DNA of 64,000 nt. It comes from Candidatus Komeilibacteria bacterium (GTDB lineage: Bacteria > Patescibacteriota > Patescibacteriia > UBA1558 > 2-01-FULL-52-15). Positions 1-64,000 of this stretch are shown piece by piece; positions within the stretch are counted from its first letter, which is position 1, and the number at the start of each line of letters is the position of its first letter. A model generated the notes under the pieces. It saw only the letters and a list, made by a program, of their open reading frames with translations, was not told the origin of the DNA and did no database searches. The translations under genes were made by a program, and so were the position numbers. The stretch covers positions 1,535 through 65,534 of the forward strand of contig JAZDLR010000016.1 of the NCBI GenBank assembly GCA_043801745.1. Reading direction: 5' to 3'.

Positions 1-8
1 TCCAACTA

Positions 9-326
9 ATGGAATCACAGGGCTATAATTATCAACCGGAATTTTGTAAATTTAATGAACGCTATTTTACCCGCGACGCGCCTTCAGGCGAACGGCTGGT
101 CAGTGTCCATGTCATGCAACCGGATAATCCCGAGGCGCAATCTCATATCTACCTAAGGGAGTATTTAAAGAGCCATCCTGAAGAAAGGGAAATTTATTCG
201 CGGGTTAAAAAGGAAGCTTATGAAAGTGGGGCCGATCGTCTAGAATACCCGCAAAAAAAGCAGAAAGTTTTGACAAAGATATTAGCAGCGGCAAAAAAGT
301 GGTATTACAAACAACCCAAACAATAA
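9..326 (+). CDS. GrpB/UPF0157-family protein (possibly N-terminally truncated by window edge or short form)
   Basis: C-terminal motif IYLREYLKSHPEEREIYSRVKKEAY resembles the GrpB family RDYLRxxPxxxxxYxxLK signature; ORF starts 8 nt from window start. Confidence 0.45.
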   Translation: MESQGYNYQPEFCKFNERYFTRDAPSGERLVSVHVMQPDNPEAQSHIYLREYLKSHPEEREIYSRVKKEAYESGADRLEYPQKKQKVLTKILAAAKKWYYKQPKQ

Positions 327-329
327 TTT

Positions 330-752
330 ATGCCCGAACAACCACCGCGACTTCCAGACAATAATATTGAATCAAACATTGAAAGTGTTGTGGTTGTGTT
401 AAAGCCGGGAGCCCAGGAATATTTGCAGCGTCTGGAAGATTTCTGCACTGAATATGGATTAACAATTCAAGACCGCGCAACTATTCAATTTGACGCCGAA
501 AGTATAAAAAAGTTCTACCCTTATGAGCGGCATCAGCAATATCACGATATGCTGACCGACAGCTTGTCTGCTAAACCATTAGAAGCGCTGCTGATCAGCG
601 GACCGCGGGCAGCTGATCTTTTAAATCGATTAAAGGGCCACGTTCGCGGCATTCTGCACTTACAACCTCCCGCCAATGGAATCCACACCTCTGACTCACC
701 GGAAGAAGCGGACCGCGAATGGCAAGTGCTTAAAGATGCCGCAGTAAAGTAA
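330..752 (+). CDS. nucleoside diphosphate kinase-like protein (divergent)
   Basis: N-terminal VVVVLKPGA and C-terminal NGIHTSDSPEEADREW resemble NDK beta1 and the NxxHGSDSxExAxRE active-site region (His retained). Confidence 0.5.
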   Translation: MPEQPPRLPDNNIESNIESVVVVLKPGAQEYLQRLEDFCTEYGLTIQDRATIQFDAESIKKFYPYERHQQYHDMLTDSLSAKPLEALLISGPRAADLLNRLKGHVRGILHLQPPANGIHTSDSPEEADREWQVLKDAAVK

Positions 753-853
753 GAGCTTATTCTGGCCCCGTTGCTACACTAAGCTTACTATTACCAAAAT
801 TTGAATAATGGTATATTATTAATGCCAGTAATTAACTTGTTTGAAAAAAACTT

Positions 854-1333
854 ATGAAACAAAAAAATTATCAGTATCTTATTCTTATTCTGTCAATCGC
901 CGCCGCTGAATTTGCCGGCGTTATCGGATCGTTCTTTACCTTTCCCAGTATTCCTAGTTGGTATTCTCTGTTAATCAAACCCTCATTTAGCCCTCCTGAC
1001 TGGCTTTTCGGTCCGGTTTGGATAATTCTTTACGCCTTAATGGGCACAGCCGCCTGGTTAATCTGGAAACAGCAGAAGAAAAGCGGCGTCTGCGAAGCCA
1101 ATGCTTTCTATGGCTTTCAACTGGCTTTAAATGTCCTCTGGTCCATACTATTCTTTGATGCTCACTTTATCGGCCTGGCTTTGCTAGAAATTGTTGTGTT
1201 GTGGCTCATGATACTGACTACCACAATTTTTTTCTTCCGCCTTTCCCGCACTGCCGCCTATCTGATGCTGCCCTATCTGGCTTGGGTAACTTTTGCTGTC
1301 GTGCTTAATTACAGTCTCTGGCAATTGAACTAG
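854..1333 (+). CDS. tspO: TspO/MBR family tryptophan-rich sensory protein
   Basis: 5-TM 159-aa protein with PSWxxxxxxPxxxPPxWxFGPVWxxLYxxMGxAxWLxW motif typical of TspO. Confidence 0.8.
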   Translation: MKQKNYQYLILILSIAAAEFAGVIGSFFTFPSIPSWYSLLIKPSFSPPDWLFGPVWIILYALMGTAAWLIWKQQKKSGVCEANAFYGFQLALNVLWSILFFDAHFIGLALLEIVVLWLMILTTTIFFFRLSRTAAYLMLPYLAWVTFAVVLNYSLWQLN

Positions 1334-1363
1334 CTTCTTTCCTCCCGTGTTTTTGCTATAATT

Positions 1364-2608
1364 TTGTCAAGATCATTAACCTCTCACTATATGCGAAAAA
1401 TATTCACTATCGCCATAGTTACGTTTTTTTTATTAACCGGCTGTAATATCTTAGCTGACGGCGAAAATAAGGTTGTCGACTTTGAAAAACCTAGTATCAA
1501 AGATGAGTTCTGCGGTGCGTACATCAATTTTCAATACTGCAAATGCGCTTTCCACGGACAATACTGCAAAGAAGTCGGTATGTCCAAATCCGAAGCCAAT
1601 AAGTATGTTCAGGACGAATACGAAAAGTGGCTTAACAACGGCACGCGTCTAACCTTTATAACTGACTGCGAAAAAGCTAATGCCTATTTTAGTGATGATA
1701 AATGCCATTATTGCGACGAGGGCTTCACTGCCGTGCCTAAGGAAAAAACCTGCAAACCCAGCAGTGAAGTGCCGAACATTCTTACCGACCTACCCGAGGA
1801 TCTTTTTAACACCGACTGTACTTTGGTCAAAGATAAGTACGACTCTGACTGGAAAAAATATTCTGACATTGATAATGCCATCCCCGTCACTGAACGCAGT
1901 AACGAAGCCCAGCAGGTCGTCGCTTCCTATGACACCATGATTGCTAAAATGGTAGAGCTCTATGAAACTCAGCGCGACTACGATATTGAAGCGCAGCTAC
2001 AGACTGATCTGACTGAATATAAACAGGCCTTGGTAAAAAACATTCAGACCAATCTACTTAAGGCCTTCTGGCGCTTATCTTATGTTACCTATTCTACCGT
2101 CAAGAGTGGTATAACTGCCGGAAAATCTTACAGCAATTTATTAACCGGTGCCGGCAGTGCAGTACAGAGTTTGGCTTCAGCTGGTAAAACCTTCCAAGCT
2201 ACTATTCCCAATAGTTCTGATCTAGCCATAGATAAATCAACTTATCTCGGTAAGGCAGAATCAGTTGGTGCCAAAACAGCGCTGGAAGCAGTAGAAAGCT
2301 TAGGCGACCCCAGTAAAATCGCCCAACGTCTGGCCAAGAGTTCTTTTGACGCTGTCATGCCCTCGGCTAATATCACCAAGGAAGAAGTAGAGATTCTTAA
2401 ACAACAGCAAATTAATAAAGGTGTCGTGGATCAGGCATTGGCCGACAGTAAGGCCGAAAATTCCGCCCGACAAGCAAAAATCACGCAATTAGAAGCTGAC
2501 ATCAAGGCGGCTGAAGCCAAAATAACCGAATGGGAAGGGAAAGAAAAGGAACGCGTGGCCGATTTAATTATTCAGGATTGCCAAAGGCAAATAAATAAAA
2601 CTAACTAA
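1364..2608 (+). CDS. lipoprotein with Cys-rich N-terminal domain and C-terminal coiled coil (hypothetical)
   Basis: Signal peptide ending in lipobox LLTGC; many Cys in first 130 aa; C-terminal heptad-like KAENSARQAKITQLEADIKAAEAKITEWEGKEKE. Confidence 0.5.
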   Translation: MSRSLTSHYMRKIFTIAIVTFFLLTGCNILADGENKVVDFEKPSIKDEFCGAYINFQYCKCAFHGQYCKEVGMSKSEANKYVQDEYEKWLNNGTRLTFITDCEKANAYFSDDKCHYCDEGFTAVPKEKTCKPSSEVPNILTDLPEDLFNTDCTLVKDKYDSDWKKYSDIDNAIPVTERSNEAQQVVASYDTMIAKMVELYETQRDYDIEAQLQTDLTEYKQALVKNIQTNLLKAFWRLSYVTYSTVKSGITAGKSYSNLLTGAGSAVQSLASAGKTFQATIPNSSDLAIDKSTYLGKAESVGAKTALEAVESLGDPSKIAQRLAKSSFDAVMPSANITKEEVEILKQQQINKGVVDQALADSKAENSARQAKITQLEADIKAAEAKITEWEGKEKERVADLIIQDCQRQINKTN

Positions 2609-2626
2609 TATTAACTTAGGGACGAA

Positions 2627-2809
2627 ATGAAAAAATGTATGCCTAAGGGTCAAGGCGGTAACGCCGTTTACGGCCTGGGTTTTATCGGAGCTGCTGTTTA
2701 CTACCTTAGCACAGCCGCAACATTCGGCGCCGGTGTTATTGGTTTTCTAAAAGCTCTGGTCTGGCCGGCTTTTCTGGTTTATGCGGCCCTGAAATTCTTG
2801 GGTCAATAA
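2627..2809 (+). CDS. small 2-TM membrane protein (hypothetical)
   Basis: 60-aa ORF with two Gly/Ala-rich hydrophobic helices; AGGGA-like RBS (gggacgaaATG) upstream. Confidence 0.35.
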   Translation: MKKCMPKGQGGNAVYGLGFIGAAVYYLSTAATFGAGVIGFLKALVWPAFLVYAALKFLGQ

Positions 2810-2901
2810 ATAGCAACCACAATCTGTCCAGCTTGACTTCCGATTTTAGCTCTGGTAAAACACCCCAATCTAGTAAGCTCCCTCACCTCAGGAGGCAACG
2901 C

Positions 2902-3159
2902 ATGGATAATAAGCATCAAGCTGATCCGCATTGCCTTATCTGCGGCGGTAATGGTCACTACCAGCCAACACCGGAGAGCCCGGAAGTTCCTTGTGAAGAG
3001 TGTGATGATTCCATTTTTTTTGATTTCATCAATGACCCATCCCTGCCGGAAAACTATCGTCAGGAAGTTGCCGCTCTACTTGCCCAGATAAGGCAACAGC
3101 GAAAAGAACGGTGGGAAAGAGCTCAACAGCAGTCCCAAATCAACCCCTCGCCGAGTTAA
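2902..3159 (+). CDS. small zinc-ribbon-like protein (hypothetical)
   Basis: GGAGG at 2891-2895 six nt before ATG 2902 (internal to track ORF 2833..3159); CLICGG...CEEC Cys pairs. Confidence 0.4.
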   Translation: MDNKHQADPHCLICGGNGHYQPTPESPEVPCEECDDSIFFDFINDPSLPENYRQEVAALLAQIRQQRKERWERAQQQSQINPSPS

Positions 3160-3195
3160 TGTAACGCGGCGGGGGGTTTGTGCTATACTCAACCC

Positions 3196-3831
3196 ATGAA
3201 ATACCTAATTATTGTTATTGTCGTTATTATATTGGCCGCTGGCGGAGTAGCCGGCTGGTATTATTATCGGCCACAACAACCCAGTCCAGTCGTACTACCC
3301 CCGACCGGACAACAAGTATATACTAATTCGTCCTACCATTTTTCGGCAAAATATAATCCGCCCATCATAGCAACCGAAGACAAACAACAAATGCAGACCT
3401 CGGGCTATATTCCCGGCTGTGATCCGGACACTAGTCTGGTTTGTTTTATTTATCCGGCTGATGCTTTTGGTAAAACTAATTTTGGTGGCGCCGGTGTCTC
3501 AGTTTCAGTGCTGGCAAATTTAACCAATGAAACCACTTGTCTGGCCACACAACAAAATGATGGCTTATTAGCCACATCAACAGTTATGAATAATCTTACC
3601 TGGCAAACCTGGAGTTTTAGCGACGCGGCCACCAGTCACCGTAGTAACGGCTATAATTATCGTTCTTGGCAAAACAATCTTTGCTGGCAACTACAAACCA
3701 GAATTAATAGTACTGTCTTTGAGGTTTATGCCCCCGGAATGATTGAACTTTTTACTGCCACCGAGGAAGAAACCGTCAACCAGGCTCTACAAAAAACTAT
3801 TAACAGTTTTCAGCCGCCAAAAAGCAGTTAG
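3196..3831 (+). CDS. secreted/membrane-anchored hypothetical protein
   Basis: N-terminal TM/signal anchor KYLIIVIVVIILAAGGVAGWYYY; extended -10 (tgcTATACT, 3180-3188) seven nt upstream of ATG 3196 suggests a leaderless start inside track ORF 3178..3831. Confidence 0.45.
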   Translation: MKYLIIVIVVIILAAGGVAGWYYYRPQQPSPVVLPPTGQQVYTNSSYHFSAKYNPPIIATEDKQQMQTSGYIPGCDPDTSLVCFIYPADAFGKTNFGGAGVSVSVLANLTNETTCLATQQNDGLLATSTVMNNLTWQTWSFSDAATSHRSNGYNYRSWQNNLCWQLQTRINSTVFEVYAPGMIELFTATEEETVNQALQKTINSFQPPKSS

Positions 3832-3852
3832 TTGACTCATTGACTGACCGCT

Positions 3853-3882
3853 CTTGCTATTTATATCTAAACGTGGTATTAT
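3853..3882 (+). promoter_or_regulatory. sigma70-like promoter upstream of RRM gene (-35 TTGCTA, 17-nt spacer, extended -10 TGgTATTAT)
   Basis: Sequence pattern only. Confidence 0.35.
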
Positions 3883-3959
3883 AGATTATGTGAGTAAACT
3901 CTTAGCATTTAACAGCGTAGAGTGGTCGAATCACTTTAATTAAGAACAATATTTAGTAC

Positions 3960-4271
3960 ATGTCCACCAAGTTATATGTAGGCGGTTTGCCCTACAGCAC
4001 CACTGACGCTGAATTGAAGGAAGCCTTCTCTCAAGCCGGTACTGTCGTCTCCGCTTCGGTAATTGTTGACAAAATGACTAATCGCTCCCGAGGCTTCGGC
4101 TTCGTGGAAATGAGCACCCCTGAAGAGGGACAAGCTGCCATTTCCATGTGGAACGGTCAAGATTTTGCCGGCAGAAAGTTGACAGTCAATGAGGCCCGCC
4201 CTATGGGTGATAAGCCTCGTAGATCCTTTGATCACGATTCCGATCGTGCTCCGAGACGATCATCCTGGTAA
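3960..4271 (+). CDS. RRM-domain RNA-binding protein
   Basis: RNP-2 LYVGGL and RNP-1 RGFGFVEM motifs; Arg/Asp-rich tail. Confidence 0.85.
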   Translation: MSTKLYVGGLPYSTTDAELKEAFSQAGTVVSASVIVDKMTNRSRGFGFVEMSTPEEGQAAISMWNGQDFAGRKLTVNEARPMGDKPRRSFDHDSDRAPRRSSW

Positions 4272-4313
4272 TCAACTATTACAAAACACCCTAACGATTC
4301 CGTTGGGGTGTTT

Positions 4314-4754
4314 TTAGTTATTACTTTCTGTTGTTTTCCCGTCAAAGTGTTCTTCCCGGGCTTCGGCTTCTGCTTTAGTAGCCCGCTCAATGCCATCCTG
4401 GTGCTCCGGTGGAGAATAAACCGTATACAACTTCATGGGCGTATCAGTAGAAGTATTAATGATATTATGCTTTGCCCCGGCCGGAACAACTACTGCATAG
4501 CCGTCTTTCAATTCATATTCAATATCATTTAAGATTGCCTTGCCATTACCGGAATCAATACGGATAAACTGGTCTAAGGTGTGTACCTCCATGCCGATAT
4601 CTTCACCTGGCAACAAACTCATCAGCACCAGCTGGCTGTGCTGGGCCGTATAAAGAACCTTACGGAATGAATTGTTCCCTAATGTTTCCTGCTCTAGATT
4701 TACGACGTAGCCCTTCATAAAACTATTGTAGCACGTAGCCCCTTTCAACCGCAA
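4314..4754 (-). CDS. cupin-domain protein
   Basis: Cupin_2-like two-His motifs (GMEVHTLDQF ... VVVPAGAKHNIINT); track ORF begins at TTG 4754, alternative ATG (MKGYV) at 4718. Confidence 0.65.
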   Translation of the reverse strand: MRLKGATCYNSFMKGYVVNLEQETLGNNSFRKVLYTAQHSQLVLMSLLPGEDIGMEVHTLDQFIRIDSGNGKAILNDIEYELKDGYAVVVPAGAKHNIINTSTDTPMKLYTVYSPPEHQDGIERATKAEAEAREEHFDGKTTESNN

Positions 4755-4772
4755 GCCCGTTAGAGTTTACGA

Positions 4773-5348
4773 TTGGCCATAATTACCGTACAATATAGCC
4801 ATATGAAAAGCCGCTACTATCCTTTCTTAGACGTAGTCTTAGACGTTTTTTATAGCATTATTCTCTATAATGTTTTTATTGCCTTTCCGGGATTACGCCT
4901 GGAATCATTATTAATGGTCTTTGCCTGTTTAATAATGTTGAATTATTGGTGGGATGCCCGATCAGACACATTATTCCCCAAACATTATCTTTTTGATTTT
5001 TATGCTGTCAGCGTCATCATGTTTATTTTCTCCCAATGGCCAACGCATTTTCTTAATCTTCACTATTTCTTATTGATAACCTCCACCTTTTTCTTCGCTG
5101 ATGGAATCTACGCTTTTATTGCTATCTACGCCCATAAAGAAACTGTCGACGAGACAGCTTTAAAATTGGATGTTGCTGTTGAGCTTTTTTTGGGAGCAAT
5201 CTATTTGCTTTTTGCTCAGATTATTACCGCCCTCACGGTCAGCACTATTATTGTTATATATGTCCCTTATCTAATCTGGTTCTGGACCAATATTAAAAGG
5301 GGCTATTTTAAACCGAAATTTTTAAATTCCGGTAATCAACCTTATTAA
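4773..5348 (+). CDS. polytopic membrane protein (hypothetical)
   Basis: Approx. 6 hydrophobic helices, no recognisable motif. Confidence 0.4.
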   Translation: MAIITVQYSHMKSRYYPFLDVVLDVFYSIILYNVFIAFPGLRLESLLMVFACLIMLNYWWDARSDTLFPKHYLFDFYAVSVIMFIFSQWPTHFLNLHYFLLITSTFFFADGIYAFIAIYAHKETVDETALKLDVAVELFLGAIYLLFAQIITALTVSTIIVIYVPYLIWFWTNIKRGYFKPKFLNSGNQPY

Positions 5349-5359
5349 CTAAAAAATAT

Positions 5360-5821
5360 ATGAAAAAAAGCTGGATAATTCTGACTCTTATTTTGGCGGT
5401 CGGCACATTATTTGCCTGGTACACAGTTTATAATGATTTCTCCCTATTTTATAATTTAGAGGGTACGGTGCTGAAAATCAATAACTGTGCCATTCCTAAT
5501 CCAGTAACCACTCCTTGCTTTTACGGCGCCTTTGCTTTTCTGATAGCTTTTATCTGGTCAATTATGCTACTGCGAAAACCGCTGCAATTGGCGCTTCAGG
5601 GCTTAAAAAAACTGCTCTGGCTGCTGGTCGCCAGCGTCCTGTTTGCCTGGGGTAACTTTGTTTACTCCTTGATAACCTTTTACCAAACCAAAGACAGCGG
5701 CCAAGCCATCGGCTGTTCCGGACAATTAGTCACTAACCCCTGGACTACACCCTGTTTTATCGGGGCCTGCATCTTCTTGACAGCCCTAGTGGTTGCTGTG
5801 ATACTCTACCGGCGGAAATAG
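5360..5821 (+). CDS. membrane protein with internal two-fold repeat (hypothetical)
   Basis: Repeated segments NPVTTPCFYGAFAFL and NPWTTPCFIGACIFL, each followed by a TM helix. Confidence 0.45.
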   Translation: MKKSWIILTLILAVGTLFAWYTVYNDFSLFYNLEGTVLKINNCAIPNPVTTPCFYGAFAFLIAFIWSIMLLRKPLQLALQGLKKLLWLLVASVLFAWGNFVYSLITFYQTKDSGQAIGCSGQLVTNPWTTPCFIGACIFLTALVVAVILYRRK

Positions 5822-5874
5822 AGATCGTTGTTTTGAACCTATAGTTCAGTAAGAGGATCCGCGACAACTTAGAT

Positions 5875-5948
5875 GGGCCCGTAGTAAAGTGGTATTACAC
5901 GGCATTCGCATTGCTGAGGCGGGAGTTCGATTCTCCCCGGGTCCACCA
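5875..5948 (+). tRNA. tRNA-Ala (anticodon CGC)
   Basis: Hand-folded cloverleaf: acceptor GGGCCCG/CGGGTCC with G3:U70, D-stem GTAA/TTAC, anticodon stem CGGCA/TGCTG with loop TTCGCAT, T-arm GGGAG-TTCGATT-CTCCC, encoded CCA. Confidence 0.75.
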
Positions 5949-5951
5949 TGT

Positions 5952-6020
5952 GGGTCCATCTGAGTTGTCAGGACATTCGCATTGCTGAGGTAAGGAGTTC
6001 GAGTCTCCTCGGGTCCACCA
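5952..6020 (+). pseudogene. degenerate tRNA-Ala-like copy (tRNA fragment/pseudo-tRNA)
   Basis: Shares anticodon region cattcgcattgctgagg and T-arm/3' end ggagttcgagtctcctcgggtccacca with the adjacent tRNA-Ala, but D and anticodon stems do not pair. Confidence 0.4.
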
Positions 6021-6088
6021 ATGGTTCGGGCAGTTCCCCGCCTCCATAAAATCAAATAGAGCGGGTCCGCCTTTGGCGGAGATTCTGC

Positions 6089-6137
6089 TCGCCTCGCTGA
6101 GCGAGAGCGAAGCGGGCCTAGGTCCACCATTTCAGAT
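6089..6137. repeat. 49-bp direct repeat, copy 1 (tcgcctcgctgagcgagagcgaagcgggcctaggtccaccatttcagat)
   Basis: Identical to 8503-8551; ends in tRNA 3'-end-like GGTCCACCA. Confidence 0.9.
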
Positions 6138-6184
6138 TTGCCGAAGCCTTGGGAACAACTGTTGAAAATTTATTCAAATAATTT

Positions 6185-8413
6185 ATGAATAATAATCTTG
6201 AACAACCAAACATTGAGAATCGGCCACCAGTTGAGGCAAAAAAGGAAATTCCGCAGTCGGTTAAAACCATAAAAAAACTTGCCGCGAAATACCCAGAAAT
6301 GGGCTGGCTCACCGGCGATATTGATGCTACGCCAGAGACGAGTATCTCGGATCAAACCGAGGGCACTATTGGTAAGTATATTTTCCCAAATCTTGACAAA
6401 AAAGATTTGATTGAGTTCGACAGAACCGCAGTCGGGATACTAACTCTCCAGTGGGCGGCAAATGGAGATTATGAAAGTTTTACTGCTTGCCAAAAGGGGC
6501 CGACAAAATTAACGCCGGAGGATTTTACAAAACTTCAAGAATATACAAAATCGATTTTACAAAACCCGGAAGATTTTGAGGCAATGGAAACTTTTATGGT
6601 CATCAACGACCTCGGTAAAATTAAGAGTGTTGTAGAAAATATCGCAGAGAAATCAGGAGTTAGAGATGTTGATCACGATAGAATGCTTCTTGTTGGGTTG
6701 GAGCAACACCCTGATATTTCACCGAGCTTTCAAAAATTATCGCCCCGCCACAAAGAGTTAATACTCAATGGCCTAAAGACAAAATTCAACATTGGACAAT
6801 TTATCCAAGGCGAAAATGTACCCGCGAGCCTTGAGGGGCTAAAAGGTATAGATGAGGAAAGCTTGAAATTCTATCTCTTGCATGCACTTTATGATATCGC
6901 TGGAGCGGCAGGTCACTCTGTACAAAATGGATCAATGGTAATGAACGAGCCAACATACGAAAATTTCCGCTTGGCAATCGACTCACTCGAAAAATTGGGT
7001 GAGGGGCAAACTACTGACGAAGCGTATGACGCGTATCTTGCCCAGAAAGCGGAAAAATTTGGTTTCGATATATCAGTTCAGGCGGATCGAGCCACTACAC
7101 GAATCTGTTGTATGCTTAGAACTTCTAAAGTGGGGGAAGCGCAGGAGGTTTTGCGGGTGTTTTCAGAACTGCCGCAAAATACTCGCGCGATACTCGAGAA
7201 TGACCTGAACATGCGAGGAACTAATGACGGTATCGCAACGCTGATTTACTATGCTCCTGCATTTCTTGCAAATCTTCAAAAAAAATTTAGTGAGAGCGGG
7301 GACCCAAATTCTTCTAAAAAAGCACTCGCGCTTGGTTTGGGTACTTTTGCCAGAGTATTTCAAGAGGCGCACATCGCAAATAAAGGAAGGGTAGGGAACG
7401 GTGTATATACTGTTATGGCGTCTCCACTTGCGAAAGTAGCTGCTGAAAACCCCGCTAAATTATTGACACAGGATATAAATCTAAAAACTATTGGTAATGA
7501 TGCGGAAATTGAGCTCACTGATGTTCCAGTAGTTGATAAGGATAAATTTCAAAAAATTGAAAGCTTGACAGAAATTCCCGGTAAGAAAATAGTTGTGGTG
7601 GGAATTGGCGGCGGGTCGGATTGCGTACAAGCAGCATTGCTTGCAGAGTTACTTAAAAAATCAGAAAAAGAATGTCCTTGTGTTATTTCAGTTCGGACAG
7701 AAAAAACAGGATCACAGGGTGCGGGCGGAAAAGTTGGAGAGAAAAGAACAGTAGAAAATCATGGCGGGGAAATTAAAAAGGGTGTTTATCTGATTACGCC
7801 AAAAACTACGGGGTCTGGTAGATTTTTGGAAAATATACCAACGAGTGATATCCCTGTATATTTAATTATCGAACAAGATGGCATTGGCTTGTCGGAACAA
7901 ATAAATTCTGTGTTAGAACAGGTCGGCGGCGTAGATACAGTTGTTGCAGTTGATACTGGTGGTGATGCTTTGTACTCTACAACTGGTCACGATGAAACAA
8001 AAGCAACGCCAGATCAGGATTTGCGAAGCCTTCAAGCGATCAGCAATCTTTCTGGAGTACAAAAAATAAGCTGTGAAATTGCTGTCGGGATAGACACACC
8101 GCCGAATGGTGAGAGTGTATTACTTGACGCAGAGGCAAAACACTACGAGCCAACGCCAGAGGAAGCGACCATGATTTTAGAAAAATATCGGGAGTGGCAA
8201 ATGGACGGTTCAAATGAAGCACGTTTTGGTAAGACACCTCTTGCTTGGCAAGAAGCACTACAAAACCATTTTGGTTTTCAAGAAATAAATTTGCCTAAAA
8301 GAGTAGTACTTGATAAAAAGAATCCGTGGAAACCCTTTGTGCATGTGCAACCAAGCACAAAAGGGATGTTCTTTATGGATGTTGAAAAACATTTGAAAAG
8401 TATTGGTAAGTGA
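6185..8413 (+). CDS. hypothetical 742-aa protein (orphan; C-terminal GIGGGSD ... DTGGD nucleotide-binding-like domain)
   Basis: Long ORF with different codon flavour (A/purine-rich) than neighbours; located exactly between the 49-bp direct repeats. Confidence 0.55.
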   Translation: MNNNLEQPNIENRPPVEAKKEIPQSVKTIKKLAAKYPEMGWLTGDIDATPETSISDQTEGTIGKYIFPNLDKKDLIEFDRTAVGILTLQWAANGDYESFTACQKGPTKLTPEDFTKLQEYTKSILQNPEDFEAMETFMVINDLGKIKSVVENIAEKSGVRDVDHDRMLLVGLEQHPDISPSFQKLSPRHKELILNGLKTKFNIGQFIQGENVPASLEGLKGIDEESLKFYLLHALYDIAGAAGHSVQNGSMVMNEPTYENFRLAIDSLEKLGEGQTTDEAYDAYLAQKAEKFGFDISVQADRATTRICCMLRTSKVGEAQEVLRVFSELPQNTRAILENDLNMRGTNDGIATLIYYAPAFLANLQKKFSESGDPNSSKKALALGLGTFARVFQEAHIANKGRVGNGVYTVMASPLAKVAAENPAKLLTQDINLKTIGNDAEIELTDVPVVDKDKFQKIESLTEIPGKKIVVVGIGGGSDCVQAALLAELLKKSEKECPCVISVRTEKTGSQGAGGKVGEKRTVENHGGEIKKGVYLITPKTTGSGRFLENIPTSDIPVYLIIEQDGIGLSEQINSVLEQVGGVDTVVAVDTGGDALYSTTGHDETKATPDQDLRSLQAISNLSGVQKISCEIAVGIDTPPNGESVLLDAEAKHYEPTPEEATMILEKYREWQMDGSNEARFGKTPLAWQEALQNHFGFQEINLPKRVVLDKKNPWKPFVHVQPSTKGMFFMDVEKHLKSIGK

Positions 8414-8502
8414 TGCCGCTGACGAAAAAACAGTCCGTCCGAGCGAGGACATGGCGAAAGGGGCGCGGGGAGAATTCCGCCATGCCCGAACGGATGAAAT
8501 TG

Positions 8503-8551
8503 TCGCCTCGCTGAGCGAGAGCGAAGCGGGCCTAGGTCCACCATTTCAGAT
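8503..8551. repeat. 49-bp direct repeat, copy 2
   Basis: Perfect copy of 6089-6137. Confidence 0.9.
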
Positions 8552-8581
8552 ATAAAATAATAGCTTTGACTATATAATATT

Positions 8582-10273
8582 GTGTCTGCGCTATCCCTAG
8601 AAACGATTCAGATTATTGCCTGGTCAAAAGTACTGTTATTTTTGGCCGTTATTGTTGCCTTGTTAATTGTCCGCTTTAAAAATAAACCCTGGGCCTGGAG
8701 CTTATTTGCCAGTATCACTGTCACTGCCAGCTACTTAATTATTTCCTGGCCGCTACAGAAAATGTGGTGGGGTAATAATGGCGATGAAATTTTCATTATC
8801 AGTTTCTTTACCCAGGCCCTAAAGTCTAATCCCTTTCAAGACTACTACTACCTAGGGTTACCGGCTTTCTATCCGCCGCTATATTTTCAAGTCATTGGTC
8901 TGGTTTCTCGGCTCTGGGCAGCTAATGCTATTAGCGCGGCCAAATTTGGAACGGCTCTCACTTTTTTCCTGTGGTTTAGCGGAACCTATCTGGGATTACG
9001 TCTGTGCCGGGGCAAACAATCAGAAAAAAGTTCCAGTGAAACTCTGACTCCTTGGCTCTGGTTCACAATACCATTGCTTTTTTTCTTTCTGGTTGATTTC
9101 AACGACTTGATACTTAAGCCCTACGAAACTTTTCCGGCCTTGCTGTCGGTTTTTTGGTTGGGTTTATTATGGCTATCACTTAATAAAAACCGCTGGTCAA
9201 TTAAGGAATATTTATTTTTTGGTATTTCTGGAGGCATCCTATTCTTAACCTACTATTTTTGGTGGTTGATATTAGTACCAGCACTAATAGGTCTGGCGTT
9301 AACTCATTCTCAACGTCTTATTAAATTCCTGCGAATAATTATAGTCGGCTTTATTACCTTTATTATCTCCGGTATATATCTTGTCCCCCTATTTTTGTCT
9401 TACAAATCCGGCATGGAAAATTGGCAAGCTCTTTTCTTTGTTCCGCAAGATTTTTCTACCTTTCTGCCCTTCGTCAACCTGTCTATCAAAACTCCTCTGC
9501 TAATTGCCGGTTTACTCGGCCTTATTATTTATTGCCGCCGGCCCTTTGTCCGAGCCAATTTGGCCATTTTAATTACCTGTTATTTATATCAAATAGTCAG
9601 CTTAGTATTATTTCTGGCCGGCGGCCATCCGTTTCAAGCCGCCAAACCCTTCCTTTTCCTGGGAACAGCCACTCTGACAGTTGGCTGCGCTTATTCACTT
9701 AGCGGACTCTGGAACCACTACGTTACTCCTTTAACCAGCGGCCGCCGGCAAATAATAAGCTTGGCACTAATCGTACTATCACTACCATTTTGGCCCATGA
9801 CTACCTTCATAGATGACGTAGTTGTCAGAAATCAGATTGAAAAGGACTTGAAGGCGCCATCGGCCTATTATTTGGCCAGCCATATTCAGCAAGCTGTTCC
9901 TGATTATCAAAATAAAATCTGGCTCAGTAGTGGTATCCCGGAAATTAACGCCTATTTACCGCTGCATTATTTTATTGCGCACAATCCTCACTTCAGTCAC
10001 CCGGCAGCCAAATACTCTGAGCGGGAGAAAGTTCTTAAAGAGTTAGTCTCGGCGACTGCAGCCAACTTTACGGCACTGGTCCGCGCGTCCGGGATCAACG
10101 CTTTATTACTTTATAAAACCGCCAATAGCGATTCTTATCCTTTATTCCTCTGGGCCGATAACTATCCTAATGGCGGCCTAGAGCGAGAATTACAAATTTC
10201 CAAAGTTCTGATTGATAGTCTGCACTGGAGAACTGTATACGAAGACAGCGAATGGCAAGTCATTATTCCCTAA
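8582..10273 (+). CDS. GT-C-type polytopic membrane protein (putative membrane glycosyltransferase, PMT/ArnT/YfhO-like)
   Basis: >10 TM helices followed by a soluble C-terminal domain; GTG start 3 nt after a TATAAT box (possibly leaderless). Confidence 0.45.
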   Translation: MSALSLETIQIIAWSKVLLFLAVIVALLIVRFKNKPWAWSLFASITVTASYLIISWPLQKMWWGNNGDEIFIISFFTQALKSNPFQDYYYLGLPAFYPPLYFQVIGLVSRLWAANAISAAKFGTALTFFLWFSGTYLGLRLCRGKQSEKSSSETLTPWLWFTIPLLFFFLVDFNDLILKPYETFPALLSVFWLGLLWLSLNKNRWSIKEYLFFGISGGILFLTYYFWWLILVPALIGLALTHSQRLIKFLRIIIVGFITFIISGIYLVPLFLSYKSGMENWQALFFVPQDFSTFLPFVNLSIKTPLLIAGLLGLIIYCRRPFVRANLAILITCYLYQIVSLVLFLAGGHPFQAAKPFLFLGTATLTVGCAYSLSGLWNHYVTPLTSGRRQIISLALIVLSLPFWPMTTFIDDVVVRNQIEKDLKAPSAYYLASHIQQAVPDYQNKIWLSSGIPEINAYLPLHYFIAHNPHFSHPAAKYSEREKVLKELVSATAANFTALVRASGINALLLYKTANSDSYPLFLWADNYPNGGLERELQISKVLIDSLHWRTVYEDSEWQVIIP

Positions 10274-11817
10274 TCATTGCTAAAATTCGGAAATTTTGTT
10301 GGGACAACCGATTTTTTTTAATTTTGGTTGTTTTTCTGGTTGTTATGACCGCTGCCACCTATTCACATTATCTCTACAATTGGGATGCCGGACAATTTGC
10401 TCTTGGCGCCAAACGCTTTTCTTTATCAGAACATCAACCACATCCACCCGGGTATTGGTTGTTTACTGAAACTATTAAATCTTTTAATCTTTTTTTAAGC
10501 GACGGCAACCTATCAATGATTCTGATCAATCTAGTGGCTAGTATGGCCGCGATTTTCTTCTTTTACCGGACAACCATGATGCTGACCGGCAAGCGTCTAC
10601 TGGCTTTTTGGTTAACCCTACTGTTACTAACCAACCAGGTTTTTTGGTTTTACCGTTCTGTTGCCAGCACCTACCTAATAGAAATATTAACTGTTTGCTT
10701 TTTACTCTATACATCAATCCGAATGCAAAAAGGTAGCCGCTCATTACTGCCATACAGCTGTCTGGCCGTGGCGCTTCTGGCCGGTTTTAGGCCTTCAGTT
10801 ATTTTGATCGCCGCCCCGTTATTACTCTACCAATTAATTTTGTCTCCACATAAAGTCTCCGCCATAATAAAAAGCTTGACCGGAGTGCTACTGGGATTAG
10901 CTCTTTGGCTACCCGCCTTAGCTGCCGCGGCCGGTGGCTATCAAGCCTTATATCACTTTATTATTGGTCAATTTATTATAGCCGAAACCTCGACAAGAGC
11001 GATTATTATCAGCCATGACATTTTTTTAGTGGCAACTATCCTGTACACAACCTTTGTACCTCTGATAATAGGCCTGCTGTTTTATAAAAAAATCTACAAC
11101 AGTATTCGCTCCTTCCATCTCTGGTTTATTGTAGCGACACTGGTCTGGCAAATTAGTATCTATCTGATACTACACTTTGATGAAGTTGGTTATATTCTCG
11201 GCCTCATACCTTTATCCTATATTCTTATTTTGCCAGCCTTAGAACATCTAGCTAGCAAGCGTAATCAACTGGTAATTTCCTGCCTAGTGATCTCGGGTCT
11301 GCAGTTAATACTATTTTTTACCGGCATTCCTCTGACCATTCAACCAAAAGTTCAAGCCCTAAACTACCAGGATATCAGCCGTCATGACCAACGGATACAA
11401 AGTCAACTAGCCTTTATTTCCAAATATGACCCGGCAACGACCTTAGTTATTATTACCCGCGGTCAATATCTAACTGCCGACAATGTGATAGCCTCCTACC
11501 CTTATAATGACATACGGCTAATGAGCTATTATTTGCCACAATACAAAATCTATGACCTACTAGGTGTTAAAAATAAATTTTATGTGGCGTCCAATTATAC
11601 CTACAGCGAAATTAACAATGAGACAGTGACCACTATGGCGCCGGCAATCAAACAAATTATTATTGTGGCTGACTATATTCATCCTACCTATCTGCCGCTT
11701 AATTTACAGTGGCGCAGTCTCTATCCGTCATTTAATATTAAAAATGTGTATTTCGCCGACTTAGGAGACCAAACAAACTTCATCTATAGCGGGCAAATCT
11801 TTAGTAAGAATCCCTGA
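10252..11817 (+). CDS. GT-C-type polytopic membrane protein (putative glycosyltransferase)
   Basis: Multi-TM N-terminal region plus C-terminal soluble domain; overlaps upstream gene by 22 nt. Confidence 0.45.
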   Translation: MASHYSLIIAKIRKFCWDNRFFLILVVFLVVMTAATYSHYLYNWDAGQFALGAKRFSLSEHQPHPPGYWLFTETIKSFNLFLSDGNLSMILINLVASMAAIFFFYRTTMMLTGKRLLAFWLTLLLLTNQVFWFYRSVASTYLIEILTVCFLLYTSIRMQKGSRSLLPYSCLAVALLAGFRPSVILIAAPLLLYQLILSPHKVSAIIKSLTGVLLGLALWLPALAAAAGGYQALYHFIIGQFIIAETSTRAIIISHDIFLVATILYTTFVPLIIGLLFYKKIYNSIRSFHLWFIVATLVWQISIYLILHFDEVGYILGLIPLSYILILPALEHLASKRNQLVISCLVISGLQLILFFTGIPLTIQPKVQALNYQDISRHDQRIQSQLAFISKYDPATTLVIITRGQYLTADNVIASYPYNDIRLMSYYLPQYKIYDLLGVKNKFYVASNYTYSEINNETVTTMAPAIKQIIIVADYIHPTYLPLNLQWRSLYPSFNIKNVYFADLGDQTNFIYSGQIFSKNP

Positions 11818-11890
11818 TGGTTATATTGCTTTTTCTCAGCTTTCATACTAGTATGCTCTTGCCTTAGTTCTATTTTTATCTTCTGATTAG

Positions 11891-11966
11891 CGGGGATTAG
11901 CGCAGTTGGTAGCGCGCACGATTCGGGTTCGTGAGGTCACCGGTTCGAATCCGGTATCCCCGACCA
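11891..11966 (+). tRNA. tRNA-Pro (anticodon CGG)
   Basis: Cloverleaf: acceptor CGGGGAT/ATCCCCG, D-stem GCGC/GCGC, anticodon stem CACGA/TCGTG with loop TTCGGGT (G37), T-arm ACCGG-TTCGAAT-CCGGT, encoded CCA. Confidence 0.85.
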
Positions 11967-11996
11967 TCAGCAGATAAAACACTTTATCCTGGATAG

Positions 11997-14234
11997 ATGA
12001 ATAAGTTTAAATTTGTCAGCAATACATATTTTGCAACAGGAATCGTATTAGTAGTTTTATTACTAATTTTTTTTTATCAGCCACTAGTAAATAAACGGAC
12101 GCTGGTCCCCTTAGATATTTTGCCGGAATTTGATCTGGCACTAAAAAACACCAGCCTCAGTCACAATTATTTACTTAGTGATCTGGTAGATCAATTTTAT
12201 CCTAACTACACTCTCCTCCGCCAAAGTTTAAGCAACGGCGAATTTCCTTTATGGAATCCGCATATTTTAACCGGCCTTCCTTTCATGGCTGATAGTCAAA
12301 CAGGAATTTTCGAATTCACCCATATACTATCGTATGCTGCCTCAATCTCACCACTGGCCTTTCCTTTATTTTCGGCCCTCATACTCCTCTTACTATTAGG
12401 ACTGTCTTTTTTTGTTTACCTGAAAAATTTGCGCTTTGATACTCTAGTGTCGTTGTTTGGGGCTGTAGTGCTGATGTTTTCCGGTACCACAATTGTTTGG
12501 TTAAACTATCCTCTGCTGGCAGCTTTTGTTTGGCTACCCTTACTGCTTTACTGTGTTGATAAAATAATTTTGGCCCACGAATACCGTTTTCTGCCGCTGC
12601 TGTCTGTGGTAATTTGCCTCTCATTGCTGGCTGGTTATCCGCAGATCGCTTTAATTAATTTACTGGTGACTGGGCTTTATTTCCTAATTAGGTGGTTACG
12701 GCATGGCTGCTTAAAATGGAATACGTTGACGCTGACAATTCTATTCGTGATCTTGGGTATTACTCTAAGCGCAGTTCAAACAGGACCGTCGTGGGACTTT
12801 ATTAGCGAAAGCCAATCCTATGAGGTGGGACGAGGTTTTTTTGCCCAAGATAATGTACTGGAGGTTGCCCAGAAACAAGTTACCAACCTAGGATCCAGTC
12901 TTAACGACGGCGTGCAGAGAATGGCCCGTTACGGAATCTTAGCTTTTGATCCTAACTACTATGGCTCGCCGCTGACCAGGAATTATAGATTTCCTGAAGA
13001 CAACCCTTATGCCAATTATAGCGAGCTGACAATTTATCCGGGTTTACTCACAATTATATTGGCGCTGCTGGCCATCATTTGGTCAAGAAAATGTAAGGCC
13101 ATAATTTTTTGGCTTGCTACAGCCGTTGTCACCTTTGGTTTAGCGGCCGATTTGCCTCTGCTAAACTTGTTAAAATATTTACCACTCATTAATAAAATTT
13201 CCTTGGGCCGCTTTAGGCCATTATTGGTTTTCGCTGTAGTACTCCTGGCAACTTATTCACTACAAAAAATAATCAATACTTGGAAAAATACTAAGCTGAA
13301 AACAATTGTGGTGATTTGTTTGATAGTAATAAGTTTCGGAGATCTGTTTTATTTCTTCCACACTTACAATTTAGGCACTAAAGCTGAGGCTGGTTTCATC
13401 ACTCAAAACCCAGTCGTTAAGTTTTTACAGGACAATACTACTTATGAGAGAATTGTTGGTTTGGGCCCGGTAAATCAGGGTTTCCGTACGCCCATCTTGC
13501 CCAACACCGGTATTCTTACCGGACTATATGATGTCCGGGGCTATAACCCGATAGTGGGCAAAAATTATATCACTTTTAGCGGCACTTATTTAACTCAGCG
13601 CGGATCTTTTATTCTAGCCGATGCGGTCTTTGATGACCAAGCAATTGACTTAATGAGTGTTAAATATCTTGTTTGTCCCGCTACCAGCTGTTTATTCGTC
13701 AACCAAACAGAAAAATGGGAGCAGGAATATGCCGATGCCAATGTTAAAATCATCAAAAATCCCGACTTCCTACCGCGCGCCTATATTGCCTATGATTATC
13801 TGGACGGACAAAATGAACAATTGATCAAATTATTTGAATCCAATACCCTGGACATTAATTCCCAAGTGTTGGTTGCTAATTCTATTGCCGCTACCGATTT
13901 GCAGAAACAGCCCGGTAGCCCAATCAAGCCAGCCGAGATTATTAAATATTCCAATAACAAGGTCATAATCAAAAGCCAAAGCGACCAAAGTGGGATACTG
14001 GTACTAACTGATAATTATGACGCCGATTGGCAGGTCACAGTCAATGGTCAGAAACAAAAAGTGCTCCAGGTAAATGGAATCTTTCGCGGTGTAATCGTGC
14101 CCGCCGGCACCAGTGAGATCGTTTTTACTTATTGGCCTAAGAATTTTGATCTCTATATCGCGCTGTCGGCCACCAGTCTATTAATACTTATTGCTTCGGG
14201 TATTATTATTAACAAAAAGTCAATCGGCATATGA
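11997..14234 (+). CDS. YfhO-like GT-C membrane protein (putative membrane glycosyltransferase)
   Basis: 745 aa with about 12 TM helices, a large extracytoplasmic domain and a C-terminal TM anchor. Confidence 0.5.
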   Translation: MNKFKFVSNTYFATGIVLVVLLLIFFYQPLVNKRTLVPLDILPEFDLALKNTSLSHNYLLSDLVDQFYPNYTLLRQSLSNGEFPLWNPHILTGLPFMADSQTGIFEFTHILSYAASISPLAFPLFSALILLLLLGLSFFVYLKNLRFDTLVSLFGAVVLMFSGTTIVWLNYPLLAAFVWLPLLLYCVDKIILAHEYRFLPLLSVVICLSLLAGYPQIALINLLVTGLYFLIRWLRHGCLKWNTLTLTILFVILGITLSAVQTGPSWDFISESQSYEVGRGFFAQDNVLEVAQKQVTNLGSSLNDGVQRMARYGILAFDPNYYGSPLTRNYRFPEDNPYANYSELTIYPGLLTIILALLAIIWSRKCKAIIFWLATAVVTFGLAADLPLLNLLKYLPLINKISLGRFRPLLVFAVVLLATYSLQKIINTWKNTKLKTIVVICLIVISFGDLFYFFHTYNLGTKAEAGFITQNPVVKFLQDNTTYERIVGLGPVNQGFRTPILPNTGILTGLYDVRGYNPIVGKNYITFSGTYLTQRGSFILADAVFDDQAIDLMSVKYLVCPATSCLFVNQTEKWEQEYADANVKIIKNPDFLPRAYIAYDYLDGQNEQLIKLFESNTLDINSQVLVANSIAATDLQKQPGSPIKPAEIIKYSNNKVIIKSQSDQSGILVLTDNYDADWQVTVNGQKQKVLQVNGIFRGVIVPAGTSEIVFTYWPKNFDLYIALSATSLLILIASGIIINKKSIGI

Positions 14235-14794
14235 AAAATATTTACTTTATAACCAGCAACAAATATAAATTTCAAATCGCTGAAGAGGGCTTCAAGGGTT
14301 CCGGCTTTAAACTGATTCAGAAAAATTTAGCCACACCGGAAATCCAAAGCACTGACCTGCGTGAAATTGCCGCCTATTCAGCCCAGTGGGCGGCTAACAA
14401 CTTAAAACATCCGGTCGTCCTAACCGATGCTGGCTGCTTTATTCCGGCCTTAAAAGGTTTCCCCGGGCCCTTTATCAAATACATTAACGGCTATTTAACG
14501 GCGCAAGATTATCTTAAGCTGATGGCCGGAAGAAAAAATCGAAAAATTATTTTTAAAGACTGTCTGGCCTACTGTGAGCCGGGCAAGAAACCCCTGTTAT
14601 TTTATTCCTCAGCCGCAGGCAGAATTTCAACCCGACCGGGTAAAAGAGGGCAAACTTCAATAAATGAAATTTTCATTCCCAAGGGATTCAATATGGTAGA
14701 ATCGGAAATACCCAGACAGCAAATGGTTATTTTTTGGAGTAAAAATAATTCTACCTACCGTTCATTGGTGAAATATTTAAGCAGCAGAATCTAA
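14231..14794 (+). CDS. non-canonical purine NTP pyrophosphatase (Ham1/RdgB/ITPase family)
   Basis: N-terminal [16 protein letters not shown] and [19 protein letters not shown] motifs; 4-nt overlap with upstream gene. Confidence 0.6.
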
Positions 14795-15724
14795 CTGACT
14801 GCGGAAATATTCAATAGTAGATTGTAAACCTTCTTCCAGTGGTACTTTGGGCTGCCAGTGCAATTTTTCTTTTGCCAGACTGATATCCGGCTTCCGCCTA
14901 CAGGGGTCGTCCTGGGGCAATGGTTGAAAAATAATCTTTGACTTAGAATCAGTCAGCCGAATAATAGTTGCGGCAATGTCCTTAATCGTTAGTTCCTGTG
15001 GATTGCCCAAATTAACCGGCCCGGTAAAATTATCGCTTTGCATCAATAGATATAAAGCCTCAACCAAATCTGACACATAACAAAAAGATCTTGTCTGTGA
15101 ACCGTCACCGTAAATGGTTAAATCCTGTCCTTTCAGCGCCTGTAAAATAAAATTAGACACTACCCGGCCGTCATTTACTGCCATAGCCGGACCGTAAGTA
15201 TTGAAAATCCTGGCCACAGCAATGGGCAGTGAAAATTTCCGGTGGTAGTCAAAAAATAATGTTTCGGCTACTCGTTTACCTTCGTCATAACATGACCTGG
15301 GACCAATGGTATTAACATTGCCCCAATACGATTCCTTCTGCGGATGCTCCAAAGGATCTCCGTAGATTTCCGATGTCGATGCCTGCAGAGTTTTGGCGGC
15401 GAATTTCTTGGCTAAACCCAGAACATTGATTACGCCTATGGTATTTGCTTTAACTGTCTTAATGGCATCCAGCTGATAATGAACCGGCGAGGCCGGACAG
15501 GCTAAATTATAAATTTGATCAATCTTGGTATCTAAAGAAATATGATCAATAATATCATGTTCAATAAACTGAAAATTGGGATCCTCCTCCAGCCGTAAAA
15601 TATTATTCCGGCTGCCGGTAAATAAATTATCCAGGCAGATTACTCGATTACCCCGGGTTAATAAAAAAGCGCACAAATGACTGCCGATAAATCCGGCGCC
15701 GCCGGTTACTAAAATTGTTTTCAT
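14777..15724 (-). CDS. uxs: UDP-glucuronate decarboxylase / UDP-xylose synthase (NAD-dependent epimerase/dehydratase)
   Basis: [17 protein letters not shown] Rossmann start, YxxxK catalytic region and strong overall UXS-like sequence; start taken at internal ATG 15724. Confidence 0.8.
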
Positions 15725-15839
15725 AATTATCAGTGACCCGCCAAGCTTAATACGAACAAGTAGAAAAATCAATTATTCTGGTTGACTGAATGGCTCCAGG
15801 GGGGTAAGCTTTAGCCGTTAATTTACTAACTTTTAACCT

Positions 15840-16604
15840 ATGTATTACTATCTGCTAATCATCGTGATTTTGCTGGTACTTTCCAGCCTGCGGATCGTCA
15901 AAGAGTATGAACGCGGCGTAATATTCTTCCTGGGCCGCTGTACCGGAAAGCGCGGGCCCGGCCTTATCTTCTTAATTCCGGTTTTGGAAAGAATGGTCAA
16001 AGTTACACTGCGGACCGTAACTATGGACATTCCGTCGCAGAAAATTATTACCAAGGATAATGTCTCTATTGATATTGCCGCCGTGGCTTATTACCACATA
16101 GTTGATCCGGTCAAAGCCGTACTATCAATTGAAAACATTTTCTACGCAGTAAACCAAATAAGCCAAACTACTGTCCGCAATGTCGTGGGTCAATTCATGC
16201 TAGACCAACTACTGTCACAAACAGTGGATATTAATAACCAGATCAAAAATGTTATTGATGCGCACACTGAACCCTGGGGCGCTCAAGTAACCGCAGTAGA
16301 GATCAAAGACATCTTTCTGCCGGATAATATGCAGCGCGCCATGGCTAAAGAAGCTGAAGCTGAACGCGAACGCCGCGCTAAGATCGTAGCTGCCGAAGGA
16401 GAATTCCAAGCCGCGGAAAAACTAGGCCAGGCCGCTGATCTGATCTCGGCTCATCCGGTCGCTCTGCAACTGCGTACTCTACAAACTATGGCCGAAATCA
16501 GCGTAGAGAAAAATTCTACTATTATCTTCCCGGCGCAGTTTATGAATACGGTTCAGGATGCCATTAATATTATTGCCAAAGATAATAAGGCGGCACTGAA
16601 GTAA
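15840..16604 (+). CDS. SPFH/band 7 (stomatin-like) membrane protein
   Basis: N-terminal TM helix followed by an SPFH domain ([14 protein letters not shown] ... [17 protein letters not shown]). Confidence 0.85.
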
Positions 16605-16639
16605 ATCGGTCAACTATTATAAGTAGGCCAGCTTATTAT

Positions 16640-17032
16640 ATGGAAAATATACCCGATGTAAGCAAGCGACAAGAGCGCAACAAACTGACTCCAGAAGAAA
16701 TGACTGCCAGACTCCATAATTATTTGAACGACTTTGACGACGACATTCCTCAGGAAAGAGTTACTGACGGTAATTTCAAGGTCAGAAATAATTGGTTACA
16801 AGGGGCGCTTAGTAATATAAGATATACGGCGCACTTTATTCTTGCTGATGCGTCGCTCCGCGAAGAAGCGGATATGCTTGTAAAACAAATCAATAATAGG
16901 AGACTACTGGGCGTAGAGGCAATGGAACGCGGCGAACAGACAGACAGTTTTGTGCCAACAACAAAAAAAGAGATAGAACAAGTTAATACTCTCCTAAAAA
17001 AAGCTATAGATAGTTTACAGGATAATATATAA
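16640..17032 (+). CDS. hypothetical protein
   Basis: ORF only. Confidence 0.35.
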   Translation: MENIPDVSKRQERNKLTPEEMTARLHNYLNDFDDDIPQERVTDGNFKVRNNWLQGALSNIRYTAHFILADASLREEADMLVKQINNRRLLGVEAMERGEQTDSFVPTTKKEIEQVNTLLKKAIDSLQDNI

Positions 17033-17044
17033 GTGTAGCCCACC

Positions 17045-17073
17045 TTGCCCCAACGTTAAACTTGACTTATACT
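17045..17073 (+). promoter_or_regulatory. promoter (-35 TTGCCC, 17-nt spacer, -10 TATACT) seven nt upstream of ATG 17081 (leaderless)
   Basis: Sequence pattern. Confidence 0.4.
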
Positions 17074-17080
17074 GAAAACC

Positions 17081-17245
17081 ATGGAAAATCAATGTAAAGC
17101 CTGCGGTATGGCGACCGAAGGGTTTAAATGCCTTACCTGTCAGGAAGAGCTGGCCGAATTTGACATTGACCATGTCTGCGGCAGCGATATGCTCCAACCC
17201 AAGTGCACCGGCTGTAATCAGGCCGAGAGTAACTGCGGTTGCTAG
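17081..17245 (+). CDS. small Cys-rich protein (54 aa, 10 Cys; zinc-ribbon/metal-binding-like)
   Basis: ATG-to-TAG ORF below the 60-aa track threshold (MENQCKACGMATEGFKCLTCQEE...KCTGCNQAESNCGC); promoter-like elements upstream and an intrinsic terminator downstream. Confidence 0.45.
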   Translation: MENQCKACGMATEGFKCLTCQEELAEFDIDHVCGSDMLQPKCTGCNQAESNCGC

Positions 17246-17254
17246 CCAATCATA

Positions 17255-17290
17255 AAAACAACTCCATCCGGGGTTGTTTTTTAAATCTAT
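17255..17290. terminator. intrinsic terminator (AACAACUCC-AUCC-GGGGUUGUU plus U-run), flanked by an A-run so possibly bidirectional
   Basis: 9-bp stem and T6 tract. Confidence 0.6.
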
Positions 17291-17408
17291 AGACCATCTA
17301 ACCTACCAACCTGCTCATATAGTGATAGATGAGGACTACTGACATAATTTAAAGGATCCCCGTGCATGTTGCAGAGGGGGATCCTCATTGTCTACTCCGA
17401 GCCAAAGG

Positions 17409-17861
17409 TCAACGTGTCGTGGTATACACGTACTCTGCCAGTACCAACTCACTTGTGCTGGTCTGGAACGGCAAAGTCAGAGAACTGAGATACAGTTTTT
17501 CGTTGAATGATGACGTTTTCGGCCATCCCTCGAGCATTGCCAGATGACGGAAATAGCCCACCTCAACAGCTGCCTCACTGGGGTACTGGCTGATACTCGT
17601 TGAAATGACGCGGTGACGATCGCCCACCTCATTCACTTCAACGGTATAATGGTAGCCGAACTTATCGACTATTTGGTTGTCATAGCGGCTCTTCAGGGAC
17701 TCCACGCCGCCACGTTTGAAGGTCTGTCTGATTTCCGTCTTCACCAGCTGAAAGCTGATCTGGGATTTGACCCAGCCAGGCACTGTCTGCGGCGCTGCCA
17801 GAAAATCAGCCAGCTGAAGAATCGCCAATATGATTAACAGATACCTTGCCCACGGTTTCAT
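17409..17861 (-). CDS. secreted hypothetical protein
   Basis: Signal peptide MKPWARYLLIILAILQLADFLAAPQ. Confidence 0.45.
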   Translation of the reverse strand: MKPWARYLLIILAILQLADFLAAPQTVPGWVKSQISFQLVKTEIRQTFKRGGVESLKSRYDNQIVDKFGYHYTVEVNEVGDRHRVISTSISQYPSEAAVEVGYFRHLAMLEGWPKTSSFNEKLYLSSLTLPFQTSTSELVLAEYVYTTTR

Positions 17862-17942
17862 CTCTCTGCTCCTTTGTTAGATAACATACAGCCCAATTGC
17901 TGTAATCGCCCAAAATACCATAGAATGCTTGCCGTGTCAATA

Positions 17943-17978
17943 TCTTAAAAAACAGCTCCCTCGGGGTTGTTTTAAAAT
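17943..17978. terminator. intrinsic terminator (AACAGCUCC-CUC-GGGGUUGUU), same family as 17255; likely terminates the minus-strand ABC operon and is bidirectional
   Basis: Stem-loop with A-run and T-run on either side. Confidence 0.55.
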
Positions 17979-18032
17979 CATCAAATAATCTTCGCTGATT
18001 TCTTTCTTACTACAAGCTACCCTCCTACCATC

Positions 18033-19271
18033 CTACTCATACCTCAACGCCTCGATCGGATTCTTCTTAGCCGCCTGGCGAGCCGGATATAGACCAAAGA
18101 CCAGACCTACAACAGTAGATACTACCAGACCTAAGATGGCTGCTGACATGGGGAAAGTAAAGGACCAGGCAAAGCCGGCATATTTTGCCACCAATAAAAT
18201 AATCAGATAAGAGAAAGAGGTGCCCAGAACTATTCCTATAAAGCCGCCTGCACCGGTCAGCGCAACCGATTCTAATAAAAATTGCGTCATGATATCGCTT
18301 TCGGTGGCTCCCACGGCTTTACGTAAACCAATTTCGCGGGTGCGCTCTGTTACTGATACCAACATAATATTCATAATGCCGATACCACCGACTAATAAAG
18401 AGATGGCAGCCACGGCAGCCAAGAATAAAGTCAATACATCAGTAATGGTTTTCACCATAGCCATAGCATCAGCTTGAGTTTCCACAAAAAAGTCATCCTT
18501 GTCCGGATCGGTAATTCCATGATTAGCCCTTAAGGTTAATTTTAAATCGCGTACTGTGGCAGCCACGTGCTGCTCACTGTCAGCCTCTATAACGATGCGA
18601 TTAAAATATTTTATACCCAGGATATATCTTTGCGCGGTCGTATAGGGAATAATTACCGCGTCATCAAAACTTACAAACGACGATTGACCCTTAGCCGACA
18701 TGACGCCGACAATCCGCAGGTTGCGTCCTTTAATCCTGACCTTCTGACCAATCGGATCAGAATTAGCAAATAGCTCGTTCTTCACTTTACTACCAATAAC
18801 GACCATATCAGCATAACCCTTGACGTCCTCCTCAGTAAAAGACACGCCTTGAGCCAGCTTAATGTCATAGATATCCATAAACATGGTATTAACTCCATAA
18901 AGAGTGGGCCGGTAAATCTGATTGCCATAAGACAGGGTCTCCGTGCCAAAAACCAAAGGCATTACCCGTACCAAATACGGCACATTGCTCTTATTCAAAA
19001 TAGCCGTTAGATCACGGTCTTTAAGTGAATCAGTAAACGCCGAGAGAGCATCCGACGGGCCTTTTGGCATCTTGCCCGGAGCGACCACGATGGTCTTGGC
19101 GCCAACGCTCTGAATCTGGTCAAGAATTAAATTTTGTGCGCCCTGACCCAAAGAAACAATAATCATAATCGCCATGATGCCGATCACAATACCCAAAATT
19201 GTCAAAGCTGCCCGCGTTTTATTTGTCCGCGGACCGACGACCGATGTTTGGAAATTGTGCTTAAGTTTCAT
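18033..19271 (-). CDS. ABC transporter permease (FtsX/MacB-like)
   Basis: N-terminal TM helix, large periplasmic domain and C-terminal FtsX-like 3-TM bundle; paralog of 19292..20530. Confidence 0.8.
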   Translation of the reverse strand: MKLKHNFQTSVVGPRTNKTRAALTILGIVIGIMAIMIIVSLGQGAQNLILDQIQSVGAKTIVVAPGKMPKGPSDALSAFTDSLKDRDLTAILNKSNVPYLVRVMPLVFGTETLSYGNQIYRPTLYGVNTMFMDIYDIKLAQGVSFTEEDVKGYADMVVIGSKVKNELFANSDPIGQKVRIKGRNLRIVGVMSAKGQSSFVSFDDAVIIPYTTAQRYILGIKYFNRIVIEADSEQHVAATVRDLKLTLRANHGITDPDKDDFFVETQADAMAMVKTITDVLTLFLAAVAAISLLVGGIGIMNIMLVSVTERTREIGLRKAVGATESDIMTQFLLESVALTGAGGFIGIVLGTSFSYLIILLVAKYAGFAWSFTFPMSAAILGLVVSTVVGLVFGLYPARQAAKKNPIEALRYE

Positions 19272-19291
19272 AACGATTATAGCTACGTCTC

Positions 19292-20530
19292 CTACTCATA
19301 CCGCAGCGCCTCAATCGGATTCTTGATGGCAGCTTGACGCGCCGGATATAAGCCGAAAACTAAACCGACAATAGATGATACGGCTAAACCCAAGATTGCG
19401 GCTGAAACCGGGAAAGTAAAGGACCAGGCAAAGCCGGCGTATTTGGCAATAATTACGATTATCAAATAGGAAAAAACCGTGCCTAAAATTATTCCTATCA
19501 AACCGCCCAGACCGGTCAGTGCGACCGATTCTAATAAAAATTGAGTAAGAATATCACCTTGGGTGGCTCCCACAGCTTTACGTAAACCGATTTCCCTAGT
19601 CCTCTCCTTAACCGATACCAACATAATATTCATAATGCCGATGCCACCGACTAAGAGCGAGATGGCGGCTACCGCGGCAAGAAGCATAGTTAAAACATCA
19701 GTCACGGTTTTTACCATGGCCATGGTGTCAGCCTGGGTTTCAATATAAAAATCGTCTTTGCCCGGATCAGTAATACCATGATTAATTCTGATAGTTGACT
19801 TTAGATCCTGCACTGTGGCGGCCACACGCTCTTCGCTGTCAGCCTGAACGATAATATGCTGAAAATGTTTGAAGCCAAAGATATAGCGCTGGGCCGTGGT
19901 ATAGGGCATTACTACTGCGCTATCAAAATTTACGAATGATGATTGCCCTTTGGCTGCCATCACACCAATAACGCGCAGATTACGGCCCCTGATCCTGATT
20001 CTCTGTCCAATTGGATCAGAATTGGCAAATAACTCATCTCTCATCTTACTGCCGATAATCGCCACATCGGCATAGCCCTTAACGTCTTCCTCTGTAAAGT
20101 AGTTACCTTGGGACAGCTGAATATCATAAATATCCGAAAATAATGGATTAGCTCCGTAAATTGTCGGCCGGTAAATCTCATTGCCATAAGACGCAGTCTG
20201 CACGCCAAAAACCAAGGGCATTACCTTGGCTAAATAGGGTACGTTGGCCTTATTTAAAATGGCGGCTAAATCCCGCTCCTTAAGTGAATCACTAAACATG
20301 GATAAGGCATCCGAGGCGCTTTTCGGTTGTTTACCCGGAGCAATGGTAATAGTCTTGGCGCCAACACTGGATATTTCTCCGATAATCAAATTCTGCGCTC
20401 CCTGGCCCAGTGACACAATGATCATAATCGACATAATACCGATTACGATACCCAAAATCGTCAAAGCTGCCCGACTCTTGTTTGTCCGCAGACCAACAAC
20501 TGAGGTCTGTAAATTATGTCTGAGCTTCAC
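19292..20530 (-). CDS. ABC transporter permease (FtsX/MacB-like), tandem paralog
   Basis: About 75% identical to 18033..19271 along the full length. Confidence 0.8.
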   Translation of the reverse strand: MKLRHNLQTSVVGLRTNKSRAALTILGIVIGIMSIMIIVSLGQGAQNLIIGEISSVGAKTITIAPGKQPKSASDALSMFSDSLKERDLAAILNKANVPYLAKVMPLVFGVQTASYGNEIYRPTIYGANPLFSDIYDIQLSQGNYFTEEDVKGYADVAIIGSKMRDELFANSDPIGQRIRIRGRNLRVIGVMAAKGQSSFVNFDSAVVMPYTTAQRYIFGFKHFQHIIVQADSEERVAATVQDLKSTIRINHGITDPGKDDFYIETQADTMAMVKTVTDVLTMLLAAVAAISLLVGGIGIMNIMLVSVKERTREIGLRKAVGATQGDILTQFLLESVALTGLGGLIGIILGTVFSYLIIVIIAKYAGFAWSFTFPVSAAILGLAVSSIVGLVFGLYPARQAAIKNPIEALRYE

Positions 20531-20532
20531 GG

Positions 20533-21252
20533 CTATTTTTTAAATTCTACTGCTGCCTCACGCCGCTGCCTAACTTCTTTATCGCTGACAATTTCGCCAT
20601 CTTTAAGGGCAATAATTCTACCGGCCATTTCTGCCGTATAGGTTTCGTGTGTGATTAAAACAATAGTATGACCCTCTTTCTCATTCAAACGCTGTAAAAT
20701 CTCCATCACTTGCTGGCCCGATTTGGAATCTAGGTTGCCAGTTGGTTCGTCAGCGAAAATCACAGCCGGGTTAGTCACTAGGGCGCGGGCAATAGCTACT
20801 CGTTGCTTTTCACCACCAGACAACTGTGAAGAAAAGTGGTTTGAACGATGCGACAGACCGACAGATTCAATAGCCTTCTTGGTTAGGTCGTCCCATTCTG
20901 ATTCCTTGATTTTAGAATACATCAGCGGTAATTTAACGTTATTGTAAACTGTGGTCTTGGGTAACAAATTAAAAGCCTGAAACACGAAGCCCATTTGCTC
21001 ATTGCGAACAGCCGCCTGTTCATCAGGAGAATATTCCGACTGGAGCTTACCATTAAAGCGGTACTGACCATCAGTAGTATCATCCAGAAAACCCAAAATA
21101 TGCAGCAAGGTTGATTTGCCGGAACCGGACGGCCCGATAATAGCCACAAACTCGCCCTTATCAATAGAAAAAGTAATACCTTTCAAGACTTCCGTCGTCA
21201 CGCCCTCATTAGCGAAAATCTTGGTAACGTTACTTAAGCTGATTAGAGACAT
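20533..21252 (-). CDS. ABC transporter ATP-binding protein (MacB/LolD-like)
   Basis: Walker [10 protein letters not shown], signature LSGGEKQR, Walker [12 protein letters not shown]. Confidence 0.9.
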
Positions 21253-21255
21253 AAA

Positions 21256-22899
21256 TTATTGAGTAGAAATATCTACCCGATCACCTTCATTAAGGCCGGA
21301 CATTATTTCAATGCGCCCATCTGAAGCCGTCATACCGGTAGTAATTTTCACTTCGGTAATAGTCGGCGACTTCTCATTGCCGGTTAAGACGCGCCCGAAC
21401 TTTTCTCCATCTTTGGCAATAACCGCTCTTTGGGGCACAGCCAATACTTGAGTCCGGCTGTCCGTGGCAATATCTAAATTAGCCGTCATGCCGGAACGTA
21501 TCCGGTCATCAGCCTGATCAAACTCCAAAGTGACTTTATACGTGGATACTCCGTCGATCATCGTTTCCGCCGGATCAATGGCAACTACCTTGGCAGTAAA
21601 AGTTACGTCGCCACCGTAAGCGTCTAAGGTTAAACTGGCCGGGTCAGCTATTTTTATCTTAGCAATATCCGCCTCCGGGATATTGGCCTCAATCTGATAT
21701 TGTTTATCACTGATCAACGACACCAAAGAGGTGTTAGGAGAAGTAACTTGACCGACCTTAGCGTCCTGTTTAGTAATTAAACCGGCAAAGGGCGCGCGGA
21801 TAATATTCTTGGCCAATTGTGCCTGATAATTTTGAACAATCGCTACCTGTTGCGCCACCATGGCATTTTGCGAATCCAGAGAAGCTTGCGCCTGACGCAC
21901 CACCGCTTCCTGACTAGCCAATTGTTCAGCCGTTGGCCCCGCCTGTTTCAAAGTCAGTTCATTGCGCCGTTGCTGGACGGTAGCTTGCTGGGCGGAAATA
22001 TATTGTTCAGCCGTGGCCACATTGGTATTGGCAGTATTAACATTAGTAATGGCGGTAGCCACATTAGTACGGTAAGTATCTAGATTGCTATCGGCCAAGG
22101 TACAGGAAGTAGTCAATACCTGATTTAAAACCAATAAAAAACTGGTAATCTTACTAAGATGATTTTGCGTCAAGTTAATTTCTTGATCATAGGCAGACTG
22201 ATCAACTGTCAGACTTAAAGATTGCAGTTCTTTCTGCCAAGCCTGTAACTCCAGCTCGCTATCATAGCGTCCACTGGTAGCATTATAAGACGTCTGGGCA
22301 TCGCAAGTAGCAAAAGTAAAAGAATAACTTTGTGAGCTGGCGGAAAAAATCGCTGCCGTTTTTGCCCGCACCGCATCATTGGCTTTGGAATAAGCGTCAT
22401 TAAGGGTATTTCTGACTGATAAATAATAATTAACCAAATCCTGTTCCGCTTTAGCCAGAGCCGCTTGCGAAACTGCTACGTCTTCTGAGCGGGCTCCCAG
22501 CTTCAATTCTTCTAACTTGGCCTGCTGATTAGCTAAAGCCGCACGATACTGCGATAATTGAGCTTGTGAGCTCTGCACACCAGCTTCAGCTTGCCGTAAC
22601 TGAGCCGCCACATCAGCGCTATCTAAAGCAACTAGTGTCTGACCAACTTGTACATGATCGCCCACCTTAACATAGGCGCCTGCCACCCGGCCGCTGCGCT
22701 CCAGAGCCAGCTCAACTTCTCGCGCCGGCTTGACTGAACCAGTAACAGAAACCTCCTGGCGTAAATCAGCTTTCTGGACCAGCACATATTCATAATTTTT
22801 TTTCGGTGAACCAGAAGTCAGAATTATTACCACTACCACCACAACAGCCAAAATAATACTGCCGATAATCCAACGCTTTTTTGTCATTCTAATAGCCAT
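21256..22899 (-). CDS. HlyD/MacA-family periplasmic adaptor (membrane fusion protein)
   Basis: N-terminal TM anchor, long coiled coils, biotinyl/lipoyl-like and beta-barrel segments. Confidence 0.75.
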   Translation of the reverse strand: MAIRMTKKRWIIGSIILAVVVVVVIILTSGSPKKNYEYVLVQKADLRQEVSVTGSVKPAREVELALERSGRVAGAYVKVGDHVQVGQTLVALDSADVAAQLRQAEAGVQSSQAQLSQYRAALANQQAKLEELKLGARSEDVAVSQAALAKAEQDLVNYYLSVRNTLNDAYSKANDAVRAKTAAIFSASSQSYSFTFATCDAQTSYNATSGRYDSELELQAWQKELQSLSLTVDQSAYDQEINLTQNHLSKITSFLLVLNQVLTTSCTLADSNLDTYRTNVATAITNVNTANTNVATAEQYISAQQATVQQRRNELTLKQAGPTAEQLASQEAVVRQAQASLDSQNAMVAQQVAIVQNYQAQLAKNIIRAPFAGLITKQDAKVGQVTSPNTSLVSLISDKQYQIEANIPEADIAKIKIADPASLTLDAYGGDVTFTAKVVAIDPAETMIDGVSTYKVTLEFDQADDRIRSGMTANLDIATDSRTQVLAVPQRAVIAKDGEKFGRVLTGNEKSPTITEVKITTGMTASDGRIEIMSGLNEGDRVDISTQ

Positions 22900-22901
22900 A
22901 A

Positions 22902-23324
22902 TTATATCCTCTCCCGAGTTAATTTAGTTAAAATCTTTATAAAGGTTAATCGCTCTTGATGATCCAGCCTGCCTAAAACGACGCGCAACTGCTGCTCCAG
23001 GCCTGCCATAGCCAGTTGTGTGGCCTCGCGGCCTTTGGAGGTTAAACGCAGAGCCACAGCCCTCTTATCAATTTTATCAGGTATGCGCTGCAGATGCCCA
23101 GAGTGCAATAAGCCCTTGATTAAGGATGTAGCTGAAGGTCTGGTAATGTGCAACTCTCCAGCTATGGCCGTCATAGAAGGGGTTTTTAGTTCAGATATCA
23201 AATGTAGCGTGCCTAATTGTAACATTGATAGGCCATGAGGCGTAAATTGGGGATGAAAACGCTCCCGTAGCTTACGGCTGGCGGAAAAAACCAAAGAAAT
23301 CAATTTATCCAGATTATCGGCCAT
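22902..23324 (-). CDS. MarR-family transcriptional regulator
   Basis: Winged HTH (LGTLHLISELKTPSMTAIAGELHITRPSATSLIKGL ... DKRAVALRLT). Confidence 0.8.
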   Translation of the reverse strand: MADNLDKLISLVFSASRKLRERFHPQFTPHGLSMLQLGTLHLISELKTPSMTAIAGELHITRPSATSLIKGLLHSGHLQRIPDKIDKRAVALRLTSKGREATQLAMAGLEQQLRVVLGRLDHQERLTFIKILTKLTRERI

Positions 23325-23499
23325 AATTATTGTCTAACATTGACAAGGTTATTCACCCGCCTACGCCCCTTCGGCCAGTGGCCGAGGGCTTCGGCGGGTT
23401 CGCCGCATCTTCATCCTCTCATGAGGGATTCGGTGCAGGCGAAAACTAGTTAGATGTTCTAAGTATATTACGGCTATTCGTGGTTGTCAACCCCGCTAG

Positions 23500-23640
23500 A
23501 AACTAAGTCCTAACGGGGTCAATTCGCTCAATTTCAAACAAATACCCCGCCATGATCGCCGCAGCTGCTATGTCCTTCTCCAGTATTTCGGTGGTGCTAA
23601 ATAGCGTGCGGCTGGCGAGGAAGAAGTTACTGTAAATATT
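23500..23640 (+). pseudogene. remnant of heavy-metal P-type ATPase C-terminus (gene fragment)
   Basis: Short frame encodes ...YPAMIAAAAMSFSSISVVLNSVRLARKKLL*, matching the conserved last TM helix/C-terminus of CopA/ZntA-type ATPases; no upstream gene body. Confidence 0.45.
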
Positions 23641-23824
23641 ATTTGAATACCTCACCTGTCCTCTCCTTAAAAAGGAGAGGAACGAAATTTAGGAGTACAT
23701 CCTCCCTCTCCTTTTCTAAGGAGAGGGTTGGGGTGAGGTTGTTAGTCTAAAGACAACCATCTAAAACTACTGGTCAATATCACCCGAATTGTAAAGCAAT
23801 AGTCGGCGAACGATCTTGTTACTT

Positions 23825-24763
23825 TTACTTTTTCCTTTCCCTTCCTTTAATATACCTTTCCAGGGCATCTTTTGAACTTAGCCAATTTCTACCTTCTTTA
23901 TAGGCCTCTATTTTACCTTGCCTAACTAATAGATTTAAATATTTAGCCGAATAAGGTGTGCCTTTGGCTAACTCGGTTAAAGAGATTAACTTTCCCGCGC
24001 CTTTCTTGGGCCCTAGTGTCTTTAGGTAGATATCAAAAGACCTCTCTATTGTTTGGGCAATAAAATTAACTAGCGGAACGTAATCACCGCCGTCGGCCTT
24101 GGCTAGGACGTTATAATATTTTTTCCTGTCATTCTTTAAAATGATTGTCAGCGGATAACCGGCTCTCATTAAGATCAGATTCATCACCAATCTGGCTGTC
24201 CGGCCATTGCCGTCAAAAAATGGATGAATACTTACTAATTTATGATGAAGCAGGGCGGCTAATTCAATGGCTGATATCTTCTTACTGTTTTGCTTCAACC
24301 AAACTATTAGGCCATTCATTAATTGAGGTACTTGAAAGGCCTCGGGCGGCGTATGCTTGGCGCCCATAATAAAAACATTGGCGGTTCTGTACTTTCCGGC
24401 TTGGTCTTTTTCCGTTTCTTGAACAACTATTTGATGAATGGAGCGGATTAAACCTTCGGAAACAGTATTCCGTTTGTCCTTATCAACTAAATCATAGAGG
24501 TATTCCAGGGCCGCATATTGATCTTTGGTTTCCAGATGATCCTTTAGGGGCTTGCCTTTAACAGTGATACCCTCATTAATAACTAAAAAGGTTTCTTTTA
24601 GGGTTAAACTATTACCCTCAATAGCGTTGGAGTTATAGGTCATTTCCAACCTAAACTTTTCCTGCAGTTTTTTCACAGCAGAGGCGCGTAATGGACGAAG
24701 TTTATTTAGTTCCTTCCTTTTAGCTTCCAAACGCGAGGCAATAATTTTATTCAAGTATTTCAT
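23825..24763 (-). CDS. Fic-family protein (AMPylase-type Fido domain)
   Basis: Fic motif HPFFDGNGRTARL; internal inhibitory-helix-like motif SNAIEGN; C-terminal wHTH-like region. Confidence 0.85.
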   Translation of the reverse strand: MKYLNKIIASRLEAKRKELNKLRPLRASAVKKLQEKFRLEMTYNSNAIEGNSLTLKETFLVINEGITVKGKPLKDHLETKDQYAALEYLYDLVDKDKRNTVSEGLIRSIHQIVVQETEKDQAGKYRTANVFIMGAKHTPPEAFQVPQLMNGLIVWLKQNSKKISAIELAALLHHKLVSIHPFFDGNGRTARLVMNLILMRAGYPLTIILKNDRKKYYNVLAKADGGDYVPLVNFIAQTIERSFDIYLKTLGPKKGAGKLISLTELAKGTPYSAKYLNLLVRQGKIEAYKEGRNWLSSKDALERYIKGRERKK

Positions 24764-24903
24764 AGATAATAACTTAATATGGTATAGGTGGCTTTTTAGA
24801 GTATACCATATTAGGGGAAAAAGTAAAGTTAGCTACCTAGCAATAAAATCCGTATAAATCGCCGCCAGTAGTGCCAACACCTCCAATCCCTCTCCCTGAT
24901 CAT

Positions 24904-25659
24904 TCATTTTATCGCCTCGATTTTCAAGCTCTCCAGAGCAATTCCCTGATATTGTCTTTTGCTGATAGCTTTATCTTCTGATAAAATTTTTACTTTAAAT
25001 CCCGCGTCCTTAATGATATTTAGATAATCATCTCTTAATAAAGCGCCACCGACACAGCCGGCGATTAATTCTTCGTTGCCTTTCTGTTCGGCTGACAAAT
25101 TATCTAATAATACAATATCTGAATTATACATTTTACCGCCCCGTTTAAGCACCCGGAAGGCCTCTTGGAAAACCAGCGATTTATCCGGAGCCAGATTAAT
25201 AACACAATTGCTTATAATCACATCAATGGAATCGTTTTCGACAGGTAACTTTTCTATATCTCCCAGTCTGAACTCAACATTACTATAGTTAAACTTTTTG
25301 GCATTTTCTGTGGCTTTGGTAATCATTTCTTGAGTCATATCTACTCCGATTACCCGACCAGAGCTTCCCACTTTTTTCGCGGCCAGAAAACAATCAAAGC
25401 CCGCGCCCGAACCCAAATCTAAAACAACATCGCCTTCTTTGATATTGGCCATTCCGGTCGGATTGCCGCAACCAAGGCCAAGATTGGCTTCAGAAACAGT
25501 TCCGATCTCCTGATCGGAATAGCCGATACTTTTCGCGATTAACTCATTAGTGGTATTTCCGCCACAGCCACAACTATTACCACAACAACCGGCGCTATTC
25601 TTGATGGCAATTTCACTGTAATGCTTTTTAACAATTTGCTTAACCTTGTCTTTCTTCAT
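24904..25659 (-). CDS. ArsM-like class I SAM-dependent methyltransferase
   Basis: N-terminal Cys-rich region ([11 protein letters not shown]) and SAM motif [11 protein letters not shown], both arsenite-methyltransferase-like. Confidence 0.65.
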
Positions 25660-25703
25660 TTTTTTAGTATAAAAGTGTTAAAATTATTGTCCATTAGAAG
25701 TCA

Positions 25704-26096
25704 TTATCTAACCAAAAAATCCGTATAAACCGCCACCAGTAACGCCAGGCCCGAAACCACGAAGATCACAATATAATTCCATTTTTCTTTGGATGATTCC
25801 AGACTATGTAAGACATATTGCAGACCTTCGCGCTCCCGCGCTGATAATCCCGGAGTATGGTCAACGGTTTCTATCAGCCGCTGATCGGCAATTACTTTGG
25901 CGCGGCGTTCGGAAATCTGGAAACGATGGGCGAAATAAATAATAAAGCCGATGGTGCCGATATACCAGGCAATATTAACCCAAATAGGATCAAACTTGCC
26001 CAAAAAATTTATTATACGATAAGCAATAGTAGCGATTATTCCTGCTAAGAAATAAAACCAGCGGAGGGCACTATTACTAAGTTTTGGTTGCGACAT
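25704..26096 (-). CDS. membrane protein (hypothetical)
   Basis: 3-4 TM helices. Confidence 0.4.
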   Translation of the reverse strand: MSQPKLSNSALRWFYFLAGIIATIAYRIINFLGKFDPIWVNIAWYIGTIGFIIYFAHRFQISERRAKVIADQRLIETVDHTPGLSAREREGLQYVLHSLESSKEKWNYIVIFVVSGLALLVAVYTDFLVR

Positions 26097-26099
26097 AAA

Positions 26100-27146
26100 T
26101 TAACGGATTGTAGTTAATAATTCATCCAGCTTGGATAATAGCAGCTGATTGCTAAAAGTTAATGTCTTAACTACTTGCGTAAAACGGGACAGCTGTGAGT
26201 GCCAACTATTAAAAACGTCGGCGGTTAATTCTTTGGTCATTAGTCCCAAGCCCAAGGCCTCTATCATACGGGCATTAAGAATCTGTTCGTACTGCATCTT
26301 TATCGGCATTGAGAGTATGGGCTTGCCCAAATATAAACTTTCTGACATCAAAGTAAAACCGCCATTAATAACCACGCCGCGCGCTCCGGCCAAATCATTA
26401 ACCACGCCACTGGGGCTAAATTCTTTAAATTGAAAGCGCGGTCCAAAATCCCGCCGCGCTGCATTGTAAATAATGAACTTCTCTCCGGTCTGATATAAGA
26501 CCTCGCCAAATTGATCAAAACAATCAGCTGTCAGATAACAGAAAAAATAATCTCCCGCCTGAGGTTGTGCCGCGTTAACTTCCGGCCGTATTAGTGGTGG
26601 GAATAACCAACTTTTACCTTCCCGGCTCTTCTTCAGAGGTGGGAAAAAGAAGGTCGTGATTAGTGAATAGTCGCGGTTCGGCGCCACTGATTCAGTATAA
26701 ACCTTAGTCACGACATAATCCGGATAATCCTGGCGCTTAATCGGCAATTTAGTGTCAGAAATAATATGCTGGTTATCGATACAGATCAAAGGCAAATCAT
26801 AAAATGACGCCAACACACTGGCTGATGGCTCAAAATCAGTAATAATAACGGTCGGCCGAAATGATTTGACCACCTCACCCAGAGCGCGCAAATCTTGAGG
26901 TAAACTTTTAACTTTAGCTAAATTCTTGGTTATAGTCCGGCTCTTCTTAACCCGCGTGCCGCTGTATTCCAATTTTAAACCATTAACTTCCAAATGCTGA
27001 GGATATCGCTGCGCTAAGTATTTATAAGCCTTACCGCTGGAAACTATGAAAACATCGTGTCCGCACGCCAGTAAATGATCGATAACCACCGAGCTACGGA
27101 AAGCGTGACCATTGCCGTCGCCACAAATAGTATAGAGAATCTTCAT
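26100..27146 (-). CDS. glycosyltransferase (GT1/GT28 MGT-like family)
   Basis: MKILYTICGDGNGHAFRS N-terminal G-rich loop, C-terminal UDP-sugar-binding-like region; start at internal ATG 27146. Confidence 0.6.
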   Translation of the reverse strand: MKILYTICGDGNGHAFRSSVVIDHLLACGHDVFIVSSGKAYKYLAQRYPQHLEVNGLKLEYSGTRVKKSRTITKNLAKVKSLPQDLRALGEVVKSFRPTVIITDFEPSASVLASFYDLPLICIDNQHIISDTKLPIKRQDYPDYVVTKVYTESVAPNRDYSLITTFFFPPLKKSREGKSWLFPPLIRPEVNAAQPQAGDYFFCYLTADCFDQFGEVLYQTGEKFIIYNAARRDFGPRFQFKEFSPSGVVNDLAGARGVVINGGFTLMSESLYLGKPILSMPIKMQYEQILNARMIEALGLGLMTKELTADVFNSWHSQLSRFTQVVKTLTFSNQLLLSKLDELLTTIR

Positions 27147-27281
27147 CTTAGCTATTATACCTAAAGGCCAGAAAAAAAACTGCCCCACTGTCAACCCTAT
27201 TAGAAAATAGTTTTCTTACTGGATAAGACTCACAATATACAAACGGGTCATAATCTAGTATAATAATAGACATATTATTGT

Positions 27282-28145
27282 ATGTCTCTGATCACTAAAG
27301 CTGTTATCCCCGTTGCTGGATTCGGAACCCGTTTTTTACCAGCCACCAAAGCGCAACCGAAAGAGATGTTGCCCTTGGTTGATAAGCCAATTATTCAATA
27401 TATTGTGGAAGAAGCGGTGGCTTCGGGTATAAAAGAAATAATTTTTGTCACCAACCAGAATAAGCGGGCCATTGAAGATCATTTTGACCGTAATTTTGAG
27501 CTGGAATATAGGCTGCGGCAGGGCAATAAAAAAACCCTGCTCAAATCTATCTCCAACATGTTCAAAATGGCACAATTTGTTTATGTGCGGCAACCGACGC
27601 CACGGGGACTGGCCGATGCTATAGCTCAGGCACAACATTTGGTGGGCGACGACCCCTTTGCCGTGTTCTTGGCCGACGACATTATTGACGGGCCAATACC
27701 GGCTATGAAGCAAATGATAAAAGTTTTTGAGACCTATCATAAGCCCGTCATTGGCGTTACCCGCGTGCCGCGTTCACAAGTATCGCGCTATGGTATTATT
27801 GACGGCCAGTTATTAAAAACCGGCGTCTACCAAGTCAAAACAATAGTCGAAAAACCCACAGTTCAACAAGCGCCCTCCAACCTGGCTGTCAGCCGCGGTT
27901 ACATTTTTACGCCCGAAGTTTTCCGTTACATCCGCCAAACTAAAACTAAAGCCGGAGAAGAAATTTACCTGACTAACGCCTTAAATCAGCTGGCCAAACG
28001 GAATAATTTACTGGCCTGCGCTTATCAAGGACAATACTATGATTGCGGTAATAAATTAGATTATGTCAAAGCTATGGTGGCTTATGGCCTCAAACATCCG
28101 GAGATCAAAAAACCGCTGAAAACCTGGTTAAAACAACACAAATAA
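27282..28145 (+). CDS. galU: UTP--glucose-1-phosphate uridylyltransferase
   Basis: KAVIPVAGFGTRFLPATKAQPKEMLPLVDKP motif typical of GalU. Confidence 0.85.
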   Translation: MSLITKAVIPVAGFGTRFLPATKAQPKEMLPLVDKPIIQYIVEEAVASGIKEIIFVTNQNKRAIEDHFDRNFELEYRLRQGNKKTLLKSISNMFKMAQFVYVRQPTPRGLADAIAQAQHLVGDDPFAVFLADDIIDGPIPAMKQMIKVFETYHKPVIGVTRVPRSQVSRYGIIDGQLLKTGVYQVKTIVEKPTVQQAPSNLAVSRGYIFTPEVFRYIRQTKTKAGEEIYLTNALNQLAKRNNLLACAYQGQYYDCGNKLDYVKAMVAYGLKHPEIKKPLKTWLKQHK

Positions 28146-28146
28146 T

Positions 28147-29499
28147 ATGTTCAAAAATAAATTTCTCATCATTGGCTTAATACTAATTGTTGTTCTGGGA
28201 ATTGCCATTGCCACCATCACCAGCTTACAAAATAGGGTCAAGATCGCTTCTATTCAACCGGTAACTCTGGAGTATTGGGGCGTCTGGGAACAGCCGGAAG
28301 ACATCTCGCTGCTAACCCAGGCCTATCACCAGCGCCACCCCTTAATTACCATTAATTACCGCACCTTTACACCCGCTGAATATGCCAGTGAGTTGATTAA
28401 GGCTTGGGCTCAAGATAAGGGCCCGGATATTTTCATGGTTCCCAATACTTGGATTAGAGAATACAAAAAATACTCTCAGCCAATGCCCGCCACTATGTCA
28501 GTGCCGGTACAGTACGTTCAGGGAACCTTAAAAAAAGAAACCATAACCCGTTTACAAAATTATGCCGGTTATAACCCAAAAAATATTAAGGATTTATTTT
28601 TGGACGTAGTTTACCACGATGTGGTTGATAATAATGCTATCTATGGTCTACCCTACAGCGTTGATACCATGGCTCTTTTCTATAACCGCAGCCTACTACA
28701 AGCTAATGGCCTAGCCGAACCGGCCAAAACCTGGCAGGAGATTGTTCAACAGGCCGGTAAAATTTCCAAGCTTAATGCCGATAATACCTTTGCCCAGTCA
28801 ACTATCGCTTTGGGCGGAACAACCAATATACCCAATGCTTTTGACATTATTTCTCTGCTAATGAGTCAGGTGGGAGTAACTATGGGCAACGATACTAGCG
28901 TTTCTTTTGCTGAAGATAAAAAATCTTTGTCGGCTCTGGAATTCTATAGCAGTTTTGCCCGGCCCAATACCACAGTCTATTCCTGGAATAAAGACCAGGC
29001 CAGCGCCTTAGATGTTTTTACTTCCGGGCGGCTAGCGTATTTTCTGGGCTATACCTTTCACGCTCCGCTGATCAAGCGTACCAATCCTAACCTGGATTGG
29101 GACGTTGTACCGGTGCCACAGGCCGAAGGCGCTACCAGTCAAATTACTTACGCCAACTACTGGGTCAATGCTGTGGCCAAAAAATCTAAGCATGCCGGTT
29201 TTGCCTGGCAGGCGGTGTACGAGATGACTCAGGCTGATAATGTTAAGTCATTCTTAAGCCGCACCGGTAGAACTACCGCGCTCCGCAGCTTGGTCAGCGA
29301 ACAACAGAAAGATCCGGTCATTGGACCCTTTGCCCAAAACCTTTTGACAGCCCAGAGCTGGTATCGAGGCTATAATTTCCCCTTAGCTCAAGAATACTTT
29401 TTTGCTATGATTAATACCATTGTTACTGGCGGCAATCCGACGCAAGCCCTGCAGGCGGCAGAAACCAAAATTCAACAAACCTATCAAGCACCAAAATAA
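28147..29499 (+). CDS. extracellular solute-binding protein (ABC-type, family 1-like)
   Basis: N-terminal TM anchor and SBP_bac_1-like fold cues; translationally coupled to galU and to the downstream pilin-like gene. Confidence 0.55.
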   Translation: MFKNKFLIIGLILIVVLGIAIATITSLQNRVKIASIQPVTLEYWGVWEQPEDISLLTQAYHQRHPLITINYRTFTPAEYASELIKAWAQDKGPDIFMVPNTWIREYKKYSQPMPATMSVPVQYVQGTLKKETITRLQNYAGYNPKNIKDLFLDVVYHDVVDNNAIYGLPYSVDTMALFYNRSLLQANGLAEPAKTWQEIVQQAGKISKLNADNTFAQSTIALGGTTNIPNAFDIISLLMSQVGVTMGNDTSVSFAEDKKSLSALEFYSSFARPNTTVYSWNKDQASALDVFTSGRLAYFLGYTFHAPLIKRTNPNLDWDVVPVPQAEGATSQITYANYWVNAVAKKSKHAGFAWQAVYEMTQADNVKSFLSRTGRTTALRSLVSEQQKDPVIGPFAQNLLTAQSWYRGYNFPLAQEYFFAMINTIVTGGNPTQALQAAETKIQQTYQAPK

Positions 29500-29501
29500 C
29501 C

Positions 29502-30146
29502 ATGTTTAATTTTCTATTTTCCTGGCTGTTACCAACCGCCGCCAAGGCACAAGCGCTTGGCCTGATTGATAATATTCCCTGCGTGCAAAATGGCTATATA
29601 TTACCTAGCGGCCAATGGTCGCCCGGAACCTGCACCCTGGATAACATCACAGCCGGGGTCGGCTATTTAATAAATTATGGTGTAGCCATTAGCGGCGCCC
29701 TGGCTCTACTGATGTTTATTATTGGCGGTTGGTATTTGGTGGCCAGCGCCGGCCGCAAAGACTGGATAACTCGCGGCAAAAACATTCTGATCAACACCGT
29801 GTTTGCTATCTTCTTCATCTTAGGAGCCTGGCTGCTGGTCAGGGGAGTACTGGACATTGTTGGCTCTAATATTATTTTCCAAAGCGGCGAAACAACTACT
29901 ACCAGCTGTCAGGGTGAGGGCACCCAATGTAATGTCACCGGCAAATGCAAAGTGGTGAATAATATTGGCGAGTGTGTTAATCCTTGTGTCTATTTAGCCA
30001 CCGATTCAAAACCCTATTCTTGCCACAATAGCCTAGACGAATGTTTCCCCGCTGGAACCGCGTGCGTCAACTATCCCGATAACTGCCTGGAAACTCAAGG
30101 TCTGTGTCTAAGTAATCAATATTGCTGTTTCCCGTCTGCCAGATAA
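29502..30146 (+). CDS. pilin-like protein (T4SS TrbC/VirB2-type 2-TM core) fused to a C-terminal Cys-rich domain
   Basis: Signal peptide plus two TM helices as in the downstream pilins, then a 90-aa domain with 14 Cys. Confidence 0.5.
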   Translation: MFNFLFSWLLPTAAKAQALGLIDNIPCVQNGYILPSGQWSPGTCTLDNITAGVGYLINYGVAISGALALLMFIIGGWYLVASAGRKDWITRGKNILINTVFAIFFILGAWLLVRGVLDIVGSNIIFQSGETTTTSCQGEGTQCNVTGKCKVVNNIGECVNPCVYLATDSKPYSCHNSLDECFPAGTACVNYPDNCLETQGLCLSNQYCCFPSAR

Positions 30147-30185
30147 TTCCAACTAAATGACATCCATTAATATTGCAAAAAAAAT

Positions 30186-30524
30186 ATGAAAAAAATCTTT
30201 TTTACTCTACTAACCTTGTTGCTCTTACCGGCCGCTGCTAATGCTGTTGAAGAAATACCGCCCGTCGTCCTACCCAATCCTCTGGGCCAAGAAGTTAATA
30301 ATATACCACTGCTCGTCAACCATATCATTGTTGGCATTTTGGGTATTGTCGGCGCCGTTGCTTTATTGGCCTTTATCTGGGGCGGCCTGCTCTGGATGAC
30401 CTCGCTAGGCAATGCCGACCGCGTCAAGCAAGGCAAAGAAACACTGATTTATGCCACCATCGGATTATTGGTGATTTTTATTAGTTATTCGGTAATTAAT
30501 TTTATTTTTAAATCGTTGACCTAG
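30186..30524 (+). CDS. pilin-like protein (TrbC/VirB2-type; CPR T4SS-pilin family)
   Basis: Signal peptide (AANA|VEE), two TM helices, WMTSxGN motif. Confidence 0.6.
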   Translation: MKKIFFTLLTLLLLPAAANAVEEIPPVVLPNPLGQEVNNIPLLVNHIIVGILGIVGAVALLAFIWGGLLWMTSLGNADRVKQGKETLIYATIGLLVIFISYSVINFIFKSLT

Positions 30525-30596
30525 CAGTTGATTTTTTGGCGCAAAATATTTATACTATAAACAATTACTATCTAATCCTCGAAAGGAGGTGAGTAC

Positions 30597-30980
30597 ATGA
30601 AAAAAATCGTTTCCCTATTATCAATTTCAGCCGCTGCCCTTACGGGATTATTCCAAGGTGTTTTAGTCAAAGCCCAAGCGTTGACGCCCTCCCTGGATAT
30701 ACCGGAAAGTTTTGGCGGTCTGGGCTCACAAGATCTCAAGATTACTATTGCTAACATTGTTCAGATAGTCTTGGGTTTCTTGGGTATCTTAACTGTCTTG
30801 ATCATCCTCTTGGGCGGCTTCAAATGGATGACTTCTGGCGGTAATGAAGATAAGATTGATGAAGCCAAAAAGCTGATCAGTGCTGGTGTTGTCGGTCTGG
30901 TGATCGTTCTGGCCGCTTATGCTATTGCCACCTTCATTGTCGGCAATATCGGTAACGCCGTCACCGGTACCACTTCATAA
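30597..30980 (+). CDS. pilin-like protein (TrbC/VirB2-type), paralog
   Basis: GGAGG RBS; signal peptide plus 2 TM; KWMTSGGNEDKIDEAKK motif. Confidence 0.6.
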   Translation: MKKIVSLLSISAAALTGLFQGVLVKAQALTPSLDIPESFGGLGSQDLKITIANIVQIVLGFLGILTVLIILLGGFKWMTSGGNEDKIDEAKKLISAGVVGLVIVLAAYAIATFIVGNIGNAVTGTTS

Positions 30981-31021
30981 ATATAGTCTAGACTATAACC
31001 CATCATCATTGACTGATCTAA

Positions 31022-31489
31022 TTGATGATGGGTTGGGGCTTACACTATAACTTCATGACTTTCCGTCTATTCTTTTTTTCAACCATTGCCTTTCTTTTGG
31101 CATCACCGCTAAAAGCGGCTGCCAGTCCGGCAGGTGATGGGTTACAAAAGGCAGTTAAAAATTCGGGCCTTCCCACTGGTTCAATCGAATCTATGGCGGC
31201 CAATTTTATTATCGTTGTCTTAGGAATTGTCGGCGTGCTTTTTATGCTGCTGATTCTTTATGGCGGTTATGTTTGGATGATGGGCAGTAGAGCCGGCAAA
31301 GAAAAAGAAATTAATAATGCCAAGACTATTTTAACTAACGCCACGATTGGTCTGCTGCTTGTGCTGGCCGCTTATGCTATTACTTATTTCATTGTCCAAC
31401 AAATCAACTTTGCCACTACCGGCACTTTGGAACCGGACCTTGATACCGGTGATCCCGGCGTACCCTATGTTGATCCTGGACCTGCTTAA
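31022..31489 (+). CDS. pilin-like protein (TrbC/VirB2-type), paralog
   Basis: Signal peptide plus 2 TM; YVWMMGSRAGKEKEI motif; start may be a downstream ATG. Confidence 0.55.
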   Translation: MMMGWGLHYNFMTFRLFFFSTIAFLLASPLKAAASPAGDGLQKAVKNSGLPTGSIESMAANFIIVVLGIVGVLFMLLILYGGYVWMMGSRAGKEKEINNAKTILTNATIGLLLVLAAYAITYFIVQQINFATTGTLEPDLDTGDPGVPYVDPGPA

Positions 31490-31494
31490 TAATT

Positions 31495-31914
31495 ATGAAA
31501 AAATATTTTTATCTCATTCTAGCGTATCTTCTGGCGCCTCATATTTCTTGGGCCGCTACTAGTGCGTCATCTTCCGGCGGCAGCCCGCTAGACAGCGTCA
31601 AGGCAATCGGTACTCTGGTCTATGGCGGCAGCGGCACACCTTACGATATTAAGCGGGTTATCTCCGGTCTTATCCAGATTTTCTTAGGCTTAATTGGAAT
31701 TATCTTTCTACTGCTGATCATCTGGTCAGGTTTCCGTTGGATGACTAGCGGCGGCAATGAGAAAACCGTGGAAGAGGCTAAAAAAACCCTGCAGAATTCT
31801 GTTGTCGGTCTGATTATCGTTGTTATGGGCTACTCCATTGCTTACTGGATAATAGTCTGGCTGGGGCAGGCGACCACAGGCGCCGGTACGACCGGGGGTC
31901 CTGTGATCGAATAG
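31495..31914 (+). CDS. pilin-like protein (TrbC/VirB2-type), paralog
   Basis: Signal peptide plus 2 TM; FRWMTSGGNEKTVEEAKK motif. Confidence 0.6.
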   Translation: MKKYFYLILAYLLAPHISWAATSASSSGGSPLDSVKAIGTLVYGGSGTPYDIKRVISGLIQIFLGLIGIIFLLLIIWSGFRWMTSGGNEKTVEEAKKTLQNSVVGLIIVVMGYSIAYWIIVWLGQATTGAGTTGGPVIE

Positions 31915-31929
31915 TAGATCTGTAAGTTG

Positions 31930-31970
31930 AACGACCCGCCACTCAATTGAGTAGCGGGTCGTTTTTTTCT
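31930..31970 (+). terminator. intrinsic terminator after the pilin cluster (ACGACCCGC ... GCGGGUCGU plus U7)
   Basis: 9-bp GC-rich stem followed by a T7 tract. Confidence 0.7.
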
Positions 31971-31980
31971 TGGTTACCCC

Positions 31981-32499
31981 CTAACGATAGATCGGGATTC
32001 GTACTTGGGGCCCTTGGAAAGCATCTCGCCCCTTGTCATAGACCGGTAGACACTTTCGGTAGAGTCTCCTGCTCCCATCGGGGCACTCTATCAGAGCAGT
32101 GATGGGATAGCAGGCAAAGGCCTTGTTCGGCTTGACCCGAATCAGGGTGGGCAATGTCTGCTGCTGGGGACCCAGGCGGAACTTGGGCTCATGTACCCAC
32201 TTGTACTCCACCCAGGAGGTGTCGGCGCCGGATCGGGTCCGGCCGTGATGCGGCCGCTCCTCCTGCAGTTCAAACTCATAGGCCAGGCGGACCGACACCG
32301 AACAGCCACAATCGCGTGCCGGTAAACGCTCACCAGTATCCTGATCAACATCGGTTCTGTTCATGACGTTTACGGTCAACCAGTCAGCCCGGTTTTCCGT
32401 AATGTCGCTGGAACTGTGGATCAGGACACTGGTAGAACAGCCTGTCAGCAGCACCAGAGCCGCAAGACAGAAAAGCACAACTACTGGCCAGGATTTCAT
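31981..32499 (-). CDS. lipoprotein (hypothetical), compositionally foreign (high GC)
   Basis: Lipobox LLTGC; local GC content well above neighbours. Confidence 0.5.
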   Translation of the reverse strand: MKSWPVVVLFCLAALVLLTGCSTSVLIHSSSDITENRADWLTVNVMNRTDVDQDTGERLPARDCGCSVSVRLAYEFELQEERPHHGRTRSGADTSWVEYKWVHEPKFRLGPQQQTLPTLIRVKPNKAFACYPITALIECPDGSRRLYRKCLPVYDKGRDAFQGPQVRIPIYR

Positions 32500-32648
32500 A
32501 GCACACCCCTTTCAGAGGGTTTTGGGTTAAAAGCAAGGAAAGGACTAGCTGAATAGTGGAATATACCATATAATATAGCTGCTGTCAACCCCATTAAAAC
32601 ACCCGCCTTTTAATGGGCTAATAGCCCCCTTGTTTATAAACTGTTACA

Positions 32649-34463
32649 ATGTTTCTCGTGAAACATCTTAGCTCTTGGCTCAATTACCGACCCCAAATTT
32701 TCCTTATTGCTGCTGCCTTTGTATTTGCTGCTTTCTTTGGCGCAGCAGTACTAATAAAATACAATTTCTTTCTCTATAATGGCCTGGATCTGGCTATTTT
32801 TAATAATTCTTTATGGAACCTGATCCACGGAAATAATTTGTATAACGCCATACATCCACCGACCTACTGGGCCGATCATGTGTCACCCTGGCTTCTCGTA
32901 TTGGCTCTACCCTACGCCCTTTGGGCCGATCCTCAATTTCTTTTGCTGTCACAGATCGTGGTTCTGGCTGCCTGCGTCTGGCCACTTTATTTAATTGCCA
33001 GGAAATACTTATCACCGCGGTTAGCCTGCCTTGTTGCCGGCCTTTGGCTAGTTAATCCTCTGATTCATAACATTAGTTTATATGAATTTAGTTTGGTGCC
33101 TTGGTCAATATTTTTTTTGCTTTGGGCTTATTACTGGTATGACCAGAAACACTGGGCGCGTTTTATAATTTTTTCTTTACTGGCCATTACAACCCGCGAG
33201 GACGTGGCTGTAATGTTGGTGGGTTTTTCTATTCTGGCCGCTATTGATAAGTGCAGCTGGAAATGGTGGTTAACGCCAGGAATAATTGGCCTTGGTTGGT
33301 TTGCTGTGACGCAATATATTATCAATCAGGCGTCTCTTATTGGTGTCTCTAAATTTGTTAATTATTACAGCTGGCTCTGGCAACCCTCACTGGCCGAAAT
33401 TAGTCGACATTTTTTAAACCTCGGCAATGTGCAGATATTTCTCGGGCTGCTTTTACCTTTATTATTTTTACCCTTACTAAGACCGAAAACGTTAATCCTG
33501 ACACTTTTGCCTCTGGGTATTCTGCGCTTGGCCAGTGGCGACGACGGCGCCGCAGTTTTGCGGGCTCATTATGGCGGCTTCTTGCTTTGGCCCTTGTTTA
33601 TTGCCACCATTCTTGCTTTGGCCACCGACAATCAGCCGCGCCTGTTACAAAAATTGACCAATTACCGCCTATTAATAATTTTGTCACTGCTGACGGCTAG
33701 TATTTACGCCAGCCTAACTTATGGCAATATTCTTCCCCTGGTTAATTATCACTGGAACAGTTCTCGGGCCGAAGAATATCGGCTGGCCTGGCAGCAAATT
33801 CCCGAGACAGCACGAGTCGCCTCCACTTATTCTTTCTTGACGCCCCTATCTTCACGGCAGCAATTACAGTTACTGCCCTATGCTTATGCCGGCATGGGAC
33901 AATTTGCCTTAACCAACTACCAACTTGACCCCCAAACTGAATATTTACTAATTGATTGGCAGGAGTGGTTAATAGCACAAGTTCATTACCCCGGCCGTTA
34001 TCCGCAAAAAGTTTCTCTAGCAGACATGACTACCTGTTGGCAAAGCTGGCAAGCGGATTATCGACCAATCTGGCAGCAAGGCGCTATAACCATATTTCAA
34101 CGACATCCGAATAATATATTAATAGCCACGGTCAAACCAACAAGCAATCAGGCGGCAACTTTAAATATATTTAGCAGCGCTGGGCAGTCCGAAGCCTATC
34201 TGACTAGCCCGGCTACGACCAGTCTACAGGCCCTGCAGCTAAGCACAGCCAACTCTACCTACTATCTGCCACTAGCCTACGGTTTATGGACCTCCACTAG
34301 CAGTTCGGCTGAGATTACCATGCCGCTGAATGACCCGGCAGTAAAAAAAATTGACCTCGTGGCCTTTCGCTGGCCGCAGATAATGCTTAATAACATCAAT
34401 ACTCTAGAGTTGCGGTGGAAATCGCTGATCACCGAAGCTACTGCTGATGTAAACGATAAATAG
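32649..34463 (+). CDS. polytopic membrane protein with C-terminal soluble domain (GT-C/DUF2079-like, putative glycosyltransferase)
   Basis: About 10 TM helices plus a 200-aa C-terminal domain. Confidence 0.45.
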   Translation: MFLVKHLSSWLNYRPQIFLIAAAFVFAAFFGAAVLIKYNFFLYNGLDLAIFNNSLWNLIHGNNLYNAIHPPTYWADHVSPWLLVLALPYALWADPQFLLLSQIVVLAACVWPLYLIARKYLSPRLACLVAGLWLVNPLIHNISLYEFSLVPWSIFFLLWAYYWYDQKHWARFIIFSLLAITTREDVAVMLVGFSILAAIDKCSWKWWLTPGIIGLGWFAVTQYIINQASLIGVSKFVNYYSWLWQPSLAEISRHFLNLGNVQIFLGLLLPLLFLPLLRPKTLILTLLPLGILRLASGDDGAAVLRAHYGGFLLWPLFIATILALATDNQPRLLQKLTNYRLLIILSLLTASIYASLTYGNILPLVNYHWNSSRAEEYRLAWQQIPETARVASTYSFLTPLSSRQQLQLLPYAYAGMGQFALTNYQLDPQTEYLLIDWQEWLIAQVHYPGRYPQKVSLADMTTCWQSWQADYRPIWQQGAITIFQRHPNNILIATVKPTSNQAATLNIFSSAGQSEAYLTSPATTSLQALQLSTANSTYYLPLAYGLWTSTSSSAEITMPLNDPAVKKIDLVAFRWPQIMLNNINTLELRWKSLITEATADVNDK

Positions 34464-36051
34464 CGCCGGTGGAATTTTTTTTAATCAGCTGCAAATATGG
34501 CGCTTCATCCAGCCAGGAAAAAAATTCTGCCGGATTTTTTGTAGTGTAGTGAACAACAATCAACGAGATCCGGTTATCAACTAAAAATTTGATCTTATCC
34601 AGGCCTGTATTAGCCGAAAAAAATTCGTCTGCCTTCTGCCGCTTCTGTAAATAGTTGATTGTCTGATGCTGGTGTCCGATATAAATAGTCTGACCCGTAA
34701 AAGCCGGGATCAACAGGCCAATGGGTTCATCAAAAGGCAAGACTATTTGTTCCACGGGTTGTTGTTTTAAACTACCCAGTAGCTCCTTCGTTTCAGCCGA
34801 TAAATAAAAGCGGTCATTGGTTTGATAGTAGGACATTGCCCGGAGATATACTGTCTGACTATACCAGGGTCCAAAAGTCACGGCCATAATAACAAATAAC
34901 CAATAGATGATCTGCCAATAATAATTTTGAATCCGCCGAGCCAAAGCTAGGGCACCCAAACCAGCCACCAAACTAACAGGAATTAGCCAGCCGTTAGCCA
35001 GTCGGCGATTATAGTCCAGTGGCAAATAAACCATAATCCAGGTGACCCAAGTCCAGATGACCAATAGCCGCCACCACTCGTTGTCGCGCCATTTAGTCCA
35101 CCAGTGATAGGTGCCTATCACAGCTAGGGGAAATAACAGGCCCCAAGCTAATAAATAATTATAGGGCGGCGGCGAATAAACTAAATTTTGAGCTGACCAA
35201 CCGCGCAGCGCTGTTTCGCTCATAACCAAACCCCAGACTAAGCCCGCGCTGGCCGCACACCAGAACCAATAGATTGACAGCTTATATAAGTAGCGTCTGT
35301 CCTGCGTCTGCCACCAGCGCCATAATGACCACAACGCCGGTATCGTAGCTAAGATCCAAAAATCATAGGGGTGAACCATAATTAATAAAGCCGCCAAAGC
35401 CCCTACCAGACTCTCTGATTGCCAACTTATAGTCTGTCGTTGTTTTATCCACAGATAGAATACCAACAACAATAATATGTGCGACAGAATAAATAGGGGC
35501 GATTGCTGAGCATTGGCTTGAAGTGATAATTCGCCCATGTAAATATCTACCGGCTTAGTCGTTAACGGCGCAAAATCACTAGCTAAGATACTGGGTTGAA
35601 ATAAGGCCTTGGCCCACCCCCAACCTCCGGCGAATAACACAAACAGCCAGAGCCACAACCTCTCATTATACTTACTAGTCAGGCGCCTTAACCAAAAAAA
35701 CAAAACCACCATTGTTACCAGCACCAACAAAATCCTCCACCCATGATAGACGGGTATCACACCCAGAGAAAAAAGATTAGCCGTTTGACCGATTAGCCAC
35801 CAATGAGGACCAATCAGACTGCCCACCTGCAGCTCGCTAGTGTGAATATTTTTTTGTAGCAATTGGCCCAACCGGCCCTGCTCAATCATAGAGTAGTAAA
35901 CCAATTTATCCGCCGAAGCCGCTAGATTGATGCCCGTATAACTACTGCCGGACGGTGCCGCAAGGGCCGACCATAAATATAAAATATTAGTAAACACCAA
36001 AAAAATTACTATCAGACAAATGCTGGCCAGATAATACTGCTTTTTAGTCAT
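34438..36051 (-). CDS. polytopic membrane protein (GT-C-like, putative glycosyltransferase)
   Basis: >10 TM helices, Trp-rich; C-terminal soluble domain. Confidence 0.45.
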   Translation of the reverse strand: MTKKQYYLASICLIVIFLVFTNILYLWSALAAPSGSSYTGINLAASADKLVYYSMIEQGRLGQLLQKNIHTSELQVGSLIGPHWWLIGQTANLFSLGVIPVYHGWRILLVLVTMVVLFFWLRRLTSKYNERLWLWLFVLFAGGWGWAKALFQPSILASDFAPLTTKPVDIYMGELSLQANAQQSPLFILSHILLLLVFYLWIKQRQTISWQSESLVGALAALLIMVHPYDFWILATIPALWSLWRWWQTQDRRYLYKLSIYWFWCAASAGLVWGLVMSETALRGWSAQNLVYSPPPYNYLLAWGLLFPLAVIGTYHWWTKWRDNEWWRLLVIWTWVTWIMVYLPLDYNRRLANGWLIPVSLVAGLGALALARRIQNYYWQIIYWLFVIMAVTFGPWYSQTVYLRAMSYYQTNDRFYLSAETKELLGSLKQQPVEQIVLPFDEPIGLLIPAFTGQTIYIGHQHQTINYLQKRQKADEFFSANTGLDKIKFLVDNRISLIVVHYTTKNPAEFFSWLDEAPYLQLIKKNSTGAIYRLHQQ

Positions 36052-37615
36052 ATTTTTTTACAATCTCAAAAATTTTGGCAAATGGTCCTTGATAACGCAA
36101 AACGAAATTCTTGTCTTGACTTAATTGATCGATCAAGTCGTGATTGCCGTTTCCCACCAGGAGAAACCGTGAATGAAAAACTTTAGTAATAATCTGAGCA
36201 ATGTCTCCCGTAGCCTTACCCTCACTAACGCTTGACCACAAGGCCCATAATTCTGGGCTTTGATTATACATAAAAGTCGGGTCCAGGCCGACAATATAAT
36301 AATTGGACCGATTATAATAAAAAAGCGCCGGCCAATAATCCCAGTTAGAATTAAAAACAATTTCTCCCGGCCTACTATTCTCCTGCAGCCACTGTGACTC
36401 GGCAGCTAATTGGTTAACGGTAAAAGTTGTTTGGCTTTCATTGGCCCTAACAGCCATAACGTCTTTGAAAATTAAAAAAATGAAGGTCGGAATAATAAAT
36501 ACTATGACCAGAAAAGCATAAAATTTAATTAACCAACCAAATTTTCCCGGCAACGATAACTGCTGCTTGAGCCACCGGGCAGTTATCTGGGGCAAACAGC
36601 GGACCCAGAGTACCGCCGTGGCAATAAATAAGAGGGGGTCTGACAGCTCAACGTAGCGCCGCGATTTCCAGGTCAAGCCCACAGCAATAAACGACAAAAT
36701 AACTAAAAACCAGTCGTCGCGCCTTAACTGACGGAAGCGGTGCCAACCAAAAATAATAATTATTGCCAGAATCACCAGAGGATAGACGTGAAAATTGATC
36801 ACGTCTCTCCAGGATAGGGACAGCCATTCAGCACCTACTCCCACTGCCTGACCATAATTAATTACGCCGATTTGAACAATCTGCTGCCAATAAAAATATA
36901 AATTATGCGGCCAGTAGGGATTAAGTACAATCCCCGCCAAGCTGCCTGCCAGGGTCACTACTAGTAAACCAAATGAACGGGGACGGAATAACCGACAAAC
37001 TAATGATTTTTCGCGGCTGCTCCAGCCGGCAAGGACATCAACGCACCAATACAGGCCGACCGTCATGATACCAAAAATCCAGCCACCATAAAGCCAGACA
37101 TAAATAATTTGCAAAAAAAATAATAACCAGATTTTTTTCTTCAATAAAGCATAGAGAATCAAAACCACAACAATCAAGGAAACACTGTTGGCTTTAACTA
37201 AGGCCAGACGGAAAGCAAAAGTTGAGGAGAACAATAATAACGCTGTCCAAATTAACGCTAGCTGCGGCGCCAAGCGACGCAAGAACCAATAAAAAACCGT
37301 AAAAAAGCTGGCGCCAAATAAAATTGTACCCAGCTTAATGGCATAGAGTGGATTGCCCAGCTTCATTAAGGGAGCCAACAATAAGTGGTAGAGCAGGTGG
37401 TGATCAGTAAAATGTTGGCTTAAAGTTGTAAACTGCATCCAGGGCAAGCTACGCAATAAAACCCCTTCAGATAATAATTGTGCTATAGCTGCGTGATAAA
37501 AGACATCAGGATCACCAAAGGCCAGATGGAATTGCCAAAAAGCCAGAAATAAAAAAGTAACAAAAAAAACCAGCAGATACTCCATCTGTTGGTAATACTT
37601 TTGCCGGTCAGTCAT
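36044..37615 (-). CDS. polytopic membrane protein (GT-C-like, putative glycosyltransferase)
   Basis: >10 TM helices plus C-terminal soluble domain; 8-nt overlap with downstream paralog-like gene. Confidence 0.45.
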   Translation of the reverse strand: MTDRQKYYQQMEYLLVFFVTFLFLAFWQFHLAFGDPDVFYHAAIAQLLSEGVLLRSLPWMQFTTLSQHFTDHHLLYHLLLAPLMKLGNPLYAIKLGTILFGASFFTVFYWFLRRLAPQLALIWTALLLFSSTFAFRLALVKANSVSLIVVVLILYALLKKKIWLLFFLQIIYVWLYGGWIFGIMTVGLYWCVDVLAGWSSREKSLVCRLFRPRSFGLLVVTLAGSLAGIVLNPYWPHNLYFYWQQIVQIGVINYGQAVGVGAEWLSLSWRDVINFHVYPLVILAIIIIFGWHRFRQLRRDDWFLVILSFIAVGLTWKSRRYVELSDPLLFIATAVLWVRCLPQITARWLKQQLSLPGKFGWLIKFYAFLVIVFIIPTFIFLIFKDVMAVRANESQTTFTVNQLAAESQWLQENSRPGEIVFNSNWDYWPALFYYNRSNYYIVGLDPTFMYNQSPELWALWSSVSEGKATGDIAQIITKVFHSRFLLVGNGNHDLIDQLSQDKNFVLRYQGPFAKIFEIVKKYD

Positions 37616-37654
37616 AGTCTCAAAAGGCGCTCCACAAGCATGGGTCGGAGCGCC

Positions 37655-38680
37655 TTATTTATCTCCTAATTCTTGCTTCAATAAATCTACCCAAGGTATC
37701 GCCGTGGCATCTAACTGCTCTTTACCGGCCAATTTAAGAGTTAGAGCCGAACTCCACCAGAGCATTTTCAGTCCCTGCTCTAAACCATTGCCAATAAACG
37801 ACTGCTTTAAAACCTTTATGCCTAAGCGTTGCAATATTTTTTCTGTCAGACGGTAACGTTTCTTGGTCCTGACATAATAATCTGATGATTCCAGCATTAC
37901 CGCTACCCATTTCTTACTCTGACTGCCTAGATTAGACAAACCTTCTAATAAATGGTGATTCAATTCAGGTAGAGCAAAGTAAGCAGCAAAAAGTTTAGCA
38001 GTCTCATTTAGTTGGTTACTCATAATATGGGCCGCACCAGTCAAATGTTCAGAGGCAATAATCAGACAATTTTTATTCAACATTTGCCGCGCTGGCGCCG
38101 TTAATAATCCCCGGCCGCCTCTCATTGTCATAGCAGCGCGCCGCAATTCTGCCAAGTCCAGCTGCAATATACCGGCGCTTTTCAAACTAAGGGCAAAGGC
38201 TGCCAGCATATAGCCCAAACCCAGGCGCGGCTGTCCGCTGGGGTTAAATTTAGTGGTAAAAATAAAGTGCGGTATTTTATCCGCTGCGGCCGCCTCAGCC
38301 AATTGGCCGCCACTGGTAATTACCAAAGCCGATAAACGTCTTTTTCTGGCTTCTTGAAAACAACCTAGGGCCTCTTCAGTCGCCCCGGAATAACTAGCGA
38401 TTATCACCAGACTATCGGCCGACGCCAGACCAGGCAACTGATAATTATTAACTATAATAACCGGCACCTTTAACTGGCGCCAATAAATATACCGCAGTAG
38501 GTCAGCGGCCAGAGCCGATCCACCCATACCACAAACAATGACCGAGTTATATTTCTTCCTAGCCAACAGTCTTTTCCTGGGCCAATGATCCAGAGTCCAG
38601 ATAATTTGCTCTGGCAACTGCTCGACCGAAGCAGCCACCAAAGAATTGTGCTGAGACCGTTGTTGTTTGAGGGACAACAT
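37655..38680 (-). CDS. bifunctional phosphoglucose/phosphomannose isomerase-like SIS-domain protein
   Basis: SIS motif VIVCGMGGSALAADLL; archaeal/bacterial PGI-PMI-like length and organisation. Confidence 0.65.
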   Translation of the reverse strand: MLSLKQQRSQHNSLVAASVEQLPEQIIWTLDHWPRKRLLARKKYNSVIVCGMGGSALAADLLRYIYWRQLKVPVIIVNNYQLPGLASADSLVIIASYSGATEEALGCFQEARKRRLSALVITSGGQLAEAAAADKIPHFIFTTKFNPSGQPRLGLGYMLAAFALSLKSAGILQLDLAELRRAAMTMRGGRGLLTAPARQMLNKNCLIIASEHLTGAAHIMSNQLNETAKLFAAYFALPELNHHLLEGLSNLGSQSKKWVAVMLESSDYYVRTKKRYRLTEKILQRLGIKVLKQSFIGNGLEQGLKMLWWSSALTLKLAGKEQLDATAIPWVDLLKQELGDK

Positions 38681-38816
38681 AATGTTCTCATTATGTCTTT
38701 TCCTTTACTGACAGTCAAGAGCGGGCTAATAAATTGCCACTGTCCAACCTTGATTTTCTCTAATGAAAATGCTAATGTAGCGGGGTTAAATCACTCTATT
38801 TTTTTAAATTTTTTCT

Positions 38817-38848
38817 CCCCGCCCAGAGGGCGGTCGCCCCGTGGGCGA
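38817..38848. repeat. double-hairpin repeat element, copy A (CCGCCC-AGA-GGGCGG / TCGCCC-CGT-GGGCGA)
   Basis: Second copy at 51755-51784 has identical stems and different loops. Confidence 0.7.
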
Positions 38849-38868
38849 TACAACCTAACCTCTAATCA

Positions 38869-39576
38869 ATGTCCGGCCATTCCAAGTGGGCCACTACCAA
38901 ACGCCAAAAAGCGGTTACTGACGCCAAGCGCAGTAATCTTTTTACTAAGTTGGCGAAAAACATTGCTGTGGCTGCCCGCGATGGAGCCGATCCGGCTATG
39001 AATTTTAAATTGCGCATTGCGATTGACAAGGCCAAAGAGTACAGCATGCCCAAAGATAATATTGAACGGGCTATTGCCCGTGGTAGCGGTACCGGCGGTG
39101 GTCAGGCAGTTGAAACTATTCTGTACGAAGCTTATGGCCCGGAAGGAATAGCTTTATTGATTGAAACCGTAACTGATAATAAAAATCGTTCGGCCGGCAC
39201 AGTTAAGGCTATCTTGAGTAAAAACGGCGGTAGTTTGGGCAGTGCCGGCAGCGTTCAGTGGCAATTTAATCTTCAAGGGATTCTGACTTTAAAAATTTCG
39301 AAACTTACTGACGAGCAAGAGTTACAATTAATCGATGCGGGGGCCGAAGATTTCATTGAACTGGGCGATTTGCTACAAATTATCTCAGCTCCAGAAAATT
39401 TGGAAAAGATCAAACATCAAGTTCAAGCTTTAAATCTGCCGCTAACCGACGCCGCCCTAGAATACCGACCCAAAGATTTGATTACGCCTAAAGATCCCGA
39501 GAGAATAATCCATCTCTTAGAATTACTGGAAGACGACGAAGACATCAATAACGTTTATACCAACGCCAACGTCTAA
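38869..39576 (+). CDS. yebC: YebC/PmpR-family DNA-binding transcriptional regulator
   Basis: N-terminal MSGHSKWATTKRQKAVTDAKR ... motif; conserved linkage with ruvC. Confidence 0.9.
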   Translation: MSGHSKWATTKRQKAVTDAKRSNLFTKLAKNIAVAARDGADPAMNFKLRIAIDKAKEYSMPKDNIERAIARGSGTGGGQAVETILYEAYGPEGIALLIETVTDNKNRSAGTVKAILSKNGGSLGSAGSVQWQFNLQGILTLKISKLTDEQELQLIDAGAEDFIELGDLLQIISAPENLEKIKHQVQALNLPLTDAALEYRPKDLITPKDPERIIHLLELLEDDEDINNVYTNANV

Positions 39577-40064
39577 TGGCCACACCAGCCACACTAATTT
39601 TGGGTATTGACCCTGGCTTTGCCGATACTGGCTGGGGCGTGATTAGTTTTGCTGGTCAGGGACAAATGCTGGCCTGCGGCAGCATCAGTACACCCAAAAG
39701 CGACTCCTTTTCTGACCGTTTATTAGCTTTGGGTCAACAACTGACAACCATAATCAAAACCTACCGGCCCGACATGGTAGCAATTGAAGAGCTATTTTTT
39801 AATACCAATGTTACAACCGGCATTAAAGTTGCCATGGCCCGCGGAGTCATTATGTATGTCTGCCGTCAGGCCGGATTGCCGGTACGTGAATTCACTCCAG
39901 GACAGATTAAGCTGGCACTGACTTCTGACGGCAGGGCTTCCAAAGCTCAAATGGGCAAAATGATCCAACTATTACTTAACCTATCTGTCCTACCACAGCC
40001 GGACGACGCAGTTGATGCTCTAGCCTGCGCCCTAACCTGTGCTCACACCAAACTCTACGTTTAA
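39576..40064 (+). CDS. ruvC: crossover junction endodeoxyribonuclease RuvC
   Basis: ILGIDPG catalytic Asp region, E67-like residue, C-terminal DAxDALAxA motif. Confidence 0.9.
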   Translation: MATPATLILGIDPGFADTGWGVISFAGQGQMLACGSISTPKSDSFSDRLLALGQQLTTIIKTYRPDMVAIEELFFNTNVTTGIKVAMARGVIMYVCRQAGLPVREFTPGQIKLALTSDGRASKAQMGKMIQLLLNLSVLPQPDDAVDALACALTCAHTKLYV

Positions 40065-40067
40065 TTT

Positions 40068-41570
40068 ATGGCTAATAAAGAATTGACCATTGTTTCTGTC
40101 ACGTCAGAACTTGACCCCTATTTCAAAATCGGAGGACTAGGCGACGTGGCCCGAGCTTTACCAAAATCATTGCAACGTCTGAAACAGCACGTTAGCATTT
40201 TCACGCCCTATTACAAATTACGCCTGGATGAAAAAAAATATCCGGTCAAAAAAATTATTGATAGCGCCTCAATCGTAATTGATGACTCGTTTCTTATTAA
40301 AGCCAGTCTTTATCAGGCAGAGTTGGCTCATAAACTGCCCGTCTATTTTGTCTCTATTGATCGCTTCTTTGGCCGCTCAAAAAAAGTTTATTACGGTTCC
40401 AGCACCGACAGTATCCGTTATTTTGCCTTTAATATTGCTGTCTTAGAATTTATCCGTTTACTAAAACTACAACCAGATATTATTCAGTGTCATGATTGGC
40501 CGGCAGGTTTAATTCCAGAACTACTGAAAAAGCGCTATAAAAACGATCCTTTACTTAAGTCGGCTGCTAGCGTTTTTACTATTCATAACCTTAGCTATCA
40601 ATTGGGTCAGGCCTGGTGGAGCATTCCGGTAACCAAAAGAGATAACGGAAGAACCCCCTTGCCATTATTTTCTAACACTGCCGGCGTTAAGCGGATAAAC
40701 TTTACTAAACGCGCCATTCTTTATGCCGATGCTATTAACGCCGTGTCAGAAGCTTACCGTGAAGAAATTATGCAGCCGCACTTTGGCCAAGACCTACATC
40801 GTATTTTACGAAATCGCGAAAACAAGCTCTATGGAGTTGTTAATGGCATTGATTACCACGAATTTAATCCCGCCAACGATCCCAATCTAAAAACTCAATA
40901 TAACTATACGACTATTGAAAAGAAATTAGAAAACAAGCGGGCGCTGCAAAAACGCTGCGGTTTAAAAATTAGCAACGACACTCCGATTATGGTAATGAGC
41001 AGCCGTATTATTGAACAAAAGGGCTTTGATCTATTTTTGCCGTTGCTACCCTACCTGCTACACAAGGACGTGGAAATAATTATTTTGGGAGAAGGGGACA
41101 AAAAATACACCGAACACTTTCAGGCCCTAGCTAAAGCCAACCCCACTCAATTATCATTATTCTCTTTTGATAAGTATTCAGCTTTGGAAACCCTGATGTA
41201 CGCTGGCGGCGACATATTACTACTACCCTCACGGTTTGAACCCTGTGGCACCAATCAACTAAAGGCCCTACGTTATGGTTGTGTGCCTTTGGTGCGGGAA
41301 GTTGGCGGCTTAGGAGAAACAGTCACCAATTACGATCCAAAAACTAACCCCGACGGCATTGGTTTTGTTTTTAATGCCTATAGTTCTCATACATTGATGT
41401 TTACTATAGCCCGCGCTTTGGAAACTTATAAATACCCCGATATTTGGCGTCAATTAATGGTACGCGGAATGAAGGTTTCTTTCTCTTGGGATCTGCCGGC
41501 CAGAAAATACCTTAAACTGTTTCATCTGGCATTAAAGTTTAAGCAAAAAGAAACCACTAATGGTAATTAA
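40068..41570 (+). CDS. glgA: glycogen/starch synthase (GT5, GlgA-like)
   Basis: K-[IV]-GGLGDV N-terminal motif; GT-B architecture. Confidence 0.8.
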   Translation: MANKELTIVSVTSELDPYFKIGGLGDVARALPKSLQRLKQHVSIFTPYYKLRLDEKKYPVKKIIDSASIVIDDSFLIKASLYQAELAHKLPVYFVSIDRFFGRSKKVYYGSSTDSIRYFAFNIAVLEFIRLLKLQPDIIQCHDWPAGLIPELLKKRYKNDPLLKSAASVFTIHNLSYQLGQAWWSIPVTKRDNGRTPLPLFSNTAGVKRINFTKRAILYADAINAVSEAYREEIMQPHFGQDLHRILRNRENKLYGVVNGIDYHEFNPANDPNLKTQYNYTTIEKKLENKRALQKRCGLKISNDTPIMVMSSRIIEQKGFDLFLPLLPYLLHKDVEIIILGEGDKKYTEHFQALAKANPTQLSLFSFDKYSALETLMYAGGDILLLPSRFEPCGTNQLKALRYGCVPLVREVGGLGETVTNYDPKTNPDGIGFVFNAYSSHTLMFTIARALETYKYPDIWRQLMVRGMKVSFSWDLPARKYLKLFHLALKFKQKETTNGN

Positions 41571-41576
41571 ACTATT

Positions 41577-42641
41577 ATGATCCTGGACTTTGGCCATTCA
41601 CTGACTGATGTGCCCCGCTTACGGGAAGGAGATTTTTTGCAGGCGGTGGTAACACAAATTTGCCAGCAGTGTTATAGCATCACTGCTCCCGTCAAAGTTG
41701 AATATTTTCACATTTACAAATACCGCTATCATAAACCAGAAAGTTTTTCGGCTGTTATTGGCTGCAAAGTTACCTGGGTCAGTAATTCCGTCAATCATCG
41801 CCTTAAACTTTTCGTTGGTGCCGCCAGCAATGATTCCAAGCTGCGCGCTTATCATAACCTGAACTGGTTGCGCGCCCATGGTTTTGATCAGGGGACCCTG
41901 CAGGTAATAAAACCCATAGTTTATCTAACAGACCTCAAGGCCCTAGTTTATGAAGCTTCTGAAGGTCAAACGCTTTATTGGCACCTTAAGCGCCGCCCAG
42001 CGCCCGAGCAGCTGCTTTGGCCGCTACACTTATCCGCCGAATGGTTAAAAAAACTGCACTCCATCACGGCCACGGACCTGCCACCAACTATGAGTGAAAA
42101 TAATGATCAAGGAATTATTAAAAGTTTAAGGCGAGCGCAAGAAAAATATGGCCAGCTCCAACCAGAGCAAGGAGAAAAATTTACAGCCGTACTTGAAAAA
42201 ATCCACTCCTTCCTGCCTACCACCAATACTTCTGGCTCCTTAATTTACGGCGATTATCATCCGGAAAATATAATTTTTCATGACCTTGAATCCCGTCACC
42301 TAACCATGATCGATTTAAGCGATGTTACCCTGGGCAGCCCTTACCGCGACGTTGGTACTTTTGTTCAACAATTTGATTTTATGTCTCAATCATTTCTGGT
42401 TCGTGAGGACATCAATAGGCTGAAACGTTATTTTATTGAACAGTATACCGGGCTGCCTTTCGACTCTATCCCCGCTAAAGAGATAAATTTAATTAATCTT
42501 TATCAGGCCTTAACAGCCGTGCGTAGCTCGGTTTGGTTATTTGAACCAGAGTCACGCCGCGTCAGCCTGGAATTATTAGATGATGCCCGATTATTAATTG
42601 AAAAGGTGGCCCAAAATCAACATTCTATCAATCTACGCTAA
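41577..42641 (+). CDS. phosphotransferase-family kinase (APH/choline-kinase/maltokinase-like)
   Basis: Brenner-like motif YGDYHPENIIF and IDLSDV (DFG-equivalent). Confidence 0.5.
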   Translation: MILDFGHSLTDVPRLREGDFLQAVVTQICQQCYSITAPVKVEYFHIYKYRYHKPESFSAVIGCKVTWVSNSVNHRLKLFVGAASNDSKLRAYHNLNWLRAHGFDQGTLQVIKPIVYLTDLKALVYEASEGQTLYWHLKRRPAPEQLLWPLHLSAEWLKKLHSITATDLPPTMSENNDQGIIKSLRRAQEKYGQLQPEQGEKFTAVLEKIHSFLPTTNTSGSLIYGDYHPENIIFHDLESRHLTMIDLSDVTLGSPYRDVGTFVQQFDFMSQSFLVREDINRLKRYFIEQYTGLPFDSIPAKEINLINLYQALTAVRSSVWLFEPESRRVSLELLDDARLLIEKVAQNQHSINLR

Positions 42642-42743
42642 TTAGCTAAGCTACTGGTCATATATTTCACGGTCAATTTCCGCTATAATATCAACGGATT
42701 GACTGCGACTCATTTATAAACATTAAAAGATACCAACGCTCTC

Positions 42744-43643
42744 ATGACTAAAACTATATCCGCTGCCACCAAAATTAAGGGCCCCTTTATTGATCTGCAA
42801 TTCCATTCACATTTCTCCGACGGCTCAAAAAGCCCGACTGAACTGGCTAAAATTATGCACGCCAAGGGCGTGGGCGTGGCCGCCCTGACTGATCACAACA
42901 CCGTTCATGGTCAGTATGAATTTCAAGCCGCCTGTAAACCTTTCAATATTAAGGTCATACCGGCAGTAGAAATCTATGCCCGTTATAAAAAATATAATTT
43001 GCATATCTTGGGCTATAACATTGACCTAAATAACGCCGAATTACATGACTATTTGCGCGAATCCCAGGTAAAACGCAAAAAAATGATTGAGTCTTTGGTG
43101 CCCCTGCTTAAGCGGCGTAGTATCAAGCTAGACATTAGCGTGCTCTTTTCTCAGCCGGCGACTTACATTGGTATGGTTAATATTATCCGTCAAATCCGTA
43201 GTCAGCAAATTAATAAACCTATTTTACGGCGCTTGCTGAAAAAAAATAATTATGATTATTATGAGATCTATAACGCCATATTCTCCCGCCATCAAAGTAC
43301 TCATTTAAGCGAAGTTTACCTGCCATTGGCGGCCGTCGTTCGATTAATTAAACGCTGCGGCGGTGTGCCGGTTATAGCTCACCCCGGACAGCAGTTAGGT
43401 TTTGAACACGATCAAATCGTGCCGGAGCTGAAAAGGGTCGGGGTAGAGGGTATTGAGTGCTTTTCATCTCATCACAATTGGGACCAGACAGCTCATTACA
43501 TTATGTTGGCTGGCCGGCAAAATATGATTATCACCGGCGGTAGTGACTATCACGGTGATCTGCCCGGCGACTACATTGTTGATAATTATCTTAACTATAC
43601 CTCTCTGCCTCTGACTATTTACCAACAGATAAAAAAGTTTTAA
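42744..43643 (+). CDS. PHP-domain phosphoesterase
   Basis: IDLQFHSHFSDGS ... ALTDHNTVHG ... IAHPG ... SDYHG metal-binding His motifs. Confidence 0.75.
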   Translation: MTKTISAATKIKGPFIDLQFHSHFSDGSKSPTELAKIMHAKGVGVAALTDHNTVHGQYEFQAACKPFNIKVIPAVEIYARYKKYNLHILGYNIDLNNAELHDYLRESQVKRKKMIESLVPLLKRRSIKLDISVLFSQPATYIGMVNIIRQIRSQQINKPILRRLLKKNNYDYYEIYNAIFSRHQSTHLSEVYLPLAAVVRLIKRCGGVPVIAHPGQQLGFEHDQIVPELKRVGVEGIECFSSHHNWDQTAHYIMLAGRQNMIITGGSDYHGDLPGDYIVDNYLNYTSLPLTIYQQIKKF

Positions 43644-45070
43644 TGCCTATCAAGCCCAGTGTCCTACACGTCGCTGCTGAATGCTCGCCTTTTATTAAAG
43701 TTGGCGGCCTAGCCGATGTTGTTGGTTCATTACCTCAAGCCATAGCTGTTGGCGGCTGGCAGAGTGGCGTTATTTTACCTTGTTATCACCGTTCTCAACT
43801 ACGGAATCTAACTGACGTTACTGCTCAAAAAATTAGCTTAAATTTTTCTGGTGCTCTCACCACTATTACGATCCACCACGGCAAATTGAAAAATAATCCG
43901 GTTGACTATTGGTTTATTGAGCACCCCTTATTATCGCGCCAACATCCTTATAGTAATAATATTCCGGCTGATATTGAAGTCTTTAGCTTTTTCTCTTACT
44001 GCGTTGTAGAACTTTTAGGCTCAATTGTGCCACGACCGGACATTCTCCACTGTCACGATTGGCATACCGGTCTAATACCGACATTGATTGATGCTCGTTA
44101 CCAGCGAGAAAGTACTTGGTCAACAGTACCAACTGTTTTTACTATTCATAACCTGTCCCACCAGGGAATTGGCAGCCACGACATCTTATCTAAAATTAAG
44201 CTGACGCCGGATAAGGAGTTGGCTTTGTTGGAAGCTTATAGTGAGGACCAAATTCTCAATATTCTTAAGGTGGCGATTCTTTCGGCCGACAAAGTTACCA
44301 CCGTCAGCCCAACCTATGCCCGGGAAATTATCCATGGCTCACAAGACTTTGGTTTGGCTCCTTACATTAGGCGCCGTAGGGCAGATTTTCACGGCCTGCT
44401 TAATGGTATTGACGGAAAGATTTTTAATCCTCAGACCGATACGGCAATTTATCGGCGCTTTTCTTCTGCCACCTGGCAACAAGGCAAGGCCACAAATAAA
44501 AAGCGGCTGCGCCAAGAGCTTGGCTTACCAAACAATAATCTGCCCTTGGGAATAATTATTTCCCGTCTAACACCGCAGAAGGGGTTAGATATTTTATTGC
44601 CTCTGCTACCGCGGTTGGCCGAAAAAATGCAGTTGGTAATCCTGGGTCAAGGGGAGACAATTATAGAACAGGAGCTGCGCCTGGCAGCTAAAATCCACCC
44701 CCAGTCGTTAATTTTCCGTCCTCAACTGGATCTTGCTCTGGCACAAAAACTTTACGCCAGCGCCGATATACTTCTTATGCCTTCACGATTTGAGCCGTGC
44801 GGCTTAGGACAGATGATAAGCATGCGTTATGGCACCATTCCTCTTGTCCGCAGCACCGGCGGGCTAAAAGATAGTGTAAAAAACCTGTCTACCGGCTTTA
44901 CTTTCTCCGCCTATTCCTCTGCCGCTCTCTGGTCTTCCCTGCGCCGGACGCTGGCGGTATACCAAACGCCCCAACGCTGGTATACTATAGTTAATCGTTG
45001 TTTACAGCAAGATTTTTCTTGGGCTGCCTCAGCGAAAAATTATCAGAAAATCTATCAACAATTATTATGA
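43643..45070 (+). CDS. glgA: glycogen/starch synthase (GT5, GlgA-like), second copy
   Basis: VKVGGLADVV motif; about 30% identical to the first copy. Confidence 0.8.
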   Translation: MPIKPSVLHVAAECSPFIKVGGLADVVGSLPQAIAVGGWQSGVILPCYHRSQLRNLTDVTAQKISLNFSGALTTITIHHGKLKNNPVDYWFIEHPLLSRQHPYSNNIPADIEVFSFFSYCVVELLGSIVPRPDILHCHDWHTGLIPTLIDARYQRESTWSTVPTVFTIHNLSHQGIGSHDILSKIKLTPDKELALLEAYSEDQILNILKVAILSADKVTTVSPTYAREIIHGSQDFGLAPYIRRRRADFHGLLNGIDGKIFNPQTDTAIYRRFSSATWQQGKATNKKRLRQELGLPNNNLPLGIIISRLTPQKGLDILLPLLPRLAEKMQLVILGQGETIIEQELRLAAKIHPQSLIFRPQLDLALAQKLYASADILLMPSRFEPCGLGQMISMRYGTIPLVRSTGGLKDSVKNLSTGFTFSAYSSAALWSSLRRTLAVYQTPQRWYTIVNRCLQQDFSWAASAKNYQKIYQQLL

Positions 45071-46014
45071 TCCGTCGACCAGAGATTCGTAAAGATTATA
45101 TTCAAGATAAATACGTTATCATTGCGCCGCGCCGTGGTAAGCGTCCGCGTTTAGTGAGAAAACCCGAGCAACCGCGTCCCTCGCTGAAGGATTCTATCTT
45201 TAGCCCACAAAATATCAACTCCACCCAAGCCCTTTATACTGTCGGCCCAAAAAATAATTGGCGGATTAAGGTTGTACCCAATAAATTCCCGGCCGTTTCC
45301 GTCTCCAACCCCAAAGCTTATGGTCGGCAAGAGGTAATTATTGAGACTCCTAATCCACGGCCGGAATTACACCAATTATCAGTAAAAAATATTGCCGAAC
45401 TTTTGAAAACTTATGGTTTGCGGGCCGATGAATTAGTCAAAGACAAAAAAATTCAGTACATCTTAACTTTCAAAAACGCCGGTGGTGGCTCTGGTGCCTC
45501 TTTGATGCACTCCCATTCACAAATATTCGCTTCTGATTTTATTCCGCCTCACCTGCTGGATAAATCACAAAAATTACAGGAATATAAAATTCGCACCGGC
45601 CGCTGTATTTATTGCGACATCATAAAAAAGGAAATAAAAGGCCCGCGGAAAGTTTATGCCGATAAACATGTTGTCGCCTTCACTCCCTATGCATCGATGT
45701 ATAATTATGAGTGCTGGATTATGCCTCTGCGGCATCATGACAACATTTCTGTGCTTGATCATGAGGAATACTATGCCTGGGCCAAAATCCTAAAACACCT
45801 TCTAAAAAAAGTCGACACTTTAAAACTGGCCTACAATTACTATTTACACCGCGTGATTAATGACAATGACCAACACGTTTACATGAAAATTGTGCCTCGC
45901 GGCGAAATCTGGGGCGGGGTTGAAATTGGTTCGGGCGTGGTAATCAATCCGATTGATCCTGATGAGGCGGCCAAATATTATCGCCGGGGTTTAAATAAGC
46001 GGTCGAGTAAATAA
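45067..46014 (+). CDS. galactose-1-phosphate uridylyltransferase-like HIT-family protein (GalT-like nucleotidyltransferase)
   Basis: HIT-like HSHSQIF motif and CIYCD zinc motif; ATGA start/stop overlap with upstream glgA. Confidence 0.55.
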   Translation: MIRRPEIRKDYIQDKYVIIAPRRGKRPRLVRKPEQPRPSLKDSIFSPQNINSTQALYTVGPKNNWRIKVVPNKFPAVSVSNPKAYGRQEVIIETPNPRPELHQLSVKNIAELLKTYGLRADELVKDKKIQYILTFKNAGGGSGASLMHSHSQIFASDFIPPHLLDKSQKLQEYKIRTGRCIYCDIIKKEIKGPRKVYADKHVVAFTPYASMYNYECWIMPLRHHDNISVLDHEEYYAWAKILKHLLKKVDTLKLAYNYYLHRVINDNDQHVYMKIVPRGEIWGGVEIGSGVVINPIDPDEAAKYYRRGLNKRSSK

Positions 46015-46574
46015 ACAGCACAAATTAGTAGGACCAGAAGAATTAATAGCCCAAGGAAAAATAGTTGAAAAAATTGCGGCGGATACAACTGAATAATCTT
46101 GTCTGTAGCCGAATCAAACTCCCAATTACCGTTAGGAAAAATAAGCTGGTGAGCCGCTCTAAAGAGCGGCTCAAATTGTATTAGGGTTAGTAATCCCAAC
46201 ATTACAATTACTCCACCAACTGTTAAAAAGCCTGGCTCTAAACTTGAAAAAAATTGCTGCCAGCCAGTCCGGCGTTTTATTACTAGAAACGCCGCACCAA
46301 ATAGCAGAATGGTTAACCAAACAATACATTGTTCATTAACTATCAATCGATCAATGTCTTGAACGTGCCTAAGCTCGTTGGCTGATAAATGAAGTAATTC
46401 TATCTCCGAACCGACACGAAAATGATTTAATAAATACATTCTTTCAGCCCGTAACTGTGGGACCTGTCCTAAATAATCAAAAATCAGCCCGTGCCACCAA
46501 GGATTTAATAGTAAGGCCTGAAGTAGCAACAGTATTGTTACTAGGGCGGTTGCGACGCCAAAAAAATACTTCAT
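45978..46574 (-). CDS. membrane protein (hypothetical)
   Basis: 4 TM helices. Confidence 0.4.
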   Translation of the reverse strand: MKYFFGVATALVTILLLLQALLLNPWWHGLIFDYLGQVPQLRAERMYLLNHFRVGSEIELLHLSANELRHVQDIDRLIVNEQCIVWLTILLFGAAFLVIKRRTGWQQFFSSLEPGFLTVGGVIVMLGLLTLIQFEPLFRAAHQLIFPNGNWEFDSATDKIIQLYPPQFFQLFFLGLLILLVLLICAVYLLDRLFKPRR

Positions 46575-46599
46575 ACTATTACTATATCATGGCCCTATT

Positions 46600-47235
46600 G
46601 ACAAATCTATCGGATTATTAAATACTAATGTTCTGTTCCTTGAGTTATTGGATATTCAGAGACCGTGAACTACTGGCGCCTTGCAATCACCACGACCTCT
46701 CACCAGGTCGTGAAGCTGCGCTAGAATTCGCGGTCTCTCCTTTTTGGCCCTAGGTATCCTGCGATTTCTAACCGGGGGGTTAGACTCTTCTAATCCGTAG
46801 AAAGGAGAAACTACACGTAAGGCCGTCAACGAAACACGTTGGCGGGAAATCCACCTTGTTCCGGTGAGGGAACAAAAAACCATGATTTGCACTAGCACCG
46901 AACGTCAGGAAGACTTCCGGCGGAGAACCTGTACCACCAAGGCGCAAGTTAATCCTCCCTGTGTCTATGGATCGCCCCAGCGGGTCAACTGCCACGGTCT
47001 GGTTGCAGGGTTTACTCCTTGTAAATTTTGCGGCCGGGACATGTACACCGGCAAGACCCGTTCTGACATCCTGAAGGGACTGGAAGAAAAACACGCCCTG
47101 ATGACCGCCCGTTCGGCCCCTAACCTAGCCCAGAGCTAGACGTGCAAATCTCTGAAGCCTCAACCTAGACGGCATCTGGCGTTTCAGAGGCAACAAGTTC
47201 GGGCCCGCTCAGTTTTTTGAGCGGGCCCGTTATAT
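46600..47235 (+). other. GC-rich, hairpin-rich non-coding region (candidate structured ncRNA locus; unassigned)
   Basis: GC far above genome background; overlapping ORFs on both strands; long-range stem 46657-46740 followed by T5; strong terminator 47193-47225. Confidence 0.3.
47193..47230 (+). terminator. intrinsic terminator (GGGCCCGCUC-AGUUUUUU-GAGCGGGCCC then U-rich)
   Basis: 10-bp perfect stem. Confidence 0.6.
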
Positions 47236-47254
47236 TTTCACAGCCAAAAAAAGT

Positions 47255-48463
47255 TTATTTAAGTTTAGTGCGACCGAAACTAACCCTTCGAAATTTTCTG
47301 CCTAGTCGTACAATGTCGCCGCTATCAATGCTGCGCTTAAAGTCCTTAACCTTCTCGTCATTAATATAAACCGCGCCTTCTTCAATCTTTCTTCTGGCTT
47401 CAGAATTTGATGTTGTTAAACCGGCTTTGACCAGAACAGAAATGATGGTTTTTTCCGGCGACAGAATCCTCACTTCTTGAATGTCATCGGGCGCCATTTT
47501 ATTACTGAACTGGTTAATAAAGTTTCGGTGCTGCTTGCTGGCTTCAGATTTATTAAAATAGACAGCCACAATACTAGCGGCCAAAATTAACTTAATGTCC
47601 CGCGGATTAGCCCCTTTTTTCAGCTGGCTTTCGTGTCGCTTTACTTCCTCCAGGGGAACGCGGGTACAATGAATAAAATAGTTAATTATTGCTTCGTCCC
47701 GCAGACTCATAACCCGACCAAACATGTCGCCGGCAGTATCAGTTAAATTAATGGTGTTGCCCCAACTGGAAGACATTTTACGTCCATCAGTGCCTTCAAT
47801 TAAGTTATTCATTAATAAATCCTGCGGCTGTTGTTTATAGTACTGCTGCAGCGCGCGTCCTGACAACAAATTAAAGCGCTGATCAGTCCCCCCCAGCTCA
47901 ACGTCGGCTTTAACCCTAACCGAATCATAGCCCTGCATTAAAGGATAGAGTATTTCGCGCAAGGAGATGCGCTTACCGCTCTTGTAACGCTTAGAGATAT
48001 TTTCCCGAGCCATAAATTCAGCTAAGGAAAACTGATCGGCCTGCTCACCGATTTCCGCGTAATTTAATTTGCCCAGCCATTCAGAATTATGATGCACCTC
48101 GGCTTGAGCTAAATCAATGATTTTGCTGGCCTGCTGTAAATAGGTTTTCAGGTTGCTTTTGACCTGCTGTGGTGTAAGCATCGGCCTTTCGCTCTCTTTG
48201 TCGCTGGTATCACCAATTGTGGCTGTAAAATCACCGACAATAAATACCGCCCTATGGCCCAGTTTTTGAAAATCGCCCAGCTTTAGTAAGGGGATGGAGC
48301 GCCCCAAATGAAGGTTGGGACTGGTCGGGTCAATGCCCAGCTTGACACGTAGCTGCTTGCCAGAACACAGCCGTTGTTCTAAACTTTTACGCTCAATGAC
48401 CTCGGCCACGCCTCGCTCTAAAAGTTCCTTAATTTTTTTCTTATCAGTACTAATTTTGCCCAT
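47255..48463 (-). CDS. tyrS: tyrosine--tRNA ligase
   Basis: HIGH-like PTSPNLHLGR, KMSSS (KMSKS variant), C-terminal S4 domain. Confidence 0.9.
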   Translation of the reverse strand: MGKISTDKKKIKELLERGVAEVIERKSLEQRLCSGKQLRVKLGIDPTSPNLHLGRSIPLLKLGDFQKLGHRAVFIVGDFTATIGDTSDKESERPMLTPQQVKSNLKTYLQQASKIIDLAQAEVHHNSEWLGKLNYAEIGEQADQFSLAEFMARENISKRYKSGKRISLREILYPLMQGYDSVRVKADVELGGTDQRFNLLSGRALQQYYKQQPQDLLMNNLIEGTDGRKMSSSWGNTINLTDTAGDMFGRVMSLRDEAIINYFIHCTRVPLEEVKRHESQLKKGANPRDIKLILAASIVAVYFNKSEASKQHRNFINQFSNKMAPDDIQEVRILSPEKTIISVLVKAGLTTSNSEARRKIEEGAVYINDEKVKDFKRSIDSGDIVRLGRKFRRVSFGRTKLK

Positions 48464-48530
48464 AGATTAGCTTAAATATTGTCTTAATTTGCTTTCATTA
48501 TACCTGATTGTTGGCTATAATAAAACAACT

Positions 48531-51362
48531 ATGCCCATTTCTCCGCTTCGCCCAGCCTTTCAAACCAAACCCCTAGGATCCACTAATTTCCCTCGGTCTC
48601 CCCGACACCACCGAGGTGGTTTTTGGCGTATCTTTTGGCAACGTATTATACCAATAATTATTCTCTTAACTCTAGTTGGTGGAATTTTTGTGGTTGGTGC
48701 TTTTGTTTGGTATTCGCATGATTTACCAGACCCCAATAAACTAATTGACCGTAGCGTAGCCCAGAGCACAAAAATTTATGATCGCACTGGAGAGCATTTG
48801 CTTTATGAAATCCATGGCACTCAAAGGCGCACCCTAGTTAATCTTGATCAGATTCCTAAATATGCGGTTGAGGCAACTATTGCCATTGAGGACAAAACCT
48901 TTTATGAACACCGGGGCTACAATGTGGCGCGTATTATCAAATCATTATTAATAAATGTTTTAACTGGCCAAAAAGCTCAGGGCGGCTCTACGCTAACACA
49001 ACAATTGGTCAAGAACGCTATCTTAACCACCGAAAAGGCGTATTCCCGAAAAATTAAAGAGTTGGTGCTTTCTTACCGCATAGAACAAAAATTCACCAAG
49101 GATGAAATCTTAAAATTATACTTCAACGAAATCCCTTACGGTTCCACGGCCTATGGTATCGAATCGGCTAGTGGTATCTATTTTGGCAAGTCGGCTAAAG
49201 ATTTAACCCTGGCCGAAGCGGCCGTATTAGCCGCTCTACCTCAAGCTCCGAGCTTCTACTCTCCCTATGGCTCACATAAAGACCAGCTGCTAGAGCGTCA
49301 GCGTTTGGTTTTAAAATTAATGCGGGAGCAGGGATATATTACGGCTGATCAGGAGCGGGCCGCCGCTTCAGAACAGGTTGTTTTTAAAACTAAACGTGAA
49401 GATATTACTGCGCCACACTTTGTCTTTATAGTTAAGGCCGAGCTGGCAGAAAAATACGGCGACCGGATGGTGGAACAGGGTGGTTTAAAAATCACCACAA
49501 CCCTTGATTGGGAGAAACAACAATTAGCCGATGAAACCGTGCAGCAAATTGGCTCTCAGCTGCAAACCAAGTATGGAGCCAACAATGCCAGCTTAGTAAC
49601 AATCGATGTGGTCAGTGGTGATGTCTTGGCTTTGGTTGGATCACGGGATTACTTCGACGACTCTATTGATGGCCAAGTTAACGTAGCGATCCAACCGCGT
49701 CAACCAGGAAGCTCACTCAAGCCTTTTGTTTACGCTCAATTATTTACCAAGGGATTTGGCCCGTCTTCATTACTATTTGACCTAGTAACCTCTTTTGGTT
49801 CTAATGGTGCTGGCGGCGAATACAAACCCCATAATTACGACGGTAAAGAGTATGGTCCGGTTTCTATCCGCCAAGCTTTAGCTGGTTCTCTTAACATTCC
49901 AGCTGTTAAAGCTCTTTACTTGGCTGACCCAGTTAAAGTAATCGAACTGTTAAAAAACTTTGGTTACACCAGCTTTACCGACGCTTCCCGCTATGGCCTG
50001 TCCTTGGTTTTGGGCGGCGGAGAAGTGGAGCTGATAGAGCATACCAATGGCTACGCTGCCCTGGCGCGCGAAGGGGTCTATCAAAAATATTATGATGTTT
50101 TAAAAGTTGAAGATTCAACCGGTCGGGTGTTAGAAGAGAAAGAACAACCCGAACAAAAAAGAATTCTGGAAGCGCAAGTCGTCCGCGAAATTACCAACAT
50201 TCTGTCTGACAATGATGCCCGCGCCTATATTTTTGGTGTGAATAACAATTTAACCCTTGGCGGACGTCCAGTAGCAGCTAAATCCGGAACTACCAACGAC
50301 TATAAAGACTCTTGGCTTATGGGCTATACGCCGCAGTTAGTCACCGGTGTCTGGGTGGGTAATAATAATAATAAGCCCATGAACCAGGCTACTGGTGCCA
50401 ACGCTGCCGGTCCTATCTGGCAAAGCTACATGGCTAAAATTCTAGCCGCTTATCCGGCTGTCGGCTTCACGGCTCCTGAAACAACCGTTTGCGATAAAAT
50501 AATGATTTGCGGCCAATTGGCGCGCGAAGTAACGATTCCTGTTGACCGCGTAACTGGGCAACCGGCCACAGCGGCCACTCCACCGGAAAACATCGAACAG
50601 CGTACCGTTAAAGAGGTTCATGATATCTTACAATACGCAGACAAAAATGATCCGCTCAACCCCTCATATCCGGCCCATCCAGAACAAGATCCTCAGTATG
50701 AAAACTGGGAGGCGCCGGTGCGTAAGTGGGCCCAAACTAATGGTTACGTTAGTAGTCTGCCCAACCAGGGAGTTAATGACCGAATTAAAATCAGTTGGGT
50801 AGAGCCCAGTAATAATGACCAGCTCTCGGGACAGTCAATTCATTTGGCTGTAGGCGCCGACGCTCCTGATGGAATAAGCCGCGCGGATTATTATTTGAAT
50901 AATCAATTTTTAGGCAGCTCATCCAAGCCGCCGTTTGATATTACAGTTAGTCAACAAGCTTCTTGGCCTTCCGGCACTCAATCGTTACGCGCTATTGTCT
51001 ATGATTCTATCGGGGCCAGTAACTCTGCTTCTTTAACGGTTAATATTAGCCAGATGATTATTACTGCGCCAAAAATACAATGGACCAGTCCGCAAAATTA
51101 TACAGTCTATACCACTGAAACTTGGCCCAAGACCATTTCCGCCACACTGGATTCAATCAGCACAGTGGCCAAAATAGATTTCTACTACGTCTTTGGTGAC
51201 CAGACTAATTTTGCCGGCGTTATTGACAAACCCACCTCACCAGTAATTAGTATTCCGTTAAAACAGAATGGCCCCAAGGGAAACTATAAATTCTATTTAA
51301 TTACTACTGACAGCGCTGGCGGAGTACATACCAGCGACAGTATTTCGGCTACTCTTCAATAA
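48531..51362 (+). CDS. class A penicillin-binding protein (transglycosylase/transpeptidase, PBP1A-like)
   Basis: GT51 motifs (EDKTFYEHRG, GGSTLTQQL), transpeptidase SxxK/SxN/SGTT; start at ATG 48531, 9 nt after a TATAAT box (track ORF starts 48489). Confidence 0.85.
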   Translation: MPISPLRPAFQTKPLGSTNFPRSPRHHRGGFWRIFWQRIIPIIILLTLVGGIFVVGAFVWYSHDLPDPNKLIDRSVAQSTKIYDRTGEHLLYEIHGTQRRTLVNLDQIPKYAVEATIAIEDKTFYEHRGYNVARIIKSLLINVLTGQKAQGGSTLTQQLVKNAILTTEKAYSRKIKELVLSYRIEQKFTKDEILKLYFNEIPYGSTAYGIESASGIYFGKSAKDLTLAEAAVLAALPQAPSFYSPYGSHKDQLLERQRLVLKLMREQGYITADQERAAASEQVVFKTKREDITAPHFVFIVKAELAEKYGDRMVEQGGLKITTTLDWEKQQLADETVQQIGSQLQTKYGANNASLVTIDVVSGDVLALVGSRDYFDDSIDGQVNVAIQPRQPGSSLKPFVYAQLFTKGFGPSSLLFDLVTSFGSNGAGGEYKPHNYDGKEYGPVSIRQALAGSLNIPAVKALYLADPVKVIELLKNFGYTSFTDASRYGLSLVLGGGEVELIEHTNGYAALAREGVYQKYYDVLKVEDSTGRVLEEKEQPEQKRILEAQVVREITNILSDNDARAYIFGVNNNLTLGGRPVAAKSGTTNDYKDSWLMGYTPQLVTGVWVGNNNNKPMNQATGANAAGPIWQSYMAKILAAYPAVGFTAPETTVCDKIMICGQLAREVTIPVDRVTGQPATAATPPENIEQRTVKEVHDILQYADKNDPLNPSYPAHPEQDPQYENWEAPVRKWAQTNGYVSSLPNQGVNDRIKISWVEPSNNDQLSGQSIHLAVGADAPDGISRADYYLNNQFLGSSSKPPFDITVSQQASWPSGTQSLRAIVYDSIGASNSASLTVNISQMIITAPKIQWTSPQNYTVYTTETWPKTISATLDSISTVAKIDFYYVFGDQTNFAGVIDKPTSPVISIPLKQNGPKGNYKFYLITTDSAGGVHTSDSISATLQ

Positions 51363-51384
51363 ATTATTACCTGGAAAAGAAAAA

Positions 51385-51545
51385 GCCCCCGCGAGTAATT
51401 GCGAGGGCCAGGTTGGTGGAACCGGCCGGATTTGCCGCGCCCCGCTGCCTAGCGTCAGCTATGGCGGCCGGGGAACCGACGATCTCCCTGGGGTCAACCA
51501 GAGCGCCTTAAACACTTGGCCACGGTTCCGATATCACGGAAATAA
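51385..51545 (-). other. GC-rich segment co-transcribed downstream of tRNAs, ending in an intrinsic terminator (candidate small ncRNA or processed trailer)
   Basis: Minus-strand terminator CCCUCGC-AAUUACU-CGCGGGGG plus U5 near 51385-51410; about 60% GC, no convincing ORF. Confidence 0.3.
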
Positions 51546-51547
51546 GT

Positions 51548-51652
51548 TGGAGCGGGTGATGGGATTCGAACCCACGACGTCTTCCCGAGGTAAGAGGCAG
51601 ATCACACATACCCCGCCAGAAGAAAGCGCCCTACCTCTGGGCCACACCCGCT
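51548..51652 (-). tRNA. tRNA with ~29-nt insertion in anticodon loop (anticodon CUG/Gln-like if insertion removed at 37/38)
   Basis: Acceptor GCGGGTG/CACCCGC, D-arm GCCC-AGAGGTA-GGGC, T-arm GTGGG-TTCGAAT-CCCAT, CCA encoded; anticodon stem CTTTC/GGAAG interrupted by hairpin GGGGTA...TACCTC. Confidence 0.5.
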
Positions 51653-51666
51653 CTAAAAGAACGAAT

Positions 51667-51743
51667 TGGAGTAGCCAACCGGACTCGAACCGGCAACCTC
51701 CTCACCGAAGGGGTGAGCCGCTCTACCTTTGAGCTATGGCAAC
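51667..51743 (-). tRNA. tRNA-like gene with atypical anticodon loop (CCCUUCG; anticodon unresolved, CUU/UUC-like)
   Basis: Acceptor GTTGCCA/TGGCTAC (one mismatch), D-arm GCTC-AAAGGTA-GAGC, anticodon stem CTCAC/GTGAG, T-arm GCCGG-TTCGAGT-CCGGT, CCA encoded. Confidence 0.45.
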
Positions 51744-51754
51744 ATCTTGTCTTG

Positions 51755-51784
51755 CCGCCCACCGGGCGGTCGCCCTGTGGGCGA
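51755..51784. repeat. double-hairpin repeat element, copy B (CCGCCC-ACC-GGGCGG / TCGCCC-TGT-GGGCGA)
   Basis: Same stems as 38817-38848; sits inside a 40-bp segment flanked by 13-bp direct repeats (51732-51744 and 51785-51797, agctatggcaaca). Confidence 0.7.
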
Positions 51785-52029
51785 AGCTATGGCAACAAAA
51801 AATATCTCTGAAGCCTACCCGCCTATGGTGGGCAGCGACACGAATATAGATATTAATACAACTCAAAATCAGTGTCAATTACTATTACTTGACATTATCT
51901 TAATAATATGATAAAAAATAATGTTCTTTGAAATCATGGGCCTGTTATGGCCTTGTATATATAGAACTCCATACGGAGGTTGCCGACAACGCGTCGGCAT
52001 AGACACAAAACCGCCATGAACCGAGGAGG

Positions 52030-52428
52030 ATGAGTATCGTGGCTAGCAAAACCCTGTATGGAAAGGTGGGGGTGACGCGGCCTAACGAGCCAACACTAAT
52101 AGTGACCACCTTTCGCCTTCACATTGGTGAGGTAGTGAAAAGGCTAGGTCTCTACCCCTCTCCTAACGGGAACGAGTATGTCGTCGACCAACTGCGCGAT
52201 GGCTTGGAGATTAGGATGCCTTCGTCGGCTATTCTTTTTCTCTGCACCATACCAACTCCCTGCGTTATCTATGAGCGTGAGATTTATCTAGGAAAGGATC
52301 ACGGGGAGTCGGGCCCATTCCTCTTGAAAGAGGGCGCACGTTTCATGCGAGGCAACACGAACGACCTCTTCGTGGAAGCTCTTTCATCCTTTTTGCAAGC
52401 TACCACCCCGGACATCAATAACGCTTAG
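52030..52428 (+). CDS. hypothetical protein (high-GC island ORF1; GTG start)
   Basis: GAGGAGG RBS 7 nt upstream; GC about 58-60%. Confidence 0.5.
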   Translation: MSIVASKTLYGKVGVTRPNEPTLIVTTFRLHIGEVVKRLGLYPSPNGNEYVVDQLRDGLEIRMPSSAILFLCTIPTPCVIYEREIYLGKDHGESGPFLLKEGARFMRGNTNDLFVEALSSFLQATTPDINNA

Positions 52429-52477
52429 CGGGCCGAAACCTACCCACCCAAACACAGACATACGACTGGAGGATCTT

Positions 52478-52717
52478 ATGATTTTCGTAGAATTCACCCC
52501 CAAAGAGACTTCTCCCATGAGGCGCAAATACTTTTTCGTCGGCGCCAGTTTGGAGGACGTCCTCGCGGACACAAGCGGTGGTACGGAATTTGGATTCGTC
52601 ACCTTCGCCTCTCACCGCGAGATTTCCGAGGAAGAAGCTCGCAGCCTGAAGCTGGGCTACCTGGACAAGGGCATTCAGGCCGTGAAGAACGGCTGCAAGA
52701 GCTACATGCTGGACTAG
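52478..52717 (+). CDS. hypothetical protein (high-GC island ORF2)
   Basis: GGAGGA RBS; 79 aa acidic protein. Confidence 0.45.
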   Translation: MIFVEFTPKETSPMRRKYFFVGASLEDVLADTSGGTEFGFVTFASHREISEEEARSLKLGYLDKGIQAVKNGCKSYMLD

Positions 52718-52778
52718 GCTTTTAGCGCGCAGACAACTGCGCACACGATCACTAGACCCCCACAGGAGGTAGCAACAC

Positions 52779-53438
52779 ATGAAACGGATCATTCTGATCG
52801 CTCTGCTTGCCTGTCTGTTCGTGATCCCGACGTTCACCACCGTCTGCCTGGCTGCAGATCAGCCGGCAGTCAACACCACCTCCACCGGCCTCACCCCCGA
52901 GGACATCGCGCAGCTGCAGAAGAACGTGACGGCGTTTGCGAAGGTCCTGGGTTTGGCTGACACCACCACCGCCAAGTCCGGGACTCGGCTGTCAATGGCC
53001 GATGTGGCTGACAAGTTCCTGGAGTACTCCAAGGCGGCCATTCTGGCGACTGTCGGTACCATCGAGAAGGTTGCTCCACATGTTTGGGCTGTGTTGGTAC
53101 GACAGCAATACGCCAAAGCTTTCTCTTCGTTGGCAGCCCCAGTCTTCATCTTCATCTTCCTGTTGCTCTTTCGACTGTGGGTCGTGAGGAAGAGGAAGAG
53201 CGTCACTGCGACAGAAAACGACGTACTCGTTGTAGTGAACGGCAACCTCGATCCAGTCGAGATCAAACTGACCGGTTTGGGTCAGTGGGCCAACGTCCTG
53301 GCGCTTCTTGGAATGGTCACTGCAGCCCTGTTCGTGGCAGCACGGATTGCGCCGGCAGTCAGACTCCTGGTCAACCCCGAGTACTATGCGCTCCGCGACC
53401 TCATTCTCCTGCTCCTGAACAAGGGCCAGGGGATGTAG
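52779..53438 (+). CDS. hypothetical membrane/secreted protein (high-GC island ORF3)
   Basis: GGAGG RBS; signal peptide then Thr-rich region and two TM helices. Confidence 0.5.
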   Translation: MKRIILIALLACLFVIPTFTTVCLAADQPAVNTTSTGLTPEDIAQLQKNVTAFAKVLGLADTTTAKSGTRLSMADVADKFLEYSKAAILATVGTIEKVAPHVWAVLVRQQYAKAFSSLAAPVFIFIFLLLFRLWVVRKRKSVTATENDVLVVVNGNLDPVEIKLTGLGQWANVLALLGMVTAALFVAARIAPAVRLLVNPEYYALRDLILLLLNKGQGM

Positions 53439-53468
53439 GTCCTCAACATCCACCACGGACAACAACAA

Positions 53469-53502
53469 ACGCCGGTCGCGCTCTGCGGCCGGCGTCTATT
53501 TT
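53469..53502 (+). terminator. intrinsic terminator closing the high-GC cassette (ACGCCGG ... CCGGCGU plus U-run)
   Basis: GC-rich stem followed by TCTATTTT. Confidence 0.6.
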
Positions 53503-53526
53503 ATACTTTAATATCCTACCCAACTA

Positions 53527-54810
53527 CTAATACATTATCCTGGGCGGATAGATATTTATTCCTGATTTAAACAGAACCAAATAGAAAATCAGGAAAACCA
53601 AATACCAGATAAGTTCCGCCACAATGATCGCCAGGAATGATTTCCAGCCGTGCTTTATGGCCACAATAATGGCCAGCCCAAAAACAAAGAAGACATAAAG
53701 CAGGATAACAATAATAAAAGCAATAATACTAAACGCCGTATCACTACTTAAGGAGTAAAAGAAGTTCTGCTTGGTTAGATATTGAAACCCATAGGTGATT
53801 ATAACTACCGCCAAAGCCGATATAAAACCTAAAACTGCGTGCAAGGGATCAACAATACTTAGCGTTTCATTTTTCGACGGCGTTGCTTCAGTTGAAGTTG
53901 AGGCGTTCTTTCTTTTTTTTGATCTACGTGTCAAGAAAAATAACAACAGAAAGATGACAATTATAATACCAATAGTCCAAAGAATGCCGGACAGATAAAG
54001 CCGAAACCAATTGGTAGAATATTCTCCCTTTACAACAAACGATTCATTGGCAGCCAAGTTCTTCGCCTGTTTCATTAGGGCACCATAGGAGCCGATCTGA
54101 CTTACACTGCGGTCTAGTTCGGCGCTGGGAAGTCCGGCTAATTTAGCCGGGGAGGCGGTATCAGAGTTTGATACGGTGCCATAATTGACGTTAGCTTGTT
54201 TTCCTTTGAGCAACAGGTCACTATCAACATCAACACTGACATTTATTGTTTCGATTCTGGCTGGAACTTTAATGGTTTCAAATCTGAATTTCTGTAGTCC
54301 TAAAAAATTTGTCACATAGCCCTTAGCAGCATAAGCAATAACTAGGGCACCGGATTTAGACGGAGCAATTGGGGTGGGGAAAGTTAATTTATAGCTATTT
54401 CCTTCTTTGGTGTATTTTACCTTTTGATAACTACTGGCCTGACTACCACCCTTATAGGCAACATCATAACCAACTCCGGCCGAGTATGCGGCATAATTGG
54501 GATCACCATACTCCAGGCAAGGTTGTGTTGGATTGTTGTAATCCGCCCGCAGACAAGGCCGAGGAAGTTGCTGCTGAATAATAACCATTTCTGACGGGGT
54601 CACACCCGGTATCTCAAAACTAAAATCAGTCATCGGTGTGTCTTGAGAATTGGTAATAGCAATCTTGGCGTAAACAATCGCCTCGCCATTGCCGCGAAAA
54701 ACCACACTATAATAATGACTTTGTCCAAAAAGAAGCTCCGACTGTGCCGACGCTCCGAAAGAAAATAGGATCAATAATAAAGGTATAATTTCTCTGATGA
54801 TTTTTTTCAT
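53527..54810 (-). CDS. hypothetical exported protein with C-terminal multi-TM region
   Basis: Signal peptide; large beta-rich ectodomain; Lys-rich stop-transfer then 3 TM helices. Confidence 0.45.
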   Translation of the reverse strand: MKKIIREIIPLLLILFSFGASAQSELLFGQSHYYSVVFRGNGEAIVYAKIAITNSQDTPMTDFSFEIPGVTPSEMVIIQQQLPRPCLRADYNNPTQPCLEYGDPNYAAYSAGVGYDVAYKGGSQASSYQKVKYTKEGNSYKLTFPTPIAPSKSGALVIAYAAKGYVTNFLGLQKFRFETIKVPARIETINVSVDVDSDLLLKGKQANVNYGTVSNSDTASPAKLAGLPSAELDRSVSQIGSYGALMKQAKNLAANESFVVKGEYSTNWFRLYLSGILWTIGIIIVIFLLLFFLTRRSKKRKNASTSTEATPSKNETLSIVDPLHAVLGFISALAVVIITYGFQYLTKQNFFYSLSSDTAFSIIAFIIVILLYVFFVFGLAIIVAIKHGWKSFLAIIVAELIWYLVFLIFYLVLFKSGINIYPPRIMY

Positions 54811-54884
54811 ATTTTTATAGATTAATGACTAGGTATAGTATAGCAATTCTGAAGATTTTAGTCCCGATCTATCAGAAGAACCCC

Positions 54885-55148
54885 CTATTCAAATTCAATA
54901 ATGTACATTCCTTTTTGTTCCAGCTCCTCTACTGTCCAGTACTTAGTCGGACTATTGTGCTTGGTTACTCCTTTAACAGTCCTAATATATTCCCGTCCGG
55001 TATATTCTTTGGTCTTTGGGTCCCATTCTCTAAACCTAATTTGGTCTCCTTCTTCTAGATCAAAATCGGCCAGCCGAAAATCAACTGGCGACTTCTGATC
55101 TTTATCAAACATCTCTGGCCAAATTTTTTTATCGATAGTTCTCATCAA
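54885..55148 (-). CDS. small ASCH/DUF3850-like protein
   Basis: 87-aa protein with DQIRFREWD ... EYTGREYIRTVKGV pattern typical of DUF3850-like ASCH-fold proteins. Confidence 0.35.
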   Translation of the reverse strand: MMRTIDKKIWPEMFDKDQKSPVDFRLADFDLEEGDQIRFREWDPKTKEYTGREYIRTVKGVTKHNSPTKYWTVEELEQKGMYIIEFE

Positions 55149-55166
55149 AATTAAGCTTGGCCCGTC

Positions 55167-56906
55167 TTACATCTCAAAATAAGATTCCTTAATACCTTGG
55201 GTCATGTCCAGTCCCAGTTTCTGAATAACCGACCTCACCTTATCTTCGTTGGCCCCTTTGTTGGTGGATCTAATTTCAACAAAGCTACCCAAATCAACTT
55301 CTTGACCATCTTCGTTTTTGGACACCCTGTCAGCAGATAATGTAACTCCGTCAAGCTGATATAGTGTTCTCTCCTTGGTAATCGTTTTTTTCTTACTGCC
55401 ATAAATATCCAAAAAGGCTGCTTCTGTTTCGGCGTCAATAGCAAATTCAAATTTGGGCCGCTCTCTAAATTCTGACTCTACTTTAGGTCCTTTATAGGTT
55501 AACATAATCTCCTCTCCCTCTTGCCTAATTCTTAAAATTTCCCCGGTCTTCATTAAATCTCGATCTTTGGGATTATAATAATTATCCACTTGCCTGGTGG
55601 TGCCGAGTTTTTCGCCGCCCAATCTTCTTATTTTATCTTGATCCAAATTACTCTTAAATTTAAGTTGCACTTCGTGTAAACCGGAGCGCTCCGCCTCTAC
55701 TTCAGGGTTGTATTCATTATTAATTATTAAGTCAGCATTTTTTCTGGTGCTTTCTATATATTTGTCATGCATCGGTTCGACAACTTGGGAAAAATATTTA
55801 AGAATATCCGCTGGTTTCTGTCCGGTTCTCTCAACGTCTCTCAATAAACGCCTGACAATCCGTCCGTGAGTGCCGATATCAATGAAGGCTTTAACGTCGC
55901 CAACGTCTTTTACTGTGTCATCTAAAACAAACAGGCCTTCAGCAATAATTATTTTCTTAGGCTTAACGGTTTCTGTGCCGGTTACTTCAGCCGTTTTAAA
56001 ATCGTAGCTTGGTTTGGCAATTTCTTGGCCGCGTTTAAGTTGTTCCAGATGTTCGCGAAACAACGGTAGATTGATAGCCTCTGGTTGGTCCCAGTTTAAT
56101 ACGTTTCCTTTCTTGGCCTCAGCTATCATAAATGGCTTACCGCGGTAATAATCATCAGCGGAAAGTATCATGGCCTCTTCACCGAAAATTCTTTTTATGG
56201 TATCAGCTATGGCGCTGGTTTTACCCGAAGCTGATCCACCAGCTATTTCAACAACTACATTTCCCTCGCTTTGGGCCTCCCTCTCCTTAATAAGCTCAAC
56301 CAGTCTGACCAGGCCCTCTTCTTTGTTAAATTCAGGAATCTCCAACCTTTCTTTGGCTGGTCCCTGGGTCTGGTCCTTAATTTTTGGTCTTCCCTGAACG
56401 GCCAAGTTTTGGTTCTTATATCTTTTGTCATTAGAAACATCTGAACCAAGCCAATCGGGCGGAACAAACTTATCACACTCTTCTAGGGTAGCGAACTCTT
56501 TTTCAACCGTTATTAGTCCGGTAAGATCTCCGCCGTAAATATCCAATTCTAAAACTCCCCCCTCGTGAGGTATATAATAACGTGTTTTTATGATTCTCTT
56601 ACCTTCGGTCGCTGACCAGAAAGTCTCGAATTGTTCTTGATTAATTTCGGTTTCTGCCTCGTGTCTTGTTTTTCCGACGCCACTCTTTACTGTTTGAAAA
56701 TATTTCTCTCCTTTTTTCCTCAACCTAACCTCCGTACCATCTTCAGTTATAGCTAAATAGCCCTGAGCGATCTCCTCGTGGGGATATTGCTCCAAATTTT
56801 CTGGTAATTTCTTAATTAAAAATTTCCTCTCAATTTCTAGCGGTTGAGTTTCTTTCTCTTCCTTTCTATCGCCCGGTATTACGCCTTCAATTTTAGGATC
56901 ACTCAT
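55167..56906 (-). CDS. CYTH-domain / uridine-kinase-family (P-loop) fusion protein
   Basis: N-terminal CYTH signature EIERKFLI, central Walker A VVEIAGGSASGKTS with Udk/PRK-like fold cues, second CYTH-like region C-terminal. Confidence 0.55.
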   Translation of the reverse strand: MSDPKIEGVIPGDRKEEKETQPLEIERKFLIKKLPENLEQYPHEEIAQGYLAITEDGTEVRLRKKGEKYFQTVKSGVGKTRHEAETEINQEQFETFWSATEGKRIIKTRYYIPHEGGVLELDIYGGDLTGLITVEKEFATLEECDKFVPPDWLGSDVSNDKRYKNQNLAVQGRPKIKDQTQGPAKERLEIPEFNKEEGLVRLVELIKEREAQSEGNVVVEIAGGSASGKTSAIADTIKRIFGEEAMILSADDYYRGKPFMIAEAKKGNVLNWDQPEAINLPLFREHLEQLKRGQEIAKPSYDFKTAEVTGTETVKPKKIIIAEGLFVLDDTVKDVGDVKAFIDIGTHGRIVRRLLRDVERTGQKPADILKYFSQVVEPMHDKYIESTRKNADLIINNEYNPEVEAERSGLHEVQLKFKSNLDQDKIRRLGGEKLGTTRQVDNYYNPKDRDLMKTGEILRIRQEGEEIMLTYKGPKVESEFRERPKFEFAIDAETEAAFLDIYGSKKKTITKERTLYQLDGVTLSADRVSKNEDGQEVDLGSFVEIRSTNKGANEDKVRSVIQKLGLDMTQGIKESYFEM

Positions 56907-56939
56907 TTTATTTTATTATTTATTCTTATAATGACCGAG

Positions 56940-57290
56940 TTAACTCGTCTCTTTTTCTACCACCAATTTAAGTTTTTCGTTCACCTCTGTGTCTCGCGGC
57001 ATATTCCTGTTTTCAACCTCTAATTGACCCCAAACATTTATATTAATGGCATATATACCAGACCTTGGTCTTAACTCTCGCCTTTTTCCTAAACTCTCCC
57101 GACATACCTCCGGCGATAGACCCTCTCCTTGTGTGCTTAGGGCATCGTATAGCCTTATTCCTAGCTCTATTAATTCCTCTTTTTTACCGGAAATTACATA
57201 CGTAGCTCTACGGGCATCAAACTCAACAGTTAGCGGTTTAACTTCATTCAACTCTTGGCCCGGCCCAACACTATTATCCTCTGTTATCAT
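56940..57290 (-). CDS. hypothetical protein
   Basis: ORF only. Confidence 0.35.
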   Translation of the reverse strand: MITEDNSVGPGQELNEVKPLTVEFDARRATYVISGKKEELIELGIRLYDALSTQGEGLSPEVCRESLGKRRELRPRSGIYAININVWGQLEVENRNMPRDTEVNEKLKLVVEKETS

Positions 57291-57334
57291 GCAAATTTAT
57301 TAAACTATTATTATTACCCAAACACTCCGGCAAT

Positions 57335-57637
57335 TTATTTAGATTCTTTACTGAATAATTCCAATACCGCGTTAGCATCGGCTCCGATTTGTCTTTCTTG
57401 TTCTTCAGTAAAATAACTGGTGGCACCATGTTGTTTCAAGGCTTGCCTTATAGCGGCCTTGGCTTTCAGCTGATTAATCAGTTGCGCCGCAGCGATTGAA
57501 AATTTAGGATCAGCCTCAAGGGCTAAGGCTGCTTCCTGTAAAACAACATCCCGATCAATACTAATCTCTTGGAAATCAGCTCCGGTAAAAACATAGTTTC
57601 TGCCTTCTGTTTTTAAGGGTAATTCGTCAAACCTCAT
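57335..57637 (-). CDS. hypothetical protein
   Basis: ORF only; immediately downstream of dnaN. Confidence 0.35.
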   Translation of the reverse strand: MRFDELPLKTEGRNYVFTGADFQEISIDRDVVLQEAALALEADPKFSIAAAQLINQLKAKAAIRQALKQHGATSYFTEEQERQIGADANAVLELFSKESK

Positions 57638-57678
57638 GGTGTGAATTTTATACTGTTTTAAATCAAAAAAATATCTAA

Positions 57679-58788
57679 TTATTGTTTTATCGGCATTATC
57701 AAATAACGGAAACTGGTGTCGCTTTCCGGCGACATTAAAGCCGGACCGCTACTATCATTAAGTTTAATTTTTCCTTTATCATTATTAAGATTATTAATAC
57801 CATCTAATAGGTAGCGGTAATTAAATACTATTTCTCCCGCCTTACCGTCAACATCAGCCTGAACCCGTGAAATATTGTCTCCTGACATACTATTCTGCGC
57901 CCGCAACTGAATTTCTTTAGTGTCGGGAACATAAGAAACCCTAACATCATTAATTCCTGGCTGGCAAAATAATGCAGTAGTTTTAATAGTCGGAGCTAAA
58001 GATGAGACCTGAAAAGAAATAGTGCTGGTAAAACTAGTTGGTATAATCTGCTGATAATCCGGATAGTGGCCAACAACTATCCTGGATATTACTTCGGTTG
58101 GTCCAATTACTACCTTAATTTGATTATCATTAACCATAATTATTGTCTCTTCTGTTTCGTTATCTTCTGCCAATATTTTAGCTAATTGCTGCACAGTTTT
58201 AAGAGGAATAATTAATTTCTGTTCCTTGTCTGATCCTTTGATCAGGGCCAGGTGTTTTTCCGCCAACCGATAGCTATCGGTTGCCACCAAAGTCAGTTTA
58301 TCTTCAATAAAACTAAAAAATACCGCATTAAGCTCTGGTCGTCCCTCATCACTACTAGCAGCAAACAATACTTGATTAAGACCGTCTCGCAGAATGGCAG
58401 TTGCTATAACTATTGTCGTCTCGGGAGATATTTCAGGAATTAGCGGAAAATCATTAGCCGACTCCCCTTTTATCTTGGTGGTGTGATTCTCCCCCTGAAT
58501 GACCAGGGTGTTTTCCTGCAGTTCAATACTAATATTTTCCCTTTTTAGCGAGTGGACAAAGTCTCCTAGCAGTTTAGCATTGACTGTAAAGCTACCTGCC
58601 TCTTCAATTTTACCTCTGACTTTACTTTTTATTCCTATCTCAAGGTTAGTGGTAACTAAAGTTAGGCCTTCTTTATCGGCTTGCAAAAGAACATTATTTA
58701 AAATCGGTAAATTAGGATGTTTACCGGCTAGTCCAAAAATCAACTGTAAACCTTTGGACAAATTTTCCTGTGTACAACTTAATTTCAT
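57679..58788 (-). CDS. dnaN: DNA polymerase III subunit beta (sliding clamp)
   Basis: Three-domain clamp length; N-terminal MKLSCTQENLSKGLQ typical; adjacent to dnaA. Confidence 0.9.
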   Translation of the reverse strand: MKLSCTQENLSKGLQLIFGLAGKHPNLPILNNVLLQADKEGLTLVTTNLEIGIKSKVRGKIEEAGSFTVNAKLLGDFVHSLKRENISIELQENTLVIQGENHTTKIKGESANDFPLIPEISPETTIVIATAILRDGLNQVLFAASSDEGRPELNAVFFSFIEDKLTLVATDSYRLAEKHLALIKGSDKEQKLIIPLKTVQQLAKILAEDNETEETIIMVNDNQIKVVIGPTEVISRIVVGHYPDYQQIIPTSFTSTISFQVSSLAPTIKTTALFCQPGINDVRVSYVPDTKEIQLRAQNSMSGDNISRVQADVDGKAGEIVFNYRYLLDGINNLNNDKGKIKLNDSSGPALMSPESDTSFRYLIMPIKQ

Positions 58789-59037
58789 ACTATATGTATA
58801 TATAAAGATAAGATAATAATAGAAGAGAGGTGGATACTGTTGATGACTGACGGAATTAGTGAATTAACTTAGAGAAAACGACGTAATCTCTCCCCAGTAG
58901 CATGTGAATATAGTTGGTGGTAAGTGACTAGTTGTTCACACCTGATTAATTTTGTGAAAGGTGACGAAGAAATAGAAGTGGTTTGTTAACAGGTTTGTGG
59001 ACTTTTTATACACACGGCCGGTGGATAAAAATAATTA

Positions 59038-60402
59038 CTATAATTGATAAATTTTTTGTCGTAAAAGAGCGACGTCATTTTTTATTTTTTCATCTCGCTG
59101 CAAACTTTCTTTGATTTTATTGCAGGCATGCATGGCAGTGGTGTGGTCACGGCCACCCAACTCCTGTCCGATGTTGGGGAAAGAGGCGTTCATTTCTTCT
59201 CGCATTAACCACATAGTAATCTGGCGGGGAACTACCAGCTCTTTCTTGCGGCAGGTTCCGACTAAATCGTCAATACTAATTTCAAAAAATTCAGCCACTG
59301 ATTGGATTAGGCGGCGCGCTGTCAAACCGCCCTTCTTAGGGTTGCTACTAATAGTAGATAAGATGCCGCGGGTGGACTCTACCGTTGGTAAGGAGTTGTT
59401 AAGTTGATGAAAAGCAATAATACGGTTTAAGGCGCCCTCTAATTCACGGATATTATCTTTAATATTTTCAGCAATGGACTGAATAATTTCCTTGTCCAGA
59501 GAAAAGGCTCTTTCTTGGCATTTGGCTTGTAAAATAGCCACCCTGGTCTCAAAATCTGGGGCAGAAATATCAGCGATCATTCCCCATTCAAAGCGCGAAA
59601 CCAGGCGGTTTTCAATAGCTGGAATAGCTTTGGGTGGTCGGTCAGAACTAATAATTATCTGTTTATTGGCTTGGTGTAGGGCGTTGAAGGTGTGAAAAAA
59701 TTCTTCTTGGGTCTGCTCCTTGCCGGCGATAAATTGAATATCATCGATCAGTAGAACGTCAACATTACGGTAGGCCTTTTTAAATTTTTCCGTTTCCCCG
59801 GTTTTAATAGAGGCGACAAAGTCATTGGTAAACTTTTCACTATTAATATAGAGAATCTTGGTACCGGGGTTCGTTTCCAGAATATGATTACCGACAGCCT
59901 GAATTAAATGAGTTTTTCCTAGCCCTACCCCACCATAAAGAAATAGCGGATTATAAACTTGTCCCGGCTTGGCAGCAACAGCCTTGGAGGCAGCATGCGC
60001 CAACTCATTACCCTTGCCGACTATGAAACTGTTAAAAGTGTATTTTTTATTAAGACCAAATTTATTCTGCGTAAAAGTATTGGTGTCGTTGGTGGTTGGT
60101 CCCAGCTTTTCTTCGGTATTGCGGTGTACTGCTTTTTCTACTGGCGCCGATTGAGCGGAAACTTTGTAGCTAATTTTCAATTTTCTATCACCGCCCAACA
60201 AATTATTAACAGCCGTAGCAATTTGTTGGTGATATTTATTTTCCAGCCAAGCTTTAGTAAAGGCGTTGGGCACACCAACAATTAAAATATCAGGCTCACG
60301 ATCAAAAACAAAAGTATTTTTAAACCAAGTGGTAAAATTAGCTTTAGAAATTAACAGTTCAAGTTCGCCAAGAACTGCTTGCCAGAGTTGATTATTGTCC
60401 AT
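59038..60402 (-). CDS. dnaA: chromosomal replication initiator protein DnaA
   Basis: AAA+ Walker A GGVGLGKTHL, Walker B LLIDDIQF, sensor and C-terminal DNA-binding domain. Confidence 0.9.
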   Translation of the reverse strand: MDNNQLWQAVLGELELLISKANFTTWFKNTFVFDREPDILIVGVPNAFTKAWLENKYHQQIATAVNNLLGGDRKLKISYKVSAQSAPVEKAVHRNTEEKLGPTTNDTNTFTQNKFGLNKKYTFNSFIVGKGNELAHAASKAVAAKPGQVYNPLFLYGGVGLGKTHLIQAVGNHILETNPGTKILYINSEKFTNDFVASIKTGETEKFKKAYRNVDVLLIDDIQFIAGKEQTQEEFFHTFNALHQANKQIIISSDRPPKAIPAIENRLVSRFEWGMIADISAPDFETRVAILQAKCQERAFSLDKEIIQSIAENIKDNIRELEGALNRIIAFHQLNNSLPTVESTRGILSTISSNPKKGGLTARRLIQSVAEFFEISIDDLVGTCRKKELVVPRQITMWLMREEMNASFPNIGQELGGRDHTTAMHACNKIKESLQRDEKIKNDVALLRQKIYQL

Positions 60403-60676
60403 GGGGTAAGGAATAATCCGATGCTTAAACCACTATAGCACAGTGTGTGGATAGGCAGAATATAGCACAAGTGCAAAAAATGTGAATAGACGGTGGAGAA
60501 CAGGAATTAGGAGTTGGGCTATGGCCTCTTAGGTGTGGGGTTGTGGATTATTAAACTACTCTTAAGTCTAAGTATTACAACCTTTACAAATTTAAGAGCG
60601 CGTGTTATTTTTGATCAGTAATTATATTAATATTTTCTGACTAATTTCTAATTCCTAACTCCTAAAGCCTAACAAT
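60403..60676. promoter_or_regulatory. probable oriC: DnaA-box-like 9-mers (TGTGGATAG 60446-60454, TGTGAATAG 60481-60489, TGTGGATTA 60532-60540) plus AT-rich unwinding stretch about 60600-60660
   Basis: Motif matches to TTATCCACA/TGTGGATAA with 8/9 or 7/9 identity; classical rpmH<->dnaA divergent layout. Confidence 0.55.
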
Positions 60677-60814
60677 ATGCCAAAAAGAACCTATCAGCCG
60701 AAGAAGCGTAAGCGGGCAAGAACTCACGGATTCCGCGAACGCATGTCTACGCCAACTGGTCGCCGAGTTTTAAAAAGACGCCGCGCCAAGGGACGTAAGC
60801 GCCTAACAGTATAA
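60677..60814 (+). CDS. rpmH: 50S ribosomal protein L34
   Basis: 45-aa [26 protein letters not shown]... (below the track threshold) directly upstream of rnpA. Confidence 0.85.
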
Positions 60815-60821
60815 TAATCCT

Positions 60822-61163
60822 ATGTTGCCCGCAGATAATCGTTTGAAGCGGGACCAAGACTTTCAAAAGGTAGCTGCCAAAGGAAGATATGGCTACTCCG
60901 CGTTACTAACGGTCAAGTATTGCCCCAACCATTTGCCGGTTTCCAGGTTTGGTTTCGTGATTTCTACTAAGGTTGATAAAAGGGCAGTGGTGCGTAACCG
61001 TATTAAGCGGCGCGTTAGGGAGATAATTAGGCTAAAATTAGACGAAATAAAGTTAGGTTTTGATATTGTAATTATTATGAAAAAAGCCAGCGTAGAAGCC
61101 AAATACGCCGATTTTAGTCAGGATTTATTTTTGGTCTTGGAAAGAGCCAACCTATTATGTTAA
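60822..61163 (+). CDS. rnpA: ribonuclease P protein component
   Basis: RNR-like motif region [15 protein letters not shown]; position after rpmH. Confidence 0.85.
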
Positions 61164-61411
61164 AGATATTAAATAAATGGCTGAAATTAGCCATTTTGTC
61201 ACTTATTTGGTTATACCGGAGGACTCTTTCTCCGGATGAGGGTTGGTTTTCCGGCCTCTACCCCAACGGTTTCTGTCCTTATGAGCCGCACTGTTCAGTC
61301 TATTGCTATCAAGCAATTGAAAAATATGGTATTGTCAGGGGCGCCTACAAGGGACTGGCAAGAATTTTGCGCTGCCATCCCTGGACGGCCGGCGGACATG
61401 ATCCGGTTTAA
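61157..61411 (+). CDS. yidD: membrane protein insertion efficiency factor YidD
   Basis: Conserved [11 protein letters not shown] ... [12 protein letters not shown] ... [11 protein letters not shown]. Confidence 0.85.
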
Positions 61412-61462
61412 TTAGTTGAAAGTTATAAGTTGTCAGTTATAAGAATAAGATAAATTTTTTTC

Positions 61463-62188
61463 ATGAATATTTTAGTAACAATTTTTTATCAGCCACTATT
61501 TAATCTGTTGGTTTGGTTATATAACGTTATTCCCGGACATGACATGGGAGTTACAATTATTGCTTTGACAGTGATTATTCGTTTGATTCTATATCCTCTG
61601 GCCCAGAGGGCTATTGTTTCGCAGCGGGCTATGCAAACCTTACAACCCAAGATCGATCAGTTACGCGAAGAGCTCAAGAATGACAAAGAGAAACTGTCAA
61701 AGGAGTTGATGGAGCTGTACAAGCGGGAGAAGATTAATCCGGTATCGTCTTGCTTGCCGGTGTTGATTCAATTACCCTTCCTTTTCGCCTTATTTGCCGT
61801 GTTCAATAGCGGTTTGAATAATGGTGGCTTTGAGTTGCTTTATCCTTTTGTGAAGAACCCGGGGTCGCTAAACACCATGGCTTTTGGTTTCTTTGACTTA
61901 GTTCAGAAAAACATACCCCTGGCAGTAATCACCGGTATTTTACAGTTTGTGCAAACTAAAATGTTAATGGTGAGCAATAAAAATAAAACCATGGGCACCA
62001 GTACTATGACCAAAGCCATGAATCAGCAGATGCTCTACATGATGCCGATCTTTACTATAATTATTGGCGCTTCTTTAGCGGCCGGTATAACCCTTTATTG
62101 GTTAATTACAACCCTATTTTCTATTGGGCAACAATATTTTTTGTTGCGGCACAAACCACCAACTTCAACACCAGAGATCATTGGTTAA
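61463..62188 (+). CDS. yidC: YidC/Oxa1-family membrane protein insertase (short form)
   Basis: 5-TM core with PLAQRAIVSQRAMQTLQPKIDQLRE and LPxLIQLPFLFALF motifs. Confidence 0.8.
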   Translation: MNILVTIFYQPLFNLLVWLYNVIPGHDMGVTIIALTVIIRLILYPLAQRAIVSQRAMQTLQPKIDQLREELKNDKEKLSKELMELYKREKINPVSSCLPVLIQLPFLFALFAVFNSGLNNGGFELLYPFVKNPGSLNTMAFGFFDLVQKNIPLAVITGILQFVQTKMLMVSNKNKTMGTSTMTKAMNQQMLYMMPIFTIIIGASLAAGITLYWLITTLFSIGQQYFLLRHKPPTSTPEIIG

Positions 62189-62264
62189 TGTTGGGGTCCC
62201 GCTCGCGGGGGTAATTTTAAAATTACGCATTCTCTGGAATTCGTCATCTGGGATAGTCTGAAAA

Positions 62265-62573
62265 AAGAGAACGCCACGGTCGAATGATCGTGGCGTTTTG
62301 ACGCAAGGTCCGCACAAGCCGCAGATGGGCAAGATGGGCGAAACCCGCAGATGATATAACCTTATTGGCTTTTTGCCGGCACCATAGGGGGCTATCCCCC
62401 ACAGGTACCGCGTCACCCCCTTTATCGAAGTATCGGGGGCTTGCTCGCCCACTGGGCGACGGCAGGGTTGGGGCACATTGGCCCCGTTAGCCGAGGAGAC
62501 ACTCGTCGGACCGCTGAGCTCTAGCGGCCAAACAGGCGTTTCCTTTCTAAACCCTCGATCCCTGGGCGTCCCC
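62265..62573 (-). other. GC-rich structured non-coding region; tentative tmRNA-like element
   Basis: Minus strand begins GGGGACGCCCAGGGAUCGAGGG (resembles tmRNA 5' GGGGCUGAUUCUGGAUUCGACGGG); 3' side has hairpin CCACG-AUCAUUCGAC-CGUGG then CGUUCUC that can pair with the 5' end; no tag ORF identified. Confidence 0.2.
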
Positions 62574-62733
62574 TGGGATCAATGTACTAATAACCTTTTA
62601 TCATATATATAAAATTGTGTCAACCCCGAAAACCGAAGTAAATTAAAATAATGGCTAGTTTTGGCCAATTTAGGTGCTAATCATACTATGTTTGAGTGTT
62701 CGGGTCCCAAGTTGCAAGCCACAAGTCCCCTCT

Positions 62734-63474
62734 TCAAAAACTCCTTTGACTGCCAACAATGATTTTTAAGCGGCCGGGGGCGATTTCAATGCTGGCTGGG
62801 GTTTTCATGACCAGCTGTTCGTCAGTAACAATAGACACCGGTTCGCCGACCAGGCTATTGATCATTAGTTTCTTAAACGGCAAAACCGTGGATTTTAAGG
62901 GGTGACCACCGGAAAGCCAGCCAGAACGCCAGGGCGTAATCACGGCCTCCATAATACCATCAGTCGGATCACAATGAATCGCCTCATGACTAAAATTACA
63001 CAGTTGAATGGTATGACGTTCGGTTGTTGGTGCAATCTGAAAAGAATCACACAATAATGATACCGGAGCGTTTACTACTTCGGCTGAATGCATAAAATAC
63101 TGATTATTAATGCGGCCCAAGTCTAATTTTTTAATTATCCTACCAGAGACAACCTCACAAGCCAGCTCGCGTGGCGGCACGCCAAGAATTTTGGCAATTT
63201 TACTTTTGTCATCTACTGGTATAATACCCAAAACCACATCGAGATCAGCCACAACATTGATAACCTTGGCAAAGGTTTGGTCATCACCAATGGCCACCAC
63301 AGTTTTTACTCCGTCTTTAACAGCATCAGCAATCAACTCTTTTAAATTTTTGAGAATAGATAAACGGGCGATGCGGCCTTTAATATCCAGGTCAGTAACG
63401 CGCTGCTCAACCCTGGCCAGAAGGGTGGCGTATTTGGGCTGATTTAAAAAAGAGTCGTAAATGTACAGATACAT
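62734..63474 (-). CDS. diacylglycerol-kinase-family lipid kinase (YegS/BmrU-like)
   Basis: DAGK_cat-like VVAIGDDQTF (GGDGT variant) and downstream GIIPVD region. Confidence 0.55.
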   Translation of the reverse strand: MYLYIYDSFLNQPKYATLLARVEQRVTDLDIKGRIARLSILKNLKELIADAVKDGVKTVVAIGDDQTFAKVINVVADLDVVLGIIPVDDKSKIAKILGVPPRELACEVVSGRIIKKLDLGRINNQYFMHSAEVVNAPVSLLCDSFQIAPTTERHTIQLCNFSHEAIHCDPTDGIMEAVITPWRSGWLSGGHPLKSTVLPFKKLMINSLVGEPVSIVTDEQLVMKTPASIEIAPGRLKIIVGSQRSF

Positions 63475-63482
63475 AACAACGA

Positions 63483-63917
63483 TTACATTTCGGCTTTACG
63501 TTCTTTTAAAGGTTCTGATTTGTTAACTTCCGGTTTGGCGGTTTCGCGTTCGGTTTTTTCTACCGAAGCAGCCATATTAAGTTGTCCATTGATGACACCG
63601 CCGGACTCCACTGACAAAACAGTTGTTCGGACATTGCCGACAATTTGTGCAGTAGCGGTTAACTCTAGTTTGCCCTTAATACTAACATTACCTTTAACCC
63701 GACCGGCAACGTAAGCGTTCTTAGCTTTGATCTCCGCTTCCACGACCGCACCCGGACCAATACGCAAATTATTATTAGTCACCAGGTTGCCGACAACCGT
63801 GCCTTCAATGATTAAATCGCCTTCACCGGTAAAGTCCCCCTCCACCCGGACCGATGGTCCAATGAACGTTTCCACTGTCTTTTTGTTTACCTCGGTAGAG
63901 TTTTTGGCAGCAAACAT
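63483..63917 (-). CDS. bactofilin-family cytoskeletal protein
   Basis: Repeated GxVxGNV/IxGxV beta-helix repeats (IEGTVVGNL, VAGRVKGNVSIKGKL, IVGNVRTTVL) with charged C-terminal tail. Confidence 0.7.
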   Translation of the reverse strand: MFAAKNSTEVNKKTVETFIGPSVRVEGDFTGEGDLIIEGTVVGNLVTNNNLRIGPGAVVEAEIKAKNAYVAGRVKGNVSIKGKLELTATAQIVGNVRTTVLSVESGGVINGQLNMAASVEKTERETAKPEVNKSEPLKERKAEM

Positions 63918-64000
63918 AGATGTAGATTAATGCTTAATTTACCTATAGAGTAGGGGCTTTTGACAGCCTTGTCAATTTACAAAATGTCAGAATTATTTTA

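What the first reader, a model, noticed from the sequence alone, without database searches (positions are those of the whole stretch)
46580..47250. About 650-nt GC-rich, ORF-poor, hairpin-rich block between a membrane-protein gene and tyrS: unassigned structured RNA(s)
In this AT-rich genome the segment stands out by GC content and has overlapping reading frames on both strands, as expected for non-coding GC-rich DNA. It contains a long-range helix (AGAGACCG at 46657 pairing with CGGTCTCT at 46733) enclosing internal hairpins and followed by T5, which resembles a ~90-nt small RNA. It also has a CTAACC-GGGG-GGTTAG hairpin and a 10-bp perfect terminator at 47193-47225. Candidate identities that I could not confirm from conserved motifs are RNase P RNA, SRP RNA, 6S RNA, a riboswitch leading the Cys-rich 91-aa ORF (46864..47139), or a lineage-specific RNA.
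Basis: seen in the sequence. Interest (0 to 1): 0.5.

Follow-up and report, generated by a model that had tools for sequence, protein, structure and literature searches.

The report
Structured leader RNA plus orphan small-protein gene
The GC-rich block is a self-contained small gene of a Komeilibacteria (CPR) bacterium: a strong promoter, a roughly 250-nt highly folded 5' leader RNA matching no known RNA family, an 85-aa zinc-ribbon-like orphan protein and a terminator; in related genomes this kind of leader is better conserved than the protein it precedes and than the neighbouring essential tyrS gene.

Summary
Window 46580-47250 has GC 0.50-0.56 against a 0.44 background and folds far better than shuffles (z -4.5 to -6.9).

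The block is not a known RNA. Rfam 15 gives no RNase P, SRP, 6S, tmRNA or riboswitch match, even at E<=10.

It is also not ORF-free. The ORF from ATG 46882 to 47139 (85 aa) has a positional homologue in a related MAG (BLASTP 3e-6; both start MICTS and share CxxCxRD). AlphaFold2 models it at pLDDT 85.

The block reads as one transcription unit on the + strand:
- promoter TTGACA-17-AATACT
- about 249 nt of structured 5' UTR
- the ORF
- a 3' UTR hairpin
- a 13-bp terminator

Nine related contigs keep one or two units of the same design between tyrS and lit, and together these carry at least five unrelated small-ORF families. In close genome pairs the leader is 91-97% identical. The ORF is only 58-84% identical (dN/dS 0.27-0.5), and synonymous sites of tyrS differ by 30-61%.

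I conclude it is a lineage-specific, strongly constrained structured leader RNA in front of a fast-evolving orphan protein. Its function is unknown; translational or stability control is inferred.

The parts
46598..46626 (+). Sigma-70-type promoter: -35 TTGACA (46598-46603), 17-nt spacer, -10 AATACT (46621-46626). The transcription start is inferred near 46633.
   Evidence: 10 of 12 consensus matches. A TTGACA-N16-18-TAnnnT promoter sits at the same place in every sister module.
46575..46604 (-). Divergent promoter-like site for lit. Its -35 (TTGTCA) overlaps the module's -35 on the other strand, and the -10 abuts the lit ATG, so lit is probably leaderless.
   Evidence: plus sequence reading (same arrangement in L001 and L004). 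Inferred, not tested.
46630..46644 (+). 5'-proximal pyrimidine-rich motif GTTCTGTTCCTTGAG (family consensus roughly GTTCYTTSAA). In the MFE fold it pairs with the ribosome-binding region GAGGGAACA.
   Evidence: pairing. One search shows a related motif in all 12 module leaders. It also occurs at 51905-51920 in a second GC-rich island.
46658..46738 (+). H1, an 81-nt long irregular hairpin: closing helix 46658-46669 / 46727-46738 and apical hairpin 46691-46712 with loop CUCACC.
   Evidence: z=-5.7. An equivalent long-range closed domain of 75-139 nt starts 29-43 nt into all 12 extracted leaders. Its 5' strand is purine-rich (GGAG-like) and its 3' strand is CUCC-like.
46735..46747 (+). CU-rich tract CUCUCCUUUUUGG directly after H1. 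It resembles an anti-Shine-Dalgarno sequence and a weak terminator tail. In the MFE it pairs with the upstream SD-like box.
   Evidence: a CU-rich tract follows H1 in all modules, but a run of at least 4 U is present in only some.
46768..46783 (+). G-run hairpin CUAACC-GGGG-GGUUAG.
   Evidence: A run of at least 5 G lies at a similar place in 7 of 12 leaders. In family D it pairs with the C-run at the foot of H1.
46799..46807 (+). Upstream Shine-Dalgarno-like box AGAAAGGAG, 83 nt before the AUG. No conserved upstream ORF follows it.
   Evidence: such a box is present in 12 of 12 leaders at -79 to -108 from the AUG, with a chance of 0.04-0.13 per leader in shuffles; no consistent uORF.
46823..46845 (+). 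Leader hairpin CCGUCAACG-AAACA-CGUUGGCGG.
   Evidence: A hairpin between the box and the SD is supported by compensatory changes in family D (helix 7).
46866..46873 (+). Shine-Dalgarno region GAGGGAAC of the small ORF, 9 nt before the ATG.
   Evidence: GAAAGG/GAGGG-type SDs sit 8-12 nt before the AUG of all module ORFs.
46882..47139 (+). Small ORF of 85 aa (MICTSTERQ...). It is Cys-rich and zinc-ribbon-like: two beta hairpins and a C-terminal helix. It is an orphan family.
   Evidence: Positional homologue L033:4793-5059 (BLASTP 3e-6; alignment A3). AF2 pLDDT 84.6. No Pfam, NCBIfam, PHROG or PADLOC family. No fold match. Only a weak motif match to GFTPCPxCGxD repeats of P0123 (E 1e-4).
47150..47189 (+). 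3' UTR hairpin: CUCUGAAGC / GCGUUUCAGAG, with loop ..CAACCUAGAC...
   Evidence: L033 has a hairpin with a different stem but the same GUGCAAAUC lead-in and a CAACUAGA loop. CUAG(A)-containing 3' UTR hairpins also occur in families C and D.
47200..47239 (+). Intrinsic terminator: a 13-bp G+C-rich stem with a 4-nt loop, then UUAUAUUUUC. The hairpin is shared with convergent tyrS, but the U-rich tail is on the module strand.

Best explanation
The block is one autonomous, monocistronic transcription unit of about 605 nt on the + strand. It sits between tyrS (convergent) and lit (divergent) in a Candidatus Komeilibacteria genome.

What the sequence shows:
- A near-consensus promoter drives an mRNA whose roughly 249-nt 5' UTR folds into a closed multi-helix domain.
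- That domain contains a 5' pyrimidine motif, the long hairpin H1, a CU-rich tract, a G-run hairpin, an upstream SD-like box, a further hairpin and the true SD.
- An 85-aa zinc-ribbon-like orphan protein gene, a 3' UTR hairpin and a strong terminator follow.
- The unit is one member of a clade-specific set of promoter-to-terminator cassettes that occupy this same slot, one or two per genome.
- The cassettes share the leader and 3' UTR design but carry at least five mutually unrecognisable small-ORF families.
- The leader RNA, not the protein, is the most constrained part.

Inferred mechanism (not shown):
- The leader acts in cis on its own mRNA.
- Its several SD-like (GGAG, AGAAAGG) and anti-SD-like (GUUCCUU, CUCUCCUUUUU) elements pair with each other and with the real ribosome-binding site.
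- Translation, and probably mRNA stability, would then depend on how the leader folds or on a factor that binds H1.
- H1 followed by U5 may in addition stop part of the transcripts early.
For: Transcription unit:
- Promoter and terminator scans find only this promoter and this terminator on the + strand.
- No second promoter lies between H1 and the ORF.

Strand:
- z is -6.9 on + and -4.0 on -.
- Many G-U pairs in the covarying family-D helices would be A-C mismatches on the other strand.

Coding ORF:
- Syntenic homologue with E=3e-6 and AF2 pLDDT 84.6.
- Sister ORF families have dN/dS 0.26-0.51 and B-family homology at 3e-11.

Family and synteny:
- PBP1A-tyrS-[block]-lit-galT-like-glgA is kept in L001, L003, L004, L005, L033, L035, L036, L038 and L039.
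- Each block has the same parts in the same order.

Structure:
- Leader z-scores range from -1.4 to -6.9, and 10 of 12 are at or below -2.4. Host genes score -1.4 to +1.8.
- The H1 long-range helix is rarely matched in shuffles: 0-10 of 100 for 9 of 12 leaders.
- Family D has 93% of cells paired and 17 double-sided changes, against 6.6+/-1.9 in shuffles (0 of 500 reach it) and 0-3 when partners are slid.

Constraint:
- E pair: leader 97.2% identical, ORF 83.5%, tyrS pS 0.30.
- C pair: leader 91.5% (about 97% over the first 180 nt), ORF 58%, tyrS 83% nt identity with pS 0.61, lit 78%.
- Upstream SD-like box in 12 of 12 leaders at -79 to -108.
Against: - No relative close enough to align with the window's own leader exists in any collection searched. 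The nearest TyrRS is 74% identical and ORF family A has only two members. Conservation and covariation are therefore shown for sister cassettes, not for this leader.
- Cross-family correspondence of the leader rests on architecture and short motifs. MAFFT cannot align the families, and I built no covariance model.
- Predicted SD accessibility is not consistently lower than in shuffled leaders: lower in about half of the modules and higher in family E. The translational-masking step is therefore weak.
- The U-run after H1 is not conserved.
- There is no expression data.
- High leader identity in the C pair could in principle reflect recent exchange of only that segment.
Confidence: 0.7

Rival explanations
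1. The 5' part is a stand-alone small RNA of about 110 nt (start near 46633, H1, U5 at 46741-46745). The ORF downstream would be a separate matter or would be expressed only by read-through, making H1 an attenuator.
For: - Promoter, then a very stable closed hairpin, then CC+U5.
- H1 is the most conserved segment in the C pair, about 97% over the first 180 nt.
- U4-U6 runs follow H1 in the window, L003, L005, L004a and L035a.
Against: - The U-run is absent or broken in A_L033, B_L004b, B_L039, D_L035b, D_L038 and E.
- An 81-139-nt multi-branched hairpin is not a canonical intrinsic terminator, and the scan flags only a 6-bp sub-hairpin.
- Conserved elements (G-run, SD-like box, hairpin, SD) continue up to the ORF.
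- The ORF has no promoter of its own.
Confidence: 0.15
2. The block is an RNA-protein conflict module of the toxin-antitoxin kind. It could be type III-like, with a structured RNA upstream of the protein that neutralises it. It could instead be type I-like, with a translationally inert, heavily folded toxin mRNA. Either way it would sit in a variable hot spot.
For: - The order promoter, structured RNA, terminator-like hairpin, small ORF is the order found in type III loci (established knowledge of ToxIN).
- Cassette turnover at one slot: C+B in L004, C+D in L035, single A, B, D or E elsewhere.
- Fast protein evolution.
- Predicted 5'-3' end pairing in 10 of 12 full-length folds.
Against: - There are no tandem RNA repeats.
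- The proteins are 67-116 aa, hydrophilic and unrelated to ToxN, CptN, TenpN or any PADLOC model.
- They have no hydrophobic toxin-like segment (sequences).
- No antisense promoter was found in the window block.
- dN/dS is below 1.
Confidence: 0.08
3. The block is merely a horizontally acquired GC-rich gene, such as a phage moron or mobile cassette. Its hairpins would be a by-product of base composition, with no RNA-level function.
For: - GC and GC3 (0.57-0.71) lie far above host genes (0.35-0.48).
- Other GC-rich islands with strong promoters occur in the window.
- Cassette content differs between close relatives.
Against: - z-scores use dinucleotide-preserving shuffles, so composition is controlled.
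- Leaders are conserved far above neutral expectation and show compensatory changes.
- High GC persists in a slot inherited across a clade whose synonymous sites are saturated, which argues for selection rather than recent import.
- No match in phage, plasmid or viral collections.
Confidence: 0.05
4. The block is a divergent copy of a known housekeeping RNA (RNase P, SRP, 6S or tmRNA) or a known riboswitch that the models miss.
For: None beyond GC richness and structure.
Against: - No Rfam match, even at E<=10 with relaxed filters, on the 1-kb region.
- No Rfam match in nine related loci.
- The RNA differs completely between cassette families and can be present twice in tandem. Neither property fits a housekeeping RNA or a conserved aptamer.
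Confidence: 0.02

Closest known systems
Long structured 5' leaders that control translation or stability of their own mRNA (for example cspA-type leaders, ribosomal-protein leaders and SD-sequestering leaders)
   Same: - It lies in cis, upstream of a small gene and within the same transcript.
- It has multiple helices.
- SD-like and anti-SD-like elements are able to pair with the ribosome-binding region.
- It is more conserved than neutral sites.
   Different: - No sequence or Rfam relation to any described leader.
- The same leader design precedes unrelated ORF families, so autoregulation by one specific protein is not the obvious logic.
- The leader is more conserved than the coding region.
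- The whole mRNA, coding part included, is GC-rich and over-structured.
Type III toxin-antitoxin loci (ToxIN, CptIN, TenpIN)
   Same: - The order is promoter, structured RNA, terminator-like hairpin, protein gene.
- The loci are variable and exchangeable.
   Different: - No tandem repeats in the RNA.
- No homology of the proteins to the known toxins.
- The proteins are half the size.
- No evidence of toxicity.
Type I toxin mRNAs (hok, tisB, zorO, aapA1)
   Same: - Very long, highly folded 5' UTRs.
- An upstream SD-like or standby element about 100 nt before the start codon.
- Predicted long-range pairing of the 5' end with SD or 3' regions.
   Different: - The encoded proteins are not small hydrophobic peptides.
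- No antisense RNA gene was found.
Candidate structured RNAs found as long GC-rich intergenic regions in AT-rich genomes (the GC-IGR / DIMPL approach; PMC6429828, PMC8723152, PMC11109978, titles and abstracts seen)
   Same: It was detected for the same reason, as a GC-rich, long 'intergenic' stretch in a lower-GC genome.
   Different: Part of the GC-rich stretch is really a small unannotated-type gene, and the RNA element is its leader. I did not check those papers' motif lists beyond Rfam.

Membership tests
Bacterial RNase P RNA (RF00010/RF00011) | Match to the covariance model, including the conserved P4 and GGAAAGUCC-type core | tested here: not met
   No hit at gathering threshold or at E<=10 in 46400-47400.
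SRP RNA (small or large bacterial) | Match to the covariance model and a conserved domain IV loop | tested here: not met
   No hit. H1 is a long hairpin but lacks any model match.
6S RNA and tmRNA | Match to the Rfam models; for tmRNA also ARAGORN detection | tested here: not met
   No Rfam hit. ARAGORN finds no tmRNA in the window.
Known riboswitch classes | Match to an Rfam aptamer model | tested here: not met
Riboswitch (generic, new class) | An aptamer core conserved in sequence and structure across carriers, coupled to an expression platform | tested here: inconclusive
   An expression-platform-like arrangement exists (SD and anti-SD elements, hairpin plus U-run). The largest domain, H1, is unrelated in sequence, length and branching between cassette families, and no conserved junction core was identified.
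Rho-independent terminated small RNA | Own promoter, stable hairpin and an immediately following U-run that is conserved among homologues | tested here: inconclusive
   Promoter and hairpin are present. U5 is present in the window, but the U-run is not conserved across modules.
Protein-coding gene (the 85-aa ORF) | A homologue with conserved frame, start and motifs | tested here: met
   L033 homologue at the same locus: BLASTP 3e-6, shared MICTS start and CxxCxRD. AF2 pLDDT 84.6.
Protein-coding gene (the 85-aa ORF) | Purifying selection (dN/dS < 1) | tested here: inconclusive
   For the window/L033 pair, synonymous sites are saturated (pS 0.75). Sister families give dN/dS 0.26-0.51.
Type III toxin-antitoxin | Tandem direct repeats forming the antitoxin RNA | not tested
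   No tandem array is visible when reading 46630-46880, but neither repeat tool was run. The blastn-short comparison had same-strand self-matches filtered out.
Type III toxin-antitoxin | ToxN/CptN/TenpN-type endoribonuclease toxin | tested here: not met
   No PADLOC or Pfam hit. No fold match.
Type I toxin-antitoxin | Small hydrophobic membrane peptide toxin and an antisense or partly complementary sRNA | tested here: not met
   The ORF products are hydrophilic. No - strand promoter lies in the block other than lit's.
Integron gene cassette / attC | A promoterless ORF followed by an attC hairpin with R''/R' core sites (RYYYAAC / GTTRRRY), with an integrase nearby | tested here: not met
   Each unit has its own promoter. 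The H1 base is GGAG.../...CUCC, not GTT/AAC. No integrase appears in the conserved neighbourhood.
T-box leader of tyrS | Located upstream of tyrS on the same strand and matching RF00230 | tested here: not met
   The block is downstream of tyrS on the opposite strand. There is no T-box hit anywhere in the window.

The most novel reading that the evidence does not exclude
The roughly 250-335-nt leader is the primary functional product of a previously undescribed RNA-centred cassette system in a CPR clade. It would be a sequence-constrained RNA domain (H1 plus SD and anti-SD boxes) that engages a conserved cellular partner, such as the ribosome, an RNase or an RNA-binding protein, or that neutralises its own protein. 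The fast-evolving small proteins would be interchangeable partners or cargo, and whole promoter-to-terminator units would be swapped at a fixed tyrS-lit hot spot.
Probability: 0.2. Interest if true: 0.75.

Novelty: new variant of a known kind. Interest (0 to 1): 0.5.

Why it matters
CPR/Patescibacteria genomes are small and densely packed, and almost nothing is known about their RNA-level regulation. This clade keeps a 0.7-1.5-kb slot filled with long untranslated RNA whose sequence is held more tightly than the adjacent aminoacyl-tRNA synthetase gene. The encoded small proteins, by contrast, diverge beyond recognition and are replaced by unrelated ones.

If confirmed, it would add a new structured RNA motif that is absent from Rfam. 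It would also add a set of orphan zinc-ribbon-type small proteins to the sparse functional map of these organisms.

There is also a practical caution. 'GC-rich, ORF-poor' regions in such genomes can hide real small genes that gene callers sometimes miss: no gene was called in this slot in L036 or L038.

Tried and rejected
- Known RNA families: Rfam at gathering and at E<=10, and on nine related loci, gave nothing.
- Word-index protein search with the window ORF: nothing. With the two-sequence profile it returned only L033's own protein.
- Exhaustive HMMER search with the window ORF: only repeat artefacts, plus one weak zinc-ribbon motif match, P0123.
- Exact-protein look-up of the window's TyrRS and Lit: not on record.
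- Direct DNA similarity of the block to relatives: none by blastn or nhmmer. All comparison is therefore architectural or within sister families.
- Metagenome scan with AANNATGATTTGCACT: the pattern was too unspecific.
- Viral-contig scans with H1 cores of families D, A and C: only chance hits inside GC-rich phage genes, or none.
- Phage and plasmid BLAST: no match.
- Hypothesis that the 5' motif masks the SD: partition-function accessibility is not consistently below shuffled controls.
- Hypothesis that the SD-like box serves an upstream ORF, or that an ORF is translationally coupled to the main AUG: no consistent uORF.
- Trans-complementarity of the block to the rest of the window: only chance-level 10-13-mers.
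- Cross-family MAFFT alignment of the 3' half of the leaders: too poor to build a covariance model, so no CM search was run.
- Minus-strand reading (a lit 5' UTR): rejected. lit appears leaderless with its -10 next to the ATG, and the G-U pairs and z-scores favour the + strand.
Full report
**1. Checking the observation**

The window averages 43.9% GC. Between 46600 and 47200 the 200-nt GC values are 0.465-0.555, while the flanking lit and tyrS genes are at 0.38-0.45.

- A long-range helix, in fact 12 bp: AGAGACCGUGAA 46658-46669 with UUCGCGGUCUCU 46727-46738. It encloses an apical hairpin at 46691-46712 and is followed by CC+U5.
- The CTAACC-GGGG-GGTTAG hairpin at 46768-46783.
- A terminator whose stem is 13 bp, at 47200-47229.

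Folding is well beyond composition. The z-scores are -5.7 for the 101-nt H1 segment, -4.7 for 46630-46890 and -6.9 for the whole block on the + strand, against -4.0 on the - strand. GC richness as such is not unique: the window has other GC-rich islands.

**2. Not a known RNA**

Rfam 15 finds only four tRNAs in the 64-kb window at gathering thresholds. On 46400-47400 with E<=10 it returns only chance matches centred on the terminator hairpin. Nine related loci also give nothing. RNase P, SRP, 6S, tmRNA, T-box and all described riboswitches are therefore not supported.

**3. What surrounds it and who carries it**

The left neighbour (45978-46574, - strand) is a Lit/TIGR01906-family membrane protein, and the right neighbour (47255-48463, - strand) is TyrRS. 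The TyrRS is 100% identical to a protein named 'MAG: tyrosine--tRNA ligase [Candidatus Komeilibacteria bacterium]'. The next-best relative is only 74% identical.

A genome-collection scan and contig look-ups recovered nine related contigs: L001, L003, L004, L005, L033, L035, L036, L038 and L039. All keep the order PBP1A - tyrS - [0.7-1.5 kb] - lit - galT-like - glgA.

The intervening DNA is not alignable to the window by blastn or nhmmer. It is nevertheless built the same way, always on the strand opposite to tyrS:
- a TTGACA-N16-18-TAnnnT promoter
- an AT-rich start with a GTTCYTT-like motif
- a large hairpin domain closed by a purine-rich/CUCC helix (H1, 75-139 nt)
- a CU-rich tract
- often a G-run
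- an SD-like box
- a further hairpin
- an SD
- a small ORF (67-116 aa)
- usually a 3' UTR hairpin
- a terminator

L004 and L035 carry two such units in tandem.

**4. The ORF is real**

The best start is ATG 46882, preceded by GAGGGAAC, which gives 85 aa.

Database searches were almost empty:
- No Pfam or NCBIfam family.
- No word-index homologue.
- In the exhaustive HMMER search, only a weak match (E 1e-4) to GFTPCPxCGxD zinc-ribbon-like repeats of P0123. The other hits are low-complexity repeats.

The unit in L033, however, encodes an 88-aa protein at the same position. It begins with the same MICTS and shares C..CxxCxRD..G plus a C-terminal helix (BLASTP 3e-6 for the pair). The DNA just after the stop codon (GUGCAAAUC) and the loop of the 3' UTR hairpin (CAACYUAGA) are also shared.

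AlphaFold2 with only these two sequences gives pLDDT 84.6: helix 6-15, two beta hairpins, helix 60-78. No solved or viral structure resembles it significantly.

The other units carry different ORF families:
- B: L003, L004b and L039 (3e-11 for one pair)
- C: L004a and L035a
- D: L005, L035b and L038
- E: L001 and L036

None has a Pfam, PHROG or PADLOC assignment. Where close pairs exist the ORFs evolve as coding sequence, with dN/dS 0.26-0.51. The claim that the block is ORF-poor and non-coding is therefore wrong for 46882-47139.

**5. The leader RNA is nevertheless the constrained part**

In the two close genome pairs the untranslated regions are far more conserved than anything around them.

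| Region | E pair (L001/L036) | C pair (L004a/L035a) |
|---|---|---|
| Leader | 97.2% | 91.5% (about 6 differences in the first 180 nt) |
| 3' UTR | 100% | 82% |
| ORF | 83.5% | 58% |
| tyrS | 91.4% nt, pS 0.30 | 83% nt, pS 0.61 |
| lit | 71.5% nt | 78% nt |

The first 180 nt of the C-pair leader cover the 5' motif and H1.

The three family-D leaders are 66-70% identical, against 44-62% for their ORFs. Their RNAalifold structure has 78 pairs, of which 17 changed on both sides while staying paired. The controls give 6.6+/-1.9 in column shuffles (0 of 500 reach 17) and 0-3 when partners are slid by 1-3 columns; 93% of cells are paired. The many G-U pairs fix the strand.

The D structure shows:
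- a helix that closes the whole leader, pairing the segment just 5' of H1 with a segment about 25 nt before the SD
- the three-way H1
- a C-run/G-run helix
- a hairpin before the SD
- the SD presented in a small hairpin

Across all 12 leaders:
- A long-range helix starts 29-43 nt into the extracted leader (which begins about 6 nt after the -10) and ends 103-172 nt in. For 9 of 12 leaders it is matched in only 0-10 of 100 shuffles.
- An SD-like box (GAAAGG, AAGGAG and similar) lies 79-108 nt upstream of every AUG, with a chance of 0.04-0.13 per leader.
- Leaders have z-scores of -1.4 to -6.9, and many ORFs score -2 to -4.7. 300-nt pieces of host genes score -1.4 to +1.8.
- GC3 of the cassette ORFs is 0.57-0.71, against 0.35-0.48 in host genes.

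That high GC persists in a slot inherited across a clade with saturated synonymous sites. This argues for selection on the transcript rather than recent import.

**6. Model for the window**

The anatomy is shown directly by the sequence; everything else is inferred.
- The promoter lies at 46598-46626, and its -35 overlaps the -35 of the divergent, apparently leaderless lit promoter.
- The transcript runs from about 46633 to about 47237.
- In the MFE fold the 5' motif UGUUCCUU pairs with GAGGGAACA at the ribosome-binding site.
- H1 follows.
- The CU tract (46735-46747) pairs with the AGAAAGGAG box (46799-46807) around the G-run hairpin.
- A further hairpin at 46823-46845 precedes the SD.

I infer that this arrangement of SD-like and anti-SD-like elements controls access of ribosomes to the real SD and protects the mRNA. 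I also infer that H1, being sequence-constrained within families, is a binding platform for an unknown factor.

This step is weak. Computed SD accessibility is not consistently below shuffled controls. No conserved uORF follows the box. The U-run that would make H1 a terminator is not conserved.

**7. Rivals**

- *A stand-alone sRNA ending at U5.* This is possible for a fraction of transcripts. It does not explain the conserved elements further downstream or the lack of a promoter for the ORF.
- *A toxin-antitoxin-like module.* The gene order, the cassette turnover and the fast protein evolution fit. There are no visible RNA repeats, no known toxin fold, no hydrophobic peptide and no antisense promoter.
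- *'Just foreign GC-rich DNA'.* This is contradicted by dinucleotide-controlled z-scores, by covariation, by conservation above neutral, and by the absence of any phage, plasmid or viral match.
- *A minus-strand RNA (a lit leader).* This is rejected on promoter position, G-U pairs and z-scores.

**8. Limits**

The window's own leader has no alignable relative in any collection I could reach. Its conservation and covariation are therefore extrapolated from sister cassettes at the same locus. The cross-family relation of leaders rests on order, position and short motifs; MAFFT could not align them and I built no covariance model. Only 64 kb of this genome and +/-3.5-5 kb of the relatives were available. 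Whether such cassettes occur elsewhere in these genomes is unknown, although none was seen in the flanks. There is no expression evidence.

**9. Verdict**

The named identities are wrong, and the 'non-coding' reading is partly wrong. What is there is a small orphan protein gene with an unusually long, strongly constrained, lineage-specific structured leader. It belongs to a set of exchangeable cassettes at a fixed slot in a Komeilibacteria-related clade. It is not in Rfam. I rate it a new variant of a known kind (a cis-acting structured mRNA leader) and of moderate interest.

Noticed in passing
window 51548-51651 (- strand): A tRNA-Gln(CTG) gene with a 29-nt intron at the canonical 37/38 position. 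Rfam reports a 101-nt tRNA hit, default ARAGORN misses it, and aragorn -i calls it. A short, non-group-I intron in a bacterial (CPR) tRNA gene is unusual.
   Followed up: partly
window 62225-62640 (- strand): A GC-rich (0.56-0.58) unit of about 330-380 nt, running from a TTGACA promoter to a hairpin+U6 terminator (about 62262-62300). It has no convincing ORF and no Rfam hit, and z=-3.8. It contains a UUUAGAAAGGAAAC box like the cassette leaders. It is a candidate unassigned ncRNA.
   Followed up: partly
window 51880-53500 (+ strand): A second GC-rich island (GC up to 0.61). It has a promoter and the same 5' motif (AAUGUUCUUUGAA) as the finding's leader. Three ORFs follow (132, 79 and 219 aa; the last has a signal peptide and TM segments), then a terminator near 53462-53495. 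It may belong to the same regulatory class of GC-rich accessory units.
   Followed up: no
window 31930-32600 (- strand): A GC-rich (up to 0.61) 172-aa ORF with a lipoprotein-like signal (LTGC), behind a consensus TTGACA-17-TATATT promoter. This is another compositionally atypical unit.
   Followed up: no
window 46572-46604 (- strand); also L001 about 6890-6915 and L004 about 7660-7685: lit appears to be expressed as a leaderless mRNA, with a TATAGT/AATAGT -10 ending 0-6 nt before its ATG. Its -35 (TTGTCA) overlaps the cassette's -35 (TTGACA) on the opposite strand. The two divergent promoters may therefore compete for RNA polymerase.
   Followed up: no
L004 6230-7660 and L035 4340-5790 (module strand = locus - strand): Two cassettes sit in tandem in the same slot. 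The lit-proximal one (family C) is shared. The tyrS-proximal one differs: family B in L004 and family D in L035. Similarity ends right after the first cassette's terminator, so whole promoter-to-terminator units are exchanged.
   Followed up: partly
L006 about 745-768 (both strands): A more distant Patescibacteria MAG (Moraniibacteriota, TyrRS 59% identical) also has back-to-back consensus promoters leading into GC-rich (0.57-0.61) sequence. GC-rich promoter-driven units may be widespread in CPR genomes.
   Followed up: no

Follow-up and report, generated by a model that had tools for sequence, protein, structure and literature searches.

The locus analyzed here raises the question of what is made from a bacterial gene that folds as a tRNA and has surplus sequence in its anticodon loop: an intron-bearing, permuted, or class II tRNA, a disrupted tRNA, or an RNA that does not decode. 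The gene lies on the minus strand of a 64,000-nucleotide stretch of DNA from Candidatus Komeilibacteria bacterium (referred to below as the window), where its neighbors are bacterial housekeeping genes (TyrRS, PBP1A, DnaN, and DnaA). The PBP1A sequence is 100% identical to an NCBI protein assigned to this taxon, which belongs to the Patescibacteria (CPR). The sequence-only reading of the window had described a Gln-like tRNA with the anticodon CUG and had left it undecided among three options, in which the tRNA has an unusual intron, is permuted, or is disrupted. We favor another answer with moderate confidence, namely that the gene belongs to a set of selected, non-decoding tRNA mimics, and that its insert is an unspliced, lineage-specific expansion.

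A tRNA-shaped gene with surplus sequence in the anticodon loop

The gene, referred to as unit 2 (W-1), is a 104-nt cloverleaf of the tRNA-Gly type with an encoded CCA, located at 51548–51651 (−); the coordinates given previously, 51548–51652, were correct except for 51652, which is one base too many. The acceptor stem (GCGGGTG/CACCCGC) is followed by U73 and the encoded CCA, and the other parts are a D arm (GCCC-AGAGGTA-GGGC), an anticodon stem (CTTTC/GGAAG), a 5-nt variable loop (ACGTC), and a T arm (GTGGG-TTCGAAT-CCCAT). Pairing is complete in all four stems. The Rfam tRNA model (RF00005), whose gathering score is 29, matched the gene at 51.7 bits, with E = 3e-8 when the window is taken as a whole. 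The tRNA shape is well beyond chance, and the earlier description of a minus-strand gene with canonical acceptor, D, and T arms and an encoded CCA was borne out. The free energy of the cloverleaf-constrained fold was −37.9 kcal/mol, compared with an MFE of −41.0.

The covariance model placed 33 inserted nucleotides in unit 2, all within the anticodon loop. Instead of a 7-nt loop with U33 and a 3-nt anticodon, 36 nt (51586–51621, −) separate the two strands of the anticodon stem. On the minus strand, this segment consists of TTCTGGC (51621–51615), the helix arm GGGGTA (51614–51609), a 16-nt loop (51608–51593), the second helix arm TACCTC (51592–51587), and a final G (51586). The order of stem, TTCTGG, hairpin, and G reported previously is therefore right, with the correction that one C had been dropped from TTCTGGC. 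The predicted fold of the arm is a 5-bp stem, a 7 × 1 internal loop, a helix of 6–7 bp, and a 16-nt loop; an alternative register folds as 5 bp, a 2-nt bulge, and 7 bp.

With its default settings, ARAGORN missed unit 2, and with introns allowed, a check that the sequence-only reading had proposed, it called tRNA-Gln(ctg) with a 29-nt intron. The earlier parse is thus reproducible, and its estimate of about 29 extra nucleotides in the anticodon loop agrees with this call. It had placed the insert at the canonical 37/38 position, whereas in the ARAGORN parse the insert follows loop position 38; the choice of boundaries is arbitrary. When 29 nt are removed, the remaining loop is UUCUGGC or UUCUGGG, with U33 and a purine at position 37. 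In the same mode, ARAGORN also called a tRNA-Ala(ggc) with a 91-nt intron at 37734–37916 (−); this call falls within the coding sequence of a phosphoglucose isomerase/SIS-domain protein (37655–38680), and we discarded it as a false positive.

Tests for introns, permutation, and a long variable arm

A class II tRNA, the alternative against which the sequence-only reading had guarded, was rejected because the covariance model puts the surplus nucleotides inside the anticodon loop, and the variable loop has only 5 nt; on this point the reading stands. A permuted or split tRNA is ruled out: the arms follow the normal 5′-to-3′ order on one strand, and model positions 1–71 are matched throughout.

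[quoted passage not shown] Searching for this strict form only, we found it in 0 of the 2114 suboptimal folds of the unit 2 anticodon arm within 6 kcal/mol, and in none of the suboptimal folds of two other arms with large inserts, the anticodon arm of L023-C and the T arm of W-3 (both described below). Group I introns require a catalytic core much longer than 29–36 nt. The insert is far below this size, and an Rfam search of 51000–52300 at E values up to 10 gave no match to Intron_gpI or any other ribozyme or intron family, so a group I intron was rejected. Hammerhead-like motifs in the inserts were dismissed on inspection by eye. No splicing endonuclease or RtcB was present among the window ORFs of at least 150 aa, which is a weak test covering 64 kb of the genome. 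Our literature search for short bacterial tRNA introns or CPR tRNA-like arrays returned only work on group I introns. With no strict BHB, no group I core, and a Gly-type body, the unusual-intron reading is unsupported. The disrupted tRNA is the nearest of the three options to the evidence. However, the gene is not simply broken, and this option is not the whole story because unit 2 belongs to a conserved operon of tRNA-shaped genes.

Amino-acid identity of unit 2

In bacteria, G1-C72, C2-G71, G3-C70, and U73 form the glycine acceptor set, and tRNA-Gln normally has U1-A72 and G73. Unit 2 has exactly G1-C72, C2-G71, G3-C70, and U73. We compared its two flanks with 534 tRNAs of all isotypes, including 22 tRNA-Gln. 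The flanks were 80% identical to tRNA-Gly(UCC) and at most 65% identical to every other isotype, and the best of the 22 tRNA-Gln reached less than 60%. Similarly, the pattern of the 5′ half had 51 matches in viral contigs, of which 47 were tRNA-Gly. Judged from these comparisons, the body of unit 2 is of the tRNA-Gly type, not Gln. We therefore rejected tRNA-Gln on the basis of the Gly-type body, with its G1-C72 and U73, and the low identity to the best tRNA-Gln; of the earlier Gln-like assignment, the CUG parse survives as an ARAGORN call, and the identity of the body does not. Because the predicted anticodon CUG would sit on a tRNA-Gly-type body with U73, with which it disagrees, a spliced unit 2 would be an incoherent chimera.

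A predicted operon of three tRNA-shaped genes

Unit 2 is flanked on the same strand by two other tRNA-shaped units. A predicted sigma-70-type promoter (TTGACA-17 nt-TAATAT, 10 of 12 consensus matches) at 51850–51878 (−) and a predicted intrinsic terminator (a 9-bp stem followed by TTTTTCTTTT) at 51384–51409 (−) enclose approximately 460 nt containing a leader and the three units. The leader (51744–51843, −) is structured (RNAfold z = −5.7). A 13-nt direct repeat, TGTTGCCATAGCT, occurs at 51785–51797 and 51732–51744, the second copy forming the start of unit 1, and the two copies flank a twin GC hairpin (about 51753–51784) of a dispersed, REP-like type.

Unit 1 (W-2; 51667–51743, −) is 77 nt long and scored 46.4 bits with the Rfam tRNA model, with two extra loop nucleotides. 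Its anticodon arm can pair in two ways, one giving 6 bp and a loop of 5 nt and the other 4 bp and a loop of 9 nt. The acceptor stem has one U-U mismatch, and U73 and CCA are encoded. The closest relative is L023-A, with 81% identity in the core. Unit 1 is probably not a decoding tRNA. ARAGORN forces it to tRNA-Lys(ctt), and standard annotation would tally it as a tRNA.

Unit 3 (W-3; 51414–51529, −) is 116 nt long and was seen by neither Rfam nor ARAGORN. It has a perfect 7-bp acceptor stem (GGAACCG/CGGTTCC), A73, CCA, and an anticodon loop of 6 or 8 nt. Its T arm contains approximately 39 nt of extra sequence (51434–51472, −), which takes up about 44 alignment columns relative to L001 and L226 (see below), is flanked by the 7-nt direct repeat CCGGCCG (read from the sequence), and contains GCCATAGCT...GCGGCAA, resembling the leader element. 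Only when 38–40 nt were deleted from the T arm did ARAGORN report unit 3, as tRNA-??? with a 6-nt loop. Since none of the three operon units (0/3) has a 7-nt anticodon loop, none of them would be able to decode on the ribosome.

The operon lies between the PBP1A gene and dnaN/dnaA, and the same place and unit order are found in the closest relatives. The PBP1A–dnaN interval varies among relatives, with an ABC transporter, a GIY-YIG gene, and membrane proteins, as in a variable island beside replication origin genes. In the window, the region upstream of the operon (52000–53500) has a G+C content of 0.51, compared with about 0.44, and its ORFs mostly have no family match. One encodes a 219-aa membrane protein (52779–53438) with a weak match to a phage membrane protein (phrog_1486, E = 5e-12), the sole homologue of which is in L001. 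No partner protein was conserved beside the arrays.

Related arrays and purifying selection

Relatives were found with PBP1A as the anchor. Syntenic arrays occurred only in a subclade with PBP1A identities of at least 60% (L001, L002, L023, and L161), plus L226, i.e., in a small clade of 5–6 array-carrying genomes. In L163–L168, with PBP1A identities of 52–58%, no array was present at the syntenic PBP1A–dnaN site, which limits arrays in this position to a small subclade. The contigs of L169, L170, and L228 are short and end before the array. A metagenome scan with PBP1A yielded only relatives with identities of 50% or less over the full protein, none of which had odd tRNA-like genes. Genes of this kind were found in the window and in L001, L002, L023, L161, L165, L167, L005, and L226. 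A regular-expression scan for tRNA-like genes contributed no gene that Rfam and ARAGORN had not already supplied, most of its matches being false positives.

The arrays of the window, L001, and L226 are collinear and align unit for unit. In L001 and L023, as in the window, the array is enclosed by a predicted promoter and terminator. We examined 14 units. The D stems are fully paired in all 14, as are the T stems; the T loop is the canonical 7-nt TTCRANY in 13 of 14, and the variable loop has 5 nt in 13 of 14. The anticodon loops have 3, 4, 6, 6, 6, 6, 7, 7, 8, 8, 9, 9, 36, and 38 nt. Some units have acceptor mismatches or lack CCA, and acceptor identity varies among units. L023-C is the only other unit with a large anticodon-loop insert; the sequence of this insert is unrelated to that of W-1, and ARAGORN forced the gene to Leu gag.

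The L001 counterpart of unit 2 has the same Gly-type acceptor and D loop, with 74% core identity, and lacks the insert; its loop is the 6-nt AGGUAA. This suggests that the gene was already non-decoding before the insert arrived. In L226, unit 2 is effectively replaced by a unit with an Ala-type acceptor (G3:U70/A73) and a 7-nt loop, and the middle position of the array is, on the present alignments, a variable cassette.

To assess selection, we compared L001 with L226 only. At the 4-fold degenerate sites of the adjacent ABC-transporter gene, the two are 48.5% identical, compared with 97.5% for unit 1, 94% for unit 3, and 66% for unit 2. The outer units are thus far more identical than neutral sites, indicating strong purifying selection and not decaying pseudogenes. 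Neutral sites are saturated between the window and L001 (32–40% identity), so the same test is inapplicable to the window's own units. A selected fold together with lost decoding, the combination expected of a non-decoding tRNA-like RNA, is what these sequences indicate, selection being seen for units 1 and 3 of L001/L226. Unit 2, which is the least conserved, could be the least functional.

Insertions and the twin GC hairpin

Compared with L001 and L226, the window operon has three extra segments in approximately 460 nt: the leader is longer by about 53 nt, the unit 2 anticodon loop by about 30 nt, and the T-like arm of unit 3 by about 44 nt. From this alignment, the 29–36-nt insert of unit 2 is judged to be derived and specific to the lineage of the window. 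No second copy of it with up to 3 mismatches was found in the window, BLAST gave no match in any of the fetched loci, and no targets or copies of the insert or its 16-nt loop were found in the window and loci. Given that no second copy is present in the 64 kb or the fetched loci, the insert is not demonstrably a REP/MITE-type element.

The twin GC hairpin of the leader does occur in multiple copies, as a repeated element would, whereas the W-1 insert does not. It is a 30-nt element, CCGCCCnnnGGGCGG followed by TCGCCCnnnGGGCGA, with copies at 51753–51784 and 38819–38848 in the window, at 3268–3297 and 12621–12650 in L164, and at 6885–6914 in L003; a single hairpin of this type is located at 62446–62458 in the window. 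It is absent from the leader of L001. The copies are about 87–90% identical across genomes in which PBP1A is only about 50% identical. Two of them lie roughly 15–20 nt upstream of start codons (yebC and thioredoxin). The element may be mobile, of the REP-like type, or it may be conserved as an operator or as an RNA motif.

L004 (20888–20996) and L003 (19708–19722) show one site in its filled and in its empty state, respectively. The L004 insert, approximately 91 nt long and starting with twin hairpins, follows position 12 of a tRNA-Gly(GCC) gene and is flanked by a 14-nt direct repeat. The window leader (51732–51797) has the same arrangement at the same tRNA position, 12/13, with its 13-nt repeat. 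The two cases suggest that the hairpin insertion is site-specific for the tRNA D arm and leaves an intact gene copy downstream. Repeated small inserts, in the leader, unit 3, and L004, indicate that the tRNA and tRNA-like genes of this group have been remodeled repeatedly, and the position-12/13 hairpin insertion with its 13–14-nt duplication offers a handle on this process.

Proposed mechanism and rival explanations

Under the explanation that we favor, unit 2 would be a tRNA-Gly-derived RNA in which a 36-nt segment has taken the place of the anticodon loop and lengthens the arm by a helix of 6–7 bp capped by a 16-nt loop. As the middle of three co-transcribed tRNA-shaped genes under one predicted promoter and terminator, it would be released from the operon transcript in the manner of an ordinary tRNA, with RNase P cutting at the 5′ side of each tRNA-like unit and trimming producing the 3′ side. 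The insert would be kept in the mature RNA as an expansion of the arm and would not be spliced. The products would accumulate as stable RNAs with the L shape of a tRNA, and the conserved upper half of that fold (the acceptor stem, the T arm, and the elbow of the D and T loops) would let them serve as mimics, decoys, or possibly aminoacyl carriers outside translation. The adjacent PBP1A gene had also prompted the idea of Gly/Ala carriers for cell-wall cross-bridges, which stays speculative and was set aside because the window has no Fem/MurM-type gene and the acceptor identity of the units is not conserved.

The same data might be read as decay. Unit 2 would then be a dead pseudogene, left when a small hairpin inserted into a redundant copy of tRNA-Gly, and the operon a relic of a tRNA operon. 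Three extra segments in approximately 460 nt relative to L001 and L226 would fit this, as would the filled and empty sites of L004/L003, where the ~91-nt insert in tRNA-Gly(GCC) shares position 12/13 with the window leader, and the tRNA-Gly duplicate of L005, whose T arm is replaced by a GC hairpin. Moreover, unit 2 is the least conserved unit, and several units have acceptor mismatches or lack CCA. However, in the 14 units every D and T stem and almost every T loop is intact, with the changes clustered in the anticodon loop, and the outer units are 94–97% identical when neutral sites are 48% identical (L001/L226), neither of which is expected of decay. The consensus promoters and terminators are kept (window, L001, and L023), the genomes are small and gene-dense, and the W-1 insert is not a repeated element in our data. 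We consider this explanation unlikely.

The remaining two possibilities both involve cutting of the RNA. If unit 2 contained a new bacterial short tRNA intron, a novel enzyme or ribozyme would excise 29 nt and join the two halves into a functional tRNA, and this might perhaps extend to the T-arm and D-loop inserts of sister genes. Once ARAGORN has taken out 29 nt, the loop does have 7 nt, U33, and a purine in position 37, and tRNA-shaped genes of the group carry 30–45-nt inserts in the D, anticodon, and T loops, which are like the positions used by archaeal non-canonical introns (20/21, 56/57, and 59/60; PMC4090602), in a phylum that is unusually rich in group I tRNA introns (PMC13011429). Nevertheless, neither a BHB nor a group I core was detected, no splicing endonuclease or RtcB occurs among the window ORFs (64 kb only), and the product would join a CUG anticodon to a tRNA-Gly acceptor and U73. 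The aligned genes of L001 and L226 lack the insert, the L001 copy still having a non-canonical 6-nt loop; W-2 and W-3 are non-canonical even without their inserts, and L023-C gives an unrelated, forced anticodon (Leu gag). We regard such an intron as very unlikely. It is just as doubtful that the 30–45-nt hairpin inserts in the L165 D loop, the W-1 and L023-C anticodon loops, and the W-3 T arm are new short mobile bacterial tRNA introns that are removed independently of a BHB by a novel activity, as a bacterial counterpart of the transposing introns of Thermoproteales. Alternatively, unit 2 might hold an intervening sequence that is cut and not religated. As with rRNA intervening sequences, an RNase specific for double strands would cleave the extended helix, which has about 12 bp, and the acceptor stem would keep the two half-molecules together. 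Insertions in rRNA occur in CPR bacteria, among others, and some of them are cut out with no joining of the ends; in addition, one register of the arm folds as 5 bp, a 2-nt bulge, and 7 bp. This helix is, however, short for RNase III, it offers no conservation to test, and decoding would not be restored either; of all the explanations considered, we give this one the lowest probability.

If the units are indeed non-decoding tRNA mimics, purifying selection would be maintaining, in an ultra-small CPR lineage, an operon that is expressed and encodes tRNA look-alikes without a decoding loop, and this operon holds a fast-changing middle cassette. The function of such mimics, as a decoy, a regulator, or a non-ribosomal carrier, would not have been described previously. 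There would also be a practical consequence, in that intron-aware tRNA finders would label these genes tRNA-Gln, tRNA-Lys, or tRNA-Leu, and mislabeled tRNA-shaped genes distort the tRNA sets of CPR bacteria and inferences of codon reassignment.

Comparison with known systems

Unit 2 resembles the genes with archaeal and eukaryal BHB introns in having a short (tens of nucleotides), hairpin-containing insert in the anticodon loop, and the inserts of its sister genes resemble archaeal non-canonical introns in their D- and T-loop positions (PMC4090602). The lineage-specific gain of the insert also recalls intron transposition in Thermoproteales. Unlike in those systems, the host is bacterial, the near-optimal folds contain no strict BHB, the 64-kb window contains no endonuclease or ligase, and removal of the insert leaves an incoherent tRNA, a Gly body with CUG. 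Patescibacteria have an unusual wealth of group I tRNA introns (PMC13011429), which occur in the same phylum as the unit 2 insert, likewise lie in the anticodon loop, and also cause standard finders to miss the gene. In contrast to these, the insert has 29–36 nt and no Rfam intron match.

Like unit 2, the pseudo-tRNA tRNA-Other of Bacillus cereus is a chromosomal tRNA-shaped gene. It does not work in translation, and physiological effects have nevertheless been reported for it (PMC3399842). It is a single gene beside a genomic island, with an ordinary loop size, whereas the window has three such genes in one operon, with insertions in their loops and anticodon loops that are all abnormal. The tRNA-like domain of tmRNA and the Y RNA YrlA (PMC4201824) use an acceptor, T arm, and elbow without anticodon function, as is proposed here. 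tmRNA differs in needing G3:U70 and a tag reading frame, and ARAGORN found no tmRNA. The tRNA-like module of YrlA is part of a larger RNA beside the Ro60 gene, and the Rfam YrlA model gave a chance-level match only (15 bits, E = 7).

REP/MITE-like palindromic elements, e.g., the Rickettsia palindromic elements, insert into genes. The twin hairpin of the leader is similar to them as a dispersed repeat, with the insertion footprint of L004 at tRNA position 12/13, and the W-1 insert is dissimilar in having no other copy in the 64 kb or the fetched loci. By analogy, unit 2 would work most like pseudo-tRNAs and tRNA-like modules (tRNA-Other, the tmRNA domain, and YrlA), from which it is set apart by a selected multi-gene operon, systematically abnormal anticodon loops, and loop insertions.

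Other tRNA-shaped genes and minor observations

The middle array unit of L226 (51–126, +), from a genome closely related to L001, has an alanine-type acceptor with G3:U70 and A73, a T loop UUUGAAU, and a 7-nt loop, CUUUCAG, with the anticodon UUC for glutamate codons. If it were charged and used, Glu would be mistranslated as Ala; more likely, it is another non-decoding mimic.

Single odd tRNA-shaped genes were also observed, and those of L165 and L167 are isolated outside the PBP1A–dnaN site. In L165 (2753–2860, +), the gene has an Ala-type acceptor, a GC-hairpin insert of approximately 38 nt in the D loop, and the loop UUAAAAA. In L167, a tRNA-shaped gene at 8327–8401 (+) has a 7-bp anticodon stem and a 6-nt loop, and a second structured element at 8450–8585 (+) contains GCCCTAGCT...GCGGCAA, common to the window leader and the unit 3 insert. 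L005 has, at 11746–11819 (+), a near-copy of tRNA-Gly(GCC) just upstream of the real gene, with which it is probably co-transcribed; its anticodon is GCU, and a GC hairpin with a 6-bp stem and a 3-nt loop replaces the T arm.

Several of the MAG records used (L001, L002, L018, L023, and others) are titled "uncultured Gammaproteobacteria bacterium" and belong to Patescibacteria/Komeilibacteria by gene content and synteny, so these titles look like a taxonomic mislabel.

Finally, a GC-rich intergenic stretch of 311 nt in the window (62285–62595, −) separates yidC from a diacylglycerol-kinase gene and is a candidate structured RNA of no known family. Its RNAfold z is −3.1, it has no Rfam match at E values up to 1, and upstream of it, on the minus strand, TTGACA/TATGAT resembles a promoter by eye.

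Follow-up and report, generated by a model that had tools for sequence, protein, structure and literature searches.

A dispersed double-hairpin repeat between two copies of a tRNA-like gene 5' end in a Komeilibacteria genome: a possible insertion scar

How did the 5' end of a tRNA-like gene come to lie twice within a short distance, with a pair of palindromes in between? The question is raised by a Candidatus Komeilibacteria (Patescibacteria) MAG, in which both the 13-bp repeat and the palindromic element are located on one 64-kb stretch of DNA; the whole of this stretch was analysed and is termed the window here. The sequence AGCTATGGCAACA is present exactly at 51732-51744 and at 51785-51797, as a preliminary description of the locus had claimed, and no further site with fewer than two mismatches was found anywhere in the window. 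The left copy, which is the downstream one in the direction of transcription (minus strand), corresponds as reverse complement to positions -1 to 12 of an intact tRNA-like gene (gene 1), as reflected by both the sequence and the ARAGORN gene call, so the antisense relation to the 5' region of a tRNA that had been reported for it holds. The right copy reads TGTTGCCATAGCT on the minus strand, lies upstream as a stub of the same 5' end, and abuts the palindromic element directly, AGCT being followed at once by the element, which is denoted E. The 40 bp between the two copies also have the composition previously described: TCTTGTCTTG (51745-51754) is followed by the hairpins CCGCCCACCGGGCGG (51755-51769) and TCGCCCTGTGGGCGA (51770-51784).

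The same description held that a 13-bp repeat is far beyond chance, which is overstated. In 200 Markov simulations of the window, 10.5% of simulated windows contained exact direct repeats of 13 nt or longer within 100 bp (mean 0.155 per window), and five such repeats are present in the real window, including that of the tRNA-Ala 3' half at 5903/5974. The repeat studied here is significant because it flanks a copy of a dispersed element and begins at the 5' end of a gene; its length is not the reason.

An operon of tRNA-shaped RNAs at the repeat

Both 13-mers and E lie within one minus-strand transcription unit, which is composed of a promoter, a leader of ~100 nt, three tRNA-shaped genes, and a terminator. 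The sigma-70-type promoter obtained by promoter scanning (TTGACA-17 nt-TAATAT, 51850-51878, minus strand) is placed as in the related operons L004 and L062 (loci from other genomes are designated by L and a number). Gene 1 (51667-51743, minus strand) is called tRNA-Lys(CTT) by ARAGORN and scores 46.4 bits against the Rfam tRNA model, with a gathering score of 29. Gene 2 (51548-51651, minus strand; 51.7 bits against the same model) carries a 33-nt insertion in the anticodon loop, and a similar gene is located at ~4547-4650 in L004. Gene 3 (51414-51529, minus strand) is tentative, having been read from the sequence without tool confirmation; it displays a Ser-like D arm, an 8-nt anticodon loop, a closing stem GGAACCG...CGGTTCC-A-CCA, and an oversized extra region. 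The intrinsic terminator at 51409-51384 (minus strand) is the only one that the terminator scan returned for the operon. None was found at E, which is followed by CAAGACAAGA and no U tract, and no promoter was predicted at E itself.

The adjoining gene had been described as a tRNA gene, of which the cloverleaf and the Rfam tRNA score stand, but the decoding features of the anticodon loop do not, so that a tRNA-like RNA is the more accurate term. The acceptor, D, and T arms of gene 1 are intact. Its anticodon arm can be drawn either as a 6-bp stem with a 5-nt loop or with the loop CCCUUCG, lacking U33 or a purine at 37; a 7-nt loop with U33, purine 37, and a conserved anticodon, as canonical for a decoding tRNA, is therefore not present. 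Judged from its predicted fold, the “tRNA-Lys” of gene 1 is not a decoding tRNA. Its orthologues in L004 (TyrRS 69% identical) and L062 (PBP1A 61% identical) have anticodon loops of only 3-4 nt, GUCU and GGU, respectively, on stems of differing sequence, and compensatory changes among the orthologues are observed at acceptor pairs 6:67 and 7:66 and at T-stem pairs 50:64 and 51:63. Since the stems compensate while the anticodon loops differ, the RNA of gene 1 appears to be conserved as a shape and not as an adaptor. Such compensation in both stems suggests a function for the tRNA-like RNAs as non-coding RNAs.

The operon can be observed at 51414-51743 (minus strand) in the window, at 4284-4740 in L004, at 14444-14516 in L062, and at 5050-5210 in L001, with one to four odd tRNA-shaped genes at the equivalent place in the relatives. 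Across the operon, the anticodon arms carry loops of 3-5 nt, loops of 8 nt, loops without U33, or inserts of 33-37 nt. In the Komeilibacteria relatives the operon adjoins genes for an ABC transporter, PBP1A, and TyrRS; in the window the adjoining PBP1A gene is located at 48489-51362, its product matching a protein of a Candidatus Komeilibacteria MAG with 100% identity, and the relatives of the TyrRS are Patescibacteria. The ABC transporter that lies between the operon and PBP1A in relatives is missing in the window, implying that the neighbourhood has been rearranged. Directly upstream of the operon, the region 52000-54810 has a GC content of 0.51 compared with ~0.43, and its three ORFs (52030-52428, 52779-53438, and 53527-54810 on the minus strand) have no Pfam match.

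Several further features were recorded elsewhere in the window. The tRNA-Ala(CGC) gene at 5875-5948 is followed, 26 nt on, by a copy of its own 3' half (a 17-nt exact repeat at 5903/5974, with a diverged T arm). Exact 49-nt direct repeats at 6089-6137 and 8503-8551, which end in the tRNA 3' end GGTCCACCA, bracket a gene for a 742-aa DUF6829/DUF1152 protein. This region looks like the product of serial site-specific integration at a tRNA 3' end, and no integrase was seen there. A direct repeat of 300 nt with 79% identity (18031-18330 and 19290-19589, 1.26 kb apart) probably represents paralogous gene segments. The genes dnaN and dnaA occupy the minus strand at 57679-60402 and the GC skew changes sign at ~58-60 kb; the chromosomal replication origin is probably located just to the right of 60.4 kb. 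Finally, a non-coding, GC-richer, and hairpin-rich region of ~430 bp is located at 62190-62620. Its minus strand carries a TTGACA-type promoter (near 62620) and a terminator (near 62270-62300), and among its hairpins is a solitary one of the T type, TCGCCCACTGGGCGA, at 62445-62459. No Rfam family matched this region, which may be an unannotated structured RNA.

A dispersed family of double hairpins

The element E (51755-51784) is a 30-nt double palindrome formed by CCGCCCACCGGGCGG and TCGCCCTGTGGGCGA on the plus strand. An exact-stem pattern search of metagenome contigs recovered 29 copies in 27 loci, which together with two copies in the window amount to 31. The second window copy (38819-38848) is located in the yebC-ruvC 5' leader, 20 nt upstream of the ATG at 38869. 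The contigs carrying E belong to Patescibacteria; searches of IMG/VR viral contigs and of 32 loci from relatives returned no copy. Neither E nor the leader matched an Rfam family, and no description of short hairpin repeats in Patescibacteria was found in the literature, in which a 2026 survey of Patescibacteria tRNA introns lists group I and II introns only. E is apparently an undescribed, selfish mini-element.

The consensus of the family with its flanks is tttttACTTTT-CCGCCC-A.A-GGGCGG-TCGCCC-T.T-GGGCGA-WACTTTT. It is GC-rich and consists of two abutting hairpins with 6-bp stems, the 15-nt halves being inverted copies of each other at 13-14 of 15 positions. What had been described as a 40-bp element is thus only partly so: the 30-nt core is repeated, but the 10-nt pyrimidine stretch (TCTTG)2 between the left 13-mer and E (51745-51754) lies outside the family consensus and is shared only weakly with the sequence beside the second window copy (41 nt, 83% identity, family D15). 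This spacer may have been carried in with E. The window copy folds with -23.6 kcal/mol (z = -4). The minimum-energy RNA fold, a single long hairpin of ~-23 kcal/mol, was considered as the relevant structure and rejected, since compensatory variants break the long form and its middle loop bases rarely pair. The variants TCGGCC..GGCCGA, CTGCCC..GGGCAG, and CCACCC..GGGTGG with TCCCCC..GGGGGA preserve each hairpin by double changes. Because such changes keep each stem and would break the single long hairpin, it is the two hairpins that are preserved.

Copies of E are nearly always intergenic and fall into two principal contexts. In mRNA leaders and intercistronic spacers the order is C-hairpin, T-hairpin, 17-26 nt, and then ATG, with fixed orientation in nine genes. 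Genes with E in the leader include lexA (twice), rplT, rplJ, trx (thioredoxin), and yebC; in rpsK it is located farther away, at 53 nt. A role as SOS operator, to which its presence upstream of lexA in two genomes and of yebC-ruvC here might point, was rejected, as E also precedes rplT, rplJ, rpsK, and trx, occurs within tRNA fragments, and is missing in front of lexA in close strains. In tRNA-derived contexts, the order on the tRNA sense strand is always T-hairpin and then C-hairpin, as in the window, where the transcribed minus strand reads the T-hairpin first and the C-hairpin second. Copies in D-loops are usually located directly after A14-R15-Y16-Y17 and before G18-G19, and at least nine copies, all in D-loops of tRNA fragments, are embedded in tRNA sequence with no flanking duplication.

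The fragments that carry E have acceptor stems that do not pair, and they are 5' fragments, each preceded by a promoter and followed by an intact tRNA: Val in L053, Leu in L041 and L050, and Pro in L039. The architecture of L039 is as in the window, 12 nt of the tRNA-Pro 5' end being repeated exactly and followed by a hairpin upstream of the intact gene. Further double hairpins are present in the anticodon and T loops of some fragments (L039, L040, and L041), and tandem arrays of E were found in L048. That E is a mini-intron of live tRNAs was rejected, since removal of the insert yields no new ARAGORN tRNA and the acceptor stems of the carriers are unpaired. As separate observations, fragments of tRNA-Pro, Val, and Leu adjoin intact tRNAs at L039 7450-8050, L040 1950-2400, and L041 4800-5150 and 2200-2350; their double-hairpin inserts are positioned at 17/18 in the D loop, at 33/34 in the anticodon loop, and in the T loop, and comprise several sequence families with a common T...A + C...G architecture.

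At the locus studied here, E follows AGCT, which occupies gene positions 9-12. More generally, we infer from the aligned copies a target rule by which E would insert 3' of A-R-Y-W (AGCT, AGTT, AATT, and AGTA) on the T-then-C strand. Such a sequence target fits better than a transcription- or replication-directed rule, because tRNA and mRNA contexts carry E in opposite orientations. The two copies in the window are oriented alike with respect to the origin near dnaA; orientation directed by the replication strand was nevertheless rejected, as the tRNA and r-protein contexts in the metagenome are oppositely oriented.

Gain, loss, and the origin of the 13-bp repeat

The behaviour of E could be followed in four strains (L035, L064, L069, and L070), in which the PEGA protein has 92-95% identity to the L035 sequence. 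The site in the lexA leader is empty in L070 and filled in L069 and L035. By alignment, the L069 allele differs from that of L070 by an additional 51 nt, composed of ACTTTAAACTTT + A + E + TACTTTTA, and E is bracketed in L069 by an exact target duplication of 12 nt, or of 20 nt (ACTTTAAACTTT) if one mismatch is allowed. At the site just after the PEGA stop codon, L064 and L070 are filled and L035 and L069 are empty. The difference between filled and empty sites in such close strains indicates that gain and loss of E take place over short times, and a gain can be accompanied by a flanking duplication comparable in length to the 13-bp repeat in the window. The neighbouring spacers, such as those of murA-PEGA in L069 and L070, show differences of 100-400 nt among strains with 92-95% identity; they are made of AAAGTA/TACTTT repeats and hairpins. 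In one strain (L070 3787-3900), the loop of a C-type hairpin is expanded by 22 nt (CCGCCC-TTCTTGTCCTCCTTTGGAGGGT-GGGCGG), and this insert holds TCTTGTC, a heptamer that is also present within the (TCTTG)2 spacer of the window.

Across the family, the longest word common to the two flanks of E has a mean length of 7.4 nt, compared with 5.3 nt for mismatched flank pairs. In register, the 7 nt to the left and right of E agree at 4.74/7 compared with 3.33/7, a value reached in 0 of 5000 permutations, with no signal in other registers. Longer flanking repeats are present in L047 (15 nt), L035 (11 nt), and L056 (11 nt). Together with the L069/L070 pair, it can be seen that copies of E are often flanked by direct repeats, although the length of the duplication is not fixed: about 7-20 nt in general, 13 nt here, and none in the D-loop copies. 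The latter imply that E can also insert or be copied without duplication. No transposase was present among the ORFs scanned.

At the orthologous operons L004 and L062, a promoter is followed by a leader of ~8 nt (..ATTCG) and a single TGTTGC..., with neither E nor a duplication. Copies of E are present in the tRNA-like leader of the window only, and likewise in its yebC leader only, the element being absent upstream of yebC in L003, L008, L012, and L041. It should be noted that for the tRNA-like leader this is a comparison over some distance, as the nearest relatives with gene 1 have neighbouring proteins (PBP1A or TyrRS) that are 61-69% identical. The longer leader in the window also contains an older relic of the gene 5' end (51818-51845, minus strand) close to the promoter, where the ancestral junction would lie; it consists of ATTCG-TGTCGCTG and, behind it, a single hairpin that resembles E, CCCACCATAGGCGGG. 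The relic can be aligned with the leader of L062, ATTCGTGTTGCTG, ATTCG-TGTCGCTG (51845-51833) being identical at 12/13 positions (shuffle p = 0.003). Downstream of this hairpin there is decayed sequence and then the 13-nt stub, E, 10 nt, and intact gene 1. As read from these alignments, the leader is composed of two stacked stubs of the 5' end, one after the other and both terminated by a hairpin element, which suggests that an earlier insertion-duplication event took place at the same leader.

The explanation we favour, with about an even chance of being correct, is that E is a copy of a dispersed mobile repeat and that its insertion duplicated a 13-bp target, leaving a selfish-DNA scar. A miniature inserted element with target duplication had already been proposed for the locus, and the proposal gains support from the E family, the L069/L070 pair, and the empty orthologues in L004 and L062. 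Here, a copy of E, probably with ~10 nt of donor flank, would have inserted at the AGCT of gene positions 9-12, duplicating the 13-bp target to the left of E. The duplication would have rebuilt an intact 5' end downstream of E and left the 13-nt stub upstream; we infer that the repeat arose in the same event as the insertion. Gene 1 would have survived, now 53 bp farther from its promoter, and duplication and hairpins would represent a selfish-DNA scar and not a functional device. Certain observations do not fit readily: the D-loop copies lack a flanking duplication, the left 13-mer lies 10 nt from the core compared with 0-1 nt at L069, the in-register flank match is just 3/7 for each of the window copies, a variable duplication length is atypical of a classical transposase, and partial tRNA duplications such as that of the tRNA-Ala 3' half occur here without E as well.

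In a second, rather unlikely explanation, which is the principal rival, slippage or unequal exchange first duplicated the 5' part of the gene, or all of it, in tandem, and E entered the redundant upstream stub later at AGCT with no duplication of its own, the rest being deleted or decayed to leave 13 nt + E + 10 nt. The D-loop copies, with tRNA sequence on both sides, and the E-free tRNA-Ala duplication are in accordance with such an order of events, and the 10 nt after E (CAAGACAAGA) agree with the expected continuation CAAAGGTAGA at 6/10 positions. By eye, the older relic also seems to run on into D-arm-like sequence after its hairpin, but automatic alignments firmly back just ATTCG-TGTCGCTG and not this continuation. 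However, the 13-mer is preserved at 13/13 positions next to a stretch preserved at 6/10, and the probability that four random changes in 23 nt all fall in the last 10 is ~0.02. Relatives have a single copy of the gene, and in the L069/L070 pair the insertion of E is itself accompanied by duplication.

A selected function of the leader appears quite improbable. Stub and hairpins would then act as a processing or stabilising element (RNase III, P, or J), or as a decoy 5' strand that tunes maturation, with E serving similarly in mRNA leaders. GC-rich palindromes flanking mitochondrial tRNA genes reportedly serve as processing signals. The fixed orientation of E 17-26 nt upstream of nine start codons and the compensatory changes in its stems would be expected of such a device, and in the predicted fold of the precursor the upstream 13-mer may replace the true 5' strand of the acceptor stem. 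As cited in PMC4478555, GC-rich palindromes are reported to flank Neurospora mitochondrial tRNA genes (Yin et al. 1981). Against this, E is present or absent at one and the same site among strains whose neighbouring protein has 92-95% identity to that of L035 and is absent at the orthologous sites of relatives; with respect to transcription, it points in opposite directions in tRNA and mRNA contexts; it is found in tandem arrays (L048) and in dead tRNA fragments; and the orthologous operons L004 and L062 do without both E and leader.

The possibility that the 13-mers are attL/attR cores of a recombinase at the gene 5' end, from which an island has since been deleted, is highly improbable: tRNA genes are classical integration sites, the adjacent GC-richer 52.0-54.8 kb holds ORFs without Pfam match, and tRNA-Ala in the window has classical 3'-end repeats, but integrases duplicate the 3' part of tRNA genes and the repeat here is a 5' end, the interval is just 40 bp and composed of a dispersed repeat, no integrase is present among the neighbouring ORFs scanned, and the GC-rich region is not bounded by a further copy of the 13-mer, so that the att core duplication earlier considered as an alternative is rejected.

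A broader proposal can be made, which we consider unlikely. E and its relatives would form a new class of bacterial mini-elements, spreading by copying with variable duplications of 7-20 bp and donor flank, preferring the loops of tRNA genes, and in time turning the tRNA operons of Patescibacteria into arrays of stubs and of tRNA fragments full of hairpins beside the gene that survives. The pattern is reminiscent of target-primed or template-switch copying and not of classical transposition. The loops may be preferred for being single-stranded in the folded RNA and for carrying the A-R-Y-W / G-G sequence. In a stronger version, some hairpin-bearing tRNA genes among the partly visible copies (L033) may still be functional, the insert being tolerated or removed from the RNA.

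Implications and comparison with known systems

The genomes of Patescibacteria (~1 Mb) are assumed to be streamlined; the E family points to active selfish DNA that remodels their intergenic leaders and tRNA operons. For annotation, tRNA finders may miscall or miss genes with stubs, hairpin inserts, or odd loops, as exemplified by the ARAGORN “tRNA-Lys” that, by its anticodon loop, should be unable to decode. Assembly and binning are affected as well, since a perfect repeat of 30 nt recurs across many genomes. The presence or absence of E offers a strain-level marker among strains whose neighbouring protein has 92-95% identity to that of L035, and target duplications of variable length in a bacterium point to mobilisation other than by a standard transposase. 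The parts most deserving of attention are the hairpin family that targets tRNA loops and the operon of tRNA-shaped RNAs without anticodons.

Among bacterial repeats, MITEs resemble E in being non-autonomous and dispersed, with inverted-repeat termini, flanking direct repeats, and insertion polymorphism, and E likewise displays dispersed, near-identical, non-coding copies and presence/absence polymorphism at orthologous sites. MITEs are, however, usually 100-400 bp in length with a fixed duplication length, compared with 30 bp and a variable duplication for E, and we know of no parent IS with ends matching E. REP/BIME sequences (RAYT, IS200/IS605-like Y1 transposases) share with E the form of extragenic palindromes of 20-40 nt in many copies, the dependence on hairpins, intercistronic and leader or trailer positions, and a short sequence preference beside the hairpin. 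REPs carry a conserved GTAG-type tetranucleotide at the foot of the palindrome, and the consensus 5' flank of E on the T-then-C strand is A-R-Y-W (AGTA/AGTT/AGCT); REPs are thought to move without target duplication, whereas some insertions of E are accompanied by one; and the hairpins of E abut with no spacer, unlike those of REP/BIME. Rickettsia palindromic elements are, like E, palindromic selfish repeats in a reduced genome, and genes, RNA genes among them, tolerate their presence. They are 100-150 bp in length and often lie in frame in functional genes, whereas the copies of E inside tRNA-like sequence are located in dead fragments.

The kinds closest to E are the mitochondrial DHEs of Allomyces (Paquin et al. 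2000), the GC clusters of yeast (PMC4478555), and the repetitive hairpin elements of sponges (PMC2800124). Yeast GC clusters have flanking repeats of 2-3 nt (AG/ACT) (PMC4478555), compared with about 7-20 nt and variable for E. These elements are organellar while E is bacterial, and the sequences are unrelated, the likeness being one in kind only. To our knowledge, systematic positions in tRNA D, anticodon, and T loops are not known for mitochondrial double hairpins or GC clusters. The likeness in kind extends over many characters: in both cases one or two short GC-rich hairpins occupy the AT-rich spacers of a compact genome, near or inside RNA genes, varying between strains, forming tandem arrays, bearing short flanking repeats, and encoding no protein.

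What the first reader, a model, noticed from the sequence alone, without database searches (positions are those of the whole stretch)
51746..53502. High-GC (~58-60%) three-gene cassette embedded in a ~41% GC genome beside tRNA genes
Three plus-strand ORFs, each with a canonical GGAGG-type RBS, lie in a segment whose GC content and codon usage are unlike the rest of the window. They are a 132-aa protein with a GTG start, a 79-aa acidic protein, and a 219-aa signal-peptide/2-TM protein with a Thr-rich linker. The minus strand of this segment shows the long spurious ORFs typical of high-GC DNA. The cassette lies directly beside two minus-strand tRNA genes and the 13-bp-duplicated hairpin element, is closed by a GC-rich intrinsic terminator (53469-53502), and is followed by AT-rich host DNA. 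The pattern indicates recent horizontal acquisition from a high-GC donor. None of the three proteins has a motif I recognise, so this is a candidate novel small system (toxin/immunity, anti-phage or phage-derived module).
Basis: partly seen in the sequence, partly recalled or inferred. Interest (0 to 1): 0.8.

Follow-up and report, generated by a model that had tools for sequence, protein, structure and literature searches.

The report
GC-rich operon around resident membrane gene
The GC-rich three-gene stretch is real, but it is a mixed operon built around a resident membrane-protein gene whose family is unusually GC-rich in many low-GC candidate-phyla-radiation (CPR) genomes. It is not a three-gene system freshly imported from a high-GC donor.

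Summary
The compositional anomaly is real but overstated. 52030-53502 is 55.5% GC in a 43.9% GC window, and it is the strongest GC and dinucleotide outlier there. Third-codon-position GC (GC3) is 0.74 for ORF2 and ORF3, against a window mean of 0.46.

The trio is not a conserved system.
- **ORF3** (signal peptide plus two-helix hairpin) belongs to a family of about 300 clusters that matches PHROG 1486. Its closest relative lies at the same locus (PBP1A, two tRNAs, ORF3, then dnaN-dnaA) in a related genome, without ORF1 or ORF2 and at near-host GC.
- **ORF2** belongs to a separate small family that occurs alone elsewhere.
- **ORF1** is an orphan.

None of about 60 other ORF3-family loci carries an ORF1 or ORF2 homologue.

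The new result concerns composition. In low-GC hosts, ORF3-family genes exceed their neighbours' GC3 in 19 of 21 loci, by up to 0.89 versus 0.39. The excess is confined to the gene and scattered across the family tree. ORF2 homologues behave the same way. High GC is therefore a recurrent trait of these gene families, not the mark of one import from an actinobacterial or phage donor.

I found no integrase, no flanking att repeats, no defence or toxin-antitoxin match and no viral context. Function remains unknown. The cause of the GC excess is unresolved; I favour selection on the coding sequence or mRNA, with repeated allele replacement as the main rival.

The parts
51889..51917 (+). Putative promoter of the cassette: TTGACA at 51889-51894, a 17-nt spacer, then TAAAAA. 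It lies in the AT-rich divergent promoter region.
   Evidence: Read from the sequence. The consensus scan did not list it, because the -10 hexamer matches only 4 of 6. It is inferred from position: L001 has TTGACA-17-TAATTT 87 nt upstream of its ORF3 homologue. Weak evidence.
51915..52029 (+). 5' leader with hairpins. The ORF1 ribosome-binding site and start are partly sequestered.
   Evidence: Fold z-score -2.64; 3 of 200 shuffles fold as well.
52030..52428 (+). ORF1: 132 aa from the ATG, or 129 aa from the GTG at 52039, which has better spacing to AGGAGG. Orphan, soluble, probable but unproven gene.
   Evidence: ORF listed. Codon-position GC periodicity p=0.009, and a stop-free run this long arises in 4% of shuffles. 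No homologue in any search. Its own sequence is not in the protein collection, so the source annotation apparently did not call it.
52478..52717 (+). ORF2: 79-aa mildly acidic soluble protein. It belongs to a small family found as a stand-alone gene in other low-GC contigs.
   Evidence: Homologues P0004-P0006 at 57-58% identity. Their contexts are L003 (between hrcA and Band_7/YidC) and L004 (beside tRNAs). The substitution pattern is that of a coding gene. The homologues are also GC-rich: 59% versus 42.5%, and 51% versus 42%.
52779..53438 (+). ORF3: 219-aa exported membrane protein with a signal peptide, an extracytoplasmic helical region of about 90 aa, a two-helix hairpin and a conserved C-terminal helix. 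It is the resident member of a large family related to PHROG 1486.
   Evidence: phrog_1486 at E 4.7e-12, and all 70 aligned relatives hit it. 298 cluster representatives. Syntenic orthologue in L001. Hydropathy. AlphaFold2 model with mean confidence (pLDDT) 77.5. Coding substitution pattern.
53469..53502 (+). Intrinsic terminator that closes the unit.
   Evidence: 12-pair stem with 9 G-C pairs, followed by a T-rich tail.
51667..51743 (-). Neighbouring tRNA-Lys(CTT). Context only, not part of the operon.
   Evidence: ARAGORN and Rfam. The locus is shared with L001.
51551..51651 (-). Neighbouring tRNA-Gln(CTG) with a 29-nt insertion at position 37/38. Context only.
   Evidence: Rfam tRNA model at 51.7 bits. 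ARAGORN with introns allowed. The L001 orthologue lacks the insertion.

Best explanation
**What it is.**
- The segment is one real transcription unit: a leader, three ORFs each with a Shine-Dalgarno sequence, and an intrinsic terminator.
- It sits in a variable stretch between PBP1A plus a tRNA cluster on one side and dnaN-dnaA on the other, in a Candidatus Komeilibacteria (CPR) genome.
- It is a composite, not a co-inherited system.

**The three genes.**
- ORF3 is the resident gene of the locus. It belongs to a widespread family of membrane proteins of about 210 aa, distantly related to the PHROG 1486 'membrane protein' of Bacillus Herelleviridae phages.
- ORF2 belongs to a separate small family that occurs alone elsewhere.
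- ORF1 is an orphan.
- ORF1 and ORF2 lie between ORF3 and the position of its ancestral promoter. They were either inserted here or lost in the relative.

**Why it is GC-rich.** The high GC is mainly at third codon positions. It is a recurrent, gene-confined property of the ORF3 and ORF2 families in low-GC hosts.
- It therefore reflects a force acting on these genes themselves, not a single import from a high-GC donor.
- I favour selection on the coding sequence or mRNA for G/C-ending codons, for example for transcript abundance or stability. I put this cause at about 0.35.

**Inferred mechanism of the protein (not shown).**
- ORF3 is exported and its signal peptide is cleaved.
- It is anchored by a helical hairpin with both ends outside and the RKRK loop inside.
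- Two conserved juxtamembrane helices, VW..QQYAKA before the first helix and NPEYYA.RDL after the second, face the outer side of the membrane.
- It most likely acts as an abundant envelope or membrane-surface protein.
For: **Synteny.** Lit, TyrRS, PBP1A, two minus-strand tRNAs, ORF3, then dnaN, dnaA, rnpA, yidC lie in the same order in the window and in L001. The tRNAs and ORF3 align, but ORF1 and ORF2 have no counterpart.

**Divergence.** Flanking orthologues are 70-92% identical, whereas ORF3 is 51%. Four-fold sites in the flanking genes differ at 54-67%, close to saturation. A signature from a transfer older than the split should therefore have decayed.

**Family.**
- 298 representatives at E<=1e-3. 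Named members are Magasanikbacteria and Paceibacterota.
- All 70 aligned members hit phrog_1486.
- The phage homologue Bcp1_003 shares the NPEYYAL motif.

**Other contexts.**
- Elsewhere the gene is stand-alone among housekeeping genes.
- It usually has its own near-consensus promoter: 9 of 20 low-GC loci score >=10 of 12, against 10% of background ORFs.
- No ORF1 or ORF2 homologue occurs in about 60 family loci.

**GC.**
- The gene's GC3 exceeds the mean of flanking ORFs in 19 of 21 low-GC loci (sign test p=2e-4). The largest excess is 0.89 versus 0.39 in L020. There is no excess in hosts of 54-68% GC.
- The excess is confined to the gene.
- Ribosomal-protein, EF-Ts and NusG genes beside the extreme case have GC3 of 0.32-0.42.
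- GC-rich copies are scattered across the tree and group with copies from low-GC hosts.
- ORF2 homologues are 59% versus 42.5% and 51% versus 42% GC.

**Coding status.** ORF2 and ORF3 show third-position-dominated substitutions.
Against: - The cause of the GC excess was not demonstrated.
- Promoter strength does not track GC3: L031 has a near-perfect promoter but GC3 of 0.39.
- GC1 and GC2 are also somewhat raised in the window's ORF3 (0.60/0.40, against 0.54/0.34 in L001). That fits a general GC pressure or a GC-richer source as well as it fits codon selection.
- ORF3 at 51% identity against about 80% for its neighbours could mean allele replacement rather than fast evolution.
- The dinucleotide signature is strongly atypical.
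- The cassette's own promoter is weak by consensus.
- Only one close relative genome was available.
- The ORF2 family has only four known members, because only the word-indexed search was run on it.
- ORF1's status as a gene rests on modest statistics.
- No functional evidence exists for any of the three proteins. Fold searches with the ORF3 model gave only generic helical matches.
Confidence: 0.6

Rival explanations
1. Allele replacement or a moron-like unit. After the split from the L001 lineage, the resident ORF3 was replaced by a divergent, GC-richer allele that brought ORF1 and ORF2 with it. The source would be a GC-richer Patescibacteria relative or one of its mobile elements, and the exchange would be by recombination in this variable interval. 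On this view, ORF3-family genes in general behave as single-gene promoter-gene-terminator units that are exchanged repeatedly.
For: - ORF3 is 51% identical against 70-92% for flanking genes.
- The interval between PBP1A and dnaN differs in gene content between the two genomes.
- The dinucleotide signature is atypical.
- GC1 and GC2 are raised as well as GC3.
- Family members are self-contained units with their own promoter and terminator and sharp compositional borders.
- The PHROG category for the related phage family is 'moron, auxiliary metabolic gene and host takeover'.
- Sister genes differ strongly in GC3: 0.63 versus 0.38, and 0.74 versus 0.53.
Against: - No donor was found. The nearest relative in 1.84 billion representatives is still the syntenic L001 gene.
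- No viral contig carries any of the three genes.
- The tree does not place GC-rich copies from low-GC hosts with copies from high-GC hosts.
- The phage homologues are not GC-enriched: 37.7% versus 36.7%.
- There are no recombinase genes or flanking repeats.
Confidence: 0.25
2. The whole three-gene cassette is a recent horizontal acquisition from a high-GC donor (actinobacterial or phage), inserted beside tRNA genes, and it encodes a novel toxin/immunity or anti-phage system.
For: - It is the strongest compositional outlier in the window.
- It is adjacent to tRNA genes.
- ORF1 and ORF2 are absent from the relative.
- None of the three proteins has a known domain.
Against: - An ORF3 orthologue lies at the same locus in L001.
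- The trio does not co-occur in about 60 family loci.
- ORF2 homologues are solitary.
- The GC excess is family-wide.
- There is no integrase and no att-type flanking repeat.
- No tRNA lies within 500 bp of the gene in 25 other loci.
- PADLOC, Pfam and NCBIfam gave no match.
- The phage, plasmid and viral-contig collections gave no match to ORF1 or ORF2.
Confidence: 0.08
3. Assembly chimera. The GC-rich piece comes from another organism in the metagenome and was joined in by the assembler.
For: Sharp compositional borders at about 51.97 kb and 53.50 kb. Read data were not available.
Against: - Both flanks are syntenic with L001, and L001 also has an ORF3 homologue directly after the same two tRNA genes.
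- A chimera would need two precise breakpoints inside a contig reported as 156,579 bp.
- Equally sharp gene-confined GC peaks occur at ORF3-family genes in many independent assemblies.
Confidence: 0.03
4. The GC-rich tract is a structured non-coding RNA, as GC-rich islands in AT-rich genomes often are, and the ORFs are spurious.
For: High GC in a low-GC genome. The leader is somewhat structured (z -2.64).
Against: - ORF2 and ORF3 show coding-type substitution patterns, with many synonymous changes against their homologues.
- The ORF2 region folds no better than shuffles (z -1.0).
- There is no Rfam match.
- The family is conserved at the protein level.
Confidence: 0.02

Closest known systems
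PHROG 1486 'membrane protein' of Bacillus Herelleviridae (Bastillevirinae) phages, for example Bcp1_003 and BM15 gp241
   Same: - There is significant profile similarity: E 4.7e-12 for ORF3 and down to 1.7e-19 for relatives.
- Both have the same core: a pre-membrane helix, a two-helix hairpin and the NPEYYA(L/I).D C-terminal motif.
- Neither has an assigned function.
   Different: - The phage proteins are about 125-145 aa and lack the signal peptide and the N-terminal linker and helix.
- They sit among small genes near a genome end.
- They are not GC-enriched relative to their genome.
- The window's gene is chromosomal, in a CPR bacterium, and no viral contig carries it.
Phage 'morons': independent promoter-gene-terminator units whose composition differs from their neighbours (concept recalled from the lambdoid-phage literature, own knowledge)
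   Same: ORF3-family genes are self-contained units with their own promoter and terminator and a sharply different base composition.
   Different: - They are not inside prophages.
- The window's copy is syntenic with that of a diverged relative.
- In the window, the unit holds three genes.
tRNA-linked genomic islands
   Same: A compositionally atypical block lies next to tRNA genes and contains accessory genes absent from a relative.
   Different: - There is no integrase.
- The only tRNA-derived repeat copies the 5' end and lies 40 bp away, not at the far border.
- The tRNA-proximal anchor gene ORF3 is itself conserved at the locus.
Gene-level selection for higher G+C in bacterial genes. GC-rich versions were reported to give higher transcript levels (Raghavan, Kelkar and Ochman 2012; recalled from memory, not checked here).
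   Same: GC3 excess is confined to particular genes, cuts across nearly all codon families, and often comes with strong promoters.
   Different: - The magnitude is extreme, up to +0.5 in GC3.
- It is not shared by ribosomal-protein or EF-Ts genes next door.
- No expression data are available.

Membership tests
ORF3 family / PHROG 1486-related membrane proteins | Significant profile match to phrog_1486 | tested here: met
   E 4.7e-12 over residues 75-209, covering 2-124 of the 130 profile positions. All 70 aligned relatives match.
ORF3 family / PHROG 1486-related membrane proteins | Two-helix membrane hairpin flanked by the conserved motifs (K)VAP.VW..(I/V).QQYAKA and NPE(Y/F)YA..D | tested here: met
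   Invariant columns P100, Q110, Y111, N199, P200, Y203 and A204 in the 70-sequence alignment. Hydrophobic segments centred on residues 120-129 and 178-189. Model helices.
ORF3 family / PHROG 1486-related membrane proteins | Carried by a phage genome | tested here: not met
   No match in phage records for ORF3 or in viral contigs. Relatives lie among housekeeping genes.
tRNA-targeted integrative genomic island | Integrase or recombinase gene in or beside the block | tested here: not met
   Only the three ORFs lie in the block. Neither they nor the neighbours tested have an integrase domain.
tRNA-targeted integrative genomic island | Direct repeat of the tRNA end at the distal border (attL/attR) | tested here: not met
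   The 13-nt repeat copies the tRNA 5' end, and its two copies start 53 bp apart at 51732 and 51785 (about 40 bp between them), both upstream of the cassette. The 12-nt AT-rich pair at 51846 and 53548 matches 11 of 12; by my estimate about one such pair is expected by chance.
tRNA-targeted integrative genomic island | Block absent from the same site in related genomes | tested here: inconclusive
   ORF1 and ORF2 are absent in L001, but ORF3 is present at the same site. Only one relative was available.
Horizontal transfer from a high-GC donor | Closest relatives or tree neighbours come from high-GC genomes | tested here: not met
   The closest relative is the syntenic gene of 45% GC genome L001. 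In the neighbour-joining tree, copies from high-GC hosts form separate groups.
Anti-phage defence or toxin-antitoxin module | Match to a known defence or toxin-antitoxin protein model | tested here: not met
   PADLOC: nothing below E 0.04. Pfam and NCBIfam: no hits.
Anti-phage defence or toxin-antitoxin module | Conserved co-occurrence of the component genes | tested here: not met
   tblastn with ORF1 and ORF2 against all fetched loci finds only the solitary ORF2 homologues. Their contexts are shown.
RRM (RNA recognition motif) proteins, considered for ORF2 | Profile-level similarity over the whole beta-alpha-beta-beta-alpha-beta domain | tested here: not met
   Only weak PDB hits to Musashi and nucleolin RRMs (E 0.4-1.4), centred on an RNP1-like EFGFVTF motif. 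No Pfam RRM hit even at E<=10.
Structured non-coding RNA | Rfam match or a fold more stable than shuffles, with no coding signature | tested here: not met
   No Rfam hit in the cassette. ORF2 region z -1.0. Coding substitution pattern.

The most novel reading that the evidence does not exclude
A gene-specific force holds a few small CPR genes far above genomic GC. The ORF3-type hairpin membrane protein and the ORF2-type 80-aa protein reach GC3 up to 0.89 in 40% GC genomes. The excess is confined to the gene and recurs in many lineages. This would be an unusually clean natural case of selection (or a recombination-linked bias) on base composition at the level of single genes. It might mark a very abundant, still uncharacterised envelope protein shared by much of the Patescibacteria. 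The window's ORF1-ORF2-ORF3 operon would then be a lineage-specific elaboration of that gene.
Probability: 0.3. Interest if true: 0.6.

Novelty: new member of a known kind. Interest (0 to 1): 0.33.

Why it matters
As a candidate imported three-gene system the finding does not hold up, so it should not be ranked as a new defence or toxin module. Two things remain of modest value.

1. An unannotated family of about 300 clusters of exported two-helix membrane proteins has no Pfam or NCBIfam model. It is apparently common in CPR bacteria and distantly related to a Bacillus-phage membrane protein.
2. This family, and the separate ORF2 family, are repeatedly and sharply GC3-enriched in low-GC genomes. 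Ordinary amelioration after transfer and general translational selection do not explain this.

The pattern also warns against reading isolated GC-rich genes in CPR genomes assembled from metagenomes as recent transfers or chimeras.

Tried and rejected
- **Domain and family searches.** Pfam, PHROGs, NCBIfam and PADLOC on the three proteins gave only phrog_1486 for ORF3.
- **Solved structures, by sequence.** Nothing for ORF1 or ORF3. ORF2 gave weak RRM hits, which a profile-profile comparison did not confirm.
- **ORF1 homologues.** None in the word-indexed protein search, viral contigs, metagenome contigs, phage records or plasmid records.
- **ORF2 and ORF3 in viral collections.** None in viral contigs. 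ORF3 and ORF2 had no match in phage records.
- **Neighbours of ORF3 homologues.** The GC-rich neighbours in L007, L010 and L012 have no similarity to ORF1, ORF2 or each other.
- **Flanking direct repeats.** The only pair bracketing the cassette is an AT-rich 12-mer matching 11 of 12, about what chance gives.
- **General translational selection.** Rejected, because ribosomal-protein, EF-Ts and NusG genes next to the most extreme family member have ordinary GC3.
- **Regional biased gene conversion.** Disfavoured, because the GC peak stops at the gene borders.
- **Literature.** Searches for phrog_1486, for Patescibacteria with GC3, and for CPR codon usage found nothing relevant.
Full report
**1. 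Observation**

The window averages 43.9% GC. Its source is a Candidatus Komeilibacteria genome assembled from a metagenome, according to the source names of the identical proteins.

Three plus-strand ORFs lie at 52030-52428 (132 aa), 52478-52717 (79 aa) and 52779-53438 (219 aa). Each is preceded by a GGAGG-type site. For ORF1 the ATG abuts the AGGAGG, so the GTG at 52039, with 9-nt spacing and giving 129 aa, is the likelier start.

A 12-pair hairpin followed by a T-run at 53469-53502 closes the unit.

GC is 51.4% for ORF1, 54.6% for ORF2 and 57.7% for ORF3. The anomaly is therefore about 12 points, not 17-19. It is still the strongest outlier of 251 sliding windows, both for GC (+4 sd) and for dinucleotide signature (197 versus 67 +/- 24).

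The excess sits mostly at third codon positions. GC3 is 0.59, 0.74 and 0.74, against 0.46 +/- 0.08 for window ORFs. It spreads over nearly all codon families, with both C- and G-ending codons enriched.

The other details also check out:
- The long minus-strand ORFs exist.
- Two minus-strand tRNA genes lie upstream.
- The exact 13-nt duplication is present.

**2. Are the ORFs genes?**

ORF2 and ORF3 are. Against their homologues, differences concentrate at third positions: 20/21/46 for ORF2 and 89/56/124 for ORF3 at positions 1, 2 and 3. There are many synonymous codon changes. The ORF2 region folds no better than shuffled sequence (z -1.0), and there is no Rfam match.

ORF1 is a probable gene only. 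Its codon-position GC periodicity has p=0.009, and an open frame of this length appears in 4% of shuffles. It has no homologue anywhere, and even its own sequence is absent from the protein collection. The source annotation therefore apparently did not call it.

**3. ORF3 is resident, not imported**

Its only close relative (51% identity, P0002) lies in genome L001. The gene order there is the same: Lit, TyrRS, PBP1A, two minus-strand tRNAs, the ORF3 homologue, then dnaN, dnaA, rnpA, yidC. The tRNAs and ORF3 align, whereas ORF1 and ORF2 have no counterpart.

In L001 the gene is near host composition: 47% versus 45% GC, with GC3 of 0.53.

An exhaustive profile search of 1.84 billion representatives found no closer relative. 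Any source of the window's allele is therefore Komeilibacteria-like, not actinobacterial or phage.

Flanking orthologues are 70-92% identical, and their four-fold sites differ at 54-67%, which is near saturation. A compositional signature older than the split should therefore have decayed. Either the GC3 of the window's ORF3 is actively maintained, or the allele was replaced later.

**4. The trio is not a system**

The profile search gave 298 family representatives, mostly 200-220 aa. Named members are Magasanikbacteria and Paceibacterota. All 70 aligned members match phrog_1486 and no Pfam family.

In other genomes the gene stands alone among housekeeping genes. It usually has its own near-consensus promoter 60-175 nt upstream: 9 of 20 low-GC loci score >=10 of 12, against 10% of background ORFs. 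L020 has a perfect TTGACA-17-TATAAT.

Further points against a conserved system or island:
- None of about 60 fetched family loci holds an ORF1 or ORF2 homologue.
- The neighbours of ORF3 homologues are unrelated to one another.
- ORF2's three homologues (57-58% identity) are solitary genes in other low-GC contigs.
- No tRNA lies within 500 bp of the gene in 25 other loci.
- There is no integrase and no defence model match.

**5. The GC excess is a family trait**

Across loci with enough flanking sequence, the ORF3-family gene exceeds the mean GC3 of flanking ORFs in 19 of 21 low-GC hosts (sign test p=2e-4).
- The excesses reach +0.51, with 63.5% GC and GC3 of 0.89 in a 40% GC Magasanikbacteria genome.
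- Hosts of 54-68% GC show no excess.

The peak is confined to the gene. Next to the extreme case, EF-Ts, NusG, L31 and L25 have GC3 of 0.32-0.42, so general translational selection does not explain it.

In a neighbour-joining tree, GC-rich copies from low-GC hosts are scattered. They group with other low-GC-host copies rather than with high-GC-host copies, and sister genes differ widely: 0.74 versus 0.53, and 0.63 versus 0.38.

ORF2 homologues show the same behaviour: 59% versus 42.5%, and 51% versus 42%. Phage homologues do not: 37.7% versus 36.7%.

**6. What ORF3 looks like**

Hydropathy and the 70-sequence AlphaFold2 model (pLDDT 77.5) agree on the layout:
- a signal peptide;
- a Thr/Ser-rich linker;
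- an amphipathic helix at residues 40-56;
- a long helix at 73-139 that ends in the first transmembrane segment;
- an RKRK-led loop;
- the second transmembrane segment;
- a conserved C-terminal helix.

Invariant residues cluster just outside the membrane on both sides of the hairpin: P100, Q110, Y111, N199, P200, Y203 and A204. By the positive-inside rule, both ends face outward.

The phage homologues contain only this core. Fold searches were uninformative. Function is therefore inferred only. I take it to be an exported envelope or membrane-surface protein that is probably well expressed.

**7. Best explanation and rivals**

I rate a composite operon around a resident gene, with family-intrinsic GC richness, at 0.6. 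Within it, I favour selection on the coding sequence or mRNA as the cause (about 0.35), but this is unproven, because promoter strength does not track GC3.

- **Later allele replacement or moron-like exchange** is the main rival (0.25). It is supported by the 51% versus 80% identity gap, the variable interval, and raised GC1 and GC2.
- **Assembly chimera** rates 0.03. Both flanks are syntenic with L001, and the same gene-confined GC peaks occur in many independent assemblies.
- **Non-coding RNA** rates 0.02.

**8. Verdict**

ORF3 is a new member of an uncharacterised family that already has a PHROG entry, ORF2 belongs to a small uncharacterised family, and ORF1 is an orphan. The recurrent gene-confined GC3 excess is worth recording, and I found no prior report of it. 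Its cause and the function of the proteins remain open.

Noticed in passing
window 51551-51651 (-): This tRNA scores 51.7 bits with the Rfam tRNA model. ARAGORN calls it only when introns are allowed: tRNA-Gln(CTG) with a 29-nt insertion at the canonical 37/38 position. The L001 orthologue lacks the insertion, and ARAGORN reads it as 'tRNA-???' with a two-base anticodon (gt), i.e. a shortened loop. A short intron at this position would be unusual for a bacterial tRNA.
   Followed up: partly
window 51667-51743 (-) and 51744-51797: By my manual parse, tRNA-Lys(CTT) has the anticodon loop CCCUUCG, so C at positions 33 and 37, and one acceptor-stem mismatch (U-U). Its first 13 nt are duplicated exactly, with about 40 nt between the copies, in the leader upstream. 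Two GC-rich hairpins lie between the copies. A minus-strand promoter (TTGACA-17-TAATAT, 51878-51850) precedes the whole tRNA unit.
   Followed up: partly
window 51414-51529 (-): A GC-rich 116-nt segment lies between tRNA-Gln and a minus-strand terminator (51409-51384). It starts GGAACCG and ends CGGUUCC-ACCA, which resembles an acceptor stem with an encoded CCA. Neither ARAGORN nor Rfam calls it a tRNA. Its fold is no more stable than shuffles (z -0.2).
   Followed up: partly
window 46575-47254 (+): The interval between the Lit and TyrRS genes is GC-rich (52-56%). Its promoter box (CCCTATTGACAA...) is conserved with L001, and it ends in a strong terminator hairpin. It has no convincing conserved ORF and no Rfam match at E<=1. 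It may be an unclassified non-coding RNA or a fast-evolving small gene. L001 has a 108-aa gene called at the equivalent place.
   Followed up: partly
window 31981-32499 (-) and 17409-17861 (-): Two more small exported hypothetical proteins have raised GC3 and no Pfam match. One is a 172-aa lipoprotein-like protein (GC 56.8%, GC3 0.65). The other is a 150-aa protein with a signal peptide (GC3 0.61). They may show the same gene-specific GC excess as ORF2 and ORF3.
   Followed up: no
window 53527-57637 versus L001 7722-11781: The interval between PBP1A and dnaN is variable between the two related genomes. The window has a 427-aa membrane protein, a DUF3850 protein, a PRK-CYTH fusion and two small ORFs. 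L001 has an ABC transporter and an unrelated 334-aa protein. This is a flexible region a few kb from dnaA.
   Followed up: partly
L007/L020 5278-5703 (-): In the Magasanikbacteria locus, a divergently transcribed 141-aa basic protein next to the ORF3 homologue is also GC-rich: 59% GC and GC3 of 0.68 in a 40% GC genome. It is unrelated in sequence to ORF1 or ORF2.
   Followed up: partly
L011 6872-9393: In one locus, the ORF3 homologue is followed by a 207-aa protein, a PrgI-family (PF12666) membrane protein and a FecR-domain protein. No VirB4-like gene is visible in the stretch shown. This arrangement was seen only once.
   Followed up: no
L001/L006 (CAZIOU010000004.1): The public record is titled 'uncultured Gammaproteobacteria bacterium'. 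Its gene order and 70-92% protein identity to the Komeilibacteria window suggest it is a close relative and that the label is wrong.
   Followed up: no
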